The position numbers were made by a program, and so were the translations under genes. DNA of 64,000 nucleotides. It comes from Escherichia coli (lineage in GTDB: Bacteria; Pseudomonadota; Gammaproteobacteria; Enterobacterales; Enterobacteriaceae). The stretch lies in the NCBI RefSeq assembly GCF_050920415.1, contig NZ_CP169309.1. One strand, given 5' to 3'. Under the pieces are notes generated by a model that was not told where the DNA came from, did no database searches, and saw only the letters and a list, made by a program, of their open reading frames with translations. How positions within the stretch are numbered: position 1 is the stretch's first letter; each line of letters opens with the position of its first letter. Of the stretch, positions 1 through 64,000 are shown piece after piece.

Positions 1-942
1 GGTTCGCTTGGCCTGCGGGCCGGTATTCAGCGCTATAACAACGGCGACAGCAGCGCCAATACAGGGAAATATATCGCTCTCGATCTCTCGCTACCACTGG
101 GCAACTGGTTTAGCGCAGGGATGACCCATCAAAACGGCTACACCATGGCAAACCTGTCAGCACGCAAACAGTTTGATGAAGGAACCATTCGCACTTTTGG
201 TGCCAATCTGTCACGAGCCATCTCCGGCGATACCGGTGATGACAAAACTCTCAGTGGTGGGGCGTATGCACAGTTCGACGCTCGTTACGCCAGCGGAACG
301 CTGAACGTCAATAGCGCGGCGGACGGCTACGTCAATACCAACTTAACTGCCAATGGCAGCGTTGGCTGGCAGGGTAAAAACATTGCTGCCAGCGGGCGGA
401 CTGATGGCAACGCCGGGGTGATATTCAATACCGGGCTGGAGGACGACGGTCAGATCAGCGCCAAAATCAACGGACGGATTTTCCCGCTTAACGGCAAGCG
501 CAACTACCTCCCGCTCTCTCCGTATGGGAGATATGAGGTGGAGTTGCAGAACAGCAAAAACTCACTCGACAGCTACGATATCGTCAGCGGCCGCAAAAGC
601 CATCTGACCCTCTATCCAGGCAATGTCGCCGTCATTGAGCCAGAGGTGAAGCAGATGGTTACCGTCTCCGGTCGTATCCGTGCAGAAGACGGCACAGTGC
701 TGGCTAACGCACGGATTAACAACCATATCGGCCGAACCCGAACCGATGAAAACGGCGAGTTTGTCATGGACGTGGATAAGAAATACCCCACTATCGATTT
801 TCGCTACAGTGGCAATAAAACCTGCGAAGTGGCACTGGAACTCAACCAGGCGCGCGGTGCCGTCTGGGTCGGTGATGTGGTCTGCAGCGGCCTCTCATCG
901 TGGGCGGCGGTGACGCAGACAGGAGAAGAGAATGAGAGTTAA
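1..942 (+). CDS. ecpC: Fimbrial usher, C-terminal fragment (5-prime end lies outside the window)
   Basis: Frame 1 is open from base 1 to the stop at 942; usher-like C-terminal sequence; followed by ecpD and ecpE in conserved order. Confidence 0.7.
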
Positions 943-2575
943 CCTACTGATAGCAATGATAATCTTTGCGCTATTCTGGCCAGCAACCGCGCTCAGAGCG
1001 GCAGTGAGCAAAACAACCTGGGCGGATGCACCGGCACGCGAGTTTGTGTTTGTCGAAAACAACTCAGACGACAACTTTTTCGTCACTCCTGGCGGGGCGC
1101 TGGATCCGCGCCTGACCGGTGCCAACCGCTGGACCGGTTTAAAATACACTGGCTCAGGAACCATCTATCAACAAAGCCTCGGCTACATTGATAACGGTTA
1201 CAACACCGGCCTTTATACCAACTGGAAGTTTGATATGTGGCTGGAAAATTCGCCGGTTTCATCTCCTTTAACTGGCTTGCGCTGCATCAACTGGTACACA
1301 GGGTGTAATATGACCACCAGTCTTATCCTGCCGCAAACCACCGACGCCAGTGGATTTTATGGCGCGACGGTGACCAGCGGCGGCTCGAAGTGGATGCACG
1401 GCATGTTGTCAGACGCGTTTTACCAGTATCTGCAACAAATGCCCGTTGGCAGCAGCTTTACGATGACCATCAATGCCTGCCAAACCTCAGTGAACTATGA
1501 CGCCAGCAGCGGCGCGCGCTGTAAGGATCAGGCCTCCGGCAACTGGTATGTTCGCAACGTCACCCATACGAAAGCAGCAAATTTGCGGTTGATAAATACC
1601 CACTCGCTGGCGGAGGTATTTATCAACAGCGACGGAGTACCGACTCTGGGCGAAGGGAACGCCGACTGCCGGACGCAAACCATCGGCAGCCGTTCAGGAT
1701 TAAGTTGTAAGATGGTTAACTATACCCTGCAAACAAACGGGCTCAGCAACACCTCAATCCATATATTCCCGGCGATCGCCAACTCGTCGTTAGCCTCGGC
1801 CGTCGGGGCGTACGATATGCAGTTCAGTCTGAATGGCAGTTCATGGAAACCGGTGAGCAATACCGCCTATTACTACACCTTCAACGAGATGAAGAGCGCA
1901 GACTCGATCTATGTTTTCTTCTCGAGCAACTTCTTTAAGCAGATGGTGAACCTGGGGATCAGCGATATCAACACCAAAGATCTATTCAACTTTCGCTTTC
2001 AGAACACCACATCACCGGAGTCTGGCTGGTATGAATTTTCTACCTCCAACACGCTGATTATCAAACCCCGTGATTTCAGCATCAGTATTATCTCCGATGA
2101 ATATACTCAGACACCGTCGCGAGAGGGATATGTCGGCAGCGGCGAACCGGCACTAGATTTCGGCTATATCGTAACCACCAGCGGTAAAACAGCTGCCGAC
2201 GAAGTGCTGATCAAGGTGACCGGACCCGCGCAGGTGATTGGCGGGCGCTCCTATTGTGTCTTCAGCTCCGATGACGGTAAGGCGAAAGTACCATTCCCGG
2301 CGATGCTTTCCTTTATTACCCGCAACGGAGCTACAAAAACCTACGATGCCGGGTGCGATGATAGCTGGCGGGATATGACCGATGCGCTGTGGCTAACCAC
2401 ACCGTGGACTGATATCTCTGGCGAAGTGGGGCAGATGGATAAGACCACTGTCAAATTTTCAATTCCAATGGATAACGCCATTTCGCTGCGTACGGTAGAT
2501 GATAACGGCTGGTTTGGCGAAGTCAGCGCTTCAGGAGAGATTCATGTTCAGGCGACGTGGCGTAACATTAACTAA
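932..2575 (+). CDS. ecpD: E. coli common pilus tip adhesin subunit
   Basis: 547 aa with N-terminal signal peptide; size and position match EcpD (YagW); start overlaps the usher stop. Confidence 0.75.
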
Positions 2576-3254
2576 GGCGCTGCTGACAGTGGTCTGTATG
2601 CTGGCGGCACCTTTGACACAGGCGATTTCGGTCGGCAATCTGACATTTTCGCTGCCGTCCGAGACTGACTTTGTCAGCAAACGTGTAGTGAATAACAACA
2701 AAAGCGCACGGATATACCGTATTGCCATCAGTGCCATCGATAGCCCAGGCAGCAGTGAATTGCGCACTCGACCGGTGGATGGTGAACTGCTTTTCGCTCC
2801 CCGCCAGCTGGCGTTGCAGGCTGGTGAGAGTGAGTATTTTAAATTTTACTATCATGGCCCCCAGGATAAACGCGAGCGCTACTACCGGGTCTCATTCCGC
2901 GAGGTCCCCACTCGCAACCAGACAAGACGTAGCCCAACCGGCGGCGAGGTCAGCACAGAGCCGGTGGTGGTGATGGATACCATTCTGGTAGTACGACCAC
3001 GTCAGGTTCAGTTTAAATGGTCCTTCGACCAGGTGACAGGAACGGTAAGTAACACCGGCAACACGTGGTTTAAGCTACTGATTAAACCAGGATGTGATTC
3101 GACCGAAGAGGAAGGCGACGCCTGGTACCTACGTCCAGGGGACGTGGTTCATCAGCCTGCGTTACGTCAACCGGGGAATCATTATCTGGTCTATAACGAC
3201 AAATTCATTAAGATTAGCGATTCCTGTCCGGCTAAGCCCCCTTCGGCGGACTAA
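2544..3254 (+). CDS. ecpE: Ecp pilus periplasmic chaperone
   Basis: Start taken at internal Met ([14 protein letters not shown]..., signal peptide), giving 236 aa as for YagV/EcpE; overlaps ecpD 3-prime end. Confidence 0.75.
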
Positions 3255-3567
3255 GACTTATCCATCGGACGAGGGAAGAATTCCACCTCAGAGACTCAAA
3301 TAATCGTTTAAATGATGTGGAAGCGATCGTCAATGTCACCTGTAATGATGGGCTTTCTCATATGTACACCATAGTGTTCAGGAGACACGGAAAGGTGCCA
3401 GGCAGCCTGCTAACGAGTGGTTTCTTCACGAATTAGTACGTAAAATCGGTAACGGCTGGAAATCATTCAATACTCACACTATCGAAAGTTCCCCAGCCAA
3501 CCGCGGTACGTTCTTACATACGAGGTACCGCTGTTCTCTTTACGATTTATAGCTGTACTGGTGAATT

Positions 3568-3897
3568 ATGAGCAATCTGAATCCATGCATGACGTGTGGT
3601 GCCTGTTGTGCATTTTTCCGCGTCTCTTTTTACTGGGCCGAAGCCGACGATGCTGGCGGTACCATTCCCGCCAGGCTCACTGAACAAATATCCCCTTTTC
3701 ACCGATGCATGAGCGGTACCAATCAGAAAAACCCCCGATGTATTGCCCTTGCAGGAACACCGGGCAAAAATGCCTGCTGCACGATATATAAAAATCGATC
3801 GTCCACGTGCAGAGAATTCGCCATGTCTGGTGAGAACGGAGTCGTCAATGAGGCTTGCAATCGTGCAAGAGCTAAATACGGGCTGACACCGTTATAA
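3568..3897 (+). CDS. ykgJ: Cys-rich YkgJ-family protein
   Basis: 109 aa, CxxCxxCC near the N-terminus; synteny ecpE-ykgJ-yagU-pao as in E. coli. Confidence 0.7.
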
Positions 3898-3920
3898 ATA
3901 TGCAATAATTAATTGCACTG

Positions 3921-3954
3921 CCCCGCCAGCTATAATCGCGGGGCTTCGTTTTTC
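3921..3954 (+). terminator. Rho-independent terminator downstream of ykgJ
   Basis: ccccgc...gcgggg stem followed by cttcgttttt. Confidence 0.5.
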
Positions 3955-4104
3955 AGGGATAACAAAACCCGAGACTTCTTCCATCTGCCAGCAACAATGC
4001 CTCTTCCTCTACAGTGTTCTCCGGATCTACAGCATCCTGAAGTAGCGCGATGTACTCACTGGCTATCTGCATCAGAAAGTTAAAAACAATGTTTTTAACC
4101 TATA

Positions 4105-4133
4105 AAAATGGCGCTGTATTTGCGCCATTTTTA
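4105..4133 (-). terminator. Hairpin terminator downstream of yagU (possibly bidirectional)
   Basis: aatggcgc / gcgccatt stem flanked by A-run and T-run. Confidence 0.45.
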
Positions 4134-4145
4134 TCATTCAATGCA

Positions 4146-4760
4146 TTATCTGTTTGAGCCTAAAGGGATCTCAGGGTCTGGCTCATGAGTAATTCTGTTT
4201 CGTAAATCTCTGCGAATAATTTCAATGGACCAGAACCAGACTAAATGTCCAAAAATTTCAGAAACATTCTCATACCACGGGAGATCAAACAGAGGTGGCG
4301 TCAGTCCCATGAGAGGGAATGAAATCATATGAACAAAAAGTTGGGCTAAAGCACCTGCCAGTAAGCCCTGCCAGAGTTTAATTTTTGGAAATACTTCAGC
4401 GACCACACAATAACCGACAGCAAACACTATCGAAAAGATAATGTGCGTAACACCAACCCAGTTAAAGACATGCCCGGCAAAGGTATAAACAGCCGCATTG
4501 GGATCTGTCAGCCCCAGCCAGTCTCGAAGAAAAATATACGGAGGATTGAGAAAATTACGGGAGCAATCAATTTGCCCAGCAGCCCTGATTAATGATTCCG
4601 GGCCACACGCTGCATTAAACATATCCACCGGGCTACGTGGCGGCAATGGAACTTCTGCCCCCCACTTCACAAATGCGGAAACAACGCCAGCAATCAGCCC
4701 AATGAATGCAGCAAGACCATAACGTCTGCGGTTCGGTGGAGTTTGTTCAAATATATTCAT
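4146..4760 (-). CDS. yagU: Inner-membrane protein, DUF1440 family
   Basis: 204 aa, several hydrophobic helices; size and synteny match YagU. Confidence 0.75.
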
Positions 4761-5165
4761 ATTTACCCTGTTTGTTTCATTATGTTGTACACCTCTTCAG
4801 GAGTATTCATAAAACAAGATAAATGTAAAGAACTGTATTGTTTTGTATAATGCAATGGTGACTAATCGCCAATTAATATAAGCACCATCATTTCTCCATA
4901 TTTTTATGTTAGAAGTGACAACGATTTGCAGGGTGATGCAGAGCTGACAATCACAGGTTTCCTTATCGGTTTTTGCATCGCACAACTAAAGCAATAAACT
5001 AGCTCCCGTCATCGGCGAATATGAATTAATTAGCCGGGCTCATAGCTGCATTCGCGTTTTAAGAATAATCCTCCTGCTCTCACCGACTATGCTTAACGTT
5101 TAAAAAAGCATCAACACTCTCGCAACGCACTCTTATTTTCCCCTTTAGAATACCGGAGGCCTGGT

Positions 5166-5855
5166 ATGAGCAACCAAGGCGAATACCCCGAAGATAATCG
5201 GGTTGGGAAGCACGAGCCGCACGATTTTAGTTTGACCCGCCGCGATCTGATTAAAGTGAGCGCCGCAACGGCGGCGACCGCCGTGGTTTATCCTCATTCT
5301 ACGCTTGCGGCAAGCGTTCCGGCAGCTACACCCGCGCCAGAGATAATGCCCCTGACACTTATGGTGAACGGCAAAACCGAGCAGCTTGAGGTGGATACCC
5401 GAACCACGCTACTGGACGCTTTGCGTGAAAATCTGCATCTGATCGGTACCAAGAAAGGTTGCGATCACGGACAGTGCGGAGCCTGTACCGTGCTGGTCAA
5501 TGGTCGCAGGCTTAATGCCTGCCTGACGCTGGCAGTCATGCATCAGGGGGCCGAGATCACCACCATTGAAGGCCTGGGTTCACCAGAGAATCTTCACCCC
5601 ATGCAGGCGGCCTTTATCAAGCATGATGGCTTCCAGTGCGGCTACTGCACCTCCGGGCAAATTTGCTCATCAGTAGCGGTGCTAAAAGAGATTCAGGACG
5701 GCATTCCCAGTCACGTCACGGTCGATTTGGTTTCCCCTCCAGAAAGAACTGCCGATGAGATCCGTGAACGTATGAGCGGCAACATCTGTCGCTGTGGTGC
5801 ATACGCTAACATCCTTGCCGCCATTGAAGATGCTGCGGGGGAGATAAAATCATGA
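5166..5855 (+). CDS. paoA: Periplasmic aldehyde oxidoreductase, 2Fe-2S subunit
   Basis: 229 aa, Tat-type signal ([14 protein letters not shown]), two Cys clusters typical of 2Fe-2S ferredoxin-like subunits. Confidence 0.9.
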
Positions 5856-6808
5856 AGGCGTTTACCTATGAACGTGTGAACACCCCTGCCGAGGCGGCAC
5901 TTAGCGCTCAGCGCGTACCCGGCGCAAAATTTATCGCTGGCGGGACCAATCTGCTGGACCTGATGAAGCTGGAAATTGAAACGCCAACCCACCTTATCGA
6001 TGTGAACGGGCTCGGGCTCGATAAGATTGAAGTGACCGACGCGGGTGGGCTGCGCATCGGCGCACTGGTACGGAACACCGACCTGGCGGCTCACGAGCGC
6101 GTGCGTCGTGATTACGCGGTACTCTCCCGCGCTCTGCTCGCTGGCGCGTCTGGTCAGTTACGTAATCAGGCAACCACCGCAGGTAATCTGCTCCAGCGCA
6201 CGCGCTGCCCCTATTTTTACGACACCAATCAGCCCTGCAATAAGCGCCTGCCCGGGAGCGGCTGCGCGGCACTTGAAGGCTTTAGCCGTCAGCACGCGGT
6301 GGTAGGCGTAAGCGAAGCCTGCATTGCCACCCATCCGAGCGATATGGCGGTCGCAATGCGGTTGCTGGATGCGGTGGTGGAAACCATCACGCCGGAGGGA
6401 AAAACTCGCAGTATCACACTGGCTGATTTTTATCACCCACCGGGGAAAACGCCGCACATTGAAACCGCCCTGCTTCCCGGTGAGCTTATCGTTGCGGTGA
6501 CGTTACCTCCGCCGCTCGGCGGAAAACATATCTACCGCAAGGTGCGCGATCGCGCCTCCTACGCCTTTGCCCTGGTATCGGTCGCGGCGATTATTCAGCC
6601 TGACGGCAGCGGGCGCGTCGCGCTGGGCGGAGTAGCACATAAGCCCTGGCGCATTGAGGCTGCGGATGCTCAGCTATCCCAGGGGGCGCAGGCCGTGTAT
6701 GACGCGCTGTTCGCCAGCGCCCATCCCACCGCTGAAAATACCTTTAAACTCCTGTTGGCGAAGCGAACGCTTGCCTCCGTACTGGCTGAAGCGAGGGCAC
6801 AGGCATGA
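5852..6808 (+). CDS. paoB: Aldehyde oxidoreductase FAD-binding subunit
   Basis: 318 aa, CO dehydrogenase/xanthine dehydrogenase FAD-subunit-like; 4-bp overlap with paoA. Confidence 0.9.
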
Positions 6809-9003
6809 AATTTGATAAACCCGCAGGGGAAAACCCGATCGATCAGCTGAAGGTTGTCGGTCGTCCCCATGACCGCATCGACGGACCGCTGAAAACTACC
6901 GGCACGGCACGCTACGCCTACGAATGGCATGAAGAAGCCCCCAACGCCGCCTATGGCTATATCGTCGGTTCCGCCATTGCCAAAGGGCGCCTCACCGCCC
7001 TTGATACGGACGCCGCGCAAAAAGCGCCGGGCGTACTGGCTGTCATTACCGCCAGTAACGCTGGGGCACTCGGCAAAGGCGACAAAAACACCGCCAGGCT
7101 GTTAGGCGGCCCCACTATTGAGCACTATCATCAGGCCATTGCGCTGGTAGTGGCCGAGACCTTCGAACAGGCGCGAGCGGCGGCCTCGCTGGTGCAGGCG
7201 CACTATCGCCGTAATAAAGGAGCTTACTCCCTGGCGGACGAGAAACAGGCCGTCAGTCAGCCGCCGGAAGACACGCCCGATAAAAACGTTGGTGACTTTG
7301 ACGGGGCTTTCACCTCCGCTGCGGTGAAAATTGATGCTACATACACGACCCCGGACCAGAGCCATATGGCGATGGAGCCGCATGCCTCGATGGCCGTCTG
7401 GGATGGAAATAAGCTTACCCTCTGGACCTCAAATCAGATGATTGACTGGTGCCGCACCGATCTGGCAAAAACGCTGAAAGTGCCCGTGGAGAATGTGCGT
7501 ATTATCTCCCCGTATATCGGCGGAGGGTTTGGCGGCAAGCTATTCCTGAGAAGCGATGCGCTGCTGGCGGCCCTCGCCGCCCGTGCGGTGAAACGTCCGG
7601 TTAAAGTGATGCTCCCCCGCCCCACTATTCCCAATAACACCACGCACCGCCCCGCCACCCTTCAGCACCTGCGTATCGGTGCCGACCAGAGCGGGAAAAT
7701 CACCGCTATCTCACATGAAAGCTGGTCCGGAAACCTGCCCGGCGGCACGCCGGAAACGGCGGTACAGCAAAGCGAATTACTCTACGCAGGGGCAAACCGT
7801 CATACCGGCCTGCGGCTCGCCGCGCTTGATTTGCCGGAAGGGAACGCCATGCGTGCGCCCGGCGAAGCCCCCGGTCTGATGGCGCTCGAAATCGCGATCG
7901 ACGAACTGGCGGAAAAAGCGGGCATCGATCCCGTCGAGTTTCGCATCCTGAATGACACTCAGGTTGACCCCGCCGACCCGACGCGCCGCTTCTCTCGCCG
8001 TCAGCTTATCGAGTGCTTGCGCACCGGAGCGGATAAATTTGGCTGGAAGCAGCGCAACGCCACACCCGGACAGGTGCGCGACGGGGAGTGGCTAGTCGGC
8101 CACGGTGTTGCGGCGGGCTTTCGCAATAATCTGCTGGAAAAATCGGGTGCTCGGGTTCACCTCGAACAAAATGGCACCGTTACCGTAGAAACGGACATGA
8201 CCGACATTGGCACCGGCAGCTACACCATTCTGGCCCAGACGGCAGCGGAAATGCTTGGCGTACCGCTGGAGCAGGTTGCGGTTCACCTCGGCGATTCCAG
8301 TTTCCCGGTTTCTGCGGGTTCTGGTGGACAATGGGGCGCGAATACCTCCACCTCCGGCGTTTACGCCGCCTGTGTGAAACTTCGCGAAATGATTGCCTCG
8401 GCGGTCGGGTTTGATCCTGAGCAGTCGCAGTTTGCCGACGGCAAGATTACCAACGGTACCCGAAGCGCCACGCTACATGAGGCCACCGCAGGCGGCAGAC
8501 TGACAGCGGAAGAGAGCATTGAGTTCGGCACTCTCAGCAAGGAGTACCAGCAATCGACCTTTGCCGGGCATTTTGTGGAGGTCGGCGTGCATAGCGCGAC
8601 GGGAGAAGTTCGGGTCCGGCGTATGCTCGCCGTGTGCGCAGCGGGGCGCATTCTGAATCCGAAAACTGCACGCAGCCAGGTCATTGGCGCGATGACTATG
8701 GGCATGGGCGCGGCACTGATGGAGGAGCTGGCGGTAGATGACCGTTTGGGCTACTTCGTTAATCACGATATGGCGGGGTATGAGGTGCCGGTTCATGCGG
8801 ATATCCCAAAACAGGAGGTGATTTTCCTGGATGATACCGACCCCATCTCCTCCCCGATGAAGGCCAAAGGTGTCGGTGAGCTGGGCCTGTGCGGCGTGAG
8901 CGCGGCTATCGCCAACGCGGTGTATAACGCCACCGGTATTCGGGTACGGGATTATCCCATCACTCTGGATAAGCTGCTCGATAAACTGCCGGATGTGGTT
9001 TAA
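6805..9003 (+). CDS. paoC: Aldehyde oxidoreductase molybdopterin-binding subunit
   Basis: 732 aa xanthine-dehydrogenase-family Mo subunit; overlaps paoB stop. Confidence 0.9.
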
Positions 9004-9012
9004 GGAGGAACA

Positions 9013-9969
9013 ATGTCATACTCGCTTTTTGACAAAGACGAGCACTGGCATAAGCCAGAGCAGGCGTTTCTCACCGATGACCACCGGACCATTCTGCGCT
9101 TCGCCGTAGAGGCGCTAATGTCCGGTAAAGGAGCGGTGCTGGTGACGCTGGTGGAGATACGCGGCGGCGCGGCGCGCCCGCTCGGAGCACAGATGGTGGT
9201 GCGCGAAGATGGTCGTTACTGCGGTTTTGTCTCTGGCGGCTGCGTGGAGGCCGCTGCCGCTTTTGAAGCGCTGGAGGTGATGGGCTCAGGCTGCGATCGC
9301 GAAATTCGCTATGGCGAAGGTTCGCCGTGGTTTGACATCGTTCTGCCCTGCGGCGGTGGGATCACGCTGACGCTCCATAAACTACGCTCGACACAGCCTC
9401 TGCTCGCCGTGCTGAACCGCCTGGAACAGAGAAAACCGGCGGGTCTGCGCTACGATCCGCAAGCTCAATCGCTGGTGTGCCTGCCCACGCAAACCCGAAC
9501 GGGCTGGAATCTCAATGGCTTTGAGATGGGGTTCAGGCCATGCGTCAGGCTGATGATTTACGGACGTTCTCTTGAGGCGCAGGCAACCGCGAGTCTTGCA
9601 GCAGCCACAGGCTATGACAGCCATATCTTCGATATTTTTCCGGCCTCAGCCAGCGCTCAGATCGATACCGATACGGCGGTCATTTTGCTGTGCCATGATC
9701 TCAACCGGGAGCTGCCAGTGTTGCAGGCCGCGCGAGAGGCAAAACCCTTTTATCTCGGCGCATTGGGCAGCTATCGAACCCACACGTTACGTCTGCAAAA
9801 GCTCCACGAGCTAGGATGGTCCAGGGAGGAGACAGCGCAAATCCGGGCACCCATCGGGATATTCCCCAAAGCCCGGGATGCGCATACTCTGGCACTCTCC
9901 GTGCTGGCAGAAGTCGCTTCTGTACGTCTCCATCAGGAGGAGGATTCATGCCTGCCCCCGTCGTCGTGA
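9013..9969 (+). CDS. paoD: Molybdenum cofactor insertion chaperone (XdhC-like)
   Basis: 318 aa XdhC/CoxI-like; last gene of the pao operon; AGGAG RBS upstream. Confidence 0.85.
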   Translation: MSYSLFDKDEHWHKPEQAFLTDDHRTILRFAVEALMSGKGAVLVTLVEIRGGAARPLGAQMVVREDGRYCGFVSGGCVEAAAAFEALEVMGSGCDREIRYGEGSPWFDIVLPCGGGITLTLHKLRSTQPLLAVLNRLEQRKPAGLRYDPQAQSLVCLPTQTRTGWNLNGFEMGFRPCVRLMIYGRSLEAQATASLAAATGYDSHIFDIFPASASAQIDTDTAVILLCHDLNRELPVLQAAREAKPFYLGALGSYRTHTLRLQKLHELGWSREETAQIRAPIGIFPKARDAHTLALSVLAEVASVRLHQEEDSCLPPSS

Positions 9970-10070
9970 TCCTTGCGGCCGGGCGTGGAGAGCGCTTTCT
10001 CGCCTCCGGGGGAAATACCATAAATTAAGAGAAAAATCTGCAGTAGCCGTTTTAGAAAATCACCTAAATC

Positions 10071-10104
10071 GTTTAAAAGAGCGCCCAACCCATAGTGGGC
10101 GCTC
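10071..10104 (-). terminator. Rho-independent terminator for the MFS transporter gene
   Basis: 9-bp stem gagcgccca / tgggcgctc followed on the minus strand by a T-run. Confidence 0.45.
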
Positions 10105-10147
10105 ATCGCCTTGTGTAACTTATTCAGCAACGCGCGCCCTCGCCGGA

Positions 10148-11341
10148 CTAAAGCGCACCGGCCTTCTGGCGTGCGGTAACAAAGGTCAGTACGCCAGCGC
10201 ATAGGAGCAGCACGCTACTCATGGCAAACGTACTCTGCCAGCCGAGGTGGTCAAACACGATGCCTCCTGCCGTCGATCCAAGGGCGATTGAAAGCTGAAT
10301 CACCGCGACCATTAGCCCGCCTCCGGCTTCCGCGTTGTCGGGCAACGTACGCGCAATCCATGTCCACCACCCGGTTGGCGCGGCGGTTGCCAGCATGCCC
10401 CAGAGGCCTAACAGCAGCGAGACCATCCAGACGTGATGCCCGGTAAGCATCAGGCTGATGGCAATGACGGCCATCAGTCCAGGTATAGCCATCAGCGTGG
10501 GGTAGAATTTCCTGTTGAGGAATGTCGAAACAACCAGCGTGCCGATAAAACCGGCTACTCCGATAATCAGCAAAATCAACGACAAGCCTGAGGAATCAAC
10601 CAGCGTCACGGTCTCCAGGAACGGGCGCACATAGGTGAATAGCGCAAACTGCCCCATGAAAAACAGGCCACAAGCTATCATGCCGACCACAACCATGCGG
10701 CGGCTAAATAAGCGGAATACCGTGCCAAATGACGTGTGGCTTTTATTCGCATCCATACTGGGCAGGCTGATGCACTGCCAGATAAAGGCGACAACCGCCA
10801 TGGGCACCAGGCACAAGAAAGCGCCTCGCCATCCGACCGTAGCCCCCAGATAGCTTCCCAGCGGTGCGGCCACGACCGTCGCCAGCGCATTACCGGCATT
10901 GAAAATCGCCAGCGCACGCGTGACCTGTTGCTGCGGCACCAGACGAATCGCCGTTGCCGCAGACATCGACCAGAATCCGCCAATCGCCACACCAATCATC
11001 GCGCGACCGATCATATACATCAGATAACTGGAAGCCAGCGCAATAATAAGCCCCGATACGGCCATCAGAACCGTCATTCCCAGCAGCAGGAATTTACGAT
11101 TCATCTTTCCTGCTAGCGTTGAAAGCGTCAGGCTGGTCAGAACCGCCAGTGCGCCGGAGATAGCAATCCCCTGCCCAGCCAACCCCTCCGTCACGCCTAA
11201 ATCGCGGGCAATCGGCGTGAGCAGGCTGACGGGCATAAATTCAGAAGCAATCAGCACAAACACGCACAGGGTCATGGCAAAAATACCGCCCCAGTATGCG
11301 CGCTGATGATGAGGTGATGGTGTTTGGTTTAGCGTCGACAT
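10148..11341 (-). CDS. MFS transporter (DHA1-like, 12 predicted TM helices)
   Basis: 397 aa, hydrophobic helices throughout, MFS-type loop motifs. Confidence 0.8.
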   Translation of the reverse strand: MSTLNQTPSPHHQRAYWGGIFAMTLCVFVLIASEFMPVSLLTPIARDLGVTEGLAGQGIAISGALAVLTSLTLSTLAGKMNRKFLLLGMTVLMAVSGLIIALASSYLMYMIGRAMIGVAIGGFWSMSAATAIRLVPQQQVTRALAIFNAGNALATVVAAPLGSYLGATVGWRGAFLCLVPMAVVAFIWQCISLPSMDANKSHTSFGTVFRLFSRRMVVVGMIACGLFFMGQFALFTYVRPFLETVTLVDSSGLSLILLIIGVAGFIGTLVVSTFLNRKFYPTLMAIPGLMAVIAISLMLTGHHVWMVSLLLGLWGMLATAAPTGWWTWIARTLPDNAEAGGGLMVAVIQLSIALGSTAGGIVFDHLGWQSTFAMSSVLLLCAGVLTFVTARQKAGAL

Positions 11342-11416
11342 AGTGAAATTTCACGAAGGCCAGGATAAAAGCCACCAGCCTATGGCCGGTGGCTTTGCAT
11401 CAATTCAGGAGAGGTT

Positions 11417-12553
11417 TTATTTCAGTTTGGTCTGGAAAAATTGTTCGAACTTCGCGAAAGGTATTTTTCCGGCCACGTTATCGTACAGGTCCACGTGATT
11501 TGCCCCAGGTACCACCACCAGCTCTTTATCTTTACTGCCAACCGCCTTGTAAGCATCTTCAGCAAAATAGCGTGAATGTGCTTTCTCACCGGTCACAATC
11601 AGCGTCGGAATGGTGATTTCACTGGCGTAACTCAACAGCGGCATATTCATAAATGACAGCGGCATCGTTGCCGTCCACGCCCCGGTAGAGTTAACGGAAC
11701 GTTCGTGGAAGCCGCGCGGCATGCGATAGTAGTCAAAGAACTCTTTCAGTACCGAATGAGGATTTGCCGGCAGCGTTTCTGGCAGAATGCGCTCGCCCGC
11801 ACTGACCTTGCCGTTGCTATCGACATTAATATCATGACCACCATGAGCGAACGTTCCGCTCTGCGCATCCTTCCAGCGCTGTTCATTCAGATATTGCAGA
11901 ACAGCACGACGGTCGGCGGTAGAATAACGGTCTTCGCCATCCCCCACACCATGGCCCATCGCCCGGCTCATGTCATACATCACGCTGGTAGCAACCGCTT
12001 TAACGCGGGTATCCATCGCCACGTCGTTCAGCGCCATGCCGCCCCAGCCACAAATACCGAGCAGCCCGATACGGTTGCGATCTACCTCTTTTTGCAGCCC
12101 TAAGAAATCCACCGCCGCGCTGAAATCTTCAGTGTTGATATCCGGTGAGGCGACGTTTCGCGGATAGCCGCCGCTTTCCCCGGTGTAAGAAGGATCGAAC
12201 GCCAGGGTAACAAACCCTCGTTCCGCCAGCGTCTGCGCATACAGGCCGCTGGATTGCTCTTTCACCGCGCCAAATGGCCCACTGACCGCAATCGCCGCCA
12301 GCTTGCGATCGCCACGGTCTTTAGGCAGGTAAAGATCGCCCACTAAGGTGATGCCATATCGGTTCGGGAACGAGACTTTACGGTGATCGACTTTCTGGCT
12401 CTCGGCGAACGTTTTATCCCATTTATCTGTCATGGACACAGGGGCATTAGGATTGGTTGAATCAGCATAACTCATTGTCGTGACTCCACTTAATGATGCG
12501 AAAAGCAGCATGGTCGGCATCGCGGTTTTTAGCGTTCGGGTGAAGGCTTTCAT
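11417..12553 (-). CDS. Secreted alpha/beta hydrolase with Cys nucleophile elbow (dienelactone-hydrolase-like)
   Basis: Signal peptide; GICGWGG elbow; start placed at internal ATG because the ORF-track start is a TTG; no clear RBS. Confidence 0.7.
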   Translation of the reverse strand: MKAFTRTLKTAMPTMLLFASLSGVTTMSYADSTNPNAPVSMTDKWDKTFAESQKVDHRKVSFPNRYGITLVGDLYLPKDRGDRKLAAIAVSGPFGAVKEQSSGLYAQTLAERGFVTLAFDPSYTGESGGYPRNVASPDINTEDFSAAVDFLGLQKEVDRNRIGLLGICGWGGMALNDVAMDTRVKAVATSVMYDMSRAMGHGVGDGEDRYSTADRRAVLQYLNEQRWKDAQSGTFAHGGHDINVDSNGKVSAGERILPETLPANPHSVLKEFFDYYRMPRGFHERSVNSTGAWTATMPLSFMNMPLLSYASEITIPTLIVTGEKAHSRYFAEDAYKAVGSKDKELVVVPGANHVDLYDNVAGKIPFAKFEQFFQTKLK

Positions 12554-12739
12554 AAAAATCCCCATAAAAAACAACAGAGAGATACAGGTTTCCGACGGAC
12601 AACACTGCGGTGCTTTACTTTGATGGGGTCATTATAGTGAGCAGAATTAGTGCTGATTAGGGGGCGATTAATGCTAAGATTAATACCATATTGTTATAAA
12701 TTAATGCGGAGATTGCCGGCATGAAGGGGGGATGTTTCA

Positions 12740-13624
12740 ATGGCGAAAAGGGAGAACTACAACGAGCTGTACCTGCTTATGCAGGTGGTGCGGGAAGGCA
12801 GCTTTACCGCAGCGGCTCAGCGGCTGGGTCTTGCTCAGTCAGGAGTCAGCCGTTCTGTTCGCGAGCTTGAAGAAAGGCTCGGCGTCCAGCTGCTAGTGCG
12901 CACCACGCGTAAACTGTCGCTGACGCAAGCAGGCGAGCAGCTCTACCAGAAGACGGCATCTGGATTTGAAATGTTAGATCTTGGGCTTGCCACACTGGCG
13001 CACTATCGAGAGACGCCCTCCGGCACGGTGCGTATCAATGCCAGCCAGCACGCGATTGATAAATGCCTGCTGCCAAAGCTGGCGGTATTTAAACAGCGAT
13101 ATCCTGATATCCGGCTTGAACTGATAAATGAGAGCCGGTTCGTCGATATCATCGAGGAAAGATTCGATGCTGGTGTCCGCCTGGGGCCTGAAGTCGGCCA
13201 GGGTATGGTCGCGGTACGCATCACGCCCGATATGGAGATGGCAATTGTGGGGACTCCGGAACATTTTCGTCGCTATGGTTTTCCGCAAACCCCGACTGAT
13301 TTAAAGGCACATCCCTGTATCGCCTATCAGTTTGCCGACGGCAGCGTATACCAGTGGGAACTCAATCAGGATGATAAAAAAATTACCCACCGGCCTGAAG
13401 GGCAATGGGCCCTATCCGACAGCTATATGGAAGCAGAAGCCGCACGGCTGGGCCTCGGATTGGCCTATGTTCCTGTTGAACTGGTTGCGGATGATTTAGA
13501 ACACGGTAAGCTTATCAGAGTGTTGCAGCGTTACAGCCTGCGAATGGAGGGATTGTTTCTCTATTACCCTCATCGCAACGTCTCCCCCGCTCTGCGGATG
13601 GTCATTGATACATTGAAAATCTGA
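12740..13624 (+). CDS. LysR-family transcriptional regulator
   Basis: N-terminal HTH (FTAAAQRLGLAQSGVSRSVRELEERLGVQLL), 294 aa; divergent from the hydrolase gene. Confidence 0.85.
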   Translation: MAKRENYNELYLLMQVVREGSFTAAAQRLGLAQSGVSRSVRELEERLGVQLLVRTTRKLSLTQAGEQLYQKTASGFEMLDLGLATLAHYRETPSGTVRINASQHAIDKCLLPKLAVFKQRYPDIRLELINESRFVDIIEERFDAGVRLGPEVGQGMVAVRITPDMEMAIVGTPEHFRRYGFPQTPTDLKAHPCIAYQFADGSVYQWELNQDDKKITHRPEGQWALSDSYMEAEAARLGLGLAYVPVELVADDLEHGKLIRVLQRYSLRMEGLFLYYPHRNVSPALRMVIDTLKI

Positions 13625-14333
13625 ACGTTAACAACGACCGACTCTTCACTGTGCAATATTGTGTCAGGTAGTCACTCTGCGTTCAATTCCAGGGGCCGCT
13701 TTGAGCGAGAAAGAGCGGACTTATCTGTACAAGGGGACTATCCAGCAATGGAGATCACCCATAAGAAAAAAGTACCAGGCTCCCTCGACAACCTTCATCC
13801 GGGAATTTAGCCTCAATCAACATTTTTATATCTGTCAGGTTACTTCATTATGAAAACCGATCAATATCGTTGTTTTTGTTGCAATAGTAGAATACGCGTA
13901 TTTATTCCTCCATTTCTATTAATAACGGCCATAAACTGTTCACTTCACTGATATTTAAAATATGCATCCTTTTCCTGTTTTTCAAGTTGTTCAGCGGCGT
14001 AAGAAAAAGTATTAATTATGAATTCGACGATTTAACCATTTCTGTCTGATTGGTAATCATCCGTGATTAATGCTGGTCTATTGATTACGCCAGCATTAAC
14101 CGCTTAGGGATGTATTCTTCCTGATCATATACCTCCCTCGAAAAGAGAGAAAATAAAACTGTGTCCAATATTACTCTACCACTCCAGACCGAAGCATCGG
14201 TAGAATTAGCAGAACGACTGGTACAATAGATTGGGATAGCGTCATTTGTCAGGTATTCCATTGCCTGACAAATGACAATTTTGAGTCAATAGACGTGCTT
14301 CTTGATCATGTCTTAAAAATTATACCATGAGCC

Positions 14334-14564
14334 TTATGAAGCATCATTTTTACTGACTGGTGTTAACTTTGCTATCATATAAACTCTGTTCTTAAAAAAC
14401 GCGCCCAGAATTTTATATGATTTCCCTTGTTTTTCTGCCTGTAAAGAAATTTCTTTTTCAGTGCTGTTAATGGTTGAACCGACGGCAGTAATCGTTTTGG
14501 CGACGCTACTGAATGATAATAAAGACAGTGTAACCACAACAATTAAAGAACAGATAGTATTCAC
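14334..14564 (-). CDS. Small secreted protein, possibly YhcN/BhsA (DUF1471) family
   Basis: GTG start 7 nt after an AGGAG RBS; signal peptide; C-terminal pattern resembling DUF1471; lies in AT-rich DNA. Confidence 0.4.
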   Translation of the reverse strand: MNTICSLIVVVTLSLLSFSSVAKTITAVGSTINSTEKEISLQAEKQGKSYKILGAFFKNRVYMIAKLTPVSKNDAS

Positions 14565-14775
14565 GTTAATTCTCCTGACAATTGAGAGGGTGAGTTTTAT
14601 ATACATAGGTATTAAACATGAGTCATATTTACTCCAAGAGAAAATACTCCTTCTGTAATTAAACCTTCATCTCCTTCGGGGTGAGAAATACATAATGCAT
14701 CTTACTATGAAAAACAGGTGGATATAAATTTTCCTCCCTACCTATTTAATAAAACGTGAATATAAAAGTTATTCT

Positions 14776-15498
14776 TCAGTTTGCAGATGCAGTAGGTCTG
14801 ATGGTAATTTCGGTTGTATCAACGCTTTCGGGAGATTCAATAATATGCCTTACAGCACGGGCAATATCCGCGGGTTGAAGTGCAACAGAACGGTAGGCGT
14901 CCATTGACTTCATGGTTTCCACATGGGTCATGGTTGAAGCCAGTTCACTTTCTACAACCCCAGGATTTACGCAGGTCACACGGATTTTCGAGCTTTCCTG
15001 CCGTAAGCCATCAGAAATAGCCCGTACTGCAAATTTTGATGCGCAATAGACTGCGCCTGTGGGCACAACAGAAAGGGCACCAATAGAACCAAGATTGATT
15101 ATCTGACCGGAACCCTGTGCGTCCATCACCGGAAGTACAGCGCCAATTCCCCAAAGTACGCCTTTGATATTCACGTCAATAGTGAGCTCCCATTCATTTT
15201 GTTTTCCTGCTGCAAGCGGTGAAAGCGGCATAACGCCCGCATTATTGATAAGAACATAAACTCGCCCCCAGCTATCCAGCGCTGCTTGCACGAAATCTGC
15301 CATGGACTGTCGGTCTGTGACATCCAACTCCCGCGCTTTAGCAATTCCTCCTGCGCGGCAGATTTCTTTTGCAATGGCTTCGATACGCTCAAGTCTGCGT
15401 GCTCCCAGTAAAACCTTTGCACCTGTCGTTCCCAGCTCTCTGGCAATACCTTCCCCAATACCACTTGATGCGCCGGTGATTAATATGACCTTATCCAT
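14776..15498 (-). CDS. Short-chain dehydrogenase/reductase (SDR)
   Basis: TGASSGIG cofactor motif and YxxxK catalytic motif; start at ATG preceded by GAAGGAG. Confidence 0.85.
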   Translation of the reverse strand: MDKVILITGASSGIGEGIARELGTTGAKVLLGARRLERIEAIAKEICRAGGIAKARELDVTDRQSMADFVQAALDSWGRVYVLINNAGVMPLSPLAAGKQNEWELTIDVNIKGVLWGIGAVLPVMDAQGSGQIINLGSIGALSVVPTGAVYCASKFAVRAISDGLRQESSKIRVTCVNPGVVESELASTMTHVETMKSMDAYRSVALQPADIARAVRHIIESPESVDTTEITIRPTASAN

Positions 15499-15596
15499 TA
15501 CGTTCTCCTTCAAATGTGTTCGGAGAGATAATAGAACTTTATGATTGGTTCCAGTATCCTGCTTTCAATGTACTCAATGGTTAGCGGCATTAAACA

Positions 15597-16496
15597 ATGA
15601 AAATCGATCTTAATCTTTTACCCATTTTTATCGCGGTAGCAGAAGAGAGTAATTTCAGTAAAGCCGCCGCACGACTGGGCGTTACCCGTTCAGCGGTCAG
15701 TCAGGGAATAAGACGTCTTGAAGATGCATTCGGGACAATGCTTGTAATGCGGACCACGCGCTCAGTTAATTTGACGGAAGCGGGAGAACGGCTGCATAAA
15801 TCGTTGTCATTACCTTTATCCGGTATTGAGGCAGCGTTCGAAGAGATGGTCTCTGACCATGTACCACGTGGACATCTCAGAATCGCGGTGACGTCGATAG
15901 CAGAAGAATTTCTTTCAGGTCCGCTAATCGCTTCGTTTGCAGCTGCCAATCCAGCCGTTACGCTTGATATTGTTGTCACGGATGAGGAATTCGATATCGT
16001 TACCGCAGGTTACGATGCTGGCGTAAGGCTCGGAGAGGTCATTGAAAAAGACATGATTGCTGTTCCCCTTACCGGTAAGCAGCGTGAAATGGTCGTTGCC
16101 TCTCCCTCCTATCTCGCAGCCAACAGCACACCTGTTCATCCGCGCGAACTTGTGAATCATAAGTGTATCGGCTGGCGTCAGTCCCCGGAGGTTGCGCCTT
16201 ATCGCTGGCCATTTGAAGAAAACGGTAGAGCTTTCGACCTTGCGATTGAACCGCAGATTACGACGAATGATCTGCGTCTGATGTTGAGGCTGGCTCTTGC
16301 CGGCGGAGGAATAACAATTGCCACTCAGGAAACGTTCAGGCCATATATTGAAAGCGGTAAGCTTGTATCGCTGCTTGATGACTTTCTTCCACAATTTCCG
16401 GGCTTCTATCTGTATTTCCCACAGCGTCGCAATATTGCACCAAAGCTCCGCGCCCTGATTGACCACGTCAAGGAATGGCGGCAGCAATTGGCTTAA
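15597..16496 (+). CDS. LysR-family transcriptional regulator
   Basis: HTH (FSKAAARLGVTRSAVSQGIRRLE), 299 aa; divergent from the SDR gene. Confidence 0.85.
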   Translation: MKIDLNLLPIFIAVAEESNFSKAAARLGVTRSAVSQGIRRLEDAFGTMLVMRTTRSVNLTEAGERLHKSLSLPLSGIEAAFEEMVSDHVPRGHLRIAVTSIAEEFLSGPLIASFAAANPAVTLDIVVTDEEFDIVTAGYDAGVRLGEVIEKDMIAVPLTGKQREMVVASPSYLAANSTPVHPRELVNHKCIGWRQSPEVAPYRWPFEENGRAFDLAIEPQITTNDLRLMLRLALAGGGITIATQETFRPYIESGKLVSLLDDFLPQFPGFYLYFPQRRNIAPKLRALIDHVKEWRQQLA

Positions 16497-16623
16497 ATGT
16501 CTGCACCTGCACTGCCTGATGTCAGAACAGTATTTTGAGAAATTGCCAGGGTTACAATGGCACAAATATGGCACAGGAGGAAAACGTGGTGTAATTGAAT
16601 ATGAGGTAACTACTTGATTTAAA

Positions 16624-16699
16624 TGGTGCCGATAATAGGAGTCGAACCTACGACCTTCGCATTACGAATGCGCTGCTCTACCAACTGAGCTATATCGGC
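16624..16699 (-). tRNA. thrW: tRNA-Thr, anticodon CGT
   Basis: 76-nt cloverleaf reading GCCGATATAGCTCAGTTGGTAGAGC...GGTTCGACTCC...CACCA on the minus strand; anticodon loop ..CGT..; upstream of proA as in E. coli. Confidence 0.9.
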
Positions 16700-16813
16700 C
16701 CTGAAAGGACATGTTCACGAGCGTGAATCACGGTGGACAAGGTTAAAACTAACCGGGCGATGCGTCAATGGCCTTGTGAATCAAATGGCTACTTTTGCAT
16801 CACCCGGTTTTAT

Positions 16814-18067
16814 TTATGCACGAATGGTGTAATCACCAATGCCGATCCACTTGTAGGTGGTCAGAGCTTCCAGCCCCATTGGGCCGCGCGCGTGGAGTTT
16901 TTGTGTGCTTACCGCAACTTCCGCCCCCAGACCAAACTGGCCGCCGTCGGTAAAACGCGTAGAGGCGTTAACGTAAACAGCGGAGGAATCCACTTCGTTG
17001 ACAAAACGCTGGGCATTACGCATATCGCGGGTCAGGATCGCATCGGAGTGTTGCGTACCGTGTTCACGAATATGGGCGATGGCATCGTCAAGATCGCTGA
17101 CGATTTTGACGTTCAAGTCTAATGACAGGAACTCATCGTCATACTCTTCGGCTTTAACAGCCACCACCTTCGCGGGACCTGCCTGCAACTGCGCCAGCGC
17201 AGTTGCGTCAGCGTGTAATGTCACGCCGCTTTCCGCCATTTGCTTGCTTAATGCGGGCAGGAAGCTATCTGCGATGTTTTTATTTACCAGCAACGTTTCT
17301 ACCGTATTACACGTGCTCGGGCGCTGAGTTTTCGCGTTGACAATCACTTTCAATGCTTCAGCGATCTCTGCACTTTCATCAACGTAAATATGGCATACGC
17401 CTATACCACCTGTGATTACCGGAATCGTCGACTGCTCGCGGCACAGTTTATGCAAACCAGCCCCGCCGCGTGGGATCAGCATGTCGATGTATTTATCCAT
17501 ACGCAGCATTTCACTGACCAGTGCACGGTCAGGATTATCAATCGCCTGCACGGCACCCGCCGGTAATCCGCAGGAATTCAGAGCATCCTGAATCACCGCT
17601 ACCGTTGCAGCATTAGTGCGGCAGGTTTCTTTACCGCCACGCAGAATCACCGCGTTACCGGTTTTCAGGCACAGTGAAGCAACATCAACCGTCACGTTCG
17701 GGCGCGCTTCATAAATCACGCCAATCACCCCCAGCGGCACGCGACGGCGTTCCAGGCGCAGGCCACTGTCCAGCACGCCACCATCAATCACCTGCCCCAC
17801 TGGATCGGCGAGGTTACACACCTGGCGCACATCATCGGCAATGCTTTTCAGCCGTGCGGGCGTCAGTGCCAGGCGGTCAAGCATCGCGTCACTAAGACCA
17901 TTGGCACGCGCGTCAGCAACATCCTGGGCGTTAGCATTGAGGATGCTTTCGCTTTGTGCTTCCAGTTCATCGGCGATTTTTTCCAGCACGCGATTTTTTT
18001 CGCGGCTGGAGAGTTGCGCTAATTTATACGAGGCTTGCTTCGCGGCAATGCCCATTTTTTCCAGCAT
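16814..18067 (-). CDS. proA: Gamma-glutamyl phosphate reductase
   Basis: 417 aa, recognisable ProA sequence. Confidence 0.95.
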
Positions 18068-18078
18068 CGGCCTGCTCC

Positions 18079-19182
18079 TTAACGGGTAATCATGTCATCA
18101 CGGTGAACGGCAACCGGGCCGTATTCATATCCCAGTATTGCATCAATTTCTTGCGAGTGGTGTCCGGCAATACGGCGTAATGCATCGCTGTTGTAACGAC
18201 TGACGCCGTGGGCGATATCGCGACCTTCGAGGTTGCAAATGCGAATGACTTCACCACGCGAGAAGTTGCCGGTTACGCTTTTAATGCCTTTCGGCAACAG
18301 GGAGCTGCCGCGTTCAAGAATGGCGGCGGTTGCCCCTTCATCTACCGTGATTTCACCCGCAGGTGGCGCACCAAAAATCCAGCGTTTACGGTTTTCAAGC
18401 GGAGTTGCCTGGGCATGGAACAGCGTACCGACGGAAATGCCTTCCATCACATCACCAATGACGCCCGGCTTGCTGCCCGCGGCAATAATGGTGTCGATAC
18501 CCGCGCGGCAAGCCACGTCAGCGGCCTGCAATTTGGTGCTCATGCCGCCGGTTCCAAGACCTGAAACGCTGTCACCGGCAATCGCGCGCAGAGCGTCATC
18601 AATGCCGTACACATCTTTAATCAGTTCTGCCTGCGGATTGCTACGCGGGTCAGCGGTATACAAACCTTTTTGATCGGTCAGCAACAACAGTTTATCGGCA
18701 CCGGCCAGAATCGCCGCCAGTGCCGAAAGGTTATCGTTATCGCCGACTTTAATCTCTGCAGTAGCGACAGCATCGTTCTCATTGATTACCGGAACGATGT
18801 TGTTATCGAGCAGTGCACGCAAGGTGTCGCGGGCGTTCAGGAAGCGTTCACGGTCTTCCATATCAGCACGAGTTAGCAGCATCTGCCCGACGTGAATACC
18901 ATAAATCGAAAACAGCTGTTCCCACAGTTGAATCAGTCGACTCTGCCCTACCGCCGCCAGAAGTTGTTTCGAGGCGATAGTCGCTGGCAGTTCCGGGTAA
19001 CCCAGGTGCTCACGTCCGGCGGCAATCGCCCCCGACGTCACAATTACAATCCGATGCCCGGCGGCATGTAGCTGCGCGCACTGGCGAACAAGTTCAACGA
19101 TATGGGCACGGTTCAGGCGGCGCGATCCGCCTGTTAGCACACTGGTGCCGAGTTTTACCACCAGCGTCTGGCTGTCACTCAT
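18079..19182 (-). CDS. proB: Glutamate 5-kinase
   Basis: Start at internal ATG ([19 protein letters not shown]...) gives the canonical 367 aa. Confidence 0.95.
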
Positions 19183-19370
19183 GATTCTCTGCCATTCAAT
19201 TTTAGGGAAAATGATATCAAACGAACGTTTTAGCAGGACTGTCGCCGGTTGCCAACCATCTGCAAGCAAAGCATGGCGTTTTGTTGCGCGGGATCAGCAA
19301 GCGTAGCGGCAGTTGTTTACGCTTTTATTACAGATTTAATAAATTACCACATTTTAAGAATATCATTAAT

Positions 19371-19392
19371 CTGTAATATATCTTTAACAATC
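19371..19392 (+). promoter_or_regulatory. Pho box (PhoB binding site) of the phoE promoter
   Basis: ctgtaatatatctttaacaatc about 80 bp upstream of the phoE start; direct CTGT..-type repeats. Confidence 0.45.
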
Positions 19393-19469
19393 TCAGGTTA
19401 AAAACTTTCCTGTTTTCAACGGGACACTCCCGCTGAATATTCGCGCGTTAATTAAAATCAGGAATGAAA

Positions 19470-20525
19470 ATGAAAAAGAGCACTCTGGCATTAGTGGTGA
19501 TGGGCATTGTGGCATCGGCATCCGTACAGGCCGCAGAAATATATAACAAAGACGGTAATAAACTGGATATCTATGGCAAAGTTAAAGCCATGCATTATAT
19601 GAGTGATAATGACAGTAAAGATGGCGACCAAAGTTATATCCGTTTTGGTTTTAAAGGCGAAACACAAATTAACGATCAACTGACCGGTTATGGTCGCTGG
19701 GAAGCCGAGTTTGCCGGAAATAAAGCAGAGAGTGATACTGCTCAGCAAAAAACGCGTCTTGCCTTTGCCGGGTTGAAATATAAAGATTTGGGTTCTTTCG
19801 ACTATGGTCGTAACCTGGGGGCGCTGTATGACGTGGAAGCATGGACCGATATGTTCCCGGAATTCGGCGGCGATTCCTCCGCGCAGACCGACAACTTTAT
19901 GACCAAACGCGCCAGCGGACTGGCAACGTATCGGAACACCGACTTCTTCGGCGTTATCGATGGTCTGAACTTAACCCTGCAATATCAAGGAAAAAACGAA
20001 AACCGCGACGTTAAAAAGCAAAACGGTGATGGCTTCGGCACGTCATTGACATATGACTTTGGCGGCAGCGATTTCGCCATTAGTGGGGCCTATACCAACT
20101 CCGATCGCACCAACGAGCAGAACCTGCAAAGCCGTGGCACGGGCAAGCGTGCAGAAGCATGGGCAACAGGCCTGAAATACGATGCCAATAATATTTACCT
20201 GGCAACTTTCTATTCTGAAACGCGTAAAATGACGCCAATCTCTGGCGGCTTTGCCAATAAGACGCAGAACTTTGAAGCAGTCGCTCAATACCAATTCGAC
20301 TTTGGCCTGCGTCCATCGCTGGGTTATGTCTTATCGAAAGGGAAAGATATTGAGGGCATCGGTGATGAGGATCTGGTCAATTATATTGATGTCGGTGCTA
20401 CATATTATTTCAACAAAAATATGTCAGCGTTTGTTGATTATAAAATCAACCAACTGGACAGCGATAACAAATTAAATATTAATAATGATGATATTGTCGC
20501 GGTTGGGATGACCTATCAGTTTTAA
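19470..20525 (+). CDS. phoE: Phosphate-starvation outer-membrane porin
   Basis: Signal peptide [21 protein letters not shown]; start at second ATG gives 351 aa. Confidence 0.95.
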
Positions 20526-20563
20526 TGGAGATTGCCGGATGCGGCGCATCCGGCACTTTTCAC

Positions 20564-21022
<459 letters not shown>

Positions 21023-22267
21023 TTAACACAATCGTTTTTCGATCCAGCTCGTGATTTCCTGAAGACCTTTGTCAAAATTCCGATACACCGGATTAAATGG
21101 AATCTCTAACAATTTACCATCAGCAGATGATGAGGTGATTAAGCGTGAGTCCTCTTCCGGGCTGAACGGATCGTTCTTCCAGTAGCCTGATAACATTGGC
21201 GTTGGGCAGCGACGGCCCAGCAATCCTTGCACTTTTAATGAATAACGATTCAGTTCCACACGCAACGCTTCATCGGAAGCATCATGCATCCCCAAACGAC
21301 TCGCCAGAACGTCAAGATACATTTCCGGCACCTGTTGCTGGCACTTAAAATCACTCAACAGGGTATGAACTACTGGACCAAGACAAGCAACCGCTTTCAG
21401 ACGCGGCGATTCAAGATATGCCAGACGCACAGCAACGTTAGCGCCAAAACGGAAACCAAAGGCCGCGACACGGGTGTGATCCACCCACGGGACGTTAGGC
21501 AGCGCCTTTAAGACGTGCTGATGCAACAGGCTGGAGTCCTGAGTGAGCTTCCATTTTGAAGAAAAGCCCACCGACGGCATATCAATAGTCAGCATCGCAA
21601 TGCCGCGCGGGGCAAAATAACGTTCATACAGACTGTAATAATCCGTCTGCATCGCATCCAGACCACCACACATTAATACCGTCGGGAACGGGCCATCGCC
21701 TTTCGGCATATGCAAAAAGCCGGTGATGGGCGCACCGCCTGGTACGGTAAACTCCATCTGCCGCATCGTGCCCGGCAGACGTTGGGCGGCCTCTTCATAG
21801 GCACGGTTTGACAAAGCCTGCGCTTGCTCGGCCAGGTCATCCCCTTTCAGATGAGGATAGGCGGCAATGTTGTACAACGTGGCCGCATGCAGCCAGTGAC
21901 GACCACTGAGTTGTGGATCTTCTTCCGCACAAGCTTTTTGTTGCCACACCATCGCCTGGGTGGCCCATTCATAAATCCAGTTGCCGCCGCGGTAGCCAAT
22001 CACCGTATCGTATAAATCATCGTCGGTACGTTCAGCATCGCTCATCACAATACGCGCCTGAACGTCGAGGATTTCACGTGGGTCAATGCCGCGCCAGATC
22101 CACATCAGACGGTTTATCATGCGATACCAGTGGGGGATGGTTTTACCATCAAGGGCCGACTGCACAGGCGGTTGTGCGCCGTGATTAAAGCGGCGGACTA
22201 GCGTCGAGGTTTCAGGATGTTTAAAGCGGGGTTTGAACAGGGTTTCGCTCAGGTTTGCCTGTGTCAT
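21023..22267 (-). CDS. frsA: Esterase FrsA
   Basis: 414 aa alpha/beta hydrolase; synteny crl-frsA-gpt. Confidence 0.9.
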
Positions 22268-22358
22268 GGATGCAGCCTCCAGAATACTTACTGGAAACTA
22301 TTGTAACCTGCCTGAAGTTAAAAAGAACAACGCCCGGCAGTGCCAGGCGTTGAAAAGA

Positions 22359-22817
22359 TTAGCGACCGGAGATTGGCGGGACGAATACGACGCCCATATC
22401 CCACGGTTGTTCAATCCAGGTATCTTGTGGGATATCAACAACATAATCATCAACCAGCGGACGACCTGCCGGTTTAGCGAAGATGGTGACAAAGTGCGCT
22501 TTTGGATACATTTCACGAATCGCAACCGCAGTACCGCCGGTATCCACCAGATCATCAATAACGATGAAGCCTTCGCCATCGCCTTCTGCGCGTTTCAGCA
22601 CTTTAAGCTCGCGCTGGTTGTCGTGATCGTAGCTGGAAATACAAACGGTATCGACATGACGAATACCCAGTTCACGCGCCAGTAACGCACCCGGTACCAG
22701 ACCGCCACGGCTTACGGCAATAATGCCTTTCCATTGTTCAGAAGGCATCAGTCGGCTTGCGAGTTTACGTGCATGGATCTGCAACATGTCCCAGGTGACG
22801 ATGTATTTTTCGCTCAT
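22359..22817 (-). CDS. gpt: Xanthine-guanine phosphoribosyltransferase
   Basis: 152 aa, PRPP-binding motif ([11 protein letters not shown]). Confidence 0.95.
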
Positions 22818-23077
22818 GTGAAGTGTCCCAGCCTGTTTATCTACGGCTTAAAAAGTGTTCGAGGGGAAAATAGGTTGCGCGAGATTATAGAGATCTGACG
22901 CACTAAAAACCAGTATTTCACATGAGTCCGCGTCTTTTTACGCACAGCCTCTCCCTGACGCGGGATAAAGTGGTATTCTCAAACATATCTCGCAAGCCTG
23001 TCTTGTGTTGACAACATTTTCTGCTAACCCTGTGACCTGCAATACTGTTTTGCGGGTGATCGACAAGGAGACTTAAC

Positions 23078-24535
23078 GTGTCTGAACTGTCTCAATTATC
23101 TCCACAGCCGCTGTGGGATATTTTTGCCAAAATCTGTTCTATTCCTCACCCGTCCTATCATGAAGAGCAACTCGCTGAATACATTGTTGGTTGGGCAAAA
23201 GAGAAAGGTTTCCATGTCGAACGCGATCAGGTGGGTAATATCCTGATTCGTAAACCTGCTACCGCAGGTATGGAAAATCGTAAACCAGTCGTCTTGCAGG
23301 CCCACCTCGATATGGTGCCGCAGAAAAATAACGATACCGTGCACGATTTCACTAAAGATCCTATCCAGCCTTATATTGATGGCGAATGGGTTAAAGCGCG
23401 CGGTACCACGCTGGGCGCGGATAACGGCATTGGTATGGCCTCTGCACTGGCGGTTCTGGCTGACGAAAACGTGGTTCACGGCCCGCTGGAAGTGCTGCTA
23501 ACCATGACCGAAGAAGCCGGTATGGACGGGGCGTTCGGCTTACAGAGCAACTGGTTGCAGGCTGACATTCTGATTAACACCGACTCCGAAGAAGAAGGTG
23601 AAATCTACATGGGTTGTGCTGGGGGGATCGACTTCACCTCCAACCTGCATTTAGATCGTGAAGCCGTTCCGGCTGGTTTTGAAACCTTCAAATTAACCTT
23701 AAAAGGTCTGAAAGGCGGTCACTCCGGCGGTGAAATCCACGTTGGCCTGGGTAACGCGAACAAACTGCTGGTGCGCTTCCTGGCGGGACATGCAGAAGAA
23801 CTGGACCTGCGTCTTATCGATTTCAACGGCGGCACACTGCGTAACGCCATCCCGCGTGAAGCCTTTGCGACCATTGCTGTCGCAGCTGATAAAGTCGACG
23901 CGCTGAAAACGCTGGTGAATACCTATCAGGACATCCTGAAAAACGAGCTGGCAGAGAAAGAGAAAAATCTGGCCTTGTTGCTGGACTCTGTTGCGAACGA
24001 TAAAGCTGCCCTGATTGCGAAATCTCGCGATACCTTTATTCGTCTGTTGAACGCCACCCCTAACGGTGTGATCCGCAACTCCGACGTAGCAAAAGGCGTG
24101 GTTGAAACCTCACTGAACGTCGGTGTCGTGACCATGACCGACAACAACGTAGAAATTCACTGCCTGATCCGTTCTCTGATCGACAGCGGTAAAGACTACG
24201 TGGTGAGCATGCTGGATTCGCTGGGTAAACTGGCAGGCGCGAAAACAGAAGCGAAAGGCGCATATCCTGGCTGGCAGCCGGACGCTAACTCCCCGGTGAT
24301 GCATCTGGTACGCGAAACCTATCAGCGTCTGTTCAACAAGACGCCGAACATCCAGATTATCCACGCGGGTCTGGAATGTGGTCTGTTTAAAAAGCCGTAT
24401 CCGGAAATGGACATGGTTTCTATCGGGCCAACCATTACCGGTCCACACTCTCCGGATGAGCAAGTTCACATCGAAAGCGTAGGCCATTACTGGACACTGC
24501 TGACTGAACTGCTGAAAGAAATTCCGGCGAAGTAA
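23078..24535 (+). CDS. pepD: Cytosol non-specific dipeptidase (aminoacyl-histidine dipeptidase)
   Basis: 485 aa, recognisable PepD sequence. Confidence 0.95.
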   Translation: MSELSQLSPQPLWDIFAKICSIPHPSYHEEQLAEYIVGWAKEKGFHVERDQVGNILIRKPATAGMENRKPVVLQAHLDMVPQKNNDTVHDFTKDPIQPYIDGEWVKARGTTLGADNGIGMASALAVLADENVVHGPLEVLLTMTEEAGMDGAFGLQSNWLQADILINTDSEEEGEIYMGCAGGIDFTSNLHLDREAVPAGFETFKLTLKGLKGGHSGGEIHVGLGNANKLLVRFLAGHAEELDLRLIDFNGGTLRNAIPREAFATIAVAADKVDALKTLVNTYQDILKNELAEKEKNLALLLDSVANDKAALIAKSRDTFIRLLNATPNGVIRNSDVAKGVVETSLNVGVVTMTDNNVEIHCLIRSLIDSGKDYVVSMLDSLGKLAGAKTEAKGAYPGWQPDANSPVMHLVRETYQRLFNKTPNIQIIHAGLECGLFKKPYPEMDMVSIGPTITGPHSPDEQVHIESVGHYWTLLTELLKEIPAK

Positions 24536-24545
24536 TTACAATAAT

Positions 24546-24575
24546 GTCCACGCCTGCGGGCGTGGACTACTGTTT
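24546..24575 (+). terminator. Rho-independent terminator of pepD
   Basis: 9-bp stem gtccacgcc / ggcgtggac with a 4-nt loop, then a T-containing tail. Confidence 0.55.
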
Positions 24576-24833
24576 GAAGCCAATGGCTATCTATATCGAA
24601 ATAACAAAACATTATGAAACTCATGAAAAGGTCGCATATTTATATAGCTGCGACCATATTTCATGGGGAGAATTTCTGATCACCAAAGAAAGTTTTGCGC
24701 TGGAATCCGTGAAAGAACTTAAGGGTGAAAAGCAGAATTTTTATATGTTCAGAGCCTGGGGCAAAGTCAGGAAAACATACTTAGCCACGGGAGAATTTCC
24801 CCTGGAAACATGTTACGCCGCTTAAAGTCAGAA

Positions 24834-25373
24834 TCATTTTTTCACGCGTTTTACATTTACCATTTTAGCATTACGCCTGCACCACATAGCAATGGCGGCA
24901 GCTACTAATGCCAGTTCCAGTAAAAAAGACCAGTGTAATAAAAAATTGAGCCACCACGGATGATGTACCGCTGTAATATGAAAGAATGCAAATGGCTGGT
25001 TAACGAAAGGCATCAACCACCAGATATCACCGACCAGCGTATCGAGTAATAAATGCGCGATACTATTCAGGCAAAACACCACGCCCAACCACGCCGGAAG
25101 TTTATTCTTCGCAATTGCGGCCCAGACTAATGTCGCCGCCAGCAGAGCAAACCATAATAATGGCCAATGAGACGGGTAAAGATGATGATGTCGTTGCCCG
25201 TTATCCACCAGATAACACCAGAAGAGATCAAAATCGGGTGCAACGGCCCCGACTAAGCCAATAACCATCGCCCACCGCGCATGACGAGAAATCAGCGGTA
25301 GGCGTTTCACTAAAGTACAAGTTATTAAATATCCAGCCGGAAGATGACCGATAAACATGACGAATCCTTTCAT
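24834..25373 (-). CDS. Integral membrane protein, possibly YdjM-like metal-dependent hydrolase
   Basis: 179 aa, several TM helices and His-rich segments; no K-12 counterpart at this position that I recall. Confidence 0.55.
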   Translation of the reverse strand: MKGFVMFIGHLPAGYLITCTLVKRLPLISRHARWAMVIGLVGAVAPDFDLFWCYLVDNGQRHHHLYPSHWPLLWFALLAATLVWAAIAKNKLPAWLGVVFCLNSIAHLLLDTLVGDIWWLMPFVNQPFAFFHITAVHHPWWLNFLLHWSFLLELALVAAAIAMWCRRNAKMVNVKRVKK

Positions 25374-25420
25374 TTTTGCCCGCCGCTTTCACGAAGAAAA
25401 CGGCGGGTGACATTCCTCAA

Positions 25421-26035
25421 TTACACAGCGATAAAAGCCATCCCTGTAAACGTCCGTCGCGGGTTGCCACGTTCAATCTGGTGATGGAACATTCGCCGCT
25501 GCGATTTCAGCGCCGCGCTATTTTCCTGTCGCTGTTGTTCCAGCTTCCAGGCAATCAGTAATCGCGCCAGCCGTTTGTTAGCATGCTGACTGCGCTCTGA
25601 CTGAACCTTCACCCTAATACCGGATGCCAGATGCGTGGCGCGCACAGCCGAGTCGGTTTTATTGACATGTTGACCGCCCGGCCCCGACGAACGCAGCGTC
25701 TCATAATGGATCGCATCGGATTGCTCCTGCTCATCTGCAGTAAAACGCCCAATGCCCAGAAACCAGTTTTTGCGCCCATGATGAGGGCGATACGGACTCG
25801 GACAAATCCACTGGATAGTGCCACACCAGCTTTCGCTTAGTGCCCATGCGTTGTCGCCATCAAGTGAAACCAGCGCCGAACGTAGTGTGTCAGAGTAGCG
25901 ACCCGTTTCTGTTTCCAGCACCGTTACCGCGACGTCTTGTCGGGCAGCTTCTTTAATCAGCCTGTCCAGTGCCTTTTTCACTGCGAGACAACATTCTTCC
26001 GGTCCCTGAGCTGAGGAGAGTTGTAGCAAGATCAT
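25421..26035 (-). CDS. prfH: Peptide chain release factor homolog PrfH (full length)
   Basis: GGQ motif ([16 protein letters not shown]); start at internal ATG (MILLQLSS...) gives about 204 aa; start overlaps the rtcB stop by 4 bp. Confidence 0.85.
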
Positions 26036-27171
26036 CCTTTTTTCCCTCCACTGTTTTTGAGCGTCAGCACCGGACGCAGTCGCGCGACAGGAATAATTAA
26101 ACCGGCCTGCACCAGACATTGCACCACACTTTCAGCCGATTTATAGGCTTGTGGCGCTTCTTCAAAGATGAGTTGTTTATCGCGACAAATTACCCGGCTG
26201 CCAAGTTCAGTACGTGAGAGCTGCGTCGCTGTGTATTTCGCTGCCAGACGCCCTTTACACTCGGTGCGCCCCCATTTACGCCCTGCCCCATGCGCCAGCG
26301 AGTGGAGCGTTTTTTCGTTCGCAACAGGCTTAACCAGCCAGGAGTAATCACCGCGTGAACCGGGAATAATCACCAGACCGTTGTCATCCGGCGTAGCCCC
26401 TTTACGGTGTAACCATCCTTGTTGATCGCCGATTCGACATGCGCTAACAAAGTTATGCGCCACATCCAGAACCGAATTTCCGTTGGCCTTAACTTGTTGC
26501 ATTATGCGCAAAGCGATCAGCTGGCGATTAATACGCGCAAACGCCAGCGCATCATCATGTTCCGCAATATAACTTAGCGCGTCGTCACTGCCTTCAGGCA
26601 AACCATGATGCGAAAACGAGGCAATATGCCGCTGTAAAATAGACTGCCCTAAACCACGCGAGCCGCTATGGACCAGCAGTTGCAGATGCTGCGCATCCAG
26701 ACCTGACAGTGCAAACAGTTCAGCGTCGATAATTTGATCAACTTGTTGCAGTTCTGCGAAGTGGTTTCCGCCACCGATAGAGCCAAGCGCGCAGCGCCAC
26801 GGATGCTGTGCAAACGCTGACGGCAGGTTTTCCTCCAGCCAGCTTTCTTCAGCAACGTCATCCAGCACAGATAATCGCTTTTCAAACTTATCGGCGTTGT
26901 ATTTACGCGCGAGAATATCTGTTTGCCATAGCGCCATGCCGCAGCCGATATCATTGCCGACCAGTGCCGGGTAAAAACGGCCTACGGAGAAGAACGCTGC
27001 GCCAATCGGATAGCCGCGTCCGGGGTGTAAATCTGGCATCCCTACTACGCGTTGCATGTCGGGTAAATTTGCCGTGATGTGTAATTGTTGGATCGCTGAA
27101 CTCTCGATCCACAGGTCATCAGATGCAATGGTAAATACCGCATCGGATAAGGGACGAATATATTTGCCCAT
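26032..27171 (-). CDS. rtcB: RtcB-family RNA ligase (RtcB2-type, partner of PrfH)
   Basis: 379 aa with RtcB-like His/Cys metal-ligand motifs; translationally coupled to prfH. Confidence 0.85.
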
Positions 27172-27184
27172 GTATCATTCCATT

Positions 27185-27312
27185 TATACTCGTCATACTT
27201 CAAGTTGCATGTACTGCGACTGCGTTCGTTCACCCCAGTCACTTACTTTAGTAAGCTCCTGGGGATTCACTCGCTTGTCGCCTTCCTGCAACTCGAATTA
27301 TTTAGAGTATAT
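27185..27312. repeat. ERIC / IRU element
   Basis: Contains the reverse complement of the ERIC core GTGAATCCCCAGGAGCTTAC..AAGTAAGTGACTGGGGTGAACG between rtcB and yafP. Confidence 0.8.
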
Positions 27313-27488
27313 AAATATAAAAATCAGGAAATGGCAGACGAATCCAGGGCAAGAAAAAAAGAATTAATCCTGGAAAGGTCTGCAAAGAGTCATTGATAAA
27401 GGATTTTTCATGATTTACCTCCTTGCAGTTTGTGGAATAAGAAAACGCGCACATATTAGGCGGGCGTTATTTTCATTGCAAGCTGGAT

Positions 27489-27941
27489 TTAGTGTTGCGG
27501 TTTATATCGCATATGAAAATTAGTAAACCACGCTCCCCGGCATTCAACGCGCTGCTGCTTAACTGTCTGAAAACCATAACGTTCAAAAAAGGGTTTTGCG
27601 GTTATGCTGGCGTCCACCGTAAGTTCGGATTCAGACTTAATCAAAGGTTTTAACAAAGCGCTGGCAACCCCACGGCGGGTATATTCAGGGTCAACAAATA
27701 ACATATCGATATAATGTTCAATGCGGGAAATAAAACCAACCGGTTGTGCATTAATCACAGCAACCCGCACTTGTGATTTCGCGAGTTTCTCTTTCCATCG
27801 ATGTTCATCAATCTGCGCCCAGGCGGCAATTTGTTGTGGTGAATAATGCTGACTGGCGGTCATCGTAACCGCTCTAATAAAAATAGCGCATAGTTGCTGA
27901 AAATCGCCAGGCTGATAGTCTCTTATTTGTATATTATTCAT
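27489..27941 (-). CDS. yafP: GNAT-family N-acetyltransferase
   Basis: 150 aa; start overlaps the dinB stop. Confidence 0.85.
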
Positions 27942-28993
27942 AATCCCAACACCAGTTGTCTTTCCATTTGCGGATCCAGCAACGTCACATGCAGCCCCAC
28001 CAGCCGCACACCGCGCCCGCCACGGCGTTCATCCCAGGTTTTACGCGCAGTGGCGATCAAGTCAGCTTTATTCAGCCGCGGCCAGACGTGTTCCTGAGTG
28101 GTTTGCTGAAAATCGTCGAACTTTAATTTCACCCCCTGGCGGGCAATCAGCAAATCAGGTTTTACCTTTGCCAGACGGCGTTCAAGTTCCGGATACAACC
28201 GCTCGATAATCGCTTCACATTCAGACCAATGATGAATATCTTCCGCCATCGTGCGTTCCACACCAACGGATTTTCGCAACCTTTCGCTGTTAACGTCGCG
28301 CTCGTCAATGCCCTGGCTACGCTCCCACAAAATGCGGCCAAATTTGCCAAAGCGTTTAAGCAACGTCACCAGATCACACTTTTGTACATCGCCACAGGTT
28401 CGTAGCCCCATCGCTTCCAGTTTTGCCGCCGAGACTTTGCCGACACCGGGAATTTTTGCCAGCGGTAAGGTTTGCAGAAATGCCGGAACTTCTGCCGGCG
28501 TAATCACAAACTGACCGTTGGGTTTATTCATGTCTGAGGCGATTTTGGCGAGAAACTTGACCGGCGCAACGCCCGCAGACGCCGTCAGTTGCAGCTCGTT
28601 GAAGATCGTCTGGCGGATTTCCTGAGCGATAAGGGTCGCAGAGCCGTGGCAATGTACGCTGTCGGTGACGTCGAGATAAGCTTCATCCAGCGACAACGGC
28701 TCAATACGCGATGTGTAGCGAGAGAAGATTTCGCGGATATGATTTGACGCTTCTTTGTAGGCGTCAAAGCGCCCTGGAAGCAAGGTGAGATGCGGACACA
28801 GTTTGAGCGCCATGCCGGTTGGCATTGCGCTACGCACGCCAAATTTACGCGCGGGATAATTGGCGGTGCTGATCACCCCCCGGCGTTCGCGGCTGCCGCC
28901 AATAGCAATAGGGATATCGCGCAGGGCGGGATTGTCGCGCATCTCCACCGCGGCGAAAAAGCAGTCCATATCCACATGAATGATTTTACGCAT
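27938..28993 (-). CDS. dinB: DNA polymerase IV
   Basis: 351 aa, Y-family polymerase N-terminus ([22 protein letters not shown]...). Confidence 0.95.
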
Positions 28994-29063
28994 TGCTCAC
29001 CTCTCAATACTGGTAAAGTATACAGTGATTTCAGAGTTTGAGAAATGCGTAAAGATTCAGCAT

Positions 29064-29987
29064 TTAACGCGTTCGCTGCGAAAGCACCTGCTGCTTATCC
29101 AGCTTTTTCACCAACGGCTGCACCACCTTATCCCCATGCTGACCAAAATATTGATACAACGTATCGGACGCGCTTTTGGTGAGCACCATAATCTCAATGC
29201 GCCGGTTACCCGCGCTTTGCGGATTTTTGGCATCCAGCAGCATCTGGTCCGCCATCGCGCTCACCTGCATTACTTTATCTTCCGGCATCCCGGCGTCTTC
29301 CAGCACCCGACGGGCCGAGAGCGCGCGGTCACCCGAAAGGTTCCAGTTGTTGTAGATATTGCTTTTATAGGCCATCGCATCGGTATGCCCGGTAATAATA
29401 ATTTTGTTATCGAGCGAGTCGAATACCGGCGCGAGCTCCACCAGCAGCGTTTTAAAGAACGGCATAATCTTCGCGCTGCCGCGTTCAAACATATTGCGGT
29501 TCTGGTCATCTTTAATCAGCACGCGTAATCCCTGCGGAACAATCTCCATCTCCAGATTGGCTTCCATATGCGCATCGCGGGCGATGGTGTTGATACTGGT
29601 CGCCAGCTCGCCAAGCTCAGTGGCGGACTTCTTCTTCAGTAGCGCCGTTTTCTCGTTGACGTCGCGGGCTTTTTTCTCCGTCTCTTCCGGCACCGCCACG
29701 GTGGCAGGTTTCAGCGGATGCGTCGGGCTGATTTTATTTAACGGCGATAGCCCGCCGCCGTTGAAAATCGACTGCCCGTGCAGCGCGGCGATAATGCTTT
29801 CACGCTCGGATTTACTGACGCTGTTGACAATCCACAGCGTCATAAACAGCGCCATCATTGCCAAAGTAAAGTCGGCGAACGCCACCTTCCACGCCCCGCC
29901 GTGATGCCCGGCATGATTCTTTTTGATCTGCCGCCGGACGATGGTGGTTTTTGCCCCTCGCTCGCGGCGGTTGCCCGTCTTCCTCAT
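29064..29987 (-). CDS. lafU: Lateral-flagellar stator protein, MotB-like (OmpA-type C-terminal domain)
   Basis: Single TM helix then peptidoglycan-binding domain; start at internal ATG just after the lafT stop; last gene of Flag-2 next to dinB. Confidence 0.8.
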   Translation of the reverse strand: MRKTGNRRERGAKTTIVRRQIKKNHAGHHGGAWKVAFADFTLAMMALFMTLWIVNSVSKSERESIIAALHGQSIFNGGGLSPLNKISPTHPLKPATVAVPEETEKKARDVNEKTALLKKKSATELGELATSINTIARDAHMEANLEMEIVPQGLRVLIKDDQNRNMFERGSAKIMPFFKTLLVELAPVFDSLDNKIIITGHTDAMAYKSNIYNNWNLSGDRALSARRVLEDAGMPEDKVMQVSAMADQMLLDAKNPQSAGNRRIEIMVLTKSASDTLYQYFGQHGDKVVQPLVKKLDKQQVLSQRTR

Positions 29988-29989
29988 GC

Positions 29990-30853
29990 TTATTCTTGCT
30001 CCAGCATCGCATTCACCCACGCGTCGAGGTTGGCGAAAGTCGGTTTTGACGCCAGATGCAGCAGCTTACGCCCGGCATCCACCGCCAGCAGCGTCGGTTT
30101 GCCGCCCGCCTGCGCCACCAGCACGGTACGCACGCACTCCAGCAGCGAATGTTCCGCCCGCGCCTGCTGTTCCATGGCGTTGGCGAGCGGGTCCATCAGG
30201 CAGTAGCAGATAAAGACGCCTAAAAACGTCCCCACCAGCGCCGCCGCCACTTTCAGGCCAATCAGGGCGATAGAGCCGTCAATCGACTGCATGGTGATGA
30301 TGATGCCGAGCACTGCCGCGCAAATGCCAAACCCCGGCATCGCTTCGGCGGTACGTTGCAATGAGCGCGACGGCGTGAGCAGCGACTCTTCGGCGGTGTC
30401 CAGCTCCTGATCGAGAATGCCTTCCAGTTCATGGGCGTCGATTTTGCCCATCGCCATCAGGCGAAAGTTATCGGCAATAAAAGTCACCAGCCGCTTCTGG
30501 GTTAATATCAGCGGGTATTTCTGGAAAATGGTGCTCTCTTCCGGCTGCTCGATATGCTGATCCAGCATACGCAGGCCGCCGTTTTGCACCATTTCGAGCA
30601 ACTCATACAGACACATTAAAAGCTGACGCTGAAACTCCGGCCCGAGCTGTTTTTTACTGATCACGCCTTTAATTTGATGGGCAATCTCTTTCAGCACATG
30701 TTTTGGGTTACCAATAATCATCGCCCCGAAACCCGCGCCTAAAATAATGATCATTTCCGCCGGTTGCCAGATAGCGACTAATTGTCCACCGGCTTCAAAA
30801 TATCCGCCAAATACGCAGCCGAGCACCACCAGTAAACCTAATATTTTTTGCAT
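29990..30853 (-). CDS. lafT: Lateral-flagellar stator protein, MotA-like
   Basis: 287 aa, four TM helices with a MotA-like cytoplasmic loop. Confidence 0.85.
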   Translation of the reverse strand: MQKILGLLVVLGCVFGGYFEAGGQLVAIWQPAEMIIILGAGFGAMIIGNPKHVLKEIAHQIKGVISKKQLGPEFQRQLLMCLYELLEMVQNGGLRMLDQHIEQPEESTIFQKYPLILTQKRLVTFIADNFRLMAMGKIDAHELEGILDQELDTAEESLLTPSRSLQRTAEAMPGFGICAAVLGIIITMQSIDGSIALIGLKVAAALVGTFLGVFICYCLMDPLANAMEQQARAEHSLLECVRTVLVAQAGGKPTLLAVDAGRKLLHLASKPTFANLDAWVNAMLEQE

Positions 30854-30865
30854 GATTTCTTCACT

Positions 30866-31582
30866 TTAATTCGGATAGACAAAATCACGAATTTTCTGCG
30901 CGATCTGTTTATTCAGTTGACAAATTCGGGCCTCGGTTAGCCCTAATACCAGCGCAATTTCTTTGAGATTCATCTCATGCTGGTAATACATGGCGAGGAT
31001 CAGTTGCTCTTTTTCACTTAATTGTGAAAGCGCCTGTTGCAGCATTTGCTGAGTAATAAACTGATCTTCCAGTTCCCTGCCAGCAAGCGGAATGCCAGGC
31101 CCTTCGCCGTTCAGCAGTTCGTCAAGGCTGGCGAGCGTTTCCGCTCCTTCCAGTTGCTGATATTCGAGATAATCTTCATGCGAAATCCCTTCCACAGCCA
31201 GTTCTGACCACTCCGGTTCGTGCCCCAGTTTCTTACGCGTTTCGCGTATCAGGTCTTTCATCTGATGATATTTCTGCCGCAGCTGGCGCGGTCGCCAGTC
31301 GAGAGCGCGCAGCTCATCCAGGATCGCACCGCGAATACGGTGCACAGCATAGCCCGCAAAACCTTCATCCGGCAGCCCGTAGCGGCGAATGGCGTTAAGC
31401 AGCCCCATTAACGCCGTTTGTTCCATATCCTGACGGTCAATAATGCAGTTACATTGCGGGGCAAGTTGCCGCACCACTTTACGCACCAACGGTAAATAGG
31501 CCTGCAAATAGTGGCTCTCCTGCTGCGCGGTTAATACCGGCGCGGCAGCAAATTCTTCTGACTCGAATACGTCCTGTAGCAT
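30866..31582 (-). CDS. lafS: Lateral-flagellar sigma factor (FliA / sigma-28 family)
   Basis: 238 aa with sigma-70 regions 2 and 4; C-terminal HTH (LKEIALVLGLTEARICQLNKQ). Confidence 0.8.
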   Translation of the reverse strand: MLQDVFESEEFAAAPVLTAQQESHYLQAYLPLVRKVVRQLAPQCNCIIDRQDMEQTALMGLLNAIRRYGLPDEGFAGYAVHRIRGAILDELRALDWRPRQLRQKYHQMKDLIRETRKKLGHEPEWSELAVEGISHEDYLEYQQLEGAETLASLDELLNGEGPGIPLAGRELEDQFITQQMLQQALSQLSEKEQLILAMYYQHEMNLKEIALVLGLTEARICQLNKQIAQKIRDFVYPN

Positions 31583-31601
31583 ATTTATATCCGCCTGGTG
31601 A

Positions 31602-32069
31602 TTACTGGAAGACCACTTTTTTCACCAGTAAATCCTTATACGGTGCGCTCATTTTGCGACGCTGAAGATCTTGCTTTAGCGCATCAGAAATCAGTTTGCG
31701 GATGGCAGATATTTTCATGCCACGCAAATCTTCAAATTTCATTTCCGTCAGGCATTCAACTGCAATACTTTGATACAGCGGTTCCTGATGTTTTATTTTT
31801 TCCGCCTCTTTGTCACTGGCGACCACCATGACTAACTCCGCCGACAAATAATGATCCGCGCCGTTGTTGTCATGCAGCGTGACAATGGTTTCCGGTAAGG
31901 TCACAAATACACTTTTGCTCTCATCCAGAGTTTCCACGGATTCCGTCTGCGCGGCGGCAGTCGGTTTTCCTTTTCCGGCATAGTGATGCCAGACTCCCCA
32001 TCCTGCTCCGGCACCTACCACTAACGCCAGCACGGCGCTGACCACGCCCGCCACCACGATTTTCTTCAT
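31602..32069 (-). CDS. lafF: FliL-like flagellar basal-body-associated protein
   Basis: 155 aa with N-terminal TM anchor; position between lafE and lafS. Confidence 0.7.
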   Translation of the reverse strand: MKKIVVAGVVSAVLALVVGAGAGWGVWHHYAGKGKPTAAAQTESVETLDESKSVFVTLPETIVTLHDNNGADHYLSAELVMVVASDKEAEKIKHQEPLYQSIAVECLTEMKFEDLRGMKISAIRKLISDALKQDLQRRKMSAPYKDLLVKKVVFQ

Positions 32070-32076
32070 CTTGCCT

Positions 32077-33141
32077 TTACACTTTGATTAAAACGGATTC
32101 GTTCTGTGGAAATTGAGGCGCATCGTCAAGAAGTAAGGCGGCACTCACCTCTTCCTGCTGATGGCCCGACTGTTGTTGCTGTTGCTGCGACTGCCCTTCG
32201 GAGGAGACCTGTACGTTCACCTCCATAAAATTTTGCGCCGTCAGATGCTGGCGGAGATCGTCGCTAAACTGCTGTAACGCGCGACAAACCTCGCTTTGGT
32301 TCGCGCCGAGGTGCACCGTCAGTTTGCCGTTGTCGAGTTGCACGGCGATCTCGAGCTTGCCAAGCGACGGCGGATCAAGACGTATCGTGGAGATCTGCTG
32401 TTGTTTGTTGAGCTGAAAGTGGATCTGATCTTTCAGAAGCGTCGTCAGCTTTTCGCCCAGTTCGTCCATCGAAAGCGTGGCTGGTTTGGCGACAATCTCC
32501 TGATGATCGCTGACCAGCTCCGGCGTCTTAACCTGCAACACGGCCCTCGCAATAACCGGCTCGCTGTCTGCTACTTTTTCCGTTTTACGCTCGACCTGCG
32601 GGCGCGCGGTCACGCGGTTTGGCTCAGGTTTCGGACGAGCGGGCTGTGCCGATACGCGCGGCTGCGTCGGCGCAATGGCATGTAAATCTTCACTGGCGTA
32701 AGTCGCCAGTCTGGCCTGCTGCTCCGGTTTCGCCTGTGGCAACTGGCCGACCAGCGCCTGCAACTGCGGCGGCAACGGCGTGGGCTCCTGCTGTTGCGTC
32801 GGGTATTGTGGCGCGTTTTGCGCCACCGCTTTCGTCAAGTGCTGGATAACCGGCGATGTTGCGACATTTCGCGGCTGCGGCGTGTCCTGATGCGGCGCGG
32901 CAGGTTGCGGAAGTAAGAGCGCCATTAGCGCCTGCATCGCCACCGGATCGTTCTCCTGCGGATGCGTCGCCTGTTGCTGGCTGGTTTTAGCGTTATGAAC
33001 GCGCTCTGCCACCGCGGCCACCGCCATTTTCGGCAGGGTAAACGCGGGCGCGTTTTCACCGCTCACCGACGGTAAAATATCCGCCTTCAACGACGCGGTT
33101 TCCGCAAGTGTTCCGAGCGTGGCAAGCAATGCCGGATTCAT
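32077..33141 (-). CDS. lafE: Hook-length control protein, FliK-like
   Basis: 354 aa, Pro/Gln-rich middle region and FliK-like C-terminal domain. Confidence 0.7.
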   Translation of the reverse strand: MNPALLATLGTLAETASLKADILPSVSGENAPAFTLPKMAVAAVAERVHNAKTSQQQATHPQENDPVAMQALMALLLPQPAAPHQDTPQPRNVATSPVIQHLTKAVAQNAPQYPTQQQEPTPLPPQLQALVGQLPQAKPEQQARLATYASEDLHAIAPTQPRVSAQPARPKPEPNRVTARPQVERKTEKVADSEPVIARAVLQVKTPELVSDHQEIVAKPATLSMDELGEKLTTLLKDQIHFQLNKQQQISTIRLDPPSLGKLEIAVQLDNGKLTVHLGANQSEVCRALQQFSDDLRQHLTAQNFMEVNVQVSSEGQSQQQQQQSGHQQEEVSAALLLDDAPQFPQNESVLIKV

Positions 33142-33449
33142 GACTTCTCCGATAATAAATTAACAATTGAGTAGGCCAGCACGCCTTCCTGATGGCGCTG
33201 ATGCTGTTCCATACGCGCCTTCAACACTTCTGCACGCTGCTCGCGCCGTTTAATCAGGGCATTAAACGCGCCGTACAATTGTGCTTTCACCGCACACAAC
33301 TGCGCCGCATCGGTTTCCGCCGCCGCGTAATCGTGAAACTGGCGCATCAATTGCTGATGCAGTGCCGGAAGGCGTCGCCAGCGTTGTTTATCCAGTGCCT
33401 CATTCATCGCCTCAACCAGCGCGAAAAGTTGCCTGCATTGTTTTTCCAT
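33138..33449 (-). CDS. lafD: Small helical protein, possibly FliT-like chaperone
   Basis: 103 aa helical; position between FliS-like and FliK-like genes; 4-bp overlap with lafE. Confidence 0.5.
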   Translation of the reverse strand: MEKQCRQLFALVEAMNEALDKQRWRRLPALHQQLMRQFHDYAAAETDAAQLCAVKAQLYGAFNALIKRREQRAEVLKARMEQHQRHQEGVLAYSIVNLLSEKS

Positions 33450-33453
33450 CGTC

Positions 33454-33846
33454 TTAACCCAGCTTGCCCGAAAGCCCTTCCCAGCCTTCGCGCAGGTTGC
33501 TTAAAATCAGCATCACTTCATCGATTTTCTCTGCCGACAGTTCGCCGCTGGCCTCATACAAGCGATACACACAGTGGTCATAGAGGCGTGAAAGGTTGAC
33601 CACCAGCTCGCCGCCGGTTTCAAATTCCAGCGAACTGGTGAGCGCATTGAGAATGTCGATGCATTTATTGATGCTCTGGGCTTTCTTCTCGAAACGCCGC
33701 CCTTCAATATGACTTTTGGCGCGTTCCAGCTCGTCCATCAGGCCAGAAAACAGCACCAGCACCAGTTCCAGAGGCGATGCCGCCGCTGTACGCGCCGCGA
33801 GATCGATCTCTTTATATTGCGAATAGCCATCCTGTACTTGGTACAT
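33454..33846 (-). CDS. lafC: Flagellin export chaperone FliS-like
   Basis: 130 aa, FliS-like sequence. Confidence 0.8.
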   Translation of the reverse strand: MYQVQDGYSQYKEIDLAARTAAASPLELVLVLFSGLMDELERAKSHIEGRRFEKKAQSINKCIDILNALTSSLEFETGGELVVNLSRLYDHCVYRLYEASGELSAEKIDEVMLILSNLREGWEGLSGKLG

Positions 33847-33868
33847 CTTTAGGGATATTCCTTCTGAG

Positions 33869-35185
33869 TTACGCGAATGCCGCCATGCTGGCTTTCATGG
33901 TGTACACCTCAACCAGCGTGTTGGTGTACTCCTCCAGATAACGGTCGTAGTTGGCGTTATAGGTATCGGTAAGCTGATCGCCTTCGTCCTGAATTTTGCT
34001 CATCTGATCGTCAATGTTCTGCTGGCGCAGGGTGATGATGCCGTTGCTGGAGTCCGTGTAGGTGTTAATCAGATCGTCCATCTGTGCCACCATGCTGTTG
34101 TCGCCAACGAAAATAGAGGTCAGACCGTCAGGATTTTTCGCCATTTCGTCGTTGAACTGGTCGGAGTCAATCTGTAAGTGGCCGTGAGAATCAAGCGTGA
34201 TGCCATAGTCAACAATCGACACCCCGTTGTAGCTGGCATGGGCGATATCATCGAGCTGGTTCGCCAGTGAGCTGAGTCCGGCATCACCCGCAAATACCCC
34301 GGCGCTGGTACTGTCATCACCGTGGGTGGTCAATGAATCAACCGTATCAATCAAGGTGTTATAGGCATCAACAAAGGTCTGTACTTTCTCCTGGCTGGCG
34401 CTGGAATCTTCGCTGATGTTAAAGGTAGTGAGATCGCTGTCAGAATCGCTGACTTCGGTAAAAGTCATGGTGACGCCGGGGATCACATCATCAAAGGTGT
34501 TGCTGCTATTGGTGATGGCGGGCCCCGTGGCACTGCCGAGATGAATAATCGCGTCCTGAGCGGAGGAAACATCCGTAGCAACGGGCGCGCTGGCGCTGTC
34601 GTTGCTGGCATCATGCCCCGTTACGCTCACCGAAAACGCGCTCTGCGCCCCGGTGCTATCCGAGGTGAGCATAATGGTGGTGGTGCCATCGGTTTTTACC
34701 AGTGCCGCTGAAACGCCGGGGTTATCGTCAGAGTCGTTAATCGCATTCACCAGCTCGCTGGCGTCGATAAAACCGTCGCCGTCACCGTTCTGATCCGCCG
34801 CCGCCAGGTCGATATCCATGGTGCTGTCGCCCATCGTCAGCTCGAAGGTGCCGGTAGCGGAAAAGGCGTCGTCGCCCATACTGAACGTGGTCTGCTGCCC
34901 CTGCGCCAGTTGCTCAACGAAAAATGAGTAGCTTCCCGCCTGTGCCTGCGAGTTAGCGGAAACGGTCGCTGAGTCATTATTGCTGGTGGCGGCAAATGTT
35001 ACCGGGCCGTCGGTATCGCTGTTCAGCGCATCGACGGCACTTTGAAAGTCGCTCAACGCCGAGCTGAGCGTATCCAGGCCGCTGCTTTCGGCATCCAGCT
35101 CCGTTTGCTTCTCCTGCAAATTTGCCGCCTGAGTGGCGACATCCGCATAAGCGATTTCCTGGGCAATAGTTCTTGGGTTAATCAT
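33869..35185 (-). CDS. lafB: Filament cap protein FliD-like (HAP2)
   Basis: 438 aa with FliD-type N- and C-terminal helical regions. Confidence 0.85.
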   Translation of the reverse strand: MINPRTIAQEIAYADVATQAANLQEKQTELDAESSGLDTLSSALSDFQSAVDALNSDTDGPVTFAATSNNDSATVSANSQAQAGSYSFFVEQLAQGQQTTFSMGDDAFSATGTFELTMGDSTMDIDLAAADQNGDGDGFIDASELVNAINDSDDNPGVSAALVKTDGTTTIMLTSDSTGAQSAFSVSVTGHDASNDSASAPVATDVSSAQDAIIHLGSATGPAITNSSNTFDDVIPGVTMTFTEVSDSDSDLTTFNISEDSSASQEKVQTFVDAYNTLIDTVDSLTTHGDDSTSAGVFAGDAGLSSLANQLDDIAHASYNGVSIVDYGITLDSHGHLQIDSDQFNDEMAKNPDGLTSIFVGDNSMVAQMDDLINTYTDSSNGIITLRQQNIDDQMSKIQDEGDQLTDTYNANYDRYLEEYTNTLVEVYTMKASMAAFA

Positions 35186-35216
35186 TGATGACTCCGGTTA
35201 ACGATGTCAGGTTATT

Positions 35217-35233
35217 GGCAAAAGGCGTGCCAA
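35217..35233 (-). promoter_or_regulatory. Sigma-54 (RpoN) promoter upstream of lafB
   Basis: Minus strand reads TTGGCACGCCTTTTGCC (TGGCAC-N5-TTGC); about 30 nt upstream of the lafB ATG, which has a GGAG RBS. Confidence 0.6.
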
Positions 35234-35367
35234 TATTTTTTATGTTAATAATCAATAATTTGAAAAATGGGCGGAAAGCGTGTTTCCGGTTCGGCGGAAA
35301 AGTGCCTGCCGCAAAAAGCACAACACCGCCCGCAGGCGGTATTGAGACTGATGACAAACGCAACACT

Positions 35368-35466
35368 GCCTGATGCGCTGCGCTTATCAGGCCTACAAGG
35401 TTTCTGCAATATATTGAATTTGCAATATTTTGTAGGCCGGATAAGGCGTTCACGCCGCATCCGGCA
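35368..35466. repeat. BIME: two inverted REP units between lafA and lafB
   Basis: gcctgatgcgctgcgcttatcaggcctac ... gtaggccggataaggcgttcacgccgcatccggca. Confidence 0.85.
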
Positions 35467-35474
35467 ATCCCGCA

Positions 35475-36389
35475 CTACTGCAGCAGGCTGGAAACCATGC
35501 TGGACATGCTGTTGGACTGTTTCAGCATGGTGATACCGGTCTGCATCAGCACCTGCTGTTTGGTCATGTTGGACGCTTCCGTCGCGTAGTCGGTATCCAT
35601 AATGTTGCCGATAGCGACTTCGGTGTTGTCCTGCATGCTGGTCAGGTTGTTGGCAGTGTCGTTCAGACGGTTAATAGACGCACCCAGCTTGGATTGGATC
35701 TGCGAAACATCATCCATCGCGGTAGAAATGCTGGTAATCATCTGGTTAGCTGAGCCAGACGCAGTCAGTTCAGTACCGCCAGACACGCCTGCGGTGCCCG
35801 TGGTGTCAGCCTGATCCGCACTAAAGGAGTTGCTGATAGCAGAAAGATCCGTCACCAGCGTGTTCAGTTGGCTTGAAATGTTCACGGTCATGGTATCGGA
35901 AGATTCCGCTCCCACCTGGAAAGTCACCGCGCTCTGGAACAGGCCGTCAGTACCGGTGTTGCTGGTGCCGGAAACACCGAACAGGTTGGTGCCGCCGTAA
36001 GTGGTGTTTTGCAGCATGTCAGACATCTGCTGGCCCAGTTCGTCGTATTCGTCCTGCATCGCCTGCAGGTCATCGTCGCTGTAGGTGCCGTTCGCTGCCT
36101 GAGTTGACAGGTCTTTCATACGACCCAGCACATCAGACATTTCGTCGAACATGCTGTCAGCGGTTTGCAGCATCGCCGTTGCATCATTAATGTTGCTCAG
36201 TGCCACCCCCATACCGCTGGACTGTGCAGTCAGACGGTTAGCAATCTGTTTGCCTGCGGCGTCATCGGCAGAAGAGTTAATCCGGTTACCTGTTGCCAGG
36301 CGTTCCATAGATGTAGACAAAGAAGAACTGCTTTTGCTGATTGCATTAACGGCGGCCATTGAGGCGTTATTGGTGTTAATAGATAACAT
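35475..36389 (-). CDS. lafA: Lateral flagellin
   Basis: Start at ATG preceded by AAGGAG; 304 aa; conserved flagellin N- and C-termini with Ser/Thr-rich centre; the 26 extra codons in the ORF track are upstream read-through. Confidence 0.9.
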   Translation of the reverse strand: MLSINTNNASMAAVNAISKSSSSLSTSMERLATGNRINSSADDAAGKQIANRLTAQSSGMGVALSNINDATAMLQTADSMFDEMSDVLGRMKDLSTQAANGTYSDDDLQAMQDEYDELGQQMSDMLQNTTYGGTNLFGVSGTSNTGTDGLFQSAVTFQVGAESSDTMTVNISSQLNTLVTDLSAISNSFSADQADTTGTAGVSGGTELTASGSANQMITSISTAMDDVSQIQSKLGASINRLNDTANNLTSMQDNTEVAIGNIMDTDYATEASNMTKQQVLMQTGITMLKQSNSMSSMVSSLLQ

Positions 36390-36874
36390 GATACTGCTCC
36401 TTGGGATTAATCGTTTTCGTTTCGATACCCTGTAAAAACGACACCTCAGGCGCAAACTTAAAATCACTATGAAAAAAATTTCGCCACGTATTATCCGATG
36501 CCACTTTTAGCTAAAAAAAGCAGAGGTTAAATTCAGATAAAAAGATTATTAGCAATATCTGCCACATGGCCAGGTATCAAAATATGTCTTTATCAATTGC
36601 TTGATATAGTTAAGATTGTCATCAATTAACGCGTTTTCTTCACAATGTACTGATGCCAAAATTTACATTGCGTTGCAAATAGTACACATTTGGCTATTGT
36701 ACCTGTCCTGTCATTTCGTTACATTCCCACGCCATATAGTGATTAAGAATAATCCTATTACCATAAAATATTAATTATCACGCAGAAAAATCATCTTCTC
36801 AGGGACGTATAAGACTGTGCTTTATGTAAAGCACTATCAGGAACCATTTATCCCTTGCTAAGGTAAACTCAACT

Positions 36875-37717
36875 ATGAGTATTATTATCAACAACTGGCG
36901 GATGGACCCGTCACTCAATGCCTTAATACATTGCGAAACGGGTGAAACACGTCGTCTCGGCGAATACCATTTTATTTTGCTGGAAACATTAGCAAAAAAT
37001 GCCGATGTGGTTTTATCGCGATCTTATTTATGTGCCGAAGTATGGAAGAACCGCATTGTCGGCGGTAACAGCCTGCCGACGGCGATCCATGCGTTGCGCG
37101 TTGCTATCGACGATGATGGCAAACAACAGAACATTATCAAAACCATCCCGAAAAAAGGTTACTTGTGCAATAAAGAGTATGTGTCTTTGCCGGAATCATC
37201 GCCTGCGGAAAAGCTGATGATTACCGACCAGGTACAGAAAACTGTGCCAGAAAAGATATCTTCGACAACACCGCCTTTACCTGGTAGAAAAAAATATAAA
37301 GAAATGATAGGGCTGGCGTTGAGCGCAGCTGTTATTTTTGTTGGCTCGACCGTGGGCTATTCACACTTGAAAAGTACACCTGACGCCCCGCAACTGGTAA
37401 AAGAGTCAATTAACAGTCCAAGAATAAAAATATTTCATTTAACTTCTGCTGGAGAAAATACTTCCGTACCGTTACTATCACAAACCCTCGCACCAGGAAA
37501 AGACAAACTCGATAATTTATTGTCAGCGCATAATATGACAATGACAACCTATTATAAATATGTTCGTAACCGACTGGAGAGTGATATTGTTCTGCGCAAC
37601 CAGTGCAATGGTAGCTGGCAATTAACCTTTAATGTGGAAGGCTGGCAGAACAGTGATATTAATAGCACGATGTATCAGAATTTAGAGAAGTTGTTAAATA
37701 CTGTGCAGAAGTGCTGA
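36875..37717 (+). CDS. lafZ: Membrane-anchored transcriptional regulator, ToxR/CadC-like winged helix plus TM and periplasmic domain
   Basis: N-terminal OmpR/PhoB-type winged-helix region, one TM helix (MIGLALSAAVIFVGSTVGY), AT-rich gene; divergent from lafA. Confidence 0.7.
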   Translation: MSIIINNWRMDPSLNALIHCETGETRRLGEYHFILLETLAKNADVVLSRSYLCAEVWKNRIVGGNSLPTAIHALRVAIDDDGKQQNIIKTIPKKGYLCNKEYVSLPESSPAEKLMITDQVQKTVPEKISSTTPPLPGRKKYKEMIGLALSAAVIFVGSTVGYSHLKSTPDAPQLVKESINSPRIKIFHLTSAGENTSVPLLSQTLAPGKDKLDNLLSAHNMTMTTYYKYVRNRLESDIVLRNQCNGSWQLTFNVEGWQNSDINSTMYQNLEKLLNTVQKC

Positions 37718-37730
37718 TGAATACGAATAT

Positions 37731-37769
37731 ATGCCGGATGCGACGCTAAACGCGTCTTATCCGGCCTAC
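37731..37769. repeat. REP element between convergent lafZ and lafW
   Basis: atgccggatgcgacgctaaacgcgtcttatccggcctac. Confidence 0.75.
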
Positions 37770-37775
37770 CGATAA

Positions 37776-38753
37776 TTACCCCAATAAATTCCTCACCGTC
37801 TGGCTGGAAATTCGCGCCTGACCGTTCACCGCCTGCAATAAAACCTGATAGTTATGATTGGCGCTGTCGAGCACACCGCCGAGATTTTCCGACGCCTGTA
37901 CCGCACTTTCTGTCTGCGGGAAGCGGGACATGCCGTCGATCAACTGGCGGGCCTTTTCCTGCTGCACAGCCATCTTCGCGCGCTGCTGATTAATGTTTTC
38001 TAACGTCTGAGAAATCCCCGCCCCGCCCTGTTGCAGGCTTTGAGCTAACCGCTCAGCCTCAGAGGGTTCGGCAAAGGTTTTTAGTGGCATAAACGCTGAT
38101 TTATCGCCATCGGTGCGCACGCTTAACGTGCGTTCAATGTCAGGCCACTGTTTTTCGGTGGTGGAGAAGCTGATGCCATCCGCTTGCTGATGCAGCTGCA
38201 CGCCTACGCGGCGCAGGGCGTTGGTCAGCCGTGTCTGGTACTGCCCGGCGTTATCATCCTCAGACAGCATCACCGCCGAAAGCTGGGTCTGCCGCCCGTC
38301 AGAAACGCTGAACATCCGCGTTCCCAGTGTGGGGTTGTTGACGAGATTCGCCAAATCCGGCGAGTGAAAGGTCACCCGCGCTTCCCCCTGCAACACCGGC
38401 TGCAACTGGCGGTCCACCGCGCCGCCGGAAAGTGCGGTGCGTTTGTCCAGCATCTGCGTGAGCGCCGTACTCTGCGCCTGCCCGCCCTTACGCAGGCTGT
38501 GACGATAATCGAGCAACTGCTGTTCCAGTTGCCCGAGATAGTGATCCGCCTGCTGCAAGGTGGTGAGCTGGTCGTTAAGCTGCACGCTGTAACGCTGCGG
38601 GCGAGTGGTAATCAGCGGCGAGGCCGGATATTCACTCGCCGTCGCCGGGAGCTTTTGCCGCACCGCCTGAGTGGGCGCAACGGTTGACGACGATACCGCA
38701 GCGCTATGCGCACCGCCGGTGGCGAGTGATGAAGATGTAAGTCCGACCTGCAT
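37776..38753 (-). CDS. lafW: Flag-2 protein of unknown function, LafW position
   Basis: 325 aa, Ser/Ala/Gln-rich; immediately downstream of lfgL in the same orientation; symbol assigned by synteny only. Confidence 0.5.
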   Translation of the reverse strand: MQVGLTSSSLATGGAHSAAVSSSTVAPTQAVRQKLPATASEYPASPLITTRPQRYSVQLNDQLTTLQQADHYLGQLEQQLLDYRHSLRKGGQAQSTALTQMLDKRTALSGGAVDRQLQPVLQGEARVTFHSPDLANLVNNPTLGTRMFSVSDGRQTQLSAVMLSEDDNAGQYQTRLTNALRRVGVQLHQQADGISFSTTEKQWPDIERTLSVRTDGDKSAFMPLKTFAEPSEAERLAQSLQQGGAGISQTLENINQQRAKMAVQQEKARQLIDGMSRFPQTESAVQASENLGGVLDSANHNYQVLLQAVNGQARISSQTVRNLLG

Positions 38754-38769
38754 ACTGTTCCTGAAAGAG

Positions 38770-39597
38770 TTAGAGAACGCTGAATAAATTCAACTCACTC
38801 ACTTTCGAGTAAGTCTTGAGGGTAGCTTCCATTGCCACTTCCAGTCCGGTAAAGGTGATCGACGCAGGGCCGTAATCGAGATCCTGCAATGAACCAATCA
38901 ACTCATCATTAGAGGTAGAGATATCGGTCTGCGCATCGCTCAGCATCGACATGGTGTTTTGTGTCTCGCCGAGCGACGCAATCGAGGCGTTGAGGTCGTC
39001 CGAGGCGGTGTCCACCACATTAACGGCGTTTTGAATATCGCTTTGTACCTGCGGATCTGCCGGGTCAACGTTAGGGTCTTGCAACTCCTGAGAGAGCGAA
39101 TTGAGCGTGTTGAGCACATCTAAATTACTTCCGAAGAAATCGCTCACCGCCACGTTGGTATCCACTTCAACGCCGTTCGACACCGTCGTCTGGCGATGGT
39201 CGCTGTTACCCTGATAGCTGTAGCTATCGGTCACGCCATCACCGTCATCGTCCAACGCCACAATCGGCGGCTGATCGTTGATGGTGCCGCCAAAGACGTA
39301 ATGCCCGTCTTCATCCTGATAGTTGAGCGCCGCCAGCAGGCTGTTGTTGACGCCATCGAGAATCGACTCCTGCTGGCTTAACCCCGCCGACGCAGAGTCA
39401 ATATTGCTTTGATACTGCTCAATCGCCGACTGCTGGCGGTTCAACTGAGTGATGCGTGTGGCGGCGATAGGATCATCCGATGGCTGCAAAATTTCCTTGC
39501 CGGTTGCCATCTGCTCGACCACGTGCGCCAGTTCGCCAGAAAGATTATTAAAACTTTGCGTCATCGAGACGTAGGTTTGTTGAGTGGTTACTCGCAT
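38770..39597 (-). CDS. lfgL: Hook-filament junction protein FlgL-like (HAP3)
   Basis: Start at internal ATG (MRVTTQQTYVSMTQS...) matching FlgL N-termini. Confidence 0.8.
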   Translation of the reverse strand: MRVTTQQTYVSMTQSFNNLSGELAHVVEQMATGKEILQPSDDPIAATRITQLNRQQSAIEQYQSNIDSASAGLSQQESILDGVNNSLLAALNYQDEDGHYVFGGTINDQPPIVALDDDGDGVTDSYSYQGNSDHRQTTVSNGVEVDTNVAVSDFFGSNLDVLNTLNSLSQELQDPNVDPADPQVQSDIQNAVNVVDTASDDLNASIASLGETQNTMSMLSDAQTDISTSNDELIGSLQDLDYGPASITFTGLEVAMEATLKTYSKVSELNLFSVL

Positions 39598-39611
39598 TTT
39601 CGCGCTCCCGC

Positions 39612-40988
39612 TTAGCTGCACATTTCCAGCACCGAATCGAAAATCTCGGCCCCGGCGGAAATGACTTTCAGATTGGCTTCATAAATTTGTTGATAGGTGA
39701 TCAGGTTCACCGCCTCTTCGTCCATGCTGACGCCGCTGACGCTGCTCTGCTGGTTTTGCGCCTCAGAATAGACATTGGACGCAGCGGTCACTTCGGTCTG
39801 GTTTTGCTGAGTGTAAATGCCGATATTGCTGATGATTGACGAGCACGCTTGCCCGACCGTCACGCTGCCGAGGTTGCCTATCTCCAACGGCTCAGTGGAG
39901 ATGTTGATCAGCGCCTGCAGGTTGTCGCTGTTGCCGCTTTCATCCGGCGAACTGGAGAACGCCAGTTCATCGGCGGTGATATCCGGGTTAACGGTCAGCG
40001 GGCCATCGGCATTACTGGCATCGTAAATAAACAGCGGCTCGCCGGGGTTACCGTTGAGATCGTAGCCCTGCGCCAGCTGGTTGTTGACCGCATCGGCAAA
40101 CTGCGACGCCATGCTGTTGATGGTGTCGGTCAGCGGCGTCAGCACGTCGTTTTGATAATCAAAAAGTGCGCCTAATGAACCGCCGGTGTCGGTGGTCATG
40201 GTCGAGGTCGTTCCGGCAAAGGTCAGTGTCATCGTTGGCGTGCCATCGGCGTTGGTTTCCAGCGCAATGGTCGAGCTTTGCTGCCCGCTCACCAGCGGCT
40301 GACCGTTTTGCAGGGTGACGTTGTAGTTGCCCTGGTCGTCGATATTGACCTGCACATCCATCATCCCGCTGAGTTCTTCCACCATCTGGTCGCGGGCATC
40401 GTACAGCGCAGAGGCGTTATCGCCGTTGGCTTCGGCCTGGGCGATTTGCTGGTTATAGCTGGCGATGCCGCTGGTGAGGGTGTTAATTTGCGACACCATC
40501 GCCTGCTGCTGGCTGATGATTTCCGTGCTTTGCGAGTCGATGTAATCGAGCGTGTTATCGATACGCAACGACAGCGCCCCGGCTTCGCTGATCACCTGCT
40601 CGCGCAGGGCAGAATCATCGGGGCTGGTGGTCGCTTCGTTGAGGGCCGCGAAAAAGTTATCGAACCCGCCGCTCAGGCTGCTGTTATCGTCGCTCAATAC
40701 CGCTTCCAGTTGCGTGAGATACCCTTGCTGGGTGTTGTAATAGCCGTAATCGCTGGCGGCATACCACACCTGATTCACCTGATACTGGTTGGAGACGCGA
40801 CGAATGCTGTCGACCTGCACACCGTTTCCGGCGCTGTTCGGCGAACCGCCGCTGGCACCGATGGTGCTGATCTCCGCCACCTGGCGGGTGTAGCCCGTGG
40901 TCATGGCGTTAGCGGTGTTTTGCGCCGTGACGTTCAGCTCCACCTGCGCCGTTGATGCGCCGCTGTAGCCGATGTTAATCATGTCCAT
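39612..40988 (-). CDS. lfgK: Hook-associated protein FlgK-like (HAP1)
   Basis: 458 aa, FlgK-type N-terminus (..TAQNTANAMTTGYTRQ..). Confidence 0.85.
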   Translation of the reverse strand: MDMINIGYSGASTAQVELNVTAQNTANAMTTGYTRQVAEISTIGASGGSPNSAGNGVQVDSIRRVSNQYQVNQVWYAASDYGYYNTQQGYLTQLEAVLSDDNSSLSGGFDNFFAALNEATTSPDDSALREQVISEAGALSLRIDNTLDYIDSQSTEIISQQQAMVSQINTLTSGIASYNQQIAQAEANGDNASALYDARDQMVEELSGMMDVQVNIDDQGNYNVTLQNGQPLVSGQQSSTIALETNADGTPTMTLTFAGTTSTMTTDTGGSLGALFDYQNDVLTPLTDTINSMASQFADAVNNQLAQGYDLNGNPGEPLFIYDASNADGPLTVNPDITADELAFSSSPDESGNSDNLQALINISTEPLEIGNLGSVTVGQACSSIISNIGIYTQQNQTEVTAASNVYSEAQNQQSSVSGVSMDEEAVNLITYQQIYEANLKVISAGAEIFDSVLEMCS

Positions 40989-41051
40989 GTTGGATCCTTA
41001 CCGGTAAATCGTGCCGGATAAAAGCGGCGTGAAGTTGGGGATTCTTAAGTG

Positions 41052-41195
41052 GGAGGGGGTGCGCGCATTGCCCCCTCACCCTAACCCTCTCCCTGAGGGA
41101 GAGGGGACCGATCGAGCACGGTATTGAACAGGGTGCCGGTTTTCTCCCTCTCCCTGTGGGAGAGGGCCGGGGTGAGGGCATCAGCGCGCACCTCC
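41052..41195. repeat. MITE-like composite palindromic repeat, copy A
   Basis: Inverted GC-rich ends (ggtgcgcgc...gcgcgcacc), arms ccctcaccc/gggtgaggg, two internal hairpins ccctctccc-tga-gggagaggg and ctctccc-tgt-gggagag; matches copies B and C. Confidence 0.7.
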
Positions 41196-41197
41196 CC

Positions 41198-41497
41198 TCA
41201 CCTATGCTTCGGCGACAACTGCTTCACAATCATCGCCGCAATCCCTATCCCGTGCTGCTGCGCCAGGGCGTTACACAACTCATCGTCATAAAATCCCTGC
41301 ATCATGCGCACCGAATCGCTGTTAAATGGGTTATCTTTCGAATCAAACAACTCGTTGGTTTTTCGCATCTCTTTGAGCATGTTGCGTAAAAAAATCGCCT
41401 CAAACTGTTCGGCGGCCTGCTTAATATCATTGGCCTGAACCTTCGGCCCCATTAACGCATCGCTGCCGTCAATCCCGCCGCTGGCGTTGACTTTCAT
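41198..41497 (-). CDS. lfgJ: FlgJ-like rod-assembly protein, rod-binding domain only
   Basis: 99 aa resembling the FlgJ N-terminal domain; no muramidase domain. Confidence 0.7.
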   Translation of the reverse strand: MKVNASGGIDGSDALMGPKVQANDIKQAAEQFEAIFLRNMLKEMRKTNELFDSKDNPFNSDSVRMMQGFYDDELCNALAQQHGIGIAAMIVKQLSPKHR

Positions 41498-42612
41498 CAG
41501 ATCACCTCCAGGTCGGCATCCAGCGCGCCCGCTTCATGCAGCGCCTGCAAAATCGACATAATGTCGTCCGGCGTTGCGCCTAAACTGTTCAGCGCATTGA
41601 CCAACGTTTTCAGGCTGCTCGATTCCGGCAAACTCACCACGCCCGGACGGGCATGATTCACCGCGATATTGCTCTGCGGCGTCACCGCCGTGCGCCCGCC
41701 AGCAAAGGCATTCGGCTGGCTGACGTTGCTGGTTTCGTTAATTGAGACGGTCAGGCTGCCGTGCGACACCGCCGCCGCGTGCAGCGCGATGCCATCGCCC
41801 ATCACCACCGTACCGGTACGCGAGTTAAACACCACGCGGGCGCGGATTTTCTCCGCCTGTACCTGCACATCATCCAGTTGCGACATAAACGCCACCCGCG
41901 CGCCGGGGCTGGTGGGCGCACGCACGGTGACGTTGGTGGAACTCTGCGCCGTGGCAATGCCGCCAAACGAGGCGTTGATCGCCGCCGCAATGTTGTTGGC
42001 GTCTTTAAACGACGGACGTTTCAGGTTAAGCGTGATGGTGTCGCCCATCTGAAAATCGCTGGGAATTTCGCGCTCCACCGTCGCGCCATTGGGGATTAAT
42101 CCGGCGGTCGGCGTATTAACCGTTACGCTCGAGCCGCTGGCCCCGGTGGCGTTCATCCCGCCCACCACCACGCTGCCCTGCGCCAGGGCATACACTTCGC
42201 CATCTGCGCCGTGCAACTGGGTCAGCAGCAAGGTGCCGCCGCGAATACTTTTGGCATCGCCAATCGACGAGACGGTGACATCAATGGTCTGCCCGCGCGA
42301 GTACATCGGCGGCAACGTGGCACTCACCGCCACCGCGGCGACGTTTTTCACCTTCGGGTCGATTTTATTTGGCAACTGCACGCCAAACTGGCGCAGCATA
42401 TTGGTGATGGTCTGGTTGGTGAATTTGACCTGGTTTTTATCGCCCGTACCGTCGAGGCCGACCACCAGGCTGTAGCCGACCAGTTGGTTTTCACGCACGC
42501 CCTGTACGTTGACCAGCGACTCCAGCGATTGCGCCAGCGCCACGCCGGGTAGCGCCAGGGTTACGGCTACCATCACCGTTTTTATCCAGTTTTGCATTGC
42601 ACTCTCCGGCAT
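41497..42612 (-). CDS. lfgI: Flagellar P-ring protein FlgI-like
   Basis: 371 aa, signal peptide, conserved [11 protein letters not shown] motif. Confidence 0.9.
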
Positions 42613-43277
42613 TAAATCGGGAACAGAGGATGGTTAAACAGCCGGGTCAGCCAGCCTGCGGCGTTGGCGTCACTTAACGCGCCACGTCCGGCATAGGAGA
42701 TACGGGCATCGGCGATCCGCTGGGAAGAAACCGAGTTGTCATTCTGGATATCGTCGGCGCGCACCAGGCCGCTTAAGCGGATGTACTCATCGCCCTGATT
42801 GAGGGTGAGCCATTTCTCGCCGCGAATTTCCAGGATGCCGTTGGGCTGCACCGCATGAACGGAAACGGTGATCTCCCCGCGCAGGCTGTTCTGCTGCTGG
42901 GAGGTGGCGCTGCCGTCAAAGTCGCGGTTGGCGTCGATGGAGCCGGAAAGGTTATTTTTGGTGTGACCAAATACCGTTGGCGCGGTAATATCGACGCTGT
43001 TGCTTTTGCCAAAGTTGGTTTTCGCCTGTTTGCTCGACTGGGTGGATTCTTCGAGGATCACTGTCAGAATATCGCCCACGCGGTAAGCCCGCCGATCGGC
43101 GGTTAGCGACCAGTTGTAGCCCGTTTCAAACAAGCCCCCGGCACGCCCGTCTGCCGGAGGCGGCGCTTCGGTTTTCGGTGGCGCAAAGTATGCGTCGTCT
43201 TTTTTGACCAGAATGGCCTGCGATTCACACCCGCTAAGCAGGGGAAGCAGCGCCACCAGCCAGAGATAATTTTTCAC
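42612..43277 (-). CDS. lfgH: Flagellar L-ring lipoprotein FlgH-like
   Basis: 221 aa, lipoprotein signal (LLSGC). Confidence 0.9.
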
Positions 43278-43326
43278 GTTCTGCCTGTTTAGTGTTGCAG
43301 GCCACGGGGGTGGCCGGTTGTTTGGT

Positions 43327-43473
43327 GGGTGCGGAGCTGTTTGTTCCCCCTCACCCTAACCCTCTCCCTCAAGGGAGAGGGGACTGACCTGTGCGCGTTG
43401 TTACATTGTGCACCGCTTTTCTCCCTCTCCCTGTGGGAGAGGGCCGGGGTGAGGGCATCAGGCCGCACCGCCC
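43327..43473. repeat. MITE-like composite palindromic repeat, copy B
   Basis: Same architecture and near-identical core as copy A; lies between lfgH and lfgG. Confidence 0.7.
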
Positions 43474-43481
43474 TTAACGCC

Positions 43482-44267
43482 TTACAGCGTCTGACTGATG
43501 TACTGCAACATATCGTCCGCCGCCGAAACCATTTTGGCGTTCATCTCGTACGCGCGTTGCACCGTAATCATCGCCACCATTTCGTTGACGATATCCACGT
43601 TCGAGCCTTCGAGCGCATTGTCCTGCAAGGTGCCAAGCCCATCTTCGCCCGGTACGCCTTCGGTCGGCTGACCGCTGGCGGCGGTTTCCAGATAGAGGTT
43701 GTCGCCCTCGGCGGAAAGCCCCGCCGGGTTGGCGAAGTTCACCAGCGTCAGTTGCCCTAACTCGGTCACGTCGCTGTCGCCGGGTAAGATAGCCGTCACC
43801 GTACCGTCCTCACCAAACGCAACATTCGTCGCCCCCGCCGGAACGTCGATTTCCGGCTGCAATGGCAAGCCCTGCGAGTTGGTTAGCACGCCGTCGGCAT
43901 TCACCTGCAAATTGCCGTCGCGGGTATAGGCGATATCGCCGTTGGCCTTTTGCACCTGCAAAAACCCCTGCCCCATAATGGCGACATTCATCGCGTTGTC
44001 GGTGGTTTCGACGTTGCCTTCGGTAAAGGTTTTCTGAGTGCCGACAATGCGCACGCCGCTACCGAATTGCAGCCCGGTCGGCATGATGTTGTTCTGGTCG
44101 AGCATCGCGCCCGGCGCTTCCTGGGTCTGGTAGAACAGATCCTGAAACATCACCCGGTCGCGCTTGAAGCCGGTGGTGTTAACGTTGGCGATGTTGTTGG
44201 CAATCGCGCTCATTTCAGCATCCTGCGCCGAGAGGCCGGTTTTGCTGATCCATAATGCTGCGTTCAT
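43482..44267 (-). CDS. lfgG: Distal rod protein FlgG-like
   Basis: 261 aa, FlgG N-terminus (MNAALWISKTGLSAQ...). Confidence 0.9.
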   Translation of the reverse strand: MNAALWISKTGLSAQDAEMSAIANNIANVNTTGFKRDRVMFQDLFYQTQEAPGAMLDQNNIMPTGLQFGSGVRIVGTQKTFTEGNVETTDNAMNVAIMGQGFLQVQKANGDIAYTRDGNLQVNADGVLTNSQGLPLQPEIDVPAGATNVAFGEDGTVTAILPGDSDVTELGQLTLVNFANPAGLSAEGDNLYLETAASGQPTEGVPGEDGLGTLQDNALEGSNVDIVNEMVAMITVQRAYEMNAKMVSAADDMLQYISQTL

Positions 44268-44293
44268 GGTGCTTTATTCCCTGATGTCTGTTA

Positions 44294-45031
44294 TCACGAG
44301 CCGCGCAATAAGCGGTTGCCCGCGTCGCTGATATCTTCGGCAGTTTTCATCATCTTGATCTGCGCTTCAAACTGGCGATTCATGGCGATGGACGACATCA
44401 TTTCGCTCACCGCCGAGACGTTGCTGCCTTCGAGAAAACCGCCGCTGACTTTGATGTTTTCATCGCGCTGGGCCGGAATGCCGTCGCTAGTCACCAGCAT
44501 CCCTTCAGGATTTTTCGCCAGGTTAGCGACAGGGATATCCACCAGCTTCAGGCGGTCGATATCCATCGTGGCGGTCACGTCGCCGTCATCGGGCGTCACC
44601 GAGAGCGTGCCGTCGCTGCCAAAAGAGGCGATGGCGTTCGGCGGCAGAATGATCGGGCCGTTATCCCCCAGCACCAGATTGCCGTCGATGGTCAGTTGCC
44701 CCTGATCGTTCTGCTGAATATTGCCGTTGCGGGTATAGACTTCGTTGCCGTTTTTATCCTGCACCGCAATGTAACCCGCCCCCTGAATCGCCACGTCCAG
44801 CGGGCGTTCGGTTTTCTCCGCCACACCCGTGCTGTCGTTCACGCCGCTGGCCCCTTCCTGCGCCATATAGCGCGTGTCGAAGCCGCCACCTTTCACCTTG
44901 TCGTTGGTCGCCATCGCCATATCGGCGCGAAAACCGTTGGTGTTGACGTTCGCCAGGTTGTTGGCGCTAATCTGCTGCTCATACAACGTCTGCGAAGCCC
45001 CGCTCAGGGCGGTATAAATCAGGCGATCCAT
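44294..45031 (-). CDS. lfgF: Proximal rod protein FlgF-like
   Basis: 245 aa with rod-protein N- and C-terminal motifs. Confidence 0.85.
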   Translation of the reverse strand: MDRLIYTALSGASQTLYEQQISANNLANVNTNGFRADMAMATNDKVKGGGFDTRYMAQEGASGVNDSTGVAEKTERPLDVAIQGAGYIAVQDKNGNEVYTRNGNIQQNDQGQLTIDGNLVLGDNGPIILPPNAIASFGSDGTLSVTPDDGDVTATMDIDRLKLVDIPVANLAKNPEGMLVTSDGIPAQRDENIKVSGGFLEGSNVSAVSEMMSSIAMNRQFEAQIKMMKTAEDISDAGNRLLRGS

Positions 45032-46233
45032 TACATTGCCTGGAACAGCGCGTCATCGAGCTGCGTGCTGGTGGCGATAACTTTGGTGTTGGCCTGATAG
45101 TTACGCTGGGCGGTCATCAGGTTAACCAGTTCGCTGGTGATATCGACGTTAGAGCTCTCAAGCGCTCCCGACGTGAGCGTGCCGCAGGTGCCGGAGCCGG
45201 GAACACCAATCAGTGGCGTGCCGGATTCCCCGGTTTGTACCCACGCGGTGCCGCTTACGGCTTGTAGGCCATCATCGTTAGGGAACGTCGCCAGCACTAC
45301 CTGCCCCTGCAACATGCGCTCGCCGTTGCTGTAGGTGGCGTAAACTTTGCCGTCGTCATCGACCTGCACACCGTTCTGAGTGGCAGAGGCGTAGCCATCG
45401 GCGGCGTTGGTGGTAACCGAGAAGTCAGAGCCGTATTGCGTACAGGTGGAGTAATCGACGGTCAAATCGATGGGCGCGGCGGCGTCGGTCTGAAACTCAA
45501 TGGTCTGCGGGGTGGTGGGCGAAGTCAGTTTTCCGGTATTCGGGTCGAAGGTTAAGGTCGTCGCCGGAACACCGGTCTGCTGCTGACCGTCGAAGGTGTA
45601 CTGCACTTCCCAGGTGTTATCGCTGGTTTTGGTGAAGTACTGGCATACCGAGTGTTCGTTACCTAATGAGTCATACACCGTGGTGGTGTAACTGTCGGTG
45701 TACGAACTGCTGTTGGTCGGATCGAACGGCACGGTAGTGCGGTCGATAGCGTCGTCGCTGGCATCGAGGTTGGCGGTAAAGGTCAGGCTGCTGCTGGCCT
45801 GCGCCGGGATATTGCCGGTTTTGATCTGGATATCCGTCACCGTACCGGTTTGCAAAGTGCCGCTGTCATCGACCGGATAGCCCTGCAAATAAGCGCCCGA
45901 GGCGTTGACGATATAGCCGTCTTTGTCCGTTTCAAACGATCCGGCGCGGGTATAAGAGATGTTGCCCGCGCTGTCGCACATCACAAAAAAGCCGTCGTCG
46001 TTAATCGCCAGATCCAGCGCATTACCGGTGGAGACCAGCGAACCGCCGCGCGAAATACTTTGCGCGGTGCCCGCCACGCTGACGCCCATTGCCTGGCTTC
46101 CGGCATACATGGCTGAAAACTGGGTAGTCATCGACTTATACCCCACCGTTCCGGCGTTAGCGATGTTGTTACTGATCCCGTCCAGCTGTTCGTTAACGGC
46201 ATTCAGCCCCGTTGCGGCAATTTCATAACTCAT
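45031..46233 (-). CDS. lfgE: Hook protein FlgE-like
   Basis: 400 aa with FlgE-type termini. Confidence 0.9.
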   Translation of the reverse strand: MSYEIAATGLNAVNEQLDGISNNIANAGTVGYKSMTTQFSAMYAGSQAMGVSVAGTAQSISRGGSLVSTGNALDLAINDDGFFVMCDSAGNISYTRAGSFETDKDGYIVNASGAYLQGYPVDDSGTLQTGTVTDIQIKTGNIPAQASSSLTFTANLDASDDAIDRTTVPFDPTNSSSYTDSYTTTVYDSLGNEHSVCQYFTKTSDNTWEVQYTFDGQQQTGVPATTLTFDPNTGKLTSPTTPQTIEFQTDAAAPIDLTVDYSTCTQYGSDFSVTTNAADGYASATQNGVQVDDDGKVYATYSNGERMLQGQVVLATFPNDDGLQAVSGTAWVQTGESGTPLIGVPGSGTCGTLTSGALESSNVDITSELVNLMTAQRNYQANTKVIATSTQLDDALFQAM

Positions 46234-46256
46234 TGTTTCTTCCTGTTAATTGATTC

Positions 46257-46970
46257 TTACGCCACATCACTGTCGGCATCGGGTACGCCAAACTGGCTAA
46301 TCATGGTGAACGGCACTTCGCCCACACCTGCAACGTTGAGCACCGGAGAGCTGCCGTCGAGCGGGATACGTACATCCTCCACTTCGCCGGAGACTTCAAT
46401 CGGTACCTCTTCTTCCCCGGTGTTGGTCACCACCGAAACGTCGTAATCACCCGGCGGGATGCCGTAATCCGCCGGATTAATCGAGAAATCAACCTGGCCT
46501 GGTCCAACCGACGAACTCCCTTCCGGGATCAGCGAGACGGTGTAGTCATCGCCCGCGGCATCGGTAAAGTGGAGTTCGGCGGTGGTACAGGCGTCGTCCA
46601 GTGTGGCGCGACCGTTAATGGTCTGGTCACTCACCTGCAAGGCGGTGGTCTGCACCATAATGTCGTCGCCCACCAGGTTGCCGAGCGCCATCACCTGAAT
46701 GTTGCTCATCAGCACCGCGTTGGTATTGGCCTGCACGCTCATCTCTTCCATCATCGCCACCTGCGCCATCGACGAAAGCTGGTCGATATATTCGGTGGCA
46801 TCGGTCGGGTCGGTCGGGTCCTGGTTTTGGATCTCGGCGACAAACAGCGTCAGAAAGGTATCAACGGGCGAGCTATCGCTGCTGCTTGTCGTGTCGCTGG
46901 CCGCCACAGTGTTGCTTTCCGCCGTGGCGGTCGGCTGCGGTGATTGCGCATTCAGCGCCAGGGTATTCAT
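46257..46970 (-). CDS. lfgD: Hook capping protein FlgD-like
   Basis: 237 aa FlgD-like. Confidence 0.8.
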   Translation of the reverse strand: MNTLALNAQSPQPTATAESNTVAASDTTSSSDSSPVDTFLTLFVAEIQNQDPTDPTDATEYIDQLSSMAQVAMMEEMSVQANTNAVLMSNIQVMALGNLVGDDIMVQTTALQVSDQTINGRATLDDACTTAELHFTDAAGDDYTVSLIPEGSSSVGPGQVDFSINPADYGIPPGDYDVSVVTNTGEEEVPIEVSGEVEDVRIPLDGSSPVLNVAGVGEVPFTMISQFGVPDADSDVA

Positions 46971-47401
46971 CAGGCTTCTCCCAGTTTCAGCAGGCTTTGC
47001 TGCATACTTTTCACGTTGTTGAGCACATCGACGTTAGTTTCAAAATCGCGCGAAGCCGACATCATGTCCGCCATCTGTTCCACCACGTTGACATCGGGAT
47101 ACCAGACATCACCGTTGGCATCCGCCAGCGGCGAATGCGGTTCATAGCGTTTCACCGCCCCGCCGGTTTGCAGCACGTCCTGCACCTGCACGCTGGCACC
47201 GTCAATGGCATGGCGATGCGTTCCCGCCAGCAAGCTGTGGTGATAGACCGCCGCAAACACCGGGCTGCGCGCTTTATACGCCTGCGCCTCGCTGCCAGCG
47301 GGCGCATTGGCATTTGCCAGGTTACTGGCAACGGTATTCAGACGTAGCGTTTGCGCCGTCATCGCCGAGCCGGAAATCTGATAGATATCAGTAAATGACA
47401 T
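46970..47401 (-). CDS. lfgC: Rod protein FlgC-like
   Basis: 143 aa, FlgC N-terminus (..ISGSAMTAQ..RLN..ASNLANANAP..). Confidence 0.9.
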   Translation of the reverse strand: MSFTDIYQISGSAMTAQTLRLNTVASNLANANAPAGSEAQAYKARSPVFAAVYHHSLLAGTHRHAIDGASVQVQDVLQTGGAVKRYEPHSPLADANGDVWYPDVNVVEQMADMMSASRDFETNVDVLNNVKSMQQSLLKLGEA

Positions 47402-47403
47402 GC

Positions 47404-47739
47404 TTATTTCCCTTCAATGGCCTCTCTGATGCCGCTGATTTGCAGATTCAGAAAGGTCAGACTGCTTTGATAATCCATACTATTTTGTGAAAACCGCGCC
47501 TGTTCGCTGTTCAGTTCCACGGTGTTACCATCTTCCGATGGCTGCATCGGTACGCGATACTGGACATCCACCGCCGCGTTATTTGCCCGTTGCATCTCCC
47601 TGGCAAAATCAATATCTTTAGCCTTGAAATTTGGCGTATCGACATTCGCCAGATTCGCAGTCAGTAGCTCGGTCCTCTCAAGACGTAACTTCACTGCCTG
47701 CGGATGTACTCCCAATGCTTGTTGAAAACTGATCCCCAT
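47404..47739 (-). CDS. lfgB: Rod protein FlgB-like
   Basis: Start at internal ATG with GGAG RBS, aligning with canonical FlgB N-termini; the longer ORF-track start would sit on the promoter. Confidence 0.85.
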   Translation of the reverse strand: MGISFQQALGVHPQAVKLRLERTELLTANLANVDTPNFKAKDIDFAREMQRANNAAVDVQYRVPMQPSEDGNTVELNSEQARFSQNSMDYQSSLTFLNLQISGIREAIEGK

Positions 47740-47776
47740 TTCTTGCGCCACTCCCGCTTCAATCCGCATACGCTAA

Positions 47777-47792
47777 GCAATCGCTGTGCCAA
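47777..47792 (-). promoter_or_regulatory. Sigma-54 (RpoN) promoter of the lfgB-L operon
   Basis: Minus strand reads TTGGCACAGCGATTGCT (TGGCAC-N5-TTGC) about 40 nt upstream of the lfgB start. Confidence 0.6.
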
Positions 47793-47820
47793 TTTTTAAG
47801 TGACTGATGAGAAAGGGTTT

Positions 47821-48558
47821 ATGAGGTTTCAATTTTGCAGGCGGAAGTTGTATTTCCTCCTGGCGCTGGCCTTACCGGGCTACGCCGCCGTCCATCCCGT
47901 GCAACATAGCGCGCGGGAACAAATCAACGCCCAGGTGCTGAATGCCGCGAGCCAGCAGATTGAATCGCTGGCGCAACAGCGGCAGTGGCATGACTATCGC
48001 TACACCTTTAAGGTCTACATTCCCTCGCAGATTGCGACCGCCGCGCCCTGCGCTACGGCCCCCGGCGTCACGCTGACGTCGCCTGCGGAAATCGCTCTCA
48101 ACCGGATGAACTTCACCGTCAGTTGCCCGCAAAGCTGGCAGATGAACGTTGCGGTGCGCCCGGATGTTCTGGTGCCGGTGGTGATGGCGAAGTCACTGGT
48201 TGCCCGCGATACGCCGCTCACGGCAAATGATGTGGAGCTGAAGCCCTACAACGTCAGCGCCCAGCGGCGGGATGTGCTGATGGATCTCAATGAAGCGATT
48301 GGTTTAAGCAGCAAACATGCCCTGCAACCAGGCAGGCCGCTTACCAAAGAAGAACTGGTTTCGCCAGTGCTGATCGAGCGCGATCAGCCGGTGATGATTG
48401 TTTACCAGAGCGCGGGGATCACCGCCTCGATGCCCGGCGTGGCGCTGAAAAATGGTCGCAAAGGGGAAATGGTGAAAGTACGTAACGCCAGCAGCCAGCG
48501 GGTCATTAGCGCGATGGTGGCCGAAAGCGGCGTGGTGACAACGGTAAGCGCGGAGTAA
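47821..48558 (+). CDS. lfgA: P-ring assembly chaperone FlgA-like
   Basis: Signal peptide and SAF-type C-terminal domain; divergent from lfgB; start at second ATG. Confidence 0.75.
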   Translation: MRFQFCRRKLYFLLALALPGYAAVHPVQHSAREQINAQVLNAASQQIESLAQQRQWHDYRYTFKVYIPSQIATAAPCATAPGVTLTSPAEIALNRMNFTVSCPQSWQMNVAVRPDVLVPVVMAKSLVARDTPLTANDVELKPYNVSAQRRDVLMDLNEAIGLSSKHALQPGRPLTKEELVSPVLIERDQPVMIVYQSAGITASMPGVALKNGRKGEMVKVRNASSQRVISAMVAESGVVTTVSAE

Positions 48559-48746
48559 TTTGCTTCGATACCGCGTAGCATATGTATGACTATCTCCCAA
48601 TATTATGACTTTCTGACAAATTTCATCGTGTCTTTTGGATAATTATTGAGCACTCAATCACTACTGTTTAAATATCCAGATGGTAACTATTTCATCTGGG
48701 TCAAATGAGTGATACTGTATCACCAATAAGACCTATGGGGGATGCT

Positions 48747-50171
48747 ATGTCTGAATTTGAATTACTCGTGAAAGATCTTCTTTTAAAATCAGAAGAAGAC
48801 GAGAAAAAGCGACAAGAAAAAGATCGAGAATTAATTTCAAAGGTCCTTGAAATCTATGATCAAAAATATGTTGCAGAACTCTTACGAAAACTAGGAAAAA
48901 ATGAATGGAGCAGAGAAACACTTAACCGTTGGATAAATGGTAAGTGCAATCCTAAGCAATTAACTTCTGCGGAGGAAACTTTACTCCGCAAGATGCTTCC
49001 AGAACCTCCTGAACATCATCCTAACTACACATTTCGTTTTATTGATTTATTCGCAGGGATTGGTGGTATTCGTAAAGGTTTCGAAAACATTGGTGGACAG
49101 TGTGTTTTTACCAGCGAATGGAATAAAGAAGCGGTAAGAACCTACAAAGCTAATTGGTTTAATGATGAACTAAATCATAAATTTAATCTTGATATACGAG
49201 AAGTCACTTTAAGTGATAGAGATGATGTTTCCGAAGTAGAAGCCTATAATCATATAGACAAAAATATTCCAGATCATGATGTCCTTCTGGCCGGTTTTCC
49301 ATGTCAGCCCTTTAGTCTGGCTGGGGTAAGCAAGAAAAACTCTCTGGGGCGTGCACATGGTTTTGAATGTGAGGCACAAGGAACACTATTTTTTGATGTC
49401 GCTCGGATTATTAAATCAAAAAAACCAGCTATTTTTGTGCTTGAGAATGTGAAAAACCTTAAAAGTCATGATAAAGGTAAGACTTTTAAAGTCATCATGG
49501 AAACACTCGATGAATTAGGATATGAAGTCGCCGATGCTGGTGTTACTGGCTCAGATGATCCCAAAATTATAGATGGAAAACATTTTTTACCCCAACATCG
49601 TGAGCGTATAGTGTTGGTAGGATTTCGTAGAGATCTGAATATTCACAAGGATTTCACGTTACGAAACATTAACCGCTTTTACCCTCAAAACAGGCCAACA
49701 TTTGGTGAATTATTAGATCATGATGTTGACGATAAATATATTTTGACTCCAAGGTTATGGGAATATCTTTACAATTATGCAAAAAAACATGCAGCAAAAG
49801 GCAATGGGTTTGGTTTTGGTTTAGTGGATCCTAAAAATCCAGATAGTATCGCAAGGACTCTGTCTGCTCGTTATCATAAAGATGGCTCTGAAATATTGAT
49901 TGATCGTGGCTGGGATAAGGCTGTCGGTGAAATTGACTTTAGTAATCCAGCGAATCAAGAGCATCGTCCAAGAAGACTGACACCTCACGAATGTGCCAGG
50001 CTAATGGGTTTTGAAAAACCAGGGGGAAGACCTTTTAGAATACCTGTATCGGATACACAAGCCTATAGACAATTTGGGAACTCAGTTGTTGTTCCAGTAT
50101 TTGAAGCTGTAGCAAGATTACTAGAACCATATATACAAAAGGCAGTCAATATGCATATTATTAACGATTAA
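48747..50171 (+). CDS. DNA cytosine-5 methyltransferase, EcoRII/Dcm family (CCWGG specificity predicted)
   Basis: Motifs [30 protein letters not shown]; near-colinear with the M.EcoRII/Dcm sequence as I recall it; GGGGA RBS before the ATG; AT-rich relative to flanks. Confidence 0.9.
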
Positions 50172-50194
50172 TAATAATTAATTTTCACTATTGT

Positions 50195-50217
50195 GAGGCC
50201 TTTTTATTAAAGGCCTC
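50195..50217. terminator. Bidirectional hairpin terminator between the convergent M and R genes
   Basis: gaggccttt-ttatt-aaaggcctc flanked by A/T runs. Confidence 0.5.
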
Positions 50218-50257
50218 TAAATATATAATCATGAGTTTTTACAAGTATGTTTTTATA

Positions 50258-51463
50258 TTATACAAAATCTTCATAAAGCGTTATTAACTGTGTAATAAAA
50301 CCATCTAATGTTAATATTTCCTCCCTGATTTCCTCCGGGTATTTTTTATGAAGAGGGGAAGGTACAACCAAGGTGACACCTTCAGCTCTCATTTCGTTAA
50401 ATTGAGCAACAGAGACACCCTCTTGCAAGGTAAACAAATATATCTTGTTGATTTTATTTGCTTCATTAAGCGCCTGTCGCCACCGATCCTTACATGTTGT
50501 TTTTACAGCAAGCATACGGAGTTTTTCTCTTGGAAAGTGATCATCATGGTAAGCTGCCGCTGATGGGAAAAGAAAATCGGGTTTCTTTTTTCCTTCAGTA
50601 ATACATTGAGTAGCAAAATGATGCAGTCCATGCTCAATAAAAATTTGCTCAAGATGTAGCTCCAGTGATTTCCCGGCTCGAGATTTTCTTCTATTACTAA
50701 CAGAGTTAGCCATAGCTATAAAATCATCTACAGAACCAAATCCTTGACGGATGATGTCCAGTACGTGAATTTCTTCAACCATTAGAAAGAGATCATATTC
50801 AATACGGCGGCGTTCTAAAAGTTGGTCATCTGGACTGGTTACGCCTGTTGGGTAATAACCTGCCGCATATTGGATAATATCTAAGCCAGAAGGAAAACTA
50901 TGTTTCCAGCTTTCCGGAATAACATATTCCTTTTGAGAGATTTTTGGCCTTGATGCGAGTACACCAAGTATTTCACTGGCAGGCCCAAACATTAAAGTTC
51001 CTGGAATGATCTCCCCAACAGCTGATTCCAGTACATCCTCTTCTTCTGGGCTTACACAAACCCATACATCAACACTTTTGCTGTCTCTCCCAGGCTCATG
51101 TTCAAACGCAAGCACAGACAAAGCACCTGTATTTTCCGGATCTTGTAGGGGACTGCCAGCCCCCCACCGAGTGATACGTTTTTCATTTCTTGTTTGCCCG
51201 AAATACTTATTATTGTAGTAAATAGCGCGAACCTCACTGTCTACACATTCATGAGAGGAATAAGTTGCGCGCAATAAAACCGAAGGATTTTTTTCTGACG
51301 TATGATCTATAGATGGGAAAAGTTCACCGACGATACCGGAAGGGATATATACCCCCACTTGATGCCCTCCTGTTGCACCAGTGTCGTTTGCTGAAAGACG
51401 TTTGATATAGAGATAATTGTTACCACCGACCTTATCAAGCAGCCAATCTTGTAATCCTGACAT
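50258..51463 (-). CDS. Type IIE restriction endonuclease, EcoRII family
   Basis: 401 aa; long conserved blocks matching R.EcoRII as I recall it (YIKRLSANDTGATGGHQVG, RNEKRITRWG, SPLQDPENTGAL, SVSNRRKSRAGKSLELHLE, KPDFLFPS, LRMLAVKTTCKDRWRQ); convergent with the methyltransferase. Confidence 0.85.
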   Translation of the reverse strand: MSGLQDWLLDKVGGNNYLYIKRLSANDTGATGGHQVGVYIPSGIVGELFPSIDHTSEKNPSVLLRATYSSHECVDSEVRAIYYNNKYFGQTRNEKRITRWGAGSPLQDPENTGALSVLAFEHEPGRDSKSVDVWVCVSPEEEDVLESAVGEIIPGTLMFGPASEILGVLASRPKISQKEYVIPESWKHSFPSGLDIIQYAAGYYPTGVTSPDDQLLERRRIEYDLFLMVEEIHVLDIIRQGFGSVDDFIAMANSVSNRRKSRAGKSLELHLEQIFIEHGLHHFATQCITEGKKKPDFLFPSAAAYHDDHFPREKLRMLAVKTTCKDRWRQALNEANKINKIYLFTLQEGVSVAQFNEMRAEGVTLVVPSPLHKKYPEEIREEILTLDGFITQLITLYEDFV

Positions 51464-51633
51464 AAGACATCCTTATTTTTGCATAGTATCCGATTCAGAT
51501 TTTTCCACATATCCATCAGAACGACCAGAACCAACATATCTGAACAAAAAGTAAATATGCGATAACGATTAAAGTTTTGCCGCCTGTTAACCGCTTTACC
51601 GGAGTAACCACCCAATACCGAGACGAGGTTGCG

Positions 51634-51912
51634 ATGAAAATCACCCCGACGATGCCAGGCAATCGCCCGACAGCCACAACGGCAGGCTCCAGCCAGCCGC
51701 GTAAAAGTACGGCGACCACCACCACGACGCTGAGTGCCGACGACATTACCCAGGCGGGATTGCAGTCTGCCCAGCAAACGCTGAACGACCAGCAAGAGAG
51801 CGATATCGACAGCGATAAAGTGGCGCAAATGCAGGCGATGCTGGCGTCCGGCAGCCTGCAAGTGGACACCGAACAGTTAGCCAGCGACATGCTGAGTTTT
51901 TTCCAGAACTAA
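51634..51912 (+). CDS. lfgM: Anti-sigma-28 factor FlgM-like
   Basis: Start at internal ATG with GAGG RBS; about 92 aa, Thr/Ser-rich N-terminus, C-terminal sigma-binding-like helix. Confidence 0.7.
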   Translation: MKITPTMPGNRPTATTAGSSQPRKSTATTTTTLSADDITQAGLQSAQQTLNDQQESDIDSDKVAQMQAMLASGSLQVDTEQLASDMLSFFQN

Positions 51913-51924
51913 GAGGCCGATGAA

Positions 51925-52353
51925 GTGAGTATCCGGTTACAACAGGTGAAGGCGTTGTTGCAGGGCATTCGTGACGATGACGCGCTGTACGATTCCCTGC
52001 GCGAACTTCTCCAGCGTCAGCGGATCTGCATGATTCGCCGCGCCAGTGAAGAGTTGCTGGCGGTAAACGACGAGATAACGCAGCACTATGAGCAGTTGCA
52101 TGGACATAGCCATCAGCGCCATAGCCTGCTGAAAATGCTCGGTGTTAGCGTCAATCGTGACGGTCTGGCGCAGGTGTTTGCCTGGCTTCCGGCGGTACAA
52201 AAAGCGGCAGCACAACAGTTGTGGCAACGCCTGGAGCAAAAAACGGAACGCTGCAAAGCCTATAACGATAAAAACGGCGAGCTGTTGATTCGTCAGTATG
52301 AATTTATTCAGTCTTTTTTAGGCAGCGAAGCGGATTTTCTGTATCAGGAATAA
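51925..52353 (+). CDS. lfgN: Flagellar export chaperone FlgN-like
   Basis: GTG start 8 nt after AAGAGG; 142 aa helical; follows lfgM. Confidence 0.65.
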   Translation: MSIRLQQVKALLQGIRDDDALYDSLRELLQRQRICMIRRASEELLAVNDEITQHYEQLHGHSHQRHSLLKMLGVSVNRDGLAQVFAWLPAVQKAAAQQLWQRLEQKTERCKAYNDKNGELLIRQYEFIQSFLGSEADFLYQE

Positions 52354-52430
52354 CGCGAATACCTTCCCCATAGCGGAAACGGATTTTCCGCCTGATTTCC
52401 AATCCTTTGTTTTTGATTAAAAAAATTCCC

Positions 52431-52445
52431 GGCACGCTTATTGCA
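52431..52445 (+). promoter_or_regulatory. Sigma-54-type promoter upstream of the 309-aa hypothetical gene
   Basis: GGCACGCTTATTGCA (GG-N10-GC spacing, TTGCA -12 element) about 35 nt before the ATG at 52480. Confidence 0.45.
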
Positions 52446-52479
52446 CATCCTGCACAGCATTAAAGACTGGAAGCCACCT

Positions 52480-53409
52480 ATGAGTTTTATTGAATGTTAC
52501 GAACCGGAATATGCGCGCAATTTTATGGCGCAATATCCCGATTCGCCTTTATACGTCCGCAAGGTGTGGAAGAATGAGATTCGCCAGAGCCTGGCATTGA
52601 CCGATATTGCCAGTTGCAAAGCAGTGCTCAACAATGCCAGGGCCTTTGAATTACAGCTTACCTATCGCCCTGTGGAAGAAAATGCCGCAGCGCTATCTGC
52701 GCGCGATGCGATAGTAAACCAGATAATTTTGAGCACCCTCACGCTCCCGGATTTAACCCCAGAGCTTTCACTGTATGCCGTCGGGATTTTGCTCTCCCGC
52801 GCCAGTAAAATGCCGGGCAGAGACGGCGACACTCTCGCCCGGCTGACAGCACTGCCGCAGGCGCTGGCCGATCACGCACAAAAAGGCACGTTACAGGCAC
52901 AGTTCGCACAGCTACCGCCTGTGCCACAGCTGGCGCGCCAACTGGTGACGCTGCTCGGGAGTTTTGCGTTTGACTGGTCGATTCTGCCGAAAAGCCCGCG
53001 CAAAGCCTCACTGCCGTTGCAGGTTACCTTGCTGACGCTGCACGACGCCAACAGCGAAGCCCTGTTGCAGCAGCAGCTTCAGACACAGTGGCAAACTACC
53101 TGGCAACAGCATTTTGCCACCGCGCCGTGGATGATGCGTAACTGGCTAATTTACCGGGTTTATCACGATGTGATTGGCCAGGCAGACGGGGCGGATTATT
53201 TCCCGCTGGTGTGCGATTTTTACCTCATCCGCACGTTAATCAGTTTATGGACGCTGGATGATTCACCGCTGCGGCAGGAGGATATTTTCGCCCTCTTCGC
53301 GGTGTTTGAACGCTGGCGAACCAGTGAAAATGCCGTGCTGATTCGCCAGCAAATTCAGTCATTATGTGCCGCCGACCCGCTGCTTTCAGCGTTTTCGTTG
53401 CTGACGTGA
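52480..53409 (+). CDS. Hypothetical protein, no recognisable domain; apparent sigma-54 regulon member within Flag-2
   Basis: 309 aa from the first ATG downstream of the promoter; typical GC content; the ORF-track start at 52441 is a TTG inside the promoter. Confidence 0.6.
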   Translation: MSFIECYEPEYARNFMAQYPDSPLYVRKVWKNEIRQSLALTDIASCKAVLNNARAFELQLTYRPVEENAAALSARDAIVNQIILSTLTLPDLTPELSLYAVGILLSRASKMPGRDGDTLARLTALPQALADHAQKGTLQAQFAQLPPVPQLARQLVTLLGSFAFDWSILPKSPRKASLPLQVTLLTLHDANSEALLQQQLQTQWQTTWQQHFATAPWMMRNWLIYRVYHDVIGQADGADYFPLVCDFYLIRTLISLWTLDDSPLRQEDIFALFAVFERWRTSENAVLIRQQIQSLCAADPLLSAFSLLT

Positions 53410-53416
53410 GTCGCTC

Positions 53417-53553
53417 TGTGCGCGCTTTGCCCTCACCCCGGCCCTCTCCCACAGGGAGAGGGAGAAACCCTGCGCCCAATTCAGCACCGCGCTCGATCGG
53501 TCCCCTCGCCCCTTCGGGGAGAGGGTTAGGGTGAGGGACATCAGCGCGCGCAT
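53417..53553. repeat. MITE-like composite palindromic repeat, copy C (inverted relative to A and B)
   Basis: Reverse complement of the copy A/B core: ccctcaccccggccctctcccacagggagaggg ... ggggagagggttagggtgaggg with gcgcgc ends. Confidence 0.7.
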
Positions 53554-53596
53554 TCAGCACCTCCATCACATTCACCCACTAACTCACCCAAACACC

Positions 53597-56041
53597 ATGC
53601 CAACACCAAGCATCATCAAAACACTCGCCACCCACCGCGAAAAACCGTTCGTCAGCGTCGTCACGCCAACATGGAACCGCGGCGCATTCCTCCCGTACCT
53701 GCTCTATATGTACCGCTATCAGGACTACCCGGCAGACCGCCGCGAACTGGTCATCCTTGACGACTCGCCGCAAAGCCATCAACACATCATCGACCGCCTG
53801 ACCAATGGCACGCCGGAAGCCTTTAACATCCGCTACATCCATCACCCGGAAAAACTGCCGCTGGGAAAAAAACGCAATATGCTCAACGAACTGGCGAGCG
53901 GCGAATATATCCTCTGCATGGATGACGACGACTACTACCCGGCAGATAAAATCTCTTACACCATCGCCATGATGCAAAAACACCGGGCGCTGATCTCCGG
54001 TTCCGACCAGATCCCCATCTGGTACAGCCATATCAACCGCATCTTTCAAAGCCGCAGCTTTGGCCCGCGTAACATCCTCAACGGCACCTTTTGTTATCAC
54101 CGTAACTACCTGAAAAAGCACCGTTACAATGACGATTGCAATTTAGGCGAAGAGAAAAGTTTCACCGACAATTTCAGCGTAAACCCGCTGCAACTGCCCG
54201 GCGAGCGCACGATTTTGTGTATTTCGCATAGCCACAACACCTTTGATAAAGACTTTATTCTCGGGGCCAGCACGCCAGTAAACGCGGCGCTTACGGATAT
54301 CGTCACCGATCCGCTGCTCCGCAATGCTTATCTGAGTCTGCATAACGCCACGCATCACCAGGGGATCAACCATCAGGCGATCTATCAGATCGTTCTGCTG
54401 AATCTGGATAAACGCCCGGATCGTTTACGGCAGATCCGTGAAGAGCTGGCATTGCTGCATATTCCGCCTGAAAAAATTACCCGCCTTGCCGCCTGTGAAG
54501 ATGAAAACGGTCAACGGGGCCGCCGCCTGTCGCACTTGCAGGCGCTACGCCTGGCGCAACAGCACGGCTGGCAAAACTATCTGCTGCTGGAAGATGACGC
54601 GGTTATTCTCAAGCAGGAGAAACATATTCAGGTGCTGAACACGCTGCTGGCGAGCCTGGCGAAAATTCCCTGGCAGGTGATGATCCTCGGAGGCGAAATT
54701 TCGCAAGGAACAATGCTAAAAAGCCTGCCGGGGCTGGTGCACGCGCAGGACTGCCGCAAAGTGTGCGCTTATCTGGTGAACAGCCGGTACTACCCACAAC
54801 TGGCGCAGCAGATGAGTAACGATGAGCACTCGCTGGAAGACGGCTGGCAGCCACTGCTGCGTGCCGACAAATGGCTGGCCTGTTACCCGAGCCTTAGTTA
54901 TCAGCGACCGGGCTTTAGCGATATCGAGAAAAAAGCGACTGATAACATTAACCACTACTTCAATAAGTTACCCGTAGCCACCAAGCCATCTACATTACCT
55001 ATCGCCGACACCATCGGCTTTTTAATGGAAACCTCATTCCACTACGCGCTCTATCGCCCAATCATCACCGCTCTACAGGCGCAGGGGCAGAGCTGCACGC
55101 TGGTGATCAACGACCGCGTGTTTAAACCGTTTCTGGATGAAATGCTGGAGACGCTAAAAACCATCGACGATCCGCAGCTCAAAGGTATGCGCTTGTCTGA
55201 GATGCAGGCACACGGTCAGCGGGTGAAATGCCTGGTCAGCCCCTACCACACGCCCGCGCTCAATGGCCTGGCAGCGGTGAACATCCGCGCTATGTACGGC
55301 TTAGCCAAAGAAACGTGGAACCACGCCGACTGGAACCGTTTTTATCAGCGCATTTTGTGTTATAGCCACTACAGTCAGCAGGCGCTGGCGCATTTCGGCA
55401 GCGCAAAAGTGGTCGGCAATCCACGCTTCGACGCCTGGCATAACGGCACGTTCGACCGTGCGTTGCCGGAAAATATCCAACCAGATTACCGTAAACCTAC
55501 GGTGCTCTACGCCCCAACATTTGGCGCATTAAGCTCCCTGCCCCACTGGGCAGAAAAATTGGGCCGCTTAAGCGGTGATGTGAACCTGATTTGCAAACTG
55601 CACCACGGTACCTGCTCGCGCCCGGAAGAAGCCGCATCGCTGACCCTGGCACGCAGGCATTTAAAGCAGAGCACCGACTCCGCCCGTCACACGCTGGCGA
55701 TGCTGGCAAAAGCCGATTACGTGCTCACCGATAACAGCGGCTTTATTTTCGATGCTATCCACGTTGATAAGCGGGTGATCCTGCTCGACTTTCCGGGCAT
55801 GACGGAACTGCTCGACGGTGAGAAAAGTTATTCCACACCGGAGAGCGCCGACCAGCGAATCCGCGAAATATTACCGGTGGCTCATGATATGGCTGAGCTG
55901 CGTTACTTATTGTCAGAGGCGTTTGACTGGGGGGCGGTACAGGCGCGGCTTACGGAGATTCGCCATCACTATTGTGACGCGTTTATGGATGGCAAGGCGG
56001 GAGAACGGGCGGCGATGGTGGTTGTGGAGGCATTGGGGTAA
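53597..56041 (+). CDS. Three-domain glycosyltransferase: GT2-like N-terminus, GT25-like middle, TagF-like CDP-glycerol glycerophosphotransferase C-terminus
   Basis: About 815 aa; N-terminus VSVVTPTWNR and DDD motif; middle LNLDKRPDRL..LLLEDDAV; C-terminus PTVLYAPTFG and YVLTDNSGFIFDA; ORF-track start at 53531 lies inside repeat C. Confidence 0.8.
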   Translation: MPTPSIIKTLATHREKPFVSVVTPTWNRGAFLPYLLYMYRYQDYPADRRELVILDDSPQSHQHIIDRLTNGTPEAFNIRYIHHPEKLPLGKKRNMLNELASGEYILCMDDDDYYPADKISYTIAMMQKHRALISGSDQIPIWYSHINRIFQSRSFGPRNILNGTFCYHRNYLKKHRYNDDCNLGEEKSFTDNFSVNPLQLPGERTILCISHSHNTFDKDFILGASTPVNAALTDIVTDPLLRNAYLSLHNATHHQGINHQAIYQIVLLNLDKRPDRLRQIREELALLHIPPEKITRLAACEDENGQRGRRLSHLQALRLAQQHGWQNYLLLEDDAVILKQEKHIQVLNTLLASLAKIPWQVMILGGEISQGTMLKSLPGLVHAQDCRKVCAYLVNSRYYPQLAQQMSNDEHSLEDGWQPLLRADKWLACYPSLSYQRPGFSDIEKKATDNINHYFNKLPVATKPSTLPIADTIGFLMETSFHYALYRPIITALQAQGQSCTLVINDRVFKPFLDEMLETLKTIDDPQLKGMRLSEMQAHGQRVKCLVSPYHTPALNGLAAVNIRAMYGLAKETWNHADWNRFYQRILCYSHYSQQALAHFGSAKVVGNPRFDAWHNGTFDRALPENIQPDYRKPTVLYAPTFGALSSLPHWAEKLGRLSGDVNLICKLHHGTCSRPEEAASLTLARRHLKQSTDSARHTLAMLAKADYVLTDNSGFIFDAIHVDKRVILLDFPGMTELLDGEKSYSTPESADQRIREILPVAHDMAELRYLLSEAFDWGAVQARLTEIRHHYCDAFMDGKAGERAAMVVVEALG

Positions 56042-56052
56042 ACCGCAGAAGT

Positions 56053-56150
<98 letters not shown>

Positions 56151-56367
56151 CGAACAGCGCACTTATCTACCCTTCGATTTTAAATACATCTCTTTATGGC
56201 TGGTGAATCGGTAAAGTCGTAGATTGTGGGGGAGCGATCTTTATGAATTCTGAAAAAACCCTGAATCTTGCTAAACATATTGCTTATCATAAATATAGGT
56301 TACACACTATAAAAATTACTGCGTAATTTAACATCTTGCCTAAAAATGATAGAGCGTAAACGATAAT

Positions 56368-57189
56368 ATGACTTCTGATAAAAAAGTAACTTCCGGTACG
56401 ACAAGCCAGAAACAAAACAACATTGTCACTCAAAAAATATCACGCCAGAAGGAATTGTTTCTATTATTTTGGGTTGATGAGTCCGATGATAGCCGACGTT
56501 CTATTTTTGAAGAAGCATGTCTGACGCGTTATTTCAATATCCTTTATTCCCCCGAGTATAAAAAAGAAACACAGATAGTTTATCATTTATCAATTAACAC
56601 ATTTAATCAAATCAAAGAAATATTAGAAATCTTTATAAACAAGAATGGAGGTAAAACTAAAGCAAAGGTTAAAGAAGTCAGTTTATTCTCACATGGGGGG
56701 CCAATTCATGGTCCTACAACCTCAAACTCTATAAATACACCTTCCGTGCCTAAATACCCACAACAAATGGACATATCCGGAGGATGGGATTCAATTGATT
56801 TTAACTGGTCAAACAATGCTATGTTTGTTATGTATGGTTGTCGCACTAGTTATGCAAGTGATGATTCAGGACAAGGTTTTGCCAGTAAATTATCCCTATT
56901 AGATAATTTTAAGGACGTGAATGTCTGGGGTCAAACAGAAAGTACTTATCCATCTTATTTCCCAGATATCAGGACAACGTCGATTATGAGGTCAATAAAT
57001 ATAGGTTGGTCTTTTTCACCAACATATATGGTTGCCAATTCTGAAGGTCAAGGATGGGATGCATTATTCCCGGATAATCGAAATCCATTAAAAGCTCTCC
57101 CTATGCAGTGTTATAATAATGGGACATTGATTTTAACCTGCGATCAAAGCAATTTTAATGATCACCGGAAGAATAAATCAAATGATTAG
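56368..57189 (+). CDS. Hypothetical protein in AT-rich DNA, no assignable domain (candidate toxin/effector of a two-gene cassette)
   Basis: 273 aa single long ORF in strongly AT-rich DNA; no signal peptide; possible His...Cys pair (FSHGGPIHG ... MYGCRTS); weak RBS. Confidence 0.55.
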   Translation: MTSDKKVTSGTTSQKQNNIVTQKISRQKELFLLFWVDESDDSRRSIFEEACLTRYFNILYSPEYKKETQIVYHLSINTFNQIKEILEIFINKNGGKTKAKVKEVSLFSHGGPIHGPTTSNSINTPSVPKYPQQMDISGGWDSIDFNWSNNAMFVMYGCRTSYASDDSGQGFASKLSLLDNFKDVNVWGQTESTYPSYFPDIRTTSIMRSINIGWSFSPTYMVANSEGQGWDALFPDNRNPLKALPMQCYNNGTLILTCDQSNFNDHRKNKSND

Positions 57190-57721
57190 CATTGTATTGA
57201 GAAGCTTTATTTTATTATTCATAATAATAGTGTATCCGGATTATAATAAAAACCCACCTGCCTTTGAAGTATATGGGGAAAATGACATACTTAAGGATAT
57301 GGTTATTAATATGAAAACTTATAGATACCATAGTAAGGAAAACTCTTCCCCCACAGCTATAGTGCAAACCATCCTTTTTAAAGGAAATATACAGCAAGTT
57401 TTTGAAAGCAATGACATGGGTGGTGCGAGCTTCTTTTTTTCTTATAATAATAAGGTTGAAACGCTGGTAACAGACGCTTTCTTTTTAAATAAAAAATTAG
57501 ACAAACTGCATGATGCAAATATTTTTGAGGTTATAAAGCATAAGGAAAACATCGTTATTAGATATTACAAGTGCAAAATTGAATATATGCAAAGAGAAAA
57601 ATTTATCGAAATAGAGATATCAACAAACAAAAATAGTTATTTTAACAAGAATGGAATAAAACAAAAAGATACAAATAAATATAACACATATTTCTTCAAT
57701 TACTTTGAGTCTCAAAAATAA
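57182..57721 (+). CDS. Hypothetical protein with N-terminal hydrophobic anchor, AT-rich (candidate immunity/partner protein)
   Basis: ATG overlaps the stop of the upstream gene (ATGATTAG); N-terminal SIVLRSFILLFIIIVY hydrophobic segment; Asn/Lys/Tyr-rich; alternative start at 57158. Confidence 0.5.
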   Translation: MISIVLRSFILLFIIIVYPDYNKNPPAFEVYGENDILKDMVINMKTYRYHSKENSSPTAIVQTILFKGNIQQVFESNDMGGASFFFSYNNKVETLVTDAFFLNKKLDKLHDANIFEVIKHKENIVIRYYKCKIEYMQREKFIEIEISTNKNSYFNKNGIKQKDTNKYNTYFFNYFESQK

Positions 57722-57724
57722 ATT

Positions 57725-58129
57725 TTATTTTGTCATGCGCGCCCTCCTAATCACCTCAATAATCCCCGTCGTCGACACCGACGGCGTGCGGGGGAAATAG
57801 ACCACCTCACAAATATACGCGAAGCTATCAAACTTCCCTGCCCAGTCATCGCCCATCACCAAAACATCCGCACTGTACCCCCGCAGATATTCCGCTTTCT
57901 GCGCCAGCGATTCCTCGAGAAATACGCCATCCACGCACGCCAGCCCGGCGATAATCGCCATGCGGTCATCCTGAGGGTAAACCGGTGCCCTGCCCTTTTT
58001 GGCAATATTTAAGGCGTCGGACGACACGCCAACCAGCAGCCGTTCGCCCAGCGTGCGGGCGCGTTGTAAAAGGCGCAGATGACCGACATGAAACACATCG
58101 AAGGTGCCGAAGGTGATGACCGTTTTCAT
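57725..58129 (-). CDS. Cytidylyltransferase, TagD-like (glycerol-3-phosphate cytidylyltransferase family)
   Basis: N-terminal FGTFDVFHVGH nucleotidyltransferase motif; about 134 aa; ATG 2 nt after the lfiJ stop with a GGAG RBS inside the lfiJ 3-prime end. Confidence 0.8.
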   Translation of the reverse strand: MKTVITFGTFDVFHVGHLRLLQRARTLGERLLVGVSSDALNIAKKGRAPVYPQDDRMAIIAGLACVDGVFLEESLAQKAEYLRGYSADVLVMGDDWAGKFDSFAYICEVVYFPRTPSVSTTGIIEVIRRARMTK

Positions 58130-58131
58130 GG

Positions 58132-58566
58132 CTACTCCGCTAATTTGTGCCGTAGCCAGCACTGAACGGCGATGTCATCCACCGCTTTTTGCGCTTTCGC
58201 CGTGGCACTTTCTTGCTGCTCGCGGCGTTTGTCATCCAGCGTCAGGGCCACCACTTTCTCTTCGCATGCCGCCGCCGTCAGGTTTTTCTGCATTCGCGTA
58301 GCCTTGATGTTAGCCAGCGTTTTTTCCTGCTCCTGCCAGGCGATCACTTTGCGCAAGGTGCCTTTGTAGCCGCTGACGTTTTTCAGCGATTCCACCGACG
58401 CCGCCGCGCCCGCAGATGTTTTCTCCACCAGGTAGCCTAACGCTTTGATATTGTTGTCATAGCCCGCGCAAATCTGTTTTTGCTTTGCCAGCTCGACGGT
58501 TTTGTCTTTGACCGATTTATCCCGCAGGCGCTGCAATTGCGCGAGGGTGTCGATGATTTGTCGCAT
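58132..58566 (-). CDS. lfiJ: FliJ-like flagellar export protein
   Basis: 144 aa coiled-coil protein immediately downstream of the FliI-like ATPase. Confidence 0.65.
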   Translation of the reverse strand: MRQIIDTLAQLQRLRDKSVKDKTVELAKQKQICAGYDNNIKALGYLVEKTSAGAAASVESLKNVSGYKGTLRKVIAWQEQEKTLANIKATRMQKNLTAAACEEKVVALTLDDKRREQQESATAKAQKAVDDIAVQCWLRHKLAE

Positions 58567-58568
58567 AG

Positions 58569-59906
58569 TTACTGTTCTGCCTTTTTGGCACCAGGAAAGA
58601 GGATTTGCAGGCGGCTTTGTACCAGTTCGAGGGAGGCGGGTTCGCGCATCTCCTGGCGTAAAAATCGCTCGATGGCCGGGAACATTTTCACCGCTTTGTC
58701 GACGCTGGCATCCGCGCCTGCCACGTAGCCACCGAGTGGGATCAGCGGTTTGATCTCCATATAGGCGGCGTAGTTTTGCTTTAACGCGCGAGCGGATTGC
58801 TGATGTTCCGGGCGGGTGACCTGGTTCATGCAGCGGCTGATCGACTGGCCGATATCGATGGCCGGATAGTGCCCCGCTTCCGCCAGTTTGCGGGTTAATA
58901 CGATATGCCCGTCCAGCACCGCGCGGGCGCAGTCGACGATGGGATCTTGCTGGTCGTCGCCTTCCGCCAGCACGGTGTAGATGGCAGTCATCGATCCCGC
59001 GCTTTCGCTGTTGCCTGCGCTTTCGACCAGTTTGGGGATCATGCCGAATGCCGACGGCGGATAGCCTTTGGTAGCGGGCGGTTCGCCAAGAGAGAGCGCA
59101 ATTTCACGCTGCGCCATCGCATAGCGGGTCAGGGAATCCACCAGCAGCAAAACGTGATGCCCGCGGTCGCGAAACCAGGCGGCGATGGAGTGACACAGTT
59201 CGGTGGCTTTCAGGCGCATCAGCGGCGATTCATCGGCGGGCGCGACGACGACGATAGACTTCGCCAGCCCGTCCGCGCCCAAGGAATGGTCGATAAACTC
59301 TTTCACTTCGCGCCCGCGTTCTCCTATCAGCCCAACCACCACAATATCGGCTTTAGTCTGGCGGGTGATCATCCCCAGCAGCACGCTTTTCCCGACGCCG
59401 CTACCCGCCATTAGCCCGACGCGCTGGCCTTTGCCGATGGTCAGCAGACCGTTGATCGCTTTCACACCCACGTCTAAGGGTTCGTCCACCGAACGGCGGG
59501 TTAAGGGATTGACCGAGGGCGGCAACGGCGGCAGAAGGTCGTTGCCGTTCAGGCGGCCTTTACCATCCAGCGGTTCGCCGAGGCCATTCACCACGCGGCC
59601 TAACCAGCTTTCGCCTATCAGGATGTCGTGGGCTTTTTCTTCCGGGAAGACACGCGCCCCCGCCATCAGGCCGACCGGCTGTTTAAACGGCATTAAATAG
59701 GTGATGTCACGATTAAAGCCCACGGCCTGCGCGTCAATTAGCGTGTGATTAGCGCTTTCGATGCGGCACAACTGCCCGGTCATTAATGGGCAGCCGACGC
59801 TCTCCAGCAGAATGCCGTTCAGGCGCACCAGCCGTCCGGCGACGCGAGCCAGCGGGATCGACTCCAGCGAACGCAGGGCGTTATCGAAAGCAGAAAAATC
59901 ACTCAC
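58569..59906 (-). CDS. lfiI: Flagellum-specific ATPase FliI-like
   Basis: 445 aa with Walker A GSGVGKS and Walker B. Confidence 0.9.
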   Translation of the reverse strand: MSDFSAFDNALRSLESIPLARVAGRLVRLNGILLESVGCPLMTGQLCRIESANHTLIDAQAVGFNRDITYLMPFKQPVGLMAGARVFPEEKAHDILIGESWLGRVVNGLGEPLDGKGRLNGNDLLPPLPPSVNPLTRRSVDEPLDVGVKAINGLLTIGKGQRVGLMAGSGVGKSVLLGMITRQTKADIVVVGLIGERGREVKEFIDHSLGADGLAKSIVVVAPADESPLMRLKATELCHSIAAWFRDRGHHVLLLVDSLTRYAMAQREIALSLGEPPATKGYPPSAFGMIPKLVESAGNSESAGSMTAIYTVLAEGDDQQDPIVDCARAVLDGHIVLTRKLAEAGHYPAIDIGQSISRCMNQVTRPEHQQSARALKQNYAAYMEIKPLIPLGGYVAGADASVDKAVKMFPAIERFLRQEMREPASLELVQSRLQILFPGAKKAEQ

Positions 59907-60609
59907 TCTGCGTCTCCGGCGTCAGCGTCTCTTGCAGTGCGGTCATGCATTGTTCAAGGCGATGCTCGCAGCCGATGTCCAGTTCTGATTTATCGGTGAT
60001 CACCCGGCATTCCCCCGGCGGCAAATCCGGCGAAGGCGTCAGCCCCCATTCGCTGACCTTTTCCGGCACCGCGTCGCGCAGGCGGTTAAACTCTTCCGTG
60101 CTCAGCATCACTTGCAGGGTTTCCGGCATCGCCGGGAAGGCCGCCAGCGCCTCTTCCACCAGCGCCAGTAACTGCGTCGGTTGCAGCGCCAGTTCGCAGC
60201 GGATCACCTGGCGGGTGACTTTCTCCACCAGTTGCAGCAAATCTTCCCGCTGTTTACGTTCGATATGGGCGAGGAAGTCGTTCACTTTTCCAGTGATGGC
60301 TTCCAGCGGCTGCGCTGCCTCAACAAACTGCTTGCGCCCTTCCTGCTGCCCGGCGAGGCTGCCTTCGGTGTAGCCCTGACGTCGCCCCTCGGCAAAACCT
60401 TGCTGATGACCTTCGCTAAAGCCCTGCTCCTGACCCTCGGTCATGCCCTGAGCAAACCCTTTTTGCAGTCCTTCCTGAAAACCATCCATCAACTGGCGCT
60501 GGTAATCGGCGGCGCTAATGCTGGCAGTGAGCGGTTCTCCGGTCACCGCACGCTGACGCGGCGGGAAACGGTGCAGGCGATAGCGCCCGCGCAGTGTTTC
60601 AATGGTCAT
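59899..60609 (-). CDS. lfiH: FliH-like export apparatus protein
   Basis: 236 aa with Glu/Gln-rich repeats typical of FliH; overlaps the lfiI start. Confidence 0.7.
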   Translation of the reverse strand: MTIETLRGRYRLHRFPPRQRAVTGEPLTASISAADYQRQLMDGFQEGLQKGFAQGMTEGQEQGFSEGHQQGFAEGRRQGYTEGSLAGQQEGRKQFVEAAQPLEAITGKVNDFLAHIERKQREDLLQLVEKVTRQVIRCELALQPTQLLALVEEALAAFPAMPETLQVMLSTEEFNRLRDAVPEKVSEWGLTPSPDLPPGECRVITDKSELDIGCEHRLEQCMTALQETLTPETQSE

Positions 60610-60612
60610 GGG

Positions 60613-61623
60613 TTACTCCGCCGTCTGTTCCGCAAAGAGCTGTAGCTGAAGTTCGCCCGCCTCTTCCAGTTCACGGGCGATACCCATGATTTCGCGGCGG
60701 ATCTGTTCGATACGGCTGACCGGCACCGGCCCCAGGCGCGCGGTAATTGCTTCCAGTTGCTGCACCTGACGTTTTGGCATCACCGCGTAAATGGAGCGAC
60801 GCAGCAGAGCTTCGGTGCCTTTCAGCGCCACCGCCCAGTCTTCCATTGGCACTTCGTCGAGCAGGCGACGGCGCACCTCTTCGTTCTGGCGGCTGAGAAT
60901 AAAGAAGTCGTACATCTCATCCTGGAGCTGCTCCAGCACGTCTTCGTCGCGCTCGCGCATCTGGTCGAGGATCACCTGCTGGTTTCCCTGGAAGCGGTTG
61001 ACAATATCCGCCGCCTGTTTGATGCCCTTCACCTTCGAGCCATGCTCTGAAAGCACCGACAGGCCGCGTTCGATCAGACGATCCAGTTCATCCACCACAT
61101 CGCGGTTGACGTCGTTGAGTTTTGCTACCCGGTAAAGAATTTCGTTTTGCACCGATTCGTTGAGATAAGAGAGCACCGCCGCCGAGATTTCCGGCGTCAG
61201 AAACGCGAGGAACACCGCCTGCAATTGCAGATGTTCTTCGGAGATCAGCATCGCCAGCTGGCGCGGTTCCACCCATTGCAGGCGCGCCATCCGCGAGCGG
61301 ATCTCATCGCCGTAGATGCCGTTGATCACGCTGCTGGCGATCTCGGTGCCCAACGCCTTGTTAAGAATGCCCTGCAACATGGAGCGCGACGCACCGTTGA
61401 TCCCGCTCTGTTCGCGGAACTCATCAAAGAAGTTATTGATCACCTTGCGCGCCATGCTGGTTTTGACGCCGGAAAGCCGCGCCATGTTTTCGCTCAGGCG
61501 CACTACTTCTTCGCGGCTGAGTTTTTGCATCACCGTTGCCGCTGCTTCTTCGCCCAGACACAGTAGCAGGATCGCCGCCTGTTCGAGGTAGCTGTTGCTC
61601 TTATTTATTGTCAATTCGCTCAT
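60613..61623 (-). CDS. lfiG: Rotor/switch protein FliG-like
   Basis: FliG-like sequence; start placed at internal ATG (MSELTINKSNSYLEQAAILLL...), overlapping the lfiF 3-prime end; start uncertain. Confidence 0.8.
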   Translation of the reverse strand: MSELTINKSNSYLEQAAILLLCLGEEAAATVMQKLSREEVVRLSENMARLSGVKTSMARKVINNFFDEFREQSGINGASRSMLQGILNKALGTEIASSVINGIYGDEIRSRMARLQWVEPRQLAMLISEEHLQLQAVFLAFLTPEISAAVLSYLNESVQNEILYRVAKLNDVNRDVVDELDRLIERGLSVLSEHGSKVKGIKQAADIVNRFQGNQQVILDQMRERDEDVLEQLQDEMYDFFILSRQNEEVRRRLLDEVPMEDWAVALKGTEALLRRSIYAVMPKRQVQQLEAITARLGPVPVSRIEQIRREIMGIARELEEAGELQLQLFAEQTAE

Positions 61624-63247
61624 TGCTGGTAATCCATTGTCTGAGAACTTCGGCAACGCGATCGGTGTCGCTCATGGCCAGTTTTTGCAGGAACTCGAGT
61701 TTCACTTCGAGGCCAGAACTCTGGGACGGCAGGCTGTCATCGCCAGGCAGCGACGGCAGGTCGACATTTTTACGCTCCTCTTCCGGCACGGCGATCCACG
61801 GTTCGCTGATGGCTTCCGGTTCTGGTGTGATAACCGGCGCACGTACCGCCGTCAGTCGTTTCATCAGCGGGCGCACCACAAAGAACAGCAGCAACAGGGC
61901 CAGCAGGCCGCAGCCAATCAGCCGCACCCACGCCAGTACGCTGTCATCTTTCCACAGTGGAATAACCGGTTCGACAGGCACCGCCTGCGGCACAAAGTTG
62001 AGCAGTGATAAGGTGAGATTGTCACCACGCTGGGCGTCGATTCCGGCGGCATTGTTCAGCAACGCGGTCAGTTGCGTGGTTTGCTCCGGCTTCCAGTTTT
62101 TCAGCGCCGGGGCGTTTTGATTGAGCACCACCGCCACGTTGAGGCGTTTCACCGCAAAGCCGGGATGCTGAATATGCTGGACGCTGCGGTCGTAAGAGTA
62201 GTCGCGCTTACTTTCGCTGTGTTTGGAAAGCGCTTCCGGCGAGCGGTTTTCTTCCGCACCGTTGGTCATCTGATTCGCTGCAATCGGCGGACGGTTACTG
62301 AGCGAACCGGGCACGCCCATCGCCACCTGATTGGTGTCGCTGTCCAGCACGCTCTCTTCGCGGTTGATTTTCGGCGCGTCACCGTAGTGTTCCTGGGTTT
62401 CGTCGATGGTGCTGAGGTCGAGATCCGGCATCACGCTGACGCGGTAATTCCCGCTGCCAACCAGCGAATCCAGTACGTTCGCCACGCTGGCACGGGTTTT
62501 GTCCTGAATGTCTTTGAGGATCTGATCGCGTTTACGGGTCGCGGCAGAAACCGCCTCGCCCGCGCCAATGCCGTCGGTCAGCAGATTTCCCGCCTGATCG
62601 ACGACGCTGACTTTGCTGGCCTGTAGCCCTGGAATACTGCCGGACACCAGATGCACAATGGCGTTCACCTGGTCCATATTCAGTTTCGCGCCGTAATGCA
62701 AGCGCACCACCACCGAGGCACTGTTTTGCGGCTCATCGCTGACCACAAACGAGCTTTCTTCGTTAAGCGCCAGATGCACCCGCGCGCTCTCCACCGCGTC
62801 CAGCGACATGATGCTCTGCGCCAGCTCCCCTTCGAGACTGCGTTTATAGCGCACGTTCTGCATGAACTGACTGCTGCCGAGCACTTCGTCTTTGTCCATC
62901 AGCTCGTAGCCGCTGGGCAATATCGCCTGCACGCCTTTGGCGGCAAGGGTCATGCGCGTTTTCGACAGTTCGTCTTCCGGCACCAGTATCTGCCCGCTTT
63001 GCGGGTCGATGCGGTAGGTGAGCTTTTCGCCGTCCAGCACGGTGACAATCTGCGACACGGGCAGATTTTCCTGGCGTCCGTAGAGCGAGACGTAGCCGCG
63101 ATTCCCCGTCCACAGCACGCTAACGATAATCGCCGTTGCCGCAACGGCAAGCCCCACTCCCGCCATCAACGCCCAGCGTTTGTTATCTGCGAGACGCAGT
63201 CGAAACGCCGGAAACGCCTGGGTTAACTTCTTTATTTGTGCATTCAT
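61601..63247 (-). CDS. lfiF: MS-ring protein FliF-like
   Basis: 548 aa with N- and C-terminal TM helices and a periplasmic ring domain. Confidence 0.85.
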   Translation of the reverse strand: MNAQIKKLTQAFPAFRLRLADNKRWALMAGVGLAVAATAIIVSVLWTGNRGYVSLYGRQENLPVSQIVTVLDGEKLTYRIDPQSGQILVPEDELSKTRMTLAAKGVQAILPSGYELMDKDEVLGSSQFMQNVRYKRSLEGELAQSIMSLDAVESARVHLALNEESSFVVSDEPQNSASVVVRLHYGAKLNMDQVNAIVHLVSGSIPGLQASKVSVVDQAGNLLTDGIGAGEAVSAATRKRDQILKDIQDKTRASVANVLDSLVGSGNYRVSVMPDLDLSTIDETQEHYGDAPKINREESVLDSDTNQVAMGVPGSLSNRPPIAANQMTNGAEENRSPEALSKHSESKRDYSYDRSVQHIQHPGFAVKRLNVAVVLNQNAPALKNWKPEQTTQLTALLNNAAGIDAQRGDNLTLSLLNFVPQAVPVEPVIPLWKDDSVLAWVRLIGCGLLALLLLFFVVRPLMKRLTAVRAPVITPEPEAISEPWIAVPEEERKNVDLPSLPGDDSLPSQSSGLEVKLEFLQKLAMSDTDRVAEVLRQWITSNERIDNK

Positions 63248-63251
63248 AGGG

Positions 63252-63593
63252 TTAGATCGACATACTCATCAGATCGTTAAATCCGGTGGCGATTTTGTTG
63301 CGCACCTGCACCAGCGCGGAGAAAGAAAGCGACGCCTGCTGGCTGGCGATCATCGCCCCGGCGAGGTCATCACTTTTGCCCGTGTCGACAGCCGTTTGCT
63401 GCTGCTCCGCCACCTGCTGGAACTGGTCAACGTGACCGAGCGCGCCGGACATAATGCGATTAAACGACACGTCCGGGTCGGTGGAACTGAAGGTCATGGC
63501 GGGTAGCACTGGCGCCTGGGCGTTGGCCTGCATCCGCTGCACGTCCTGCATAATTTGCGCCTGCATGGTGCTGTTGATTGTGGTAATGCTCAT
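63252..63593 (-). CDS. lfiE: Hook-basal body protein FliE-like
   Basis: 113 aa FliE-like; upstream of lfiF. Confidence 0.75.
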   Translation of the reverse strand: MSITTINSTMQAQIMQDVQRMQANAQAPVLPAMTFSSTDPDVSFNRIMSGALGHVDQFQQVAEQQQTAVDTGKSDDLAGAMIASQQASLSFSALVQVRNKIATGFNDLMSMSI

Positions 63594-63607
63594 TTTTAAC
63601 TTCCGGG

Positions 63608-64000
63608 TCAGGAGAAAACTTCGATACCGTGCTTGCGCATGGAGGCCAGTCGATAGCGCAGGGCGCGCGGGGTAATGCCTAACAAGTCGGCGATTTTGCT
63701 GCGGTTGCCCTGATATTTACGCATCAGGTCGGCGATATATTGATACTGCGCGCTTCGTCCGTGCTGGCCTAAATCACCGGTTTCGGCAATGTGGACGGCG
63801 GGCTGAACAGGCCATTGCAGATCGCTGTGGTCTGCAATATCGGTGTCCGGCAGGCCTAATGCATCCGGGTAAATTACGCCGTCGCGATTTAAAATCATTC
63901 CCCGCTGAATGGCGTTTTCCAGTTGACGCACGTTACCGGGCCAGCGGTAATTAAGCAGCGCGCGGCGGGTGGATTCGGACAGGGTGATATTTTTCACCAG
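63608..64000 (-). CDS. lafK: Sigma-54-dependent transcriptional activator, 3-prime fragment (5-prime end outside the window)
   Basis: C-terminal AAA+ signature (PGNVRQLENAIQRGMIL) and Fis-type HTH (KIADLLGITPRALRYRLASMRK); open to the window edge. Confidence 0.75.
   Translation of the reverse strand: MVKNITLSESTRRALLNYRWPGNVRQLENAIQRGMILNRDGVIYPDALGLPDTDIADHSDLQWPVQPAVHIAETGDLGQHGRSAQYQYIADLMRKYQGNRSKIADLLGITPRALRYRLASMRKHGIEVFS

Follow-up and report, generated by a model that had tools for sequence, protein, structure and literature searches.

Do the two dyad symmetries immediately upstream of an EcoRII-type methyltransferase gene act as operators through which the enzyme controls its own expression? 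The question arises from a 64,000-nucleotide stretch of DNA (hereafter, the window) that matches the E. coli chromosome (100% match). The first symmetry (dyad 1, CCAGATG-N10-CATCTGG, 48676..48699) has arms at 48676-82 and 48693-99, 10 nt apart; the second (dyad 2, GTGATA-CTG-TATCAC) occupies 48709..48723. Both lie where the original prediction placed them. That prediction suggested that the pair could be operator sites governing the balance between the methyltransferase (M) and the restriction endonuclease (R).

Judging by their domains and arrangement, the genes at 48747..51463 are an EcoRII-family restriction-modification system, as had been proposed. The M gene (48747..50171, plus strand) encodes 474 amino acids with a DNA_meth_N domain (PF18284, 2e-26; a predicted XRE-like helix-turn-helix, HTH) and a C5 DNA_methylase domain (PF00145, 4e-79). 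The R gene (50258..51463, minus strand) encodes 401 amino acids with EcoRII-N (PF09217, 1e-59) and EcoRII-C (PF09019, 8e-71) domains, and the two genes are convergent. M is 84% identical to plasmid M.EcoRII and R is 68% identical to plasmid R.EcoRII, from which we infer CCWGG specificity for both proteins. M also matches PDB 3me5 (E = 6e-212), the entry for a cytosine-specific methyltransferase whose sequence aligns with K-12-type Dcm.

The system is carried on an AT-rich island of ~3 kb (48564-51549; 36-40% GC). The island has inserted into a Flag-2-type flagellar cluster, where it directly follows the flgA stop codon and separates flgA from flgM. This flgA-flgM stretch is present in 1278 of 5426 complete E. 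coli genomes, and only 28 of those 1278 carry the island. Island DNA is ~71% identical to the classical plasmid EcoRII system, which is found on ~3,900 PLSDB plasmids. DNA homology to the plasmid system begins at ~48660 and thus includes both dyads.

Taken alone, the bare dyads are only mildly above chance. A perfect inverted repeat with 7-nt arms appears in 5.3% of dinucleotide shuffles of 48676-48746 (71 nt), and such a repeat together with a second, 6-nt dyad appears in 0.7%. Among 71-nt windows of coding DNA from the restriction-modification island, 28 of 265 contain a 7-nt dyad and 10 of 265 contain both dyads. The case for function depends on comparison with homologous loci.

M-gene loci were gathered by protein similarity, independently of any motif. 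They come from a set of one genome per species (29 loci), viral contigs (38), metagenomes (80), and a few plasmids and E. coli genomes, and pool into 77 distinct upstream sequences. A protein-anchored alignment covers 22 enterobacterial loci, and pairwise identities were taken from its 16 restriction-linked members. A scan of a phage collection returned no further loci, and the viral and metagenome scans gave mainly close relatives. HTH-profile searches of two protein databases returned almost only gene fragments; of the two genomic contexts inspected from these matches, one was a decayed gene and the other a contig end.

Two non-coding blocks upstream of M are under purifying selection. Pairwise identity across the 16 restriction-linked loci is 0.88 for a LexA-type box (48662-48681) and 0.86 for a palindrome (48695-48736). 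It is 0.61 in the 13 bp between them, 0.30 in the DNA further upstream of the box, and 0.39 at four-fold synonymous sites of M. It is this excess over synonymous sites that indicates selection on both blocks. Invariant positions in the 22-locus alignment are CTGGGT (48696-701), GAGTGATA (48707-14), T48718, TCAC (48720-23), and CC (48732-33). The dyads could still be functionless products of chance, as 5-10% of comparable windows contain symmetries this large. Chance does not, however, account for non-coding blocks that are 86-88% conserved against 39% at synonymous sites, nor for a palindrome motif that is unique in the window (a single copy in 64 kb, 0 expected) and is kept across bacterial classes. 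Conservation across homologous loci refutes a chance origin for dyad 2 and the palindrome, and we give chance as a general explanation almost no weight.

Dyad 2 is the core of this conserved palindrome, which is probably the site where the methyltransferase represses its own promoter. The palindrome is imperfect, spans 41 bp (48696..48736), and reads CTGGGTCAAATGAGTGA-TACTGTA-TCACCAATAAGACCTAT. Its core, GTGA-N7-TCAC, is invariant in the 22-locus alignment, and we propose the whole as the operator of the enzyme's N-terminal HTH. Methyltransferase genes of the EcoRII family are preceded by the palindrome not only in Enterobacterales but as far afield as Alteromonas, Comamonadaceae, and Oligoflexia, and the GTGA-N7-TCAC core is present in loci from Gamma- and Betaproteobacteria and from Oligoflexia. 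The original prediction had stopped at dyad 2 and overlooked its extension to 41 bp.

The symmetry of the palindrome varies among loci. Arms match at 17/17 positions in an Oligoflexia locus (L028; CTGGGTTAAATGAGTGA-CAATGAA-TCACTCATTTAACCCAG), at 16/17 in a Comamonadaceae locus (L024), at 14/17 in both the Alteromonas (L021) and Rheinheimera (L026) loci, and at 13/17 in plasmid EcoRII. The window palindrome, at 11/17, is the least symmetric copy seen. Beyond GTGA/TCAC, a mean of 8.0 of 13 outer-arm positions are complementary, compared with 3.5 for random sequence. Arms re-paired between loci reach 7.73, so the excess for true pairs is small (p = 0.001).

A simple sigma-70 PWM, applied to 29 loci, places a predicted M promoter within the palindrome and at its left edge. 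In the window, the predicted extended -10 (TGaTACTGT, 48710..48718, plus strand) has its hexamer, TACTGT (48713-18), at the center of dyad 2. The predicted -35 (TTTCAT, 48690..48695, plus strand) precedes it with a 17-bp spacer and lies under the right arm of dyad 1. An alternative -35 register, TTCATC at 48691-96, has a 16-bp spacer. From the -10 we infer a transcription start at 48725..48726 (plus strand), 7-8 nt past the hexamer, with a leader of ~21 nt. Relative to this predicted start, the palindrome is predicted to cover ~-30 to +11.

The predicted promoter keeps a common register among homologs. The best PWM promoter falls at that register in 24 of the 29 loci, and the -10 starts at +4 relative to GTGA in 21/29 and at +2 in 3/29. 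Within the dyad 2 spacer, T+4, A+5, and T+9 are kept in 73, 72, and 71 of 75 sequences, respectively; the positions between them vary. Thus, the three critical -10 positions coincide with conserved spacer bases, and the TG of the extended -10 is supplied by the invariant GTGA. The TT of the -35 (48690-91) stands at 1.3 bits directly 5' of the palindrome, among neighboring columns that vary. Near the predicted start, C+16 is kept in 59/75 sequences and A+17 in 71/75. Individual loci carry a -10 of TATAAT (L013) or promoters of the form TTGCCT-17-TAAAGT (L018), TTGACA-17-GATGAT (L026), and TAGACA-17-GATAGT (L021). Two other placements, a -35 of TTTAAA with a -10 of TTTCAT and a left-arm -10 of TCAAAT, were rejected as inconsistent across loci; a -10 in the left arm (TAAAAT) is seen in L024 only.

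The M gene itself starts at ATG 48747 (MSEFELL), as PGAP annotates the identical E. coli record, behind a Shine-Dalgarno sequence (GGGGGA, 48737..48742, plus strand) that reads GGAGG in most homologs. An upstream ATG at 48705, the mechanical start of the open reading frame, could mean that the conserved block is coding, as a 14-codon N-terminal extension or a leader peptide. In both the window and plasmid EcoRII, this ATG shares the reading frame of M, and it is kept in ~70 of 75 sequences. Among 57 ATG-bearing variants, however, it is in frame and open in 30, out of frame in 20, and followed by an in-frame stop in 6, and it is missing from L018, L020, L022, and L026. Furthermore, invariance extends to many third codon positions, yet codon 4 varies freely at its second position, and the strong Shine-Dalgarno sequence serves ATG 48747. 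Since its frame is not kept among variants, we reject ATG 48705 as the start of M and consider a coding role for the block extremely improbable.

The palindrome could also act as RNA, forming a hairpin in the 5' leader that controls translation or mRNA stability. GGGUC/GACCU and GUGAUA/UAUCAC stems (-14.6 kcal/mol) can form just 5' of the Shine-Dalgarno sequence, and there is slight covariation between the palindrome arms. Yet the folding z-score is -0.49, 59 of 200 shuffles fold equally well or better, and the arms are kept by sequence rather than by compensatory change. The predicted -10 would fall within the loop, and with transcription predicted to begin in the right arm, the left arm of the hairpin would be missing from the transcript. 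We reject an RNA element on the comparison with shuffles and the absence of an Rfam match, and regard it as very unlikely.

The co-occurrence of a particular helix with the palindrome instead supports the methyltransferase's own HTH as the reader of the palindrome DNA. The N-terminus of M has an XRE-like HTH sequence pattern. Its AlphaFold model (pLDDT 76) gives Foldseek matches that are individually non-significant (all E>1) and almost all to lambda-repressor-like HTH domains. These weak matches include POU-specific domains, C.Esp1396I, C.BclI, Aca proteins, TP901-1 CI, and XRE regulators. A helix of the form W[SCT]RE[TSR][LIV]NRW is present in every palindrome-bearing locus, down to 63% M identity. 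The R27 orphan methylase, with the helix WSRASLIRQI, has no palindrome. E. coli Dcm, the solitary CCWGG methylase of dcm-vsr, resembles M in its catalytic region (69% identical) and in having DNA_meth_N by Pfam and by PDB 3me5. In contrast to M, Dcm has changed recognition-helix residues (WSAAILKRAL) and neither the palindrome nor an SOS-like box upstream.

The plasmid relative is already known to repress itself. Reviews report that M.EcoRII has a fused N-terminal repressor/HTH domain and an operator overlapping its own promoter, and that it represses its own gene (PMC3874152, section 17; PMC12707154; PMC3978073), which agrees with the autoregulation invoked in the original prediction. Control of the M:R balance goes too far, as M.EcoRII leaves the endonuclease gene unaffected (PMC3978073; PMC12707154). 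Motif and PWM scans of the window found no second operator copy or SOS-like box near the R gene. In DNase I footprints reportedly obtained by Som and Friedman in 1994, M.EcoRII covers 47-49 bp directly upstream of its coding region. A footprint of this kind would coincide with the palindrome.

We propose that the methyltransferase binds the 41-bp palindrome, probably as a dimer, via its N-terminal XRE-like HTH. With the extended -10 in the palindrome center and the -35 abutting the left edge, bound enzyme would exclude RNA polymerase, and the M gene would therefore repress itself (negative autoregulation). This explanation makes 48662-48746 the promoter and operator region of the EcoRII-family methyltransferase gene, and we put its probability as a whole at about 0.7. 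Anatomy, conservation, and HTH co-occurrence come from the loci compared here; the repression mechanism is carried over from work on M.EcoRII, SsoII, and Ecl18kI.

The proposed arrangement is closest to that of plasmid EcoRII. The two systems share homologous M (84%) and R (68%) proteins, convergent genes, and upstream DNA that can be aligned from the LexA-type box to the ATG. An N-terminal repressor domain, an operator over the M promoter, and no control of R would likewise be common to both. The window copy differs in being chromosomal, in an E. coli flagellar cluster, in an additional base that separates the box from the -35, and in its less symmetric palindrome (11/17 versus 13/17). Here, the sequence of the operator, the register of the promoter, and the neighboring SOS-like box are defined by comparison only.

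Other self-regulating systems are more distant. M.SsoII and M.Ecl18kI are C5 methyltransferases with an N-terminal HTH that, as proposed here for M, binds a palindrome overlapping their own promoter and excludes RNA polymerase, and their footprint is large, at 48-52 bp (PMC2760811; PMC3978073). Their N-terminal domain belongs to another family, and their operator is a 15-bp sequence, AGGACAAATTGTCCT, rather than a 41-bp GTGA-N7-TCAC palindrome. In SsoII the genes are divergent and M binding indirectly activates R, whereas here they converge and no effect on R is expected. Controller (C) proteins of type II systems resemble the present system in placing an XRE/lambda-repressor-like HTH on palindromic promoter DNA of restriction-modification genes. 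They are, however, separate small proteins that act on duplicated C-boxes and both activate and repress C/R genes; in the present system, the predicted HTH is part of the methylase, the palindrome is single and long, and only M would be controlled. The methyltransferase-autoregulated class of restriction-modification systems (EcoRII, SsoII/Ecl18kI, MspI, ScrFIA, and LlaJI) has a palindromic operator that is distinct from the methylation site and overlies the M promoter, and such an operator appears to be present here over the predicted promoter. There are no CCWGG sites within 48329-49995.

Dyad 1 requires a different explanation. One possibility, that of the original prediction, is that the methyltransferase uses dyads 1 and 2 as separate operators and thereby sets the M:R ratio. 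Both dyads exist, and CCAGA and TCTGG are each kept in most restriction-linked loci. These sequences are one base off the CCWGG target, which might offer a second, weak contact for the catalytic domain. But the arms of dyad 1 are no more complementary to each other than to the arms of other loci: across 46 distinct variants, contiguous pairs stand at 3.91, against 3.81 for arms re-paired between loci (p = 0.13), and complementarity at 5.87 of 9, against 5.91. Most homologs retain only CCAGA/TCTGG of the dyad. ACAG stands in place of CCAG in 11 of the 46 variants, breaking the outer pair without a compensating change. The restriction-less loci L013 and L015-L017 keep both the palindrome and the HTH but lack the left arm of dyad 1; their homology ends exactly upstream of TCTGGG. 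The indifference of the endonuclease gene to M.EcoRII (PMC3978073; PMC12707154) also argues against a pair of operators, which we consider improbable.

Across the homologous loci, dyad 1 is best read as a by-product of two adjoining elements and is without function as a dyad. The CCAG of its left arm belongs to the LexA-type box at 48662-48681, where it forms the right half-site, and its right arm is formed by the predicted -35 and the CTGG left edge of the palindrome. Because CCAG and CTGG are reverse complements, the dyad arises automatically. The negative permutation test and the loss of the left arm in restriction-less loci led us to reject dyad 1 as a selected hairpin or operator. Thus, the operator idea is supported for dyad 2, the invariant core of a conserved palindrome over the predicted -10, but dyad 1 is no operator unit.

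The element that contains the left arm of dyad 1 is a strong match to a LexA-type SOS box (TACTGTTTAAATATCCAGAT, 48662..48681), with CTGT-N8-CCAG at 48664-48679. We scored it with a PWM trained on an approximate list of 26 E. coli SOS boxes. At 21.4 bits, it is the best of 63,981 positions in the window and outscores the genuine dinB box (29008-29027, just upstream of the dinB ORF), which provides a positive control in the window. With dinB and uvrB out of the training set it scores 20.5 bits, a value that exceeds 54% of genuine boxes (leave-one-out) and is unreached in 2 million random 20-mers (P<5e-7 per position). The box shares with E. coli LexA boxes such as those of dinB and uvrB the 20-bp CTGT-N8-(A/C)CAG form and a score in the upper half of genuine boxes. 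It differs from them in its position, which is upstream of the -35 and not across the core promoter, and in belonging to a mobile restriction-modification unit rather than a repair gene. This box, with the dyad 1 arm inside it, had gone unnoticed when the dyads were first described.

The box tracks the presence of the restriction gene. It lies 23-28 nt upstream of GTGA. Of the 20 loci from genomes, plasmids, and the window that have a box, 19 contain no better PWM match anywhere in their ~7 kb. Among 55 distinct upstream variants linked to a restriction gene, 51 have a box of at least 13 bits, always at the same offset; of the remainder, three score 8.5-11.6 bits (CAG->CAT) and in one the box is cut by a rearrangement. 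Among restriction-less variants, the box is absent in 10 of 12. The two that retain it are L129 and L019, the latter an R deletion at the same flagellar site.

Conservation of the box extends to Rahnella, Alteromonas, and Rheinheimera loci, with differing interiors. The CTG and CAG ends are kept while the interior differs in L018 (TACTGTACACATATACAGAT), L021 (TGCTGTCTAAATATACAGTA), and L026 (TACTGTATAAAAGATCAGAT). The linked nuclease genes are arranged in three ways: as convergent EcoRII, as M-vsr-R in which a co-directional nuclease has EcoRII-C only (L021 and L026), and as M-vsr-R in which the nuclease is non-homologous and belongs to the MvaI/BcnI family (L018). Counts of sequences lack phylogenetic independence; by lineage, the association of box and nuclease is ~3/3 versus 0/7 (roughly p = 0.01). 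What the box really correlates with could be mobility and not the nuclease.

The position of the box tempers its interpretation. It ends 8 bp upstream of the predicted -35, at ~-64 to -44, and does not overlap the core promoter. Such a position is unusual for LexA repression. It makes classical LexA repression less likely but is compatible with LexA binding. The window has a candidate upstream promoter with its -10 in the box (TTGAGC-16-TTAAAT), which we rejected as a conserved feature, as -35-like hexamers are not enriched among 63 unrelated upstream flanks (p = 0.08); no conserved alternative promoter with a -10 inside the box was found in these flanks.

The box might not be a LexA site at all, but an UP-element-like, AT-rich part of the promoter or the site of some other mobile-element factor. 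It lies at ~-64 to -44, where the RNA polymerase alpha-CTD binds, its center is AT-rich, and a conserved AAAA follows at ~-43 to -40 in most homologs. Some variants have CAT instead of CAG, and the lack of a conserved promoter with its -10 in the box fits equally. Against this stand a score of 20.5-21.4 bits, above half of genuine boxes (leave-one-out), and the conservation of the CTG and CAG ends around differing interiors in L018, L021, and L026. The alternation between ACAG and CCAG is also one that LexA tolerates, ACAG being the better half-site. Finally, the elements occur in many unrelated genomic contexts, which favors a host factor. We regard a non-LexA identity as unlikely, though it deserves to be kept in view.

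We lean slightly toward the box binding host LexA, which would add DNA-damage responsiveness to the methylase promoter. LexA might do so by keeping the polymerase alpha-CTD off the UP-like AT-rich stretch. Among the papers searchable, we found none that links LexA to an EcoRII-family promoter. Friedman and Som are said to have ascribed the 5-azacytidine induction of M.EcoRII to autogenous control and not to the SOS response.

A tentative extension, to which we give somewhat less than even odds, is that EcoRII-family units have a two-input M promoter. A self-operator on the extended -10 would be combined with a host LexA box upstream of the -35, the box being present only with a nuclease, and DNA damage would raise protective methylation. 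The damage might include cleavage of under-methylated DNA by the nuclease of the system itself; alternatively, SOS might be induced on entry into a new cell. Restriction alleviation is known for type I systems, and a promoter of this kind would be its type II counterpart.

Autorepression by M.EcoRII is textbook material for specialists in restriction-modification, and an operator in a chromosomal homolog is therefore ordinary. What the comparison adds is a definition of the proposed operator at the level of sequence, as 41 bp of palindrome around GTGA-N7-TCAC; a likely explanation of repression, an extended -10 inside the operator core; and a protein correlate, the RETLNRW helix, which Dcm has lost together with the operator. 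Less expected is a conserved LexA-type box that tracks restriction gene presence. If LexA binds this box, a widespread plasmid-borne type II system would be wired to the SOS response. Such wiring, if true, would bear on how these systems spare their host after DNA damage or entry into a new cell.

The outer ends of the proposed operator resemble the substrate of the enzyme. TCTGG and CCAGA are each one base off CCWGG, and a true CCTGG is present in three lineages. These ends may serve as pseudo-substrate contacts for the catalytic domain.

A LexA-type SOS box lies just upstream of the predicted promoter of the methylase gene. This box, TACTGTTTAAATATCCAGAT (48662-48681), was identified with an SOS-box weight matrix and by homolog comparison, and it has the best matrix score of the entire window. 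The predicted -35 element of the methylase gene lies 8 bp downstream of it. Sequence comparison shows that the box is kept in homologs, where it is nearly confined to loci in which the methylase has an accompanying restriction gene.

The second-best match to the matrix, CACTGTATACTTTACCAGTA (29008-29027, minus strand), served as a positive control within the window. Directly downstream of it is an ORF (27938-28993, minus strand) that we read as DinB, DNA polymerase IV; this match is the true dinB SOS box. The third-best match, AGCTGGAAATACAAACGGTA (22631-22650), reaches 14 bits and is placed between an ORF on the minus strand (21023-22267) and one on the plus strand (23078-24535).

A box-plus-palindrome promoter like that of the window is also found in M-vsr-R operons with other nucleases. 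These operons encode an MvaI/BcnI-family nuclease in Rahnella (L018:3001-6370) and nucleases consisting of EcoRII-C only in Alteromonas (L021:3010-6126) and Rheinheimera (L026:3010-6090). In all three, the predicted promoter would govern the endonuclease gene besides the methylase gene.

Both the palindrome and the SOS-like box are missing upstream of the solitary Dcm of K-12-type E. coli (L033:1100-1272) and of the orphan methylase of plasmid R27 (L155:3290-3429). The recognition helix of the N-terminal helix-turn-helix (HTH) has diverged in both proteins. About 100 nt upstream of dcm, within the 3' end of yedJ, is the sequence GGTGATAGATGCGTTTTCA, which might be a remnant of the operator core. 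Database searches with an HTH profile matched mainly short DNA_meth_N ORFs standing alone, and yielded the regions L157:3940-4261 and L159:3900-4300. The former belongs to a decayed methylase gene that has retained the palindrome, as CTGGGTTAAATGAGTGA-TAATAAA-TCACACATTTGAC, with no SOS-like box and no nuclease beside it.

At its outer ends the palindrome reads TCTGG (48695-48699) and CCAGA; each of these differs by one base from the CCWGG target, as does the end of the SOS-like box (48676-48680). A true CCTGG stands at the matching position in the upstream regions of three compared loci, at the right end in L020 and L022 and at the left end in L023. These ends may be contacted by the catalytic domain or form a methylation-sensitive element.

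Mechanical ORF calling placed a start at ATG 48705 (48705-48746), in the same reading frame as the methylase gene in the window. We rejected this ATG as a start codon, since the frame relative to the methylase is shifted or broken in about half of the homologs; it is a piece of the left arm of the proposed operator (AAATGA).

The restriction-modification unit forms an AT-rich island of ~2986 bp (48564-51549) within a Flag-2-type flagellar cluster, where it is inserted directly 3' of the flgA stop codon and has flgA on one side and flgM on the other. Among 5426 complete genomes of E. coli, 1278 possess the flanking sequences, and just 28 of these contain the island itself. Escherichia sp. MOD1-EC7003 (L019) shares this insertion, in a form from which the endonuclease gene is deleted.

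What the first reader, a model, noticed from the sequence alone, without database searches (positions are those of the whole stretch)
52431..53409. Flag-2-embedded 309-aa protein with no recognisable domain and its own sigma-54-type promoter
The gene follows lfgN, has typical genomic GC content (so is not obviously recent cargo) and is preceded by a sigma-54-like promoter, yet I cannot match it to any flagellar or glycosylation family. It lies immediately upstream of the three-domain glycosyltransferase and may be a specificity or chaperone component of the modification pathway, or a new flagellar accessory protein.
Basis: partly seen in the sequence, partly recalled or inferred. Interest (0 to 1): 0.5.

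Follow-up and report, generated by a model that had tools for sequence, protein, structure and literature searches.

The report
LafV: FliB relative lacking catalytic cysteines
The gene is real and already catalogued as lafV, a relative of the Salmonella flagellin-methylating enzyme FliB. It has lost the iron-sulfur segment that FliB needs for activity and always sits beside a glycosyltransferase, so it is more likely a helper of flagellin glycosylation than the "lysine methylase" that databases call it.

Summary
The ORF (52480-53409, +, 309 aa) is real. It is under purifying selection (dN/dS 0.10-0.16) and lies in an E. coli Flag-2 locus. It is not domain-less: it is LafV, which carries the FliB_C domain (PF27117) and is described in the literature as a FliB orthologue.

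The sigma-54 promoter (52430-52445) is conserved across more than 20 species. It is preceded at a fixed 40 nt by an invariant GGAA-N7-TTCC palindrome. The same arrangement is found at the lfgB promoter and before lafB, so the palindrome is probably the LafK site.

New here: LafV is FliB with a clean internal deletion of about 90 aa. All 8 cysteines invariant in full-length FliB are gone, including the CX4CX3CC [4Fe-4S] ligands shown to be essential for methyl transfer. The NCBIfam FliB score is 43.8 bits against a cut-off of 85. The confident model (pLDDT 96) has no solved structural relative.

In every Flag-2 locus examined except one cut-off contig (L009), short LafV abuts or overlaps an orthologous GT2 glycosyltransferase, whichever gene comes first.

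My best reading (about 45%) is a non-catalytic, FliB-derived partner or specificity subunit of the flagellin glycosyl/glycerophosphate-transferase module. A fused AlphaFold test was inconclusive. The gene is known; the variant reading is new.

The parts
52375..52389 (.). Palindrome GGAAACGGATTTTCC (GGAA-N7-TTCC), 40 nt upstream of the sigma-54 element. Candidate binding site (UAS) for the sigma-54 activator LafK.
   Evidence: The window holds 5 matches against 0.92 expected, and 0 of 100 shuffles reached 5. Three of the five lie 40-51 nt upstream of the three best sigma-54-like sites of the Flag-2 locus. The same pairing holds at the lafV promoter in 23 of 24 loci and at the lfgB promoter across species. 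GGAA and TTCC are invariant while the N7 varies.
52430..52445 (+). Sigma-54 type -24/-12 promoter element, CGGCACGCTTATTGCA.
   Evidence: Conserved with at most 2 mismatches, 34-96 nt before the start codon, in all 24 loci with a long lfgN-lafV spacer. Absent in the 4 loci where lafV follows lfgN by only 20-23 nt.
52469..52473 (+). Shine-Dalgarno-like GGAAG, 6 nt before the ATG.
   Evidence: Read directly from the sequence.
52480..53409 (+). lafV coding sequence: 309 aa, FliB_C domain only, lacking the FliB iron-sulfur segment.
53430..53537 (.). Inverted pair of a dispersed GC-rich intergenic repeat (arms 53430-53450 and 53517-53537). It enlarges the lafV-GT spacer in this lineage.
   Evidence: One search shows arms of 21 nt, 86% complementary. 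Parts of the spacer occur in 4097 of 5426 E. coli genomes at a median of 2 places, but only 7 genomes hold the whole spacer. In most other species lafV and the GT abut or overlap.
53597..56041 (+). Partner gene, the GT2-1 glycosyltransferase. It has a GT2 N-domain, a GT25-like middle domain and a TagF-like (CDP-glycerol glycerophosphotransferase-like) C-domain.
   Evidence: The orthologue lies immediately next to short LafV in every locus examined except L009. In L036 the TagF-like part is a separate PF04464 gene.
57725..58129 (-). TagD-like cytidylyltransferase (glycerol-3-phosphate cytidylyltransferase family), conserved next to lfiJ. Probable donor-synthesis gene of the same modification module.
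   Evidence: TIGR01518, E 1.6e-32, 112 bits, below the cut-off of 165. Its conservation is shown.
51925..52353 (+). lfgN (FlgN-like chaperone), the upstream neighbour.
47776..47857 (-). Comparator: the lfgB promoter. It has a perfect sigma-54 element at 47776-47791 and a GGAA-N7-TTCC palindrome at 47843-47857, 51 nt upstream.
63608..64000 (-). 3' part of lafK, the sigma-54 enhancer-binding protein. It is cut by the window end.
   Evidence: One search gives the annotation of the near-identical genome. One search shows matches to the C-terminal parts of the profiles of sigma-54-dependent regulators.

Best explanation
The gene is lafV of the E. coli Flag-2 (lateral flagella) locus.

Shown:
- It encodes only the FliB_C domain of the flagellin lysine methylase FliB. 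The ~90-residue cysteine-rich iron-sulfur segment has been cleanly excised from between the first helix and the second strand.
- None of FliB's 8 invariant cysteines remain.
- It is under purifying selection.
- It is transcribed from a conserved sigma-54 promoter.
- It is always the immediate neighbour of an orthologous GT2 glycosyltransferase.

Inferred:
- The sigma-54 promoter is activated by LafK bound at a GGAA-N7-TTCC site about 40 nt upstream. That would put lafV and the downstream glycosyltransferase in the LafK-dependent (middle) class of Flag-2 genes.
- LafV no longer methylates lysines. It has been kept as a non-catalytic partner of the GT2/TagF-like enzyme. Most likely it is the flagellin (LafA)-recognition or scaffold subunit that presents the flagellin to the transferase in the cytoplasm before export. 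This would play in trans the role that TPR domains play in FlmG and Maf-1, and that GlfM plays for Maf-2.
For: Identity:
- 99.9% DNA identity to an E. coli chromosome whose Flag-2 genes flank it.
- PF27117 FliB_C.
- NF038110 matched at profile positions 107-364 only.
- LafV nomenclature in PMC6993521.

Loss of catalytic apparatus:
- In Salmonella FliB the CX4CX3CC motif (C17, C22, C26, C27) binds a [4Fe-4S] cluster, and the quadruple alanine mutant has no cluster and no methylation (PMC8598068).
- An HMMER search of 1.84 billion representatives finds two length classes. Long forms (390-437 aa) have CX4CX3CC at residues 14-23. Short forms (297-325 aa) lack it.
- In a 78-sequence alignment the 31 long forms have exactly 8 invariant Cys columns. 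The window protein has none: 6 are deleted and 2 are substituted (A17, D42).
- Of 43 columns at least 80% conserved in long forms, only 13 survive in the E. coli/Citrobacter-type short forms, mostly hydrophobic ones. The LSCPE motif and a conserved His are lost.

Still functional:
- dN/dS is 0.10-0.16.
- 51 columns are invariant down to 43% identity.
- The AF2 model has pLDDT 96 and pTM 0.93.

Coupling to the GT:
- In all 23 species-level loci from genome contigs, and in the other loci with enough flanking DNA, the order is lfgN-lafV-GT2-1, often abutting or overlapping.
- In Pantoea, Rouxiella, Paramixta and a metagenomic contig the order is reversed (lfiJ-GT2-lafV), again overlapping.
- The counts in PMC6993521 fit: LafV in 342 loci; GT2-1 in 222 and GT2-3 in 99.
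- Salmonella FliB (fused to a solubility tag) methylates flagellin in vitro with no glycosyltransferase present.
- One metagenomic protein fuses a Cys-less FliB_C to a PM0188 sialyltransferase-like domain.

Precedent for cis-encoded helical specificity factors of flagellin glycosyltransferases: 10.1101/2023.12.03.569772 and PMC7591256.

Promoter.
Against: - No direct evidence of LafV-GT or LafV-flagellin binding.
- The fused LafV-linker-GT(1-480) AlphaFold run gave pTM 0.61, with a poorly modelled GT2 domain, so no confident complex.
- The role of FliB_C inside FliB is itself unknown.
- A second class of short LafV (Pantoea, Rouxiella, Buttiauxella) keeps four invariant cysteines (CxCxxC plus the LSC cysteine). 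These could still bind metal, so the short family as a whole may not be non-catalytic.
- The E. coli-type family has its own invariant polar residues (E33, R35, N80, Q81, K110, R174, K175, D189, E277, R280). These could form an active site for other chemistry.
- Adjacency in a locus dedicated to flagellin modification does not by itself prove a physical partnership.
- The natural fusion is a singleton on a 2.2-kb, low-coverage contig, with only the first 156 of 390 positions of the sialyltransferase model matched.
Confidence: 0.45

Rival explanations
1. LafV is what the databases say: a flagellin lysine-N-methylase of the lateral flagellin LafA. It would work without its own iron-sulfur segment, either by a different SAM chemistry in the FliB_C domain or with an Fe-S partner supplied in trans (for example a YkgJ-type cysteine-cluster protein).
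For: - Homology to FliB over about 260 residues, and structural similarity with TM 0.75-0.8 to 400-aa FliB/FliU models.
- Flagellar location.
- Named as a predicted N-lysine methylase in PMC6993521 and in RefSeq.
- Some short forms keep 4 invariant Cys.
Against: - All 8 FliB-invariant Cys are absent, including the four whose mutation abolishes cluster and activity.
- The NCBIfam score of 43.8 is below the curated cut-off of 85.
- Most polar FliB-conserved positions are lost.
- The fold resembles no known methyltransferase.
- No CX4CX3CC-type ORF exists in the Flag-2 part of the window. The only CxxCxxCC hit is at 3586-3609, far outside the locus.
Confidence: 0.2
2. LafV is an enzyme of a new kind in the same pathway. 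It would use the FliB_C scaffold for chemistry on the glycan or on the glycerol-phosphate substituent, for example tailoring or transfer of a non-sugar group, rather than for substrate recognition.
For: - A strongly conserved set of polar residues specific to the short family.
- Strong purifying selection.
- Constant membership of a module that also holds GT2, GT25-like, TagF-like and TagD-like functions.
Against: - No cofactor or nucleotide-binding motif is detectable.
- No structural similarity to any solved enzyme.
- The residues retained from FliB are mainly structural.
Confidence: 0.17
3. LafV acts on flagellin handling independently of the glycosyltransferase, for example as a LafA-binding chaperone, an export checkpoint or a regulatory factor. 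This would be in line with its position after the chaperone gene lfgN and the anti-sigma gene lfgM.
For: - It follows lfgM and lfgN on the same strand, and in 4 loci it is only 20-23 nt from lfgN, so it is probably co-transcribed there.
- It is a largely helical protein.
Against: - In the reversed arrangement it is not next to lfgN in transcription terms. It overlaps the GT2 gene in the lfiJ operon instead. The constant neighbour is the GT, not lfgN.
- 250 of 592 Flag-2 loci lack LafV, so it is not part of the core export machinery.
Confidence: 0.1
4. LafV is a decaying remnant of a fliB gene with no present function.
For: It is an internally deleted derivative of a longer enzyme.
Against: - dN/dS is 0.10-0.16.
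- It is full length and 39-97% identical in 23 species.
- It has its own conserved promoter.
- The predicted fold is very confident.
Confidence: 0.03

Closest known systems
FliB, flagellin lysine-N-methylase of Salmonella enterica (NCBIfam NF038110; Wang et al. 2021, PMC8598068)
   Same: Homologous over the whole FliB_C domain (about 260 residues). Shares the first ~15 residues (Y-x-P-E-F-V-x-x-F) and the N..Y...FP motif. Encoded in a flagellar locus. Presumably meets flagellin in the cytoplasm.
   Different: Lacks the ~90-aa cysteine-rich segment and all 8 invariant Cys, including the CX4CX3CC [4Fe-4S] ligands essential for activity. Scores below the family cut-off. Always paired with a GT2, whereas Salmonella FliB methylates flagellin in vitro with no glycosyltransferase present.
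LafV orthogroups LafV1-LafV10 of Flag-2 variable region 1 (De Maayer et al. 2020, PMC6993521)
   Same: This gene is a member. It has the same position (between lfgN and lfiJ), the same size (228-318 aa listed) and the same E. coli/Citrobacter proteins.
   Different: Nothing differs in the gene. What differs is the reading. The paper lists these proteins as predicted N-lysine methylases orthologous to FliB. In the passages I retrieved from it I found no mention of a missing iron-sulfur segment or of the strict pairing with GT2. It predates the FliB mechanism paper.
GlfM, the cis-encoded specificity factor of the Maf-2 flagellin glycosyltransferase (bioRxiv 10.1101/2023.12.03.569772)
   Same: Concept only: a small helical protein encoded next to a flagellin glycosyltransferase, which binds the enzyme and flagellin to form a ternary complex.
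   Different: GlfM is predicted to be a four-helix bundle and works with a Maf-type sialyl-like transferase. LafV is a 309-aa FliB_C fold (a 4-stranded sheet plus 15 helices) next to a GT2. No homology was shown or tested beyond the absence of PDB matches.
TPR flagellin-binding domains of FlmG (PMC7591256) and Maf-1
   Same: Helical modules that give a flagellin glycosyltransferase its acceptor specificity. The Flag-2 GT2-1 has no such domain of its own.
   Different: Those are domains fused to the enzyme and are TPR repeats. LafV is a separate protein with an unrelated fold.
YkgJ / PF03692 CxxCxxCC cysteine-cluster proteins
   Same: The segment deleted from LafV is the part of FliB that the FliB paper compares with PF03692. 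One long FliB homologue is named 'YkgJ family cysteine cluster protein'.
   Different: LafV retains nothing of it.

Membership tests
FliB flagellin lysine-N-methylase (NF038110) | Whole-protein score at or above the curated NCBIfam cut-off (85 bits), covering the full profile. | tested here: not met
   43.8 bits, profile positions 107-364 of 373 only. Full-length relatives score 167-267 bits.
FliB flagellin lysine-N-methylase (NF038110) | N-terminal CX4CX3CC motif that ligates the [4Fe-4S] cluster essential for methyl transfer (PMC8598068). | tested here: not met
   In the alignment the motif columns are a gap (3 of 4) or Ala17. All 8 Cys columns invariant in 31 long forms are missing.
FliB flagellin lysine-N-methylase (NF038110) | FliB_C domain. 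| tested here: met
   PF27117 is precomputed for the identical protein and its relatives. Foldseek gives TM 0.75-0.8 to FliB/FliU models.
FliB flagellin lysine-N-methylase (NF038110) | SAM-dependent methylation of flagellin lysines. | not testable with these tools
   Needs biochemistry or mass spectrometry of LafA.
LafV (Flag-2 variable region 1 orthogroup) | Located in VR1 between lfgN and lfiJ of a Flag-2 locus. | tested here: met
   lfgN ends at 52353 and lfiJ lies at 58132-58566. VR1 is defined in PMC6993521.
LafV (Flag-2 variable region 1 orthogroup) | A protein of about 300-318 aa, orthologous to the E. coli/Citrobacter 'lateral flagellar associated protein'. | tested here: met
   100% identical to cluster P0001 and 56% identical to the C. 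rodentium protein. Sizes are listed.
Sigma-54 (RpoN) dependent promoter | GG at -24 and GC at -12 with exact 10-nt spacing and a good match to TGGCAC-N5-TTGCW. | tested here: met
   CGGCACGCTTATTGCA, 1 mismatch.
Sigma-54 (RpoN) dependent promoter | Conservation of the element at orthologous promoters. | tested here: met
   All 24 loci with a long spacer have it, with perfect consensus in L033 and L034.
Sigma-54 (RpoN) dependent promoter | A cognate enhancer-binding protein and an upstream activator site. | tested here: inconclusive
   lafK is present at the window end. A conserved GGAA-N7-TTCC palindrome sits at a fixed 40-53 nt upstream of three Flag-2 sigma-54 elements. That LafK binds it has not been shown.
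Sigma-54 (RpoN) dependent promoter | Transcription depends on rpoN. | not testable with these tools
   Needs expression data.
GlfM-type flagellin glycosyltransferase specificity factor | Small four-helix-bundle protein encoded beside a Maf-2 type transferase. | tested here: not met
   LafV is 309 aa with a 4-stranded sheet and 15 helices. Its neighbour is a GT2, not a Maf. This is a functional analogy only.

The most novel reading that the evidence does not exclude
LafV is a pseudo-enzyme. It descends from a [4Fe-4S] flagellin methylase, has shed its catalytic iron-sulfur segment, and was re-used as the flagellin-recognition subunit of a two-protein flagellin glycosyl/glycerophosphate transferase. 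That would make FliB_C a previously unrecognised flagellin-binding fold. The whole module would be switched on by LafK through a newly defined GGAA-N7-TTCC enhancer site.
Probability: 0.35. Interest if true: 0.6.

Novelty: new variant of a known kind. Interest (0 to 1): 0.42.

Why it matters
Thousands of Enterobacterales proteins are named 'lysine-N-methylase' through homology to FliB. For the Flag-2 short forms, that name rests on a domain that lacks the cofactor site shown to be essential, so predictions that lateral flagellins are methylated may be wrong.

If LafV is instead the acceptor-recognition partner of the GT2 enzyme, three things follow:
- FliB_C would gain a function (flagellin binding), which would also explain how FliB itself finds its substrate.
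- A third solution to flagellin-glycosyltransferase specificity would be added, beside fused TPR domains and GlfM.
- The LafV/GT2 pair would become a simple two-gene system for reconstitution.

The GGAA-N7-TTCC site offers a testable operator for the Flag-2 master activator.

Tried and rejected
- Pfam-A (local copy) on LafV gave no hit. The family, PF27117, is newer than that copy.
- A sequence search of the PDB gave nothing significant.
- Rfam on 51400-53700 gave only sub-threshold chance hits.
- The simple terminator and sigma-70 scans gave nothing convincing around the gene.
- A six-frame scan for a separately encoded CX4CX3CC or CxxCxxCC partner found none in the Flag-2 region.
- The fused LafV-(GGGGS)6-GT(1-480) AlphaFold run, with a 20-species paired alignment, gave pTM 0.61. 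The GT2 domain was poorly modelled and no PAE or coordinates were available, so the result is inconclusive rather than negative.
- Rosetta-stone search: one fusion of FliB_C with a PM0188-like domain (P0230) was found. A homologue search returned only the protein itself, so I treat it as a lead only.
- I could not retrieve Ren et al. 2005, the original Flag-2 description. The LafV name is therefore cited through PMC6993521.
- The reading 'recent cargo' is rejected. GC matches the locus, unlike the EcoRII/Dcm pair and the two AT-rich ORFs.

Full report
**What is there.** The window is an Escherichia coli chromosome segment carrying the Flag-2 (lateral flagella) locus. The 1.3 kb around the finding is 99.9% identical to NZ_CP169399.1. 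There the neighbours are annotated flgA, a DNA cytosine methyltransferase, a type II restriction endonuclease, flgM, flgN, 'hypothetical protein', glycosyltransferase, two hypotheticals, a cytidylyltransferase, then fliJ, fliI, fliH, fliG, fliF, fliE and a sigma-54 activator.

The ORF list gives 52441-53409 from a TTG. The orthologues all begin MSxIECYEP, which corresponds to the ATG at 52480. GC is 54.5%, against 54.8% for the Flag-2 core and 28-41% for the obvious cargo genes nearby. About a quarter of complete E. coli genomes (1276 of 5426) carry the region.

**It is not domain-less.** The local Pfam-A library finds nothing. NCBIfam NF038110 'flagellin lysine-N-methylase FliB' matches at E 2.3e-11. 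The big protein collection has the identical protein pre-assigned to PF27117, named FliB_C, with NCBI names 'lysine-N-methylase' or 'hypothetical protein'. De Maayer et al. [quoted passage not shown] They occur in variable region 1 of 342 of 592 Flag-2 loci. The same paper reports the EcoRII/Dcm insertion seen in this window. So the gene is known and named.

**What the homology does and does not cover.** The NCBIfam hit covers profile positions 107-364 of 373 and scores 43.8 bits, below the curated cut-off of 85. Wang et al. 2021 (PMC8598068) showed that Salmonella FliB carries one oxygen-sensitive [4Fe-4S] cluster bound by the N-terminal CX4CX3CC motif (C17, C22, C26, C27). The quadruple alanine mutant lost both the cluster and all methylation. 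They also noted that FliB has 8 highly conserved cysteines and no SET or Rossmann domain.

A profile search of 1.84 billion representative proteins gave 151 relatives in two classes. Proteins of 390-437 aa align from about residue 110 onward and carry CX4CX3CC at residues 14-23. Proteins of 297-325 aa align from residue 1 and lack it.

In a 78-sequence alignment both classes share the first ~15 residues (Y-x-P-E-F-V-x-x-F). The short forms then skip about 90 residues. The 31 long forms have exactly 8 invariant Cys columns. The window protein has none of them: six are deleted, and two are replaced by Ala17 and Asp42. Of 43 columns at least 80% conserved in the long forms, the E. coli/Citrobacter-type short forms keep 13. 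These are nearly all hydrophobic, plus E95, N221 and Y225. The LSCPE motif and a conserved histidine are lost.

A second short class (Pantoea, Rouxiella, Buttiauxella and others) retains CxCxxC plus the LSC cysteine, four invariant Cys in all. It looks like an intermediate.

**Context.** I annotated every fetched locus with phmmer, using the window's own proteins as queries. In all 23 species-level loci from the genome collection, and in the E. coli, C. rodentium and metagenomic loci with enough flank, the order is lfgA-lfgM-lfgN-lafV-GT2-1.
- The GT is orthologous throughout (E 1e-130 to 1e-180 for the GT2 domain).
- It usually starts within a few bases of, or overlaps, the lafV stop.
- In C. 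rodentium the GT is split in two.
- Only L009, a cut-off contig, could not be scored.

In the CxCxxC class the arrangement is reversed: lfiJ-GT2 (466-504 aa, homologous to the N-terminal and middle domains of GT2-1)-lafV, again overlapping by 14-26 nt. In L036 this is followed by separate TagD-like and PF04464 (TagF-like) genes.

The window's GT has three parts: a GT2 domain; a middle part related to stand-alone GT25-like proteins; and a weak PF04464 match in its C-terminal part. A TagD-like cytidylyltransferase sits next to lfiJ.

The published counts fit a strict pairing: LafV in 342 loci, GT2-1 in 222 and GT2-3 in 99. By contrast, the closest long-form relative (Limnobaculum) is not in a flagellar locus and has no GT neighbour. 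Salmonella FliB (fused to a solubility tag) methylates flagellin in vitro with no glycosyltransferase present.

**Promoter.** CGGCACGCTTATTGCA at 52430-52445 has one mismatch to the sigma-54 consensus. An equivalent site, with at most 2 mismatches and GG/GC invariant, lies 34-96 nt before the start codon in all 24 loci with an lfgN-lafV spacer of 126 nt or more. It is absent in the four loci where the spacer is 20-23 nt.

While comparing the spacers I noticed an invariant GGAA-N7-TTCC palindrome.
- In the window it occurs 5 times against 0.92 expected.
- Three of these lie 40, 40 and 51 nt upstream of the three best sigma-54 elements of the locus: lafV, the site before lafB/fliD at 35217-35232, and the perfect lfgB promoter at 47776-47791.
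- Across all loci the pairing recurs at fixed distances: 40-41 or 49-51 nt at lafV, and 51-53 nt at lfgB. The N7 varies freely.

This is the signature of a protein-binding site. The obvious candidate is LafK, whose gene ends the window. In this particular lineage the lafV-GT spacer has been enlarged by an inverted pair of a dispersed E. coli intergenic repeat.

**Mechanism.**
- Shown: homology restricted to FliB_C, loss of every FliB cysteine, purifying selection, a conserved sigma-54 promoter, and constant order-independent adjacency to an orthologous GT2.
- Inferred: LafV is no longer a FliB-type methylase. It serves the neighbouring transferase, most simply as the flagellin-recognition or scaffold subunit.
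- The GT2-1 protein has no recognisable acceptor-binding domain. Known flagellin glycosyltransferases obtain specificity from a fused TPR domain (FlmG, PMC7591256; Maf-1) or from a cis-encoded helical factor that bridges enzyme and flagellin (GlfM with Maf-2, bioRxiv 10.1101/2023.12.03.569772).

I tried to test a LafV-GT complex with a linker-fused, species-paired AlphaFold run. With only 20 sequences the GT2 domain was poorly modelled and pTM was 0.61, so the test is inconclusive. One metagenomic protein fuses a Cys-less FliB_C to a PM0188-type sialyltransferase-like region, but it is a singleton.

I put the partner model at about 0.45. The rivals are: a still-active methylase (about 0.2); a new enzymatic activity in the same pathway (about 0.17); a GT-independent flagellin-handling role (about 0.1); and a functionless relic (about 0.03).

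**Verdict.** The added value is threefold: the database name 'lysine-N-methylase' is not supported for this class; LafV forms a fixed pair with a GT2; and its promoter shares a conserved upstream palindrome with other Flag-2 sigma-54 promoters. Interest is moderate. It is a new variant of a known kind.

Noticed in passing
window 52375-52389, 47843-47857, 35273-35287 (also 43840-43854 and 50916-50930): A GGAA-N7-TTCC palindrome lies at a fixed 40-53 nt upstream of the sigma-54 elements of lafV, lfgB and the site before lafB/fliD. It is conserved in more than 20 species with a free N7, making it a candidate LafK operator. Of the other two window matches, one lies inside lfgG and one inside the restriction gene; the latter is probably chance.
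   Followed up: partly
window 48747-51463: An AT-rich (37-41% GC) DNA cytosine methyltransferase plus EcoRII-like restriction endonuclease pair is inserted between lfgA and lfgM, splitting the lfgAMN operon. The same insertion is reported for 21 Escherichia strains in PMC6993521.
   Followed up: partly
window 56368-57721: Two very AT-rich ORFs (273 aa at 35% GC; 187 aa at 28% GC) lie between the glycosyltransferase and the TagD-like gene. They have no NCBIfam match and are present in the 99.9%-identical genome but absent from most other loci. They look like recent cargo of unknown function.
   Followed up: no
window 53430-53537: An inverted pair of a ~50-nt GC-rich dispersed intergenic repeat fills the lafV-GT spacer. 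Pieces of it occur in 4097 of 5426 E. coli genomes, K-12 derivatives included, but only 7 genomes have this whole spacer. From memory it resembles the 'box C' class of E. coli repeats; I did not verify that.
   Followed up: partly
window 53597-56041 and 57725-58129: The glycosyltransferase combines GT2, GT25-like and TagF-like (weak PF04464) parts, and a glycerol-3-phosphate cytidylyltransferase-like gene is conserved beside lfiJ. In L036 the TagF-like part is a separate gene. This suggests a sugar plus glycerol-phosphate (teichoic-acid-like) decoration of the lateral flagellin.
   Followed up: partly
L011, L012, L036, L037 (Pantoea, Rouxiella, Paramixta-like, metagenome): A second class of short LafV keeps four invariant cysteines (CxCxxC plus one more). 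It sits after, and overlaps, a 466-504 aa GT2 in the lfiJ operon. It may be an evolutionary intermediate that still binds metal.
   Followed up: partly
L010 7001-8218 (Limnobaculum zhutongyuii): The full-length FliB homologue closest to LafV is not in a flagellar locus. It lies between a 342-aa radical-SAM gene that is divergent from efp and looks EpmB-like by position, and groEL. This raises the question of whether its substrate is flagellin at all.
   Followed up: no
L039 391-2202 (metagenomic contig, protein P0230): A 603-aa protein fuses a cysteine-less FliB_C domain to a PKD-like stretch and the first 156 positions of the PM0188 sialyltransferase model. It is a singleton on a 2.2-kb low-coverage contig.
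   Followed up: partly
L005 7994-10552 (Citrobacter rodentium-type locus): The GT2-1 orthologue is split into a 289-aa GT2 ORF and a 526-547 aa ORF carrying the middle and C-terminal parts. This is either a natural split or a frameshifted pseudogene.
   Followed up: no
L007 11295-12124 and L031 10609-11447: In two Enterobacter/metagenome loci the lfiJ-like and TagD-like genes lie on the same strand as lafV and the GT, opposite to lfiI. Elsewhere they lie on the opposite strand from lafV, so variable region 1 has been rearranged there.
   Followed up: no

Follow-up and report, generated by a model that had tools for sequence, protein, structure and literature searches.

The window analysed here, a 64,000-nucleotide stretch of Escherichia coli DNA, contains a Flag-2 flagellar cluster in which two overlapping genes, ORF1 and ORF2, lie in variable region 1 (VR1), with genes for a glycosyltransferase and a TagD-like protein on either side (Table 1). 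VR1 has been described as given over mostly to flagellin-modification enzymes, with speculation that it also encodes cargo for secretion (PMC6993521); the locus raises the question of what these two genes encode and whether they belong with the flagellar genes around them. An earlier note on this DNA, made from the sequence alone, had described an AT-rich two-gene cassette bounded on the left by a BIME and convergent on the right with the TagD-like gene, and this description is borne out by our data. Both ORFs are intact, the GC content of 56200–57800 is 0.30–0.36 compared with 0.55–0.62 in both flanks (composition scan of the window), with a drop from 0.54 to 0.34 across the region on the 5′ side of ORF1, and the stop codons of ORF2 and the convergent TagD-like gene are separated by 3 nt. 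A 30-mer within the REP/BIME (56120–56149) was found again at 35436, where chance would predict 0 matches, and a 2-kb query containing this element matched at 174,886 positions across 5,425 E. coli genomes. A promoter scan of the cassette DNA yielded 11 sites, which is no excess over the 7.1 ± 2.7 expected from shuffled sequences, and no plus-strand site 5′ of ORF1, such that no promoter was assigned; the DNA being AT-rich, the promoter/terminator scan was uninformative. The overlap of the two genes, also claimed previously, is real, but it probably measures 32 nt, not the 8 nt of ATGATTAG, because an ATG at 57158 sits within the conserved N-D-H codons of ORF1 (aATGATCAc), and distant ORF2 homologues have their start codon at the equivalent position (MIIG...).

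Table 1. Features of the cassette and its borders, in positions of the window
Feature	Position	Strand	Description
REP pair/BIME	~56046–56150	.	Left border, between glycosyltransferase gene and AT-rich island; sequence read directly
AT-rich intergenic region, cassette 5′ side	56160–56367	+	Presumed promoter region
ORF1	56368–57189	+	273 aa; stand-alone polymorphic-toxin domain with predicted clan-CD (caspase-like) cysteine-protease fold; signal peptide absent
ORF1 residues 1–28, hydrophilic N-terminal leader	56368–56451	+	Conserved among stand-alone homologues
Predicted catalytic His109 codon (FSH-GG)	56692–56694	+	His in 82/84 family members; after model strand 99–107
Predicted catalytic nucleophile Cys158 codon (YGC)	56839–56841	+	Cys in 83/84 family members; after model strand 147–155
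ORF2	57158–57721 (187 aa) or 57182–57721 (179 aa, RefSeq call)	+	Predicted exported, membrane-anchored immunity protein
ORF2 N-terminal hydrophobic segment (MISIVLRSFILLFIIIVYP)	57182–57238	+	Predicted signal peptide or signal anchor
TagD-like cytidylyltransferase	57725–58162	-	NCBIfam TIGR01518, E 2e-32

Both ORFs are real coding genes under purifying selection, because dN/dS is low (0.15–0.18 for ORF1 and 0.13–0.23 for ORF2) and the alleles compared contain zero stops, a picture at odds with the pseudogene remnants that the earlier note had considered as an alternative. When the window was compared with loci L007/L009, the flanking FliH, FliI and FliJ were 98–100 % identical (99–100 % for FliI and FliJ) with dS values of 0.22–0.31, whereas ORF1 showed 71–72 % identity (dS 1.3) and ORF2 only 54–55 % (dS 2.0–2.5), dN/dS in this comparison being 0.13–0.18 for the two ORFs. 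Judged by these values, the cassette alleles are ancient relative to their near-identical flanks, and composition and dS together mark the cassette as foreign to them at the sequence level. The same Flag-2 site holds three divergent cassette alleles in E. coli. The cassette was found in 146 of 1,278 lfiI-positive (Flag-2-positive) E. coli genomes (~10 %), and its genes in ∼2.4 % of complete E. coli genomes; 129 genomes have an intact ORF1, whilst in ∼13 E. coli genomes it is deleted and ORF2 remains intact. These orphan ORF2 copies adjoin three other small, mostly secreted proteins, which look like an immunity array. Furthermore, two copies lie at non-flagellar sites, one in Superficieibacter, where it forms an AT-rich island with nfo and fruA on either side, and one in E. 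coli MEW, flanked by ISAs1 copies. Mobility of the cassette independently of the flagellar genes is supported by these observations, and the proposal of horizontal acquisition, previously made on composition, now draws on the non-flagellar copies and the contrast in dS with the flanks as well.

In agreement with the initial impression that neither protein carries an assignable motif, an NCBIfam scan of both proteins gave no match, and Pfam had no match for ORF2 or for nine members of its family. For ORF1, the fold was more telling. Its domain of ∼240 residues is predicted to adopt a clan-CD (caspase/CPD/legumain-like) fold: the model is an alpha/beta/alpha sandwich with clan-CD sheet topology, and in fold searches with it every top match was a clan-CD protein. 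The His...Cys pair tentatively pointed out before (FSH109GG ... YGC158RTS) proved near-invariant across the family (Table 1), and Gly157, immediately preceding the cysteine, is invariant in all 84 sequences. T53-R54, E103, Q133, Q189, S196 and R202 are likewise invariant and are candidates for the S1 pocket. The family motifs are S-H-[GSA]-G and Y-G-C, with His before Cys and each at the C-terminal end of a core strand; the spacing between the two residues in ORF1 is 49, compared with 45–54 in TcdB, Tce1 and Tce2 (PMC13323088). By conservation, residue order, spacing and placement after strands, His109 and Cys158 are the predicted catalytic dyad. At the level of sequence, DUF4347 (PF14252) matches ORF1 with an E-value of 2.4e-4 (21.4 bits) over only 92 of the 164 profile positions, and among 84 relatives reaches E ≤ 1e-3 in only two and E ≤ 0.1 in nine; the ORF1 family is accordingly best described, on present profiles, as a remote sister family of DUF4347 (the Tce1 family). 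An alpha/beta-hydrolase reading, with an HG oxyanion motif and a Cys nucleophile, was discarded as the top fold matches were all clan-CD proteins. Similarly, a Tox-HDC identity was rejected, as its signature is SGxH without immunity genes and Pfam gave no match. ORF1 had no Pfam or NCBIfam match to the Tae, Tge or Tle families, and the GxSxG motif is absent.

The predicted protease domain is preceded by the hydrophilic leader, in which K6, V7, T8, G10, T11, T12, N18, I19, Q22, I24, R26 and K28 are invariant down to a 44 %-identical homologue. Within it, NNIVTQKISRQKE has the same spacing to strand 1 as the Rhs junction motif NNPxxxxDPxGxx, and residues 17–29 bear a weak resemblance to that junction in an alignment whose profile contained ORF1 itself. 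As such, the leader may be a loading or recognition segment, perhaps derived from an Rhs core–toxin junction.

The sensitive profile and fold searches suggested at the outset changed the view of this family considerably. A word-indexed homology search had returned only five to six close clusters, as for an orphan-like family, a picture reversed by an exhaustive profile search that retrieved 292 cluster representatives at E ≤ 1e-3, of which 189 reached E ≤ 1e-10; members come from Enterobacteriaceae, Moraxellaceae and Bacteroidota. The toxin domain ends ≤ 30 residues from the C-terminus in 110 of 130 informative profile matches; N-terminal extensions are present in 84 of the 130, and in 56 of these 84 the Rhs junction NNPxxxxDPxG is found immediately N-terminal to the domain. 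For seven of nine long homologues, Rhs_assc_core (TIGR03696) is directly N-terminal to the toxin domain. Similarly, a PDB sequence search with the family profile matched Rhs/TccC cores only, through the columns of the N-terminal extension, the toxin domain itself being unmatched. Links to type VI secretion (T6SS) components were also observed: in P0022 the toxin is fused to Hcp(TssD) (Pfam E 2.3e-7), the P0017 toxin gene directly follows a TssD gene, the P0013 toxin gene follows a DUF2345/VgrG gene and the P0011 gene overlaps the end of a VgrG-like gene. Two species, Chryseobacterium echinoideorum and C. aahli, share the gene order putative hcp, vgrG, toxin, immunity, where the VgrG assignment is given by TIGR01646 (E 1e-37 and 2e-21, respectively) and hcp is putative in both loci, as no family model confirms it. 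This vgrG/hcp linkage is a property of the homologues, as the E. coli cassette has none of vgrG, hcp, PAAR or rhs next to it. A survey of the relatives' loci by a single C-terminal pattern gave four loci, and is thus a thin taxonomic sample.

As for the neighbourhoods of the toxin gene, which the earlier note had wished to see compared, an ORF2-family gene lies directly downstream in all 12 of those examined (the window, L001, L007/L009, L005, L002/L015, L010, L011, L012, L021, L022 and L023; in L017 and L018 the homology is weaker). The close and distant sets of ORF2 proteins are homologous (hhalign probability 97 %, E 6e-11), and tandem paralogues occur in Aquimarina and Chryseobacterium. 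The N-terminal hydrophobic anchor attributed to the second protein reappears as a helix at residues 2–25 in an AF2 model built from three sequences, which at a pLDDT of 41 is otherwise unusable. Most homologues (P0009, L005, L002, L010, L011, L017, L018, L022 and L023) carry a lipobox, and the MISIVLRSFILLFIIIVYP segment aligns opposite their LVCTGC, LLPGC, IICGC and LTGC; the lipobox Cys is missing from the window allele. Because most ORF2-family genes have a lipobox, the family argues for ORF2 being a periplasm-facing immunity protein, with a toxin target in the periplasm.

On this evidence we consider it very probable that ORF1 and ORF2 form a polymorphic toxin–immunity pair, and likely, with a little less confidence, that the cassette is an orphan T6SS/Rhs-type effector–immunity pair, horizontally acquired as cargo of Flag-2 VR1. 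According to this explanation ORF1 would be made in the cytoplasm, because it has no signal peptide, and would be loaded as T6SS cargo by analogy with the Rhs C-termini, the Hcp fusions and the genes that follow vgrG or hcp. Once injected into neighbouring bacteria, the toxin would act most likely in the periplasm of the target cell, because its partner is a Sec-exported, usually lipidated small protein, and might there cut a substrate of the envelope: a protein that is periplasmic or anchored in the membrane, or else a peptide link within the murein/lipoprotein layer. ORF2, whose translation is coupled to that of ORF1, would be exported and anchored toward the periplasm, where it could bind toxin that sister cells have injected and obstruct the toxin's active site. 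That ORF1 is an active, periplasm-acting protease is a view to which we incline slightly. For its delivery by the T6SS of the window strain the chances appear evenly balanced; a complete T6SS island (hcp, three vgrG, PAAR and tssBCEFGJK), which includes Tae4 and Tle1 examples, lies ∼22 kb from the cassette. A second ORF1-family gene was looked for in this island and none was found; a vgrG-linked pair of 307 and 190 aa located there is unrelated to the ORF1 family.

Several observations count against the proposed explanation: the E. coli cassette lies away from vgrG, hcp and PAAR; in SMS-3-5, which is cassette-positive, the T6SS island is absent at the aspV-side site next to Flag-2, the site examined in that strain; and the window ORF2 lacks the lipobox Cys. 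The first two, along with the absence of an adjacent rhs, favour the rival that survives best, namely a stranded or relic pair that is no longer delivered, in which ORF2 is valued as acquired immunity and ORF1 is a recombination reservoir or is slowly decaying. It would likewise accommodate the ∼13 genomes that have kept ORF2 without ORF1 in an immunity-array-like setting, as well as the E. coli MEW copy between ISAs1 elements. It sits poorly, however, with the number of intact ORF1 copies and their low dN/dS, with the conservation of both the catalytic residues and the N-terminal leader, with closely similar stand-alone homologues found directly after vgrG and with the complete T6SS of the window strain; we therefore regard a relic as unlikely.

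The nearest characterized relatives of ORF1 also count to some degree against an antibacterial effector. Tce1 (PA0256) and Tce2 (PA2372) are two T6SS effectors of Pseudomonas aeruginosa, Hcp3-loaded and putatively cysteine proteases, described in 2026, which have no immunity gene and were proposed to be anti-eukaryotic (PDB 9qpe; PMC13323088). Neither is toxic in the E. coli cytoplasm, but yeast is sensitive to Tce2 (PMC13323088); antibacterial action is thus not uniform across the superfamily, and ORF1 could by extension be a Tce2-like protease directed against host or predator (amoeba) cells, with ORF2 not an immunity protein. In contrast to Tce1 and Tce2, however, the ORF1 family always comes with an exported partner gene, co-diversifying in all 12 contexts, and also occurs as Rhs C-termini; such a partner gene, its tandem paralogues and the orphan retention of ORF2 are hallmarks of interbacterial toxins. 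Sequence similarity to Tce1/Tce2 is marginal, the family profile missing 9qpe by sequence, and the probability of an anti-eukaryotic role for the pair is in our view low. Lower still is that of a flagellar accessory function, in which the two proteins would act in the processing or modification of the flagellin of Flag-2 or its glycan, or ORF1 would leave the cell through the type III apparatus of Flag-2. The position in VR1, between the glycosyltransferase and TagD-like genes in a region given mostly to flagellin modification (PMC6993521), and the three divergent alleles at one site speak for it, but only ∼10 % of E. coli Flag-2 loci have the cassette, the copies in Superficieibacter and E. 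coli MEW lie outside flagellar loci, composition and dS are foreign to the flanks and the relatives are Rhs-, Hcp- or VgrG-linked, with zero flagellar among them; nor was homology of either protein to flagellar or glycosylation proteins, named beforehand as a competing outcome, detected with NCBIfam or Pfam. Finally, of the effector/immunity or defence module first proposed, the former half is upheld by the Rhs/Hcp/VgrG links, the fold and dyad and the partner gene, whilst an anti-phage or abortive-infection module whose effector is a caspase-like protease, of the kind known from CHAT/SAVED or Craspase-type systems, is the least probable reading of all, given that at E ≤ 1 PADLOC matched neither protein to any family, that sensor, nucleotide-signalling and CRISPR partners are all absent, and that the partner is an exported lipoprotein and the domain occurs at Rhs C-termini and after vgrG/hcp.

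If the cassette is viewed as a T6SS/Rhs-type effector–immunity pair, its layout resembles that of Tae/Tai, Tge/Tgi and Tle/Tli, in which the gene of an effector lacking a signal peptide precedes a small gene for an immunity protein that is periplasmic or a lipoprotein; the existence of immunity genes as orphans and in tandem and the vgrG/hcp linkage among relatives extend the likeness. Tae proteins are papain-like NlpC/P60 or CHAP enzymes with Cys before His, and Tle proteins are lipases, whereas ORF1 is predicted to belong to clan CD, with His before Cys. The CPDs (peptidase C80) of MARTX and of C. difficile TcdA/TcdB are internal, InsP6-activated, autoprocessing domains of eukaryote-directed toxins; by contrast, the ORF1 domain is a terminal, immunity-paired payload with only 7–14 % identity to CPDs. 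We know of no characterized clan-CD T6SS effector that is paired with a periplasmic immunity protein, and a literature search for one found none. The word 'undescribed', used in the earlier note, is only partly apt, as a 2012 catalogue already lists caspase-like domains of polymorphic toxins, under the name 'Tox-Caspase', from Proteobacteria and Bacteroidetes (Zhang et al., 2012; PMC3482391) and the remote relatives Tce1 and Tce2 have been described (PMC13323088). Tox-Caspase shares with ORF1 a caspase-like fold, H and C residues, the C-terminal-most position in RHS/T6SS-type toxins and downstream immunity genes (PMC3482391), but is a broad in-silico grouping listed with Imm36, whereas the ORF2 family are distinct lipoproteins without a Pfam match. 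What does hold of that word is that Pfam and NCBIfam have no model for the ORF1 family or its immunity partner, and that our literature search found no paper on either. The fuller claim, that this is the first antibacterial, periplasm-acting clan-CD T6SS/Rhs toxin family, cutting an envelope protein or a murein–lipoprotein peptide link and paired with a new lipoprotein immunity fold, is one that we put forward tentatively, at somewhat below even odds.

With this assignment, two 'hypothetical' E. coli genes are reclassified, the ORF2 family would be a new immunity-protein family, and Tce1/Tce2 would gain an antibacterial sister family that is tractable and brings its own inhibitor. If ORF1 is active, a caspase-fold protease would join the few periplasm-acting interbacterial toxins (amidases, muramidases and lipases), and the envelope substrate, its cleavage being lethal, would be a possible antibacterial target. 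Flag-2 VR1 would be seen to gather inter-bacterial conflict cargo (this pair, EcoRII-Dcm, Fic and immunity-like arrays) besides flagellin-modification genes. As to the site of action, two relatives of the toxin domain are fused to LysM (P0028) and to Peptidase-M23 (A0A1J5EL21), respectively, which hints weakly at the cell wall.

The window spans the secondary flagellar (Flag-2) locus of Escherichia coli; strain MFDS1022581 matches it at 100 % identity, and SMS-3-5, NC101 and others at about 94–95 %. ORF1, a candidate toxin gene, and its overlapping partner ORF2 form a cassette between lfiJ and lfgN, in Flag-2 'variable region 1' (VR1), a hotspot for cargo genes with deviant GC content (PMC6993521). 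The earlier note, made from sequence alone, had described a gene pair in AT-rich DNA with a BIME on its left and a convergent TagD-like gene on its right, and all of these descriptive claims were borne out, with a GC content of 0.30–0.36 in the cassette and 0.55–0.62 in both flanks. The gene overlap was likewise confirmed, with a refined ORF2 start: conserved Asn-Asp-His codons of ORF1 contain an ATG at 57158 and, as distant ORF2 homologues (MIIG... N-terminus) start at the same position, the true overlap is probably 32 nt. Also within Flag-2, a second AT-rich island (48705–51463; GC 0.33–0.46) carries an EcoRII/Dcm pair, a cargo found in 21 Escherichia strains by De Maayer et al. (PMC6993521). 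The LafV/FliB-like flagellin methylase, the GT2-type glycosyltransferase and the TagD-like gene represent the genuine flagellin-modification part of VR1.

Features of the cassette and its surroundings (positions in the window)
Feature	Position	Strand	Remarks
REP unit, first copy	35436-35465		1 mismatch to second copy
Dcm-type cytosine methylase	48705-50171	+	NCBIfam 2e-275
EcoRII restriction endonuclease	50258-51463	-	Pfam EcoRII-N 1e-59, EcoRII-C 1e-70; convergent with Dcm-type methylase
LafV/FliB-like flagellin lysine-N-methylase	52441-53409		Upstream of 836-aa glycosyltransferase (NCBIfam NF038110, E 2.6e-11, below family cutoff)
REP pair/BIME	about 56046-56150		Left edge of cassette
REP unit, second copy	56120-56149		Within cassette-bounding BIME
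ORF1	56368-57189	+	273 aa, intact
ORF2	57158-57721 or 57182-57721	+	187 aa or 179 aa (RefSeq call), intact
TagD-like glycerol-3-phosphate cytidylyltransferase gene			Right of cassette, convergent; stop codon 3 nt from ORF2 stop

ORF1 had no match in NCBIfam or PADLOC and only a weak one in Pfam (DUF4347, E 2.4e-4), and a word-indexed homology search returned only six close clusters. An exhaustive profile search recovered 292 cluster representatives at E ≤ 1e-3, 189 of them at E ≤ 1e-10. The domain lies ≤ 30 residues from the protein C-terminus in 110 of 130 informative matches; N-terminal extensions were found in 84, and in 56 of these the Rhs core–toxin junction motif (...NNPxxxxDPxG...) directly precedes the domain. 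Seven of nine long proteins tested (559–1,553 aa) carry the Rhs-associated core TIGR03696 immediately N-terminal to it, proteins of 2,743–3,576 aa likewise terminate in an ORF1-type domain, and in the PDB the family profile matched only the sequences of Rhs/TccC cores, in the extension columns. Additionally, one family representative (P0022) is an Hcp (TssD)–toxin fusion (Pfam E 2.3e-7), another relative is encoded straight after a TssD gene, and the toxin gene follows a VgrG-type gene in Aquimarina muelleri and one metagenomic contig. Chryseobacterium echinoideorum and C. aahli share the order putative hcp–vgrG–toxin–partner, where VgrG was confirmed by TIGR01646/TIGR03361 and hcp was identified by eye, NCBIfam giving no match. 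Such an architecture defines the C-terminal domain of a polymorphic toxin, and ORF1 is a stand-alone copy of this domain. Two relatives hint weakly at a site of action in the cell wall: representative P0028 has an N-terminal LysM domain (Pfam 1.5e-13), and a structural relative, AFDB A0A1J5EL21 (19 % identity, E 1.6e-8), is annotated with a Peptidase M23 domain.

A possible His...Cys pair had already been suspected in ORF1, and it matches the clan-CD dyad in each feature compared. In the structure model, His109 immediately follows strand 99–107 and Cys158 immediately follows strand 147–155. The order is His then Cys at a distance of 49 residues, the spacing being 45–54 in TcdB and in Tce1 and Tce2, putative cysteine-protease T6SS effectors of Pseudomonas aeruginosa (PMC13323088). 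Among 84 relatives, the His is conserved in 82 and the Cys in 83; Q133, G157, G188 and S196 are invariant in the family, and T53-R54, E103, Q189 and R202 nearly so. By order, spacing, conservation and post-strand position, the pair is thus the predicted catalytic dyad. Two representatives, P0018 (Tyr for His, Asn for Cys) and P0116 (Asn for His), look like catalytically dead variants in an otherwise conserved family.

In two other Escherichia assemblies (loci L007 and L009) a divergent cassette allele occupies the exact same site. Compared with the window, the flanking FliH, FliI and FliJ are 98–100 % identical (dS 0.22–0.31), whilst ORF1 is 71–72 % identical (dS 1.3) and the faster-diverging ORF2 54–55 % (dS 2.0–2.5). 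As cassette dS is far above that of the flanks, the alleles are much older than the DNA around them and were exchanged through recombination. These values, the AT-rich island and copies at non-flagellar sites uphold the horizontal acquisition proposed previously. Such copies include a Superficieibacter electus pair (66 % and 38 % identity), which forms an AT-rich islet flanked by nfo and fruA, away from any flagellar gene. A 45 %-identical toxin–partner pair in E. coli MEW (L015 4425-8032) is flanked by two ISAs1 (H-repeat) transposases, one intact and one degraded, and lies between yncG and pptA, the interval that houses the RhsE element in K-12; the partner gene of this pair is without the signal/lipobox segment present in a metagenomic homologue (L002) and may be damaged. 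At L007 (8546-10106; GCA_910664915.1), a Fic-domain gene (358 aa) sits between the cassette allele and the TagD-like gene, beside short stretches that tblastn showed to be duplicated from the 3' ends of fliJ and the TagD-like gene, a recombination or insertion scar at the VR1 hotspot.

The cassette was found in 146 of 5,426 complete E. coli genomes, full-length in 129 and always as a single copy; as 1,278 genomes of this set carry the Flag-2 gene lfiI, ∼10 % of Flag-2 loci are occupied. Both genes are annotated in 33 of the 35 full-length matches listed (a spread sample), and no allele compared contains a stop codon within either gene. The possibility that these are non-expressed pseudogene remnants, raised in the earlier note, is excluded by pairwise dN/dS (ORF1 0.15–0.18; ORF2 0.13–0.23) and by intactness across the 129 genomes.

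ORF2 matched nothing in NCBIfam, PADLOC or Pfam. In all the contexts inspected, nevertheless, the toxin gene is directly followed by a homologue: in the E. coli alleles, S. electus and the 44 % clade, at three distant stand-alone or VgrG-linked loci (profile–profile comparison with the close set: 97 % probability, E 6e-11), in Psychrobacter okhotskensis and the two Chryseobacterium species and, with weaker resemblance, as small lipoprotein genes after an Rhs toxin and an Hcp-linked toxin. Tandem paralogues are present in Aquimarina (three) and C. echinoideorum (two). Most members bear a lipoprotein signal (LVCTGC, LLPGC, IICGC-D, LTGC-D, LTSC, FFNC, FSAC, LISC, NINC, NQSC, NISC); the window allele has lost the lipobox cysteine and keeps the hydrophobic segment, in agreement with the N-terminal anchor first noticed. 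About 13 E. coli genomes keep an intact ORF2 but have, in place of ORF1, three different small genes, most of them with a signal sequence. In E. coli THO-010 (L014 2257-3985, same VR1 site) these encode 126 aa with CxxC motifs, and 166 and about 212 aa with signal peptides, are unrelated genes, and with ORF2 resemble an orphan immunity array. ORF2 is marked as a predicted immunity protein working in the periplasm by five traits: obligate adjacency, co-divergence at a faster rate, duplication in tandem, retention as an orphan, and export. This set of traits does not suit a cytoplasmic chaperone or adaptor.

ORF1 has no signal peptide, and the strong conservation of its 28-residue leader extends to stand-alone homologues of 44 % identity. 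We propose that ORF1 would be carried on the spike or tube of a T6SS into adjacent Gram-negative cells, where it would cleave, as a cysteine endopeptidase, a substrate in the periplasm or envelope, whilst ORF2, translationally coupled, exported and membrane-anchored, would neutralize toxin arriving from kin. Delivery is feasible in the window-matching strain, because a complete T6SS island lies about 22 kb from the cassette (L016, NZ_CP169399.1 4105000-4139500; about 22–56 kb past it, outside the window, next to yafV). The island contains hcp, three vgrG (one truncated by IS21), two PAAR genes, tssBCEFGJK and tagH, together with a Tae4 amidase, a Tle1 lipase with three DUF3304 genes, a DUF4123 adaptor and an M23 endopeptidase; remnants of ISAs1, IS2 and a group II intron are also present. 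In the same region a HicAB toxin–antitoxin pair lies straight after lfhA. Some observations count against the proposal: the E. coli cassette has no vgrG or hcp neighbour, SMS-3-5 lacks the island at the corresponding site, and Tce1 and Tce2, the nearest characterized relatives, have no immunity genes and appear to be anti-eukaryotic. A rival reading, partly overlapping the delivered toxin–immunity pair, is that the pair is kept in E. coli chiefly for acquired immunity or as a reservoir for recombination. A role in flagella or glycosylation, which the earlier note had set against its own view, conflicts with the occupancy of 10 %, with the copies at non-flagellar sites and with relatives linked instead to Rhs, Hcp and VgrG. 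Of the two module types first suggested, effector/immunity stands, given these relatives and the adjoining exported partner; anti-phage defence was rejected, with support from neither PADLOC nor architecture.

The original interpretation was essentially right. The cassette is of a well-known kind, a T6SS/Rhs polymorphic toxin with its cognate immunity protein; a 2012 catalogue already lists 'Tox-Caspase' domains as C-terminal parts of polymorphic toxins (PMC3482391). Accordingly, ORF1/ORF2 are an uncharacterized family within that kind and no new category of system. Neither family has a Pfam or NCBIfam model, UniProt labels being 'uncharacterized' or, for distant members, 'DUF4347', and literature searches turned up no study of a T6SS effector that combines a caspase fold with periplasmic immunity. 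The nearest characterized relatives, Tce1 and Tce2 (2026), are without immunity genes and apparently anti-eukaryotic (PMC13323088), whereas the ORF1 family has an adjoining partner gene; the cassette is a good experimental lead.
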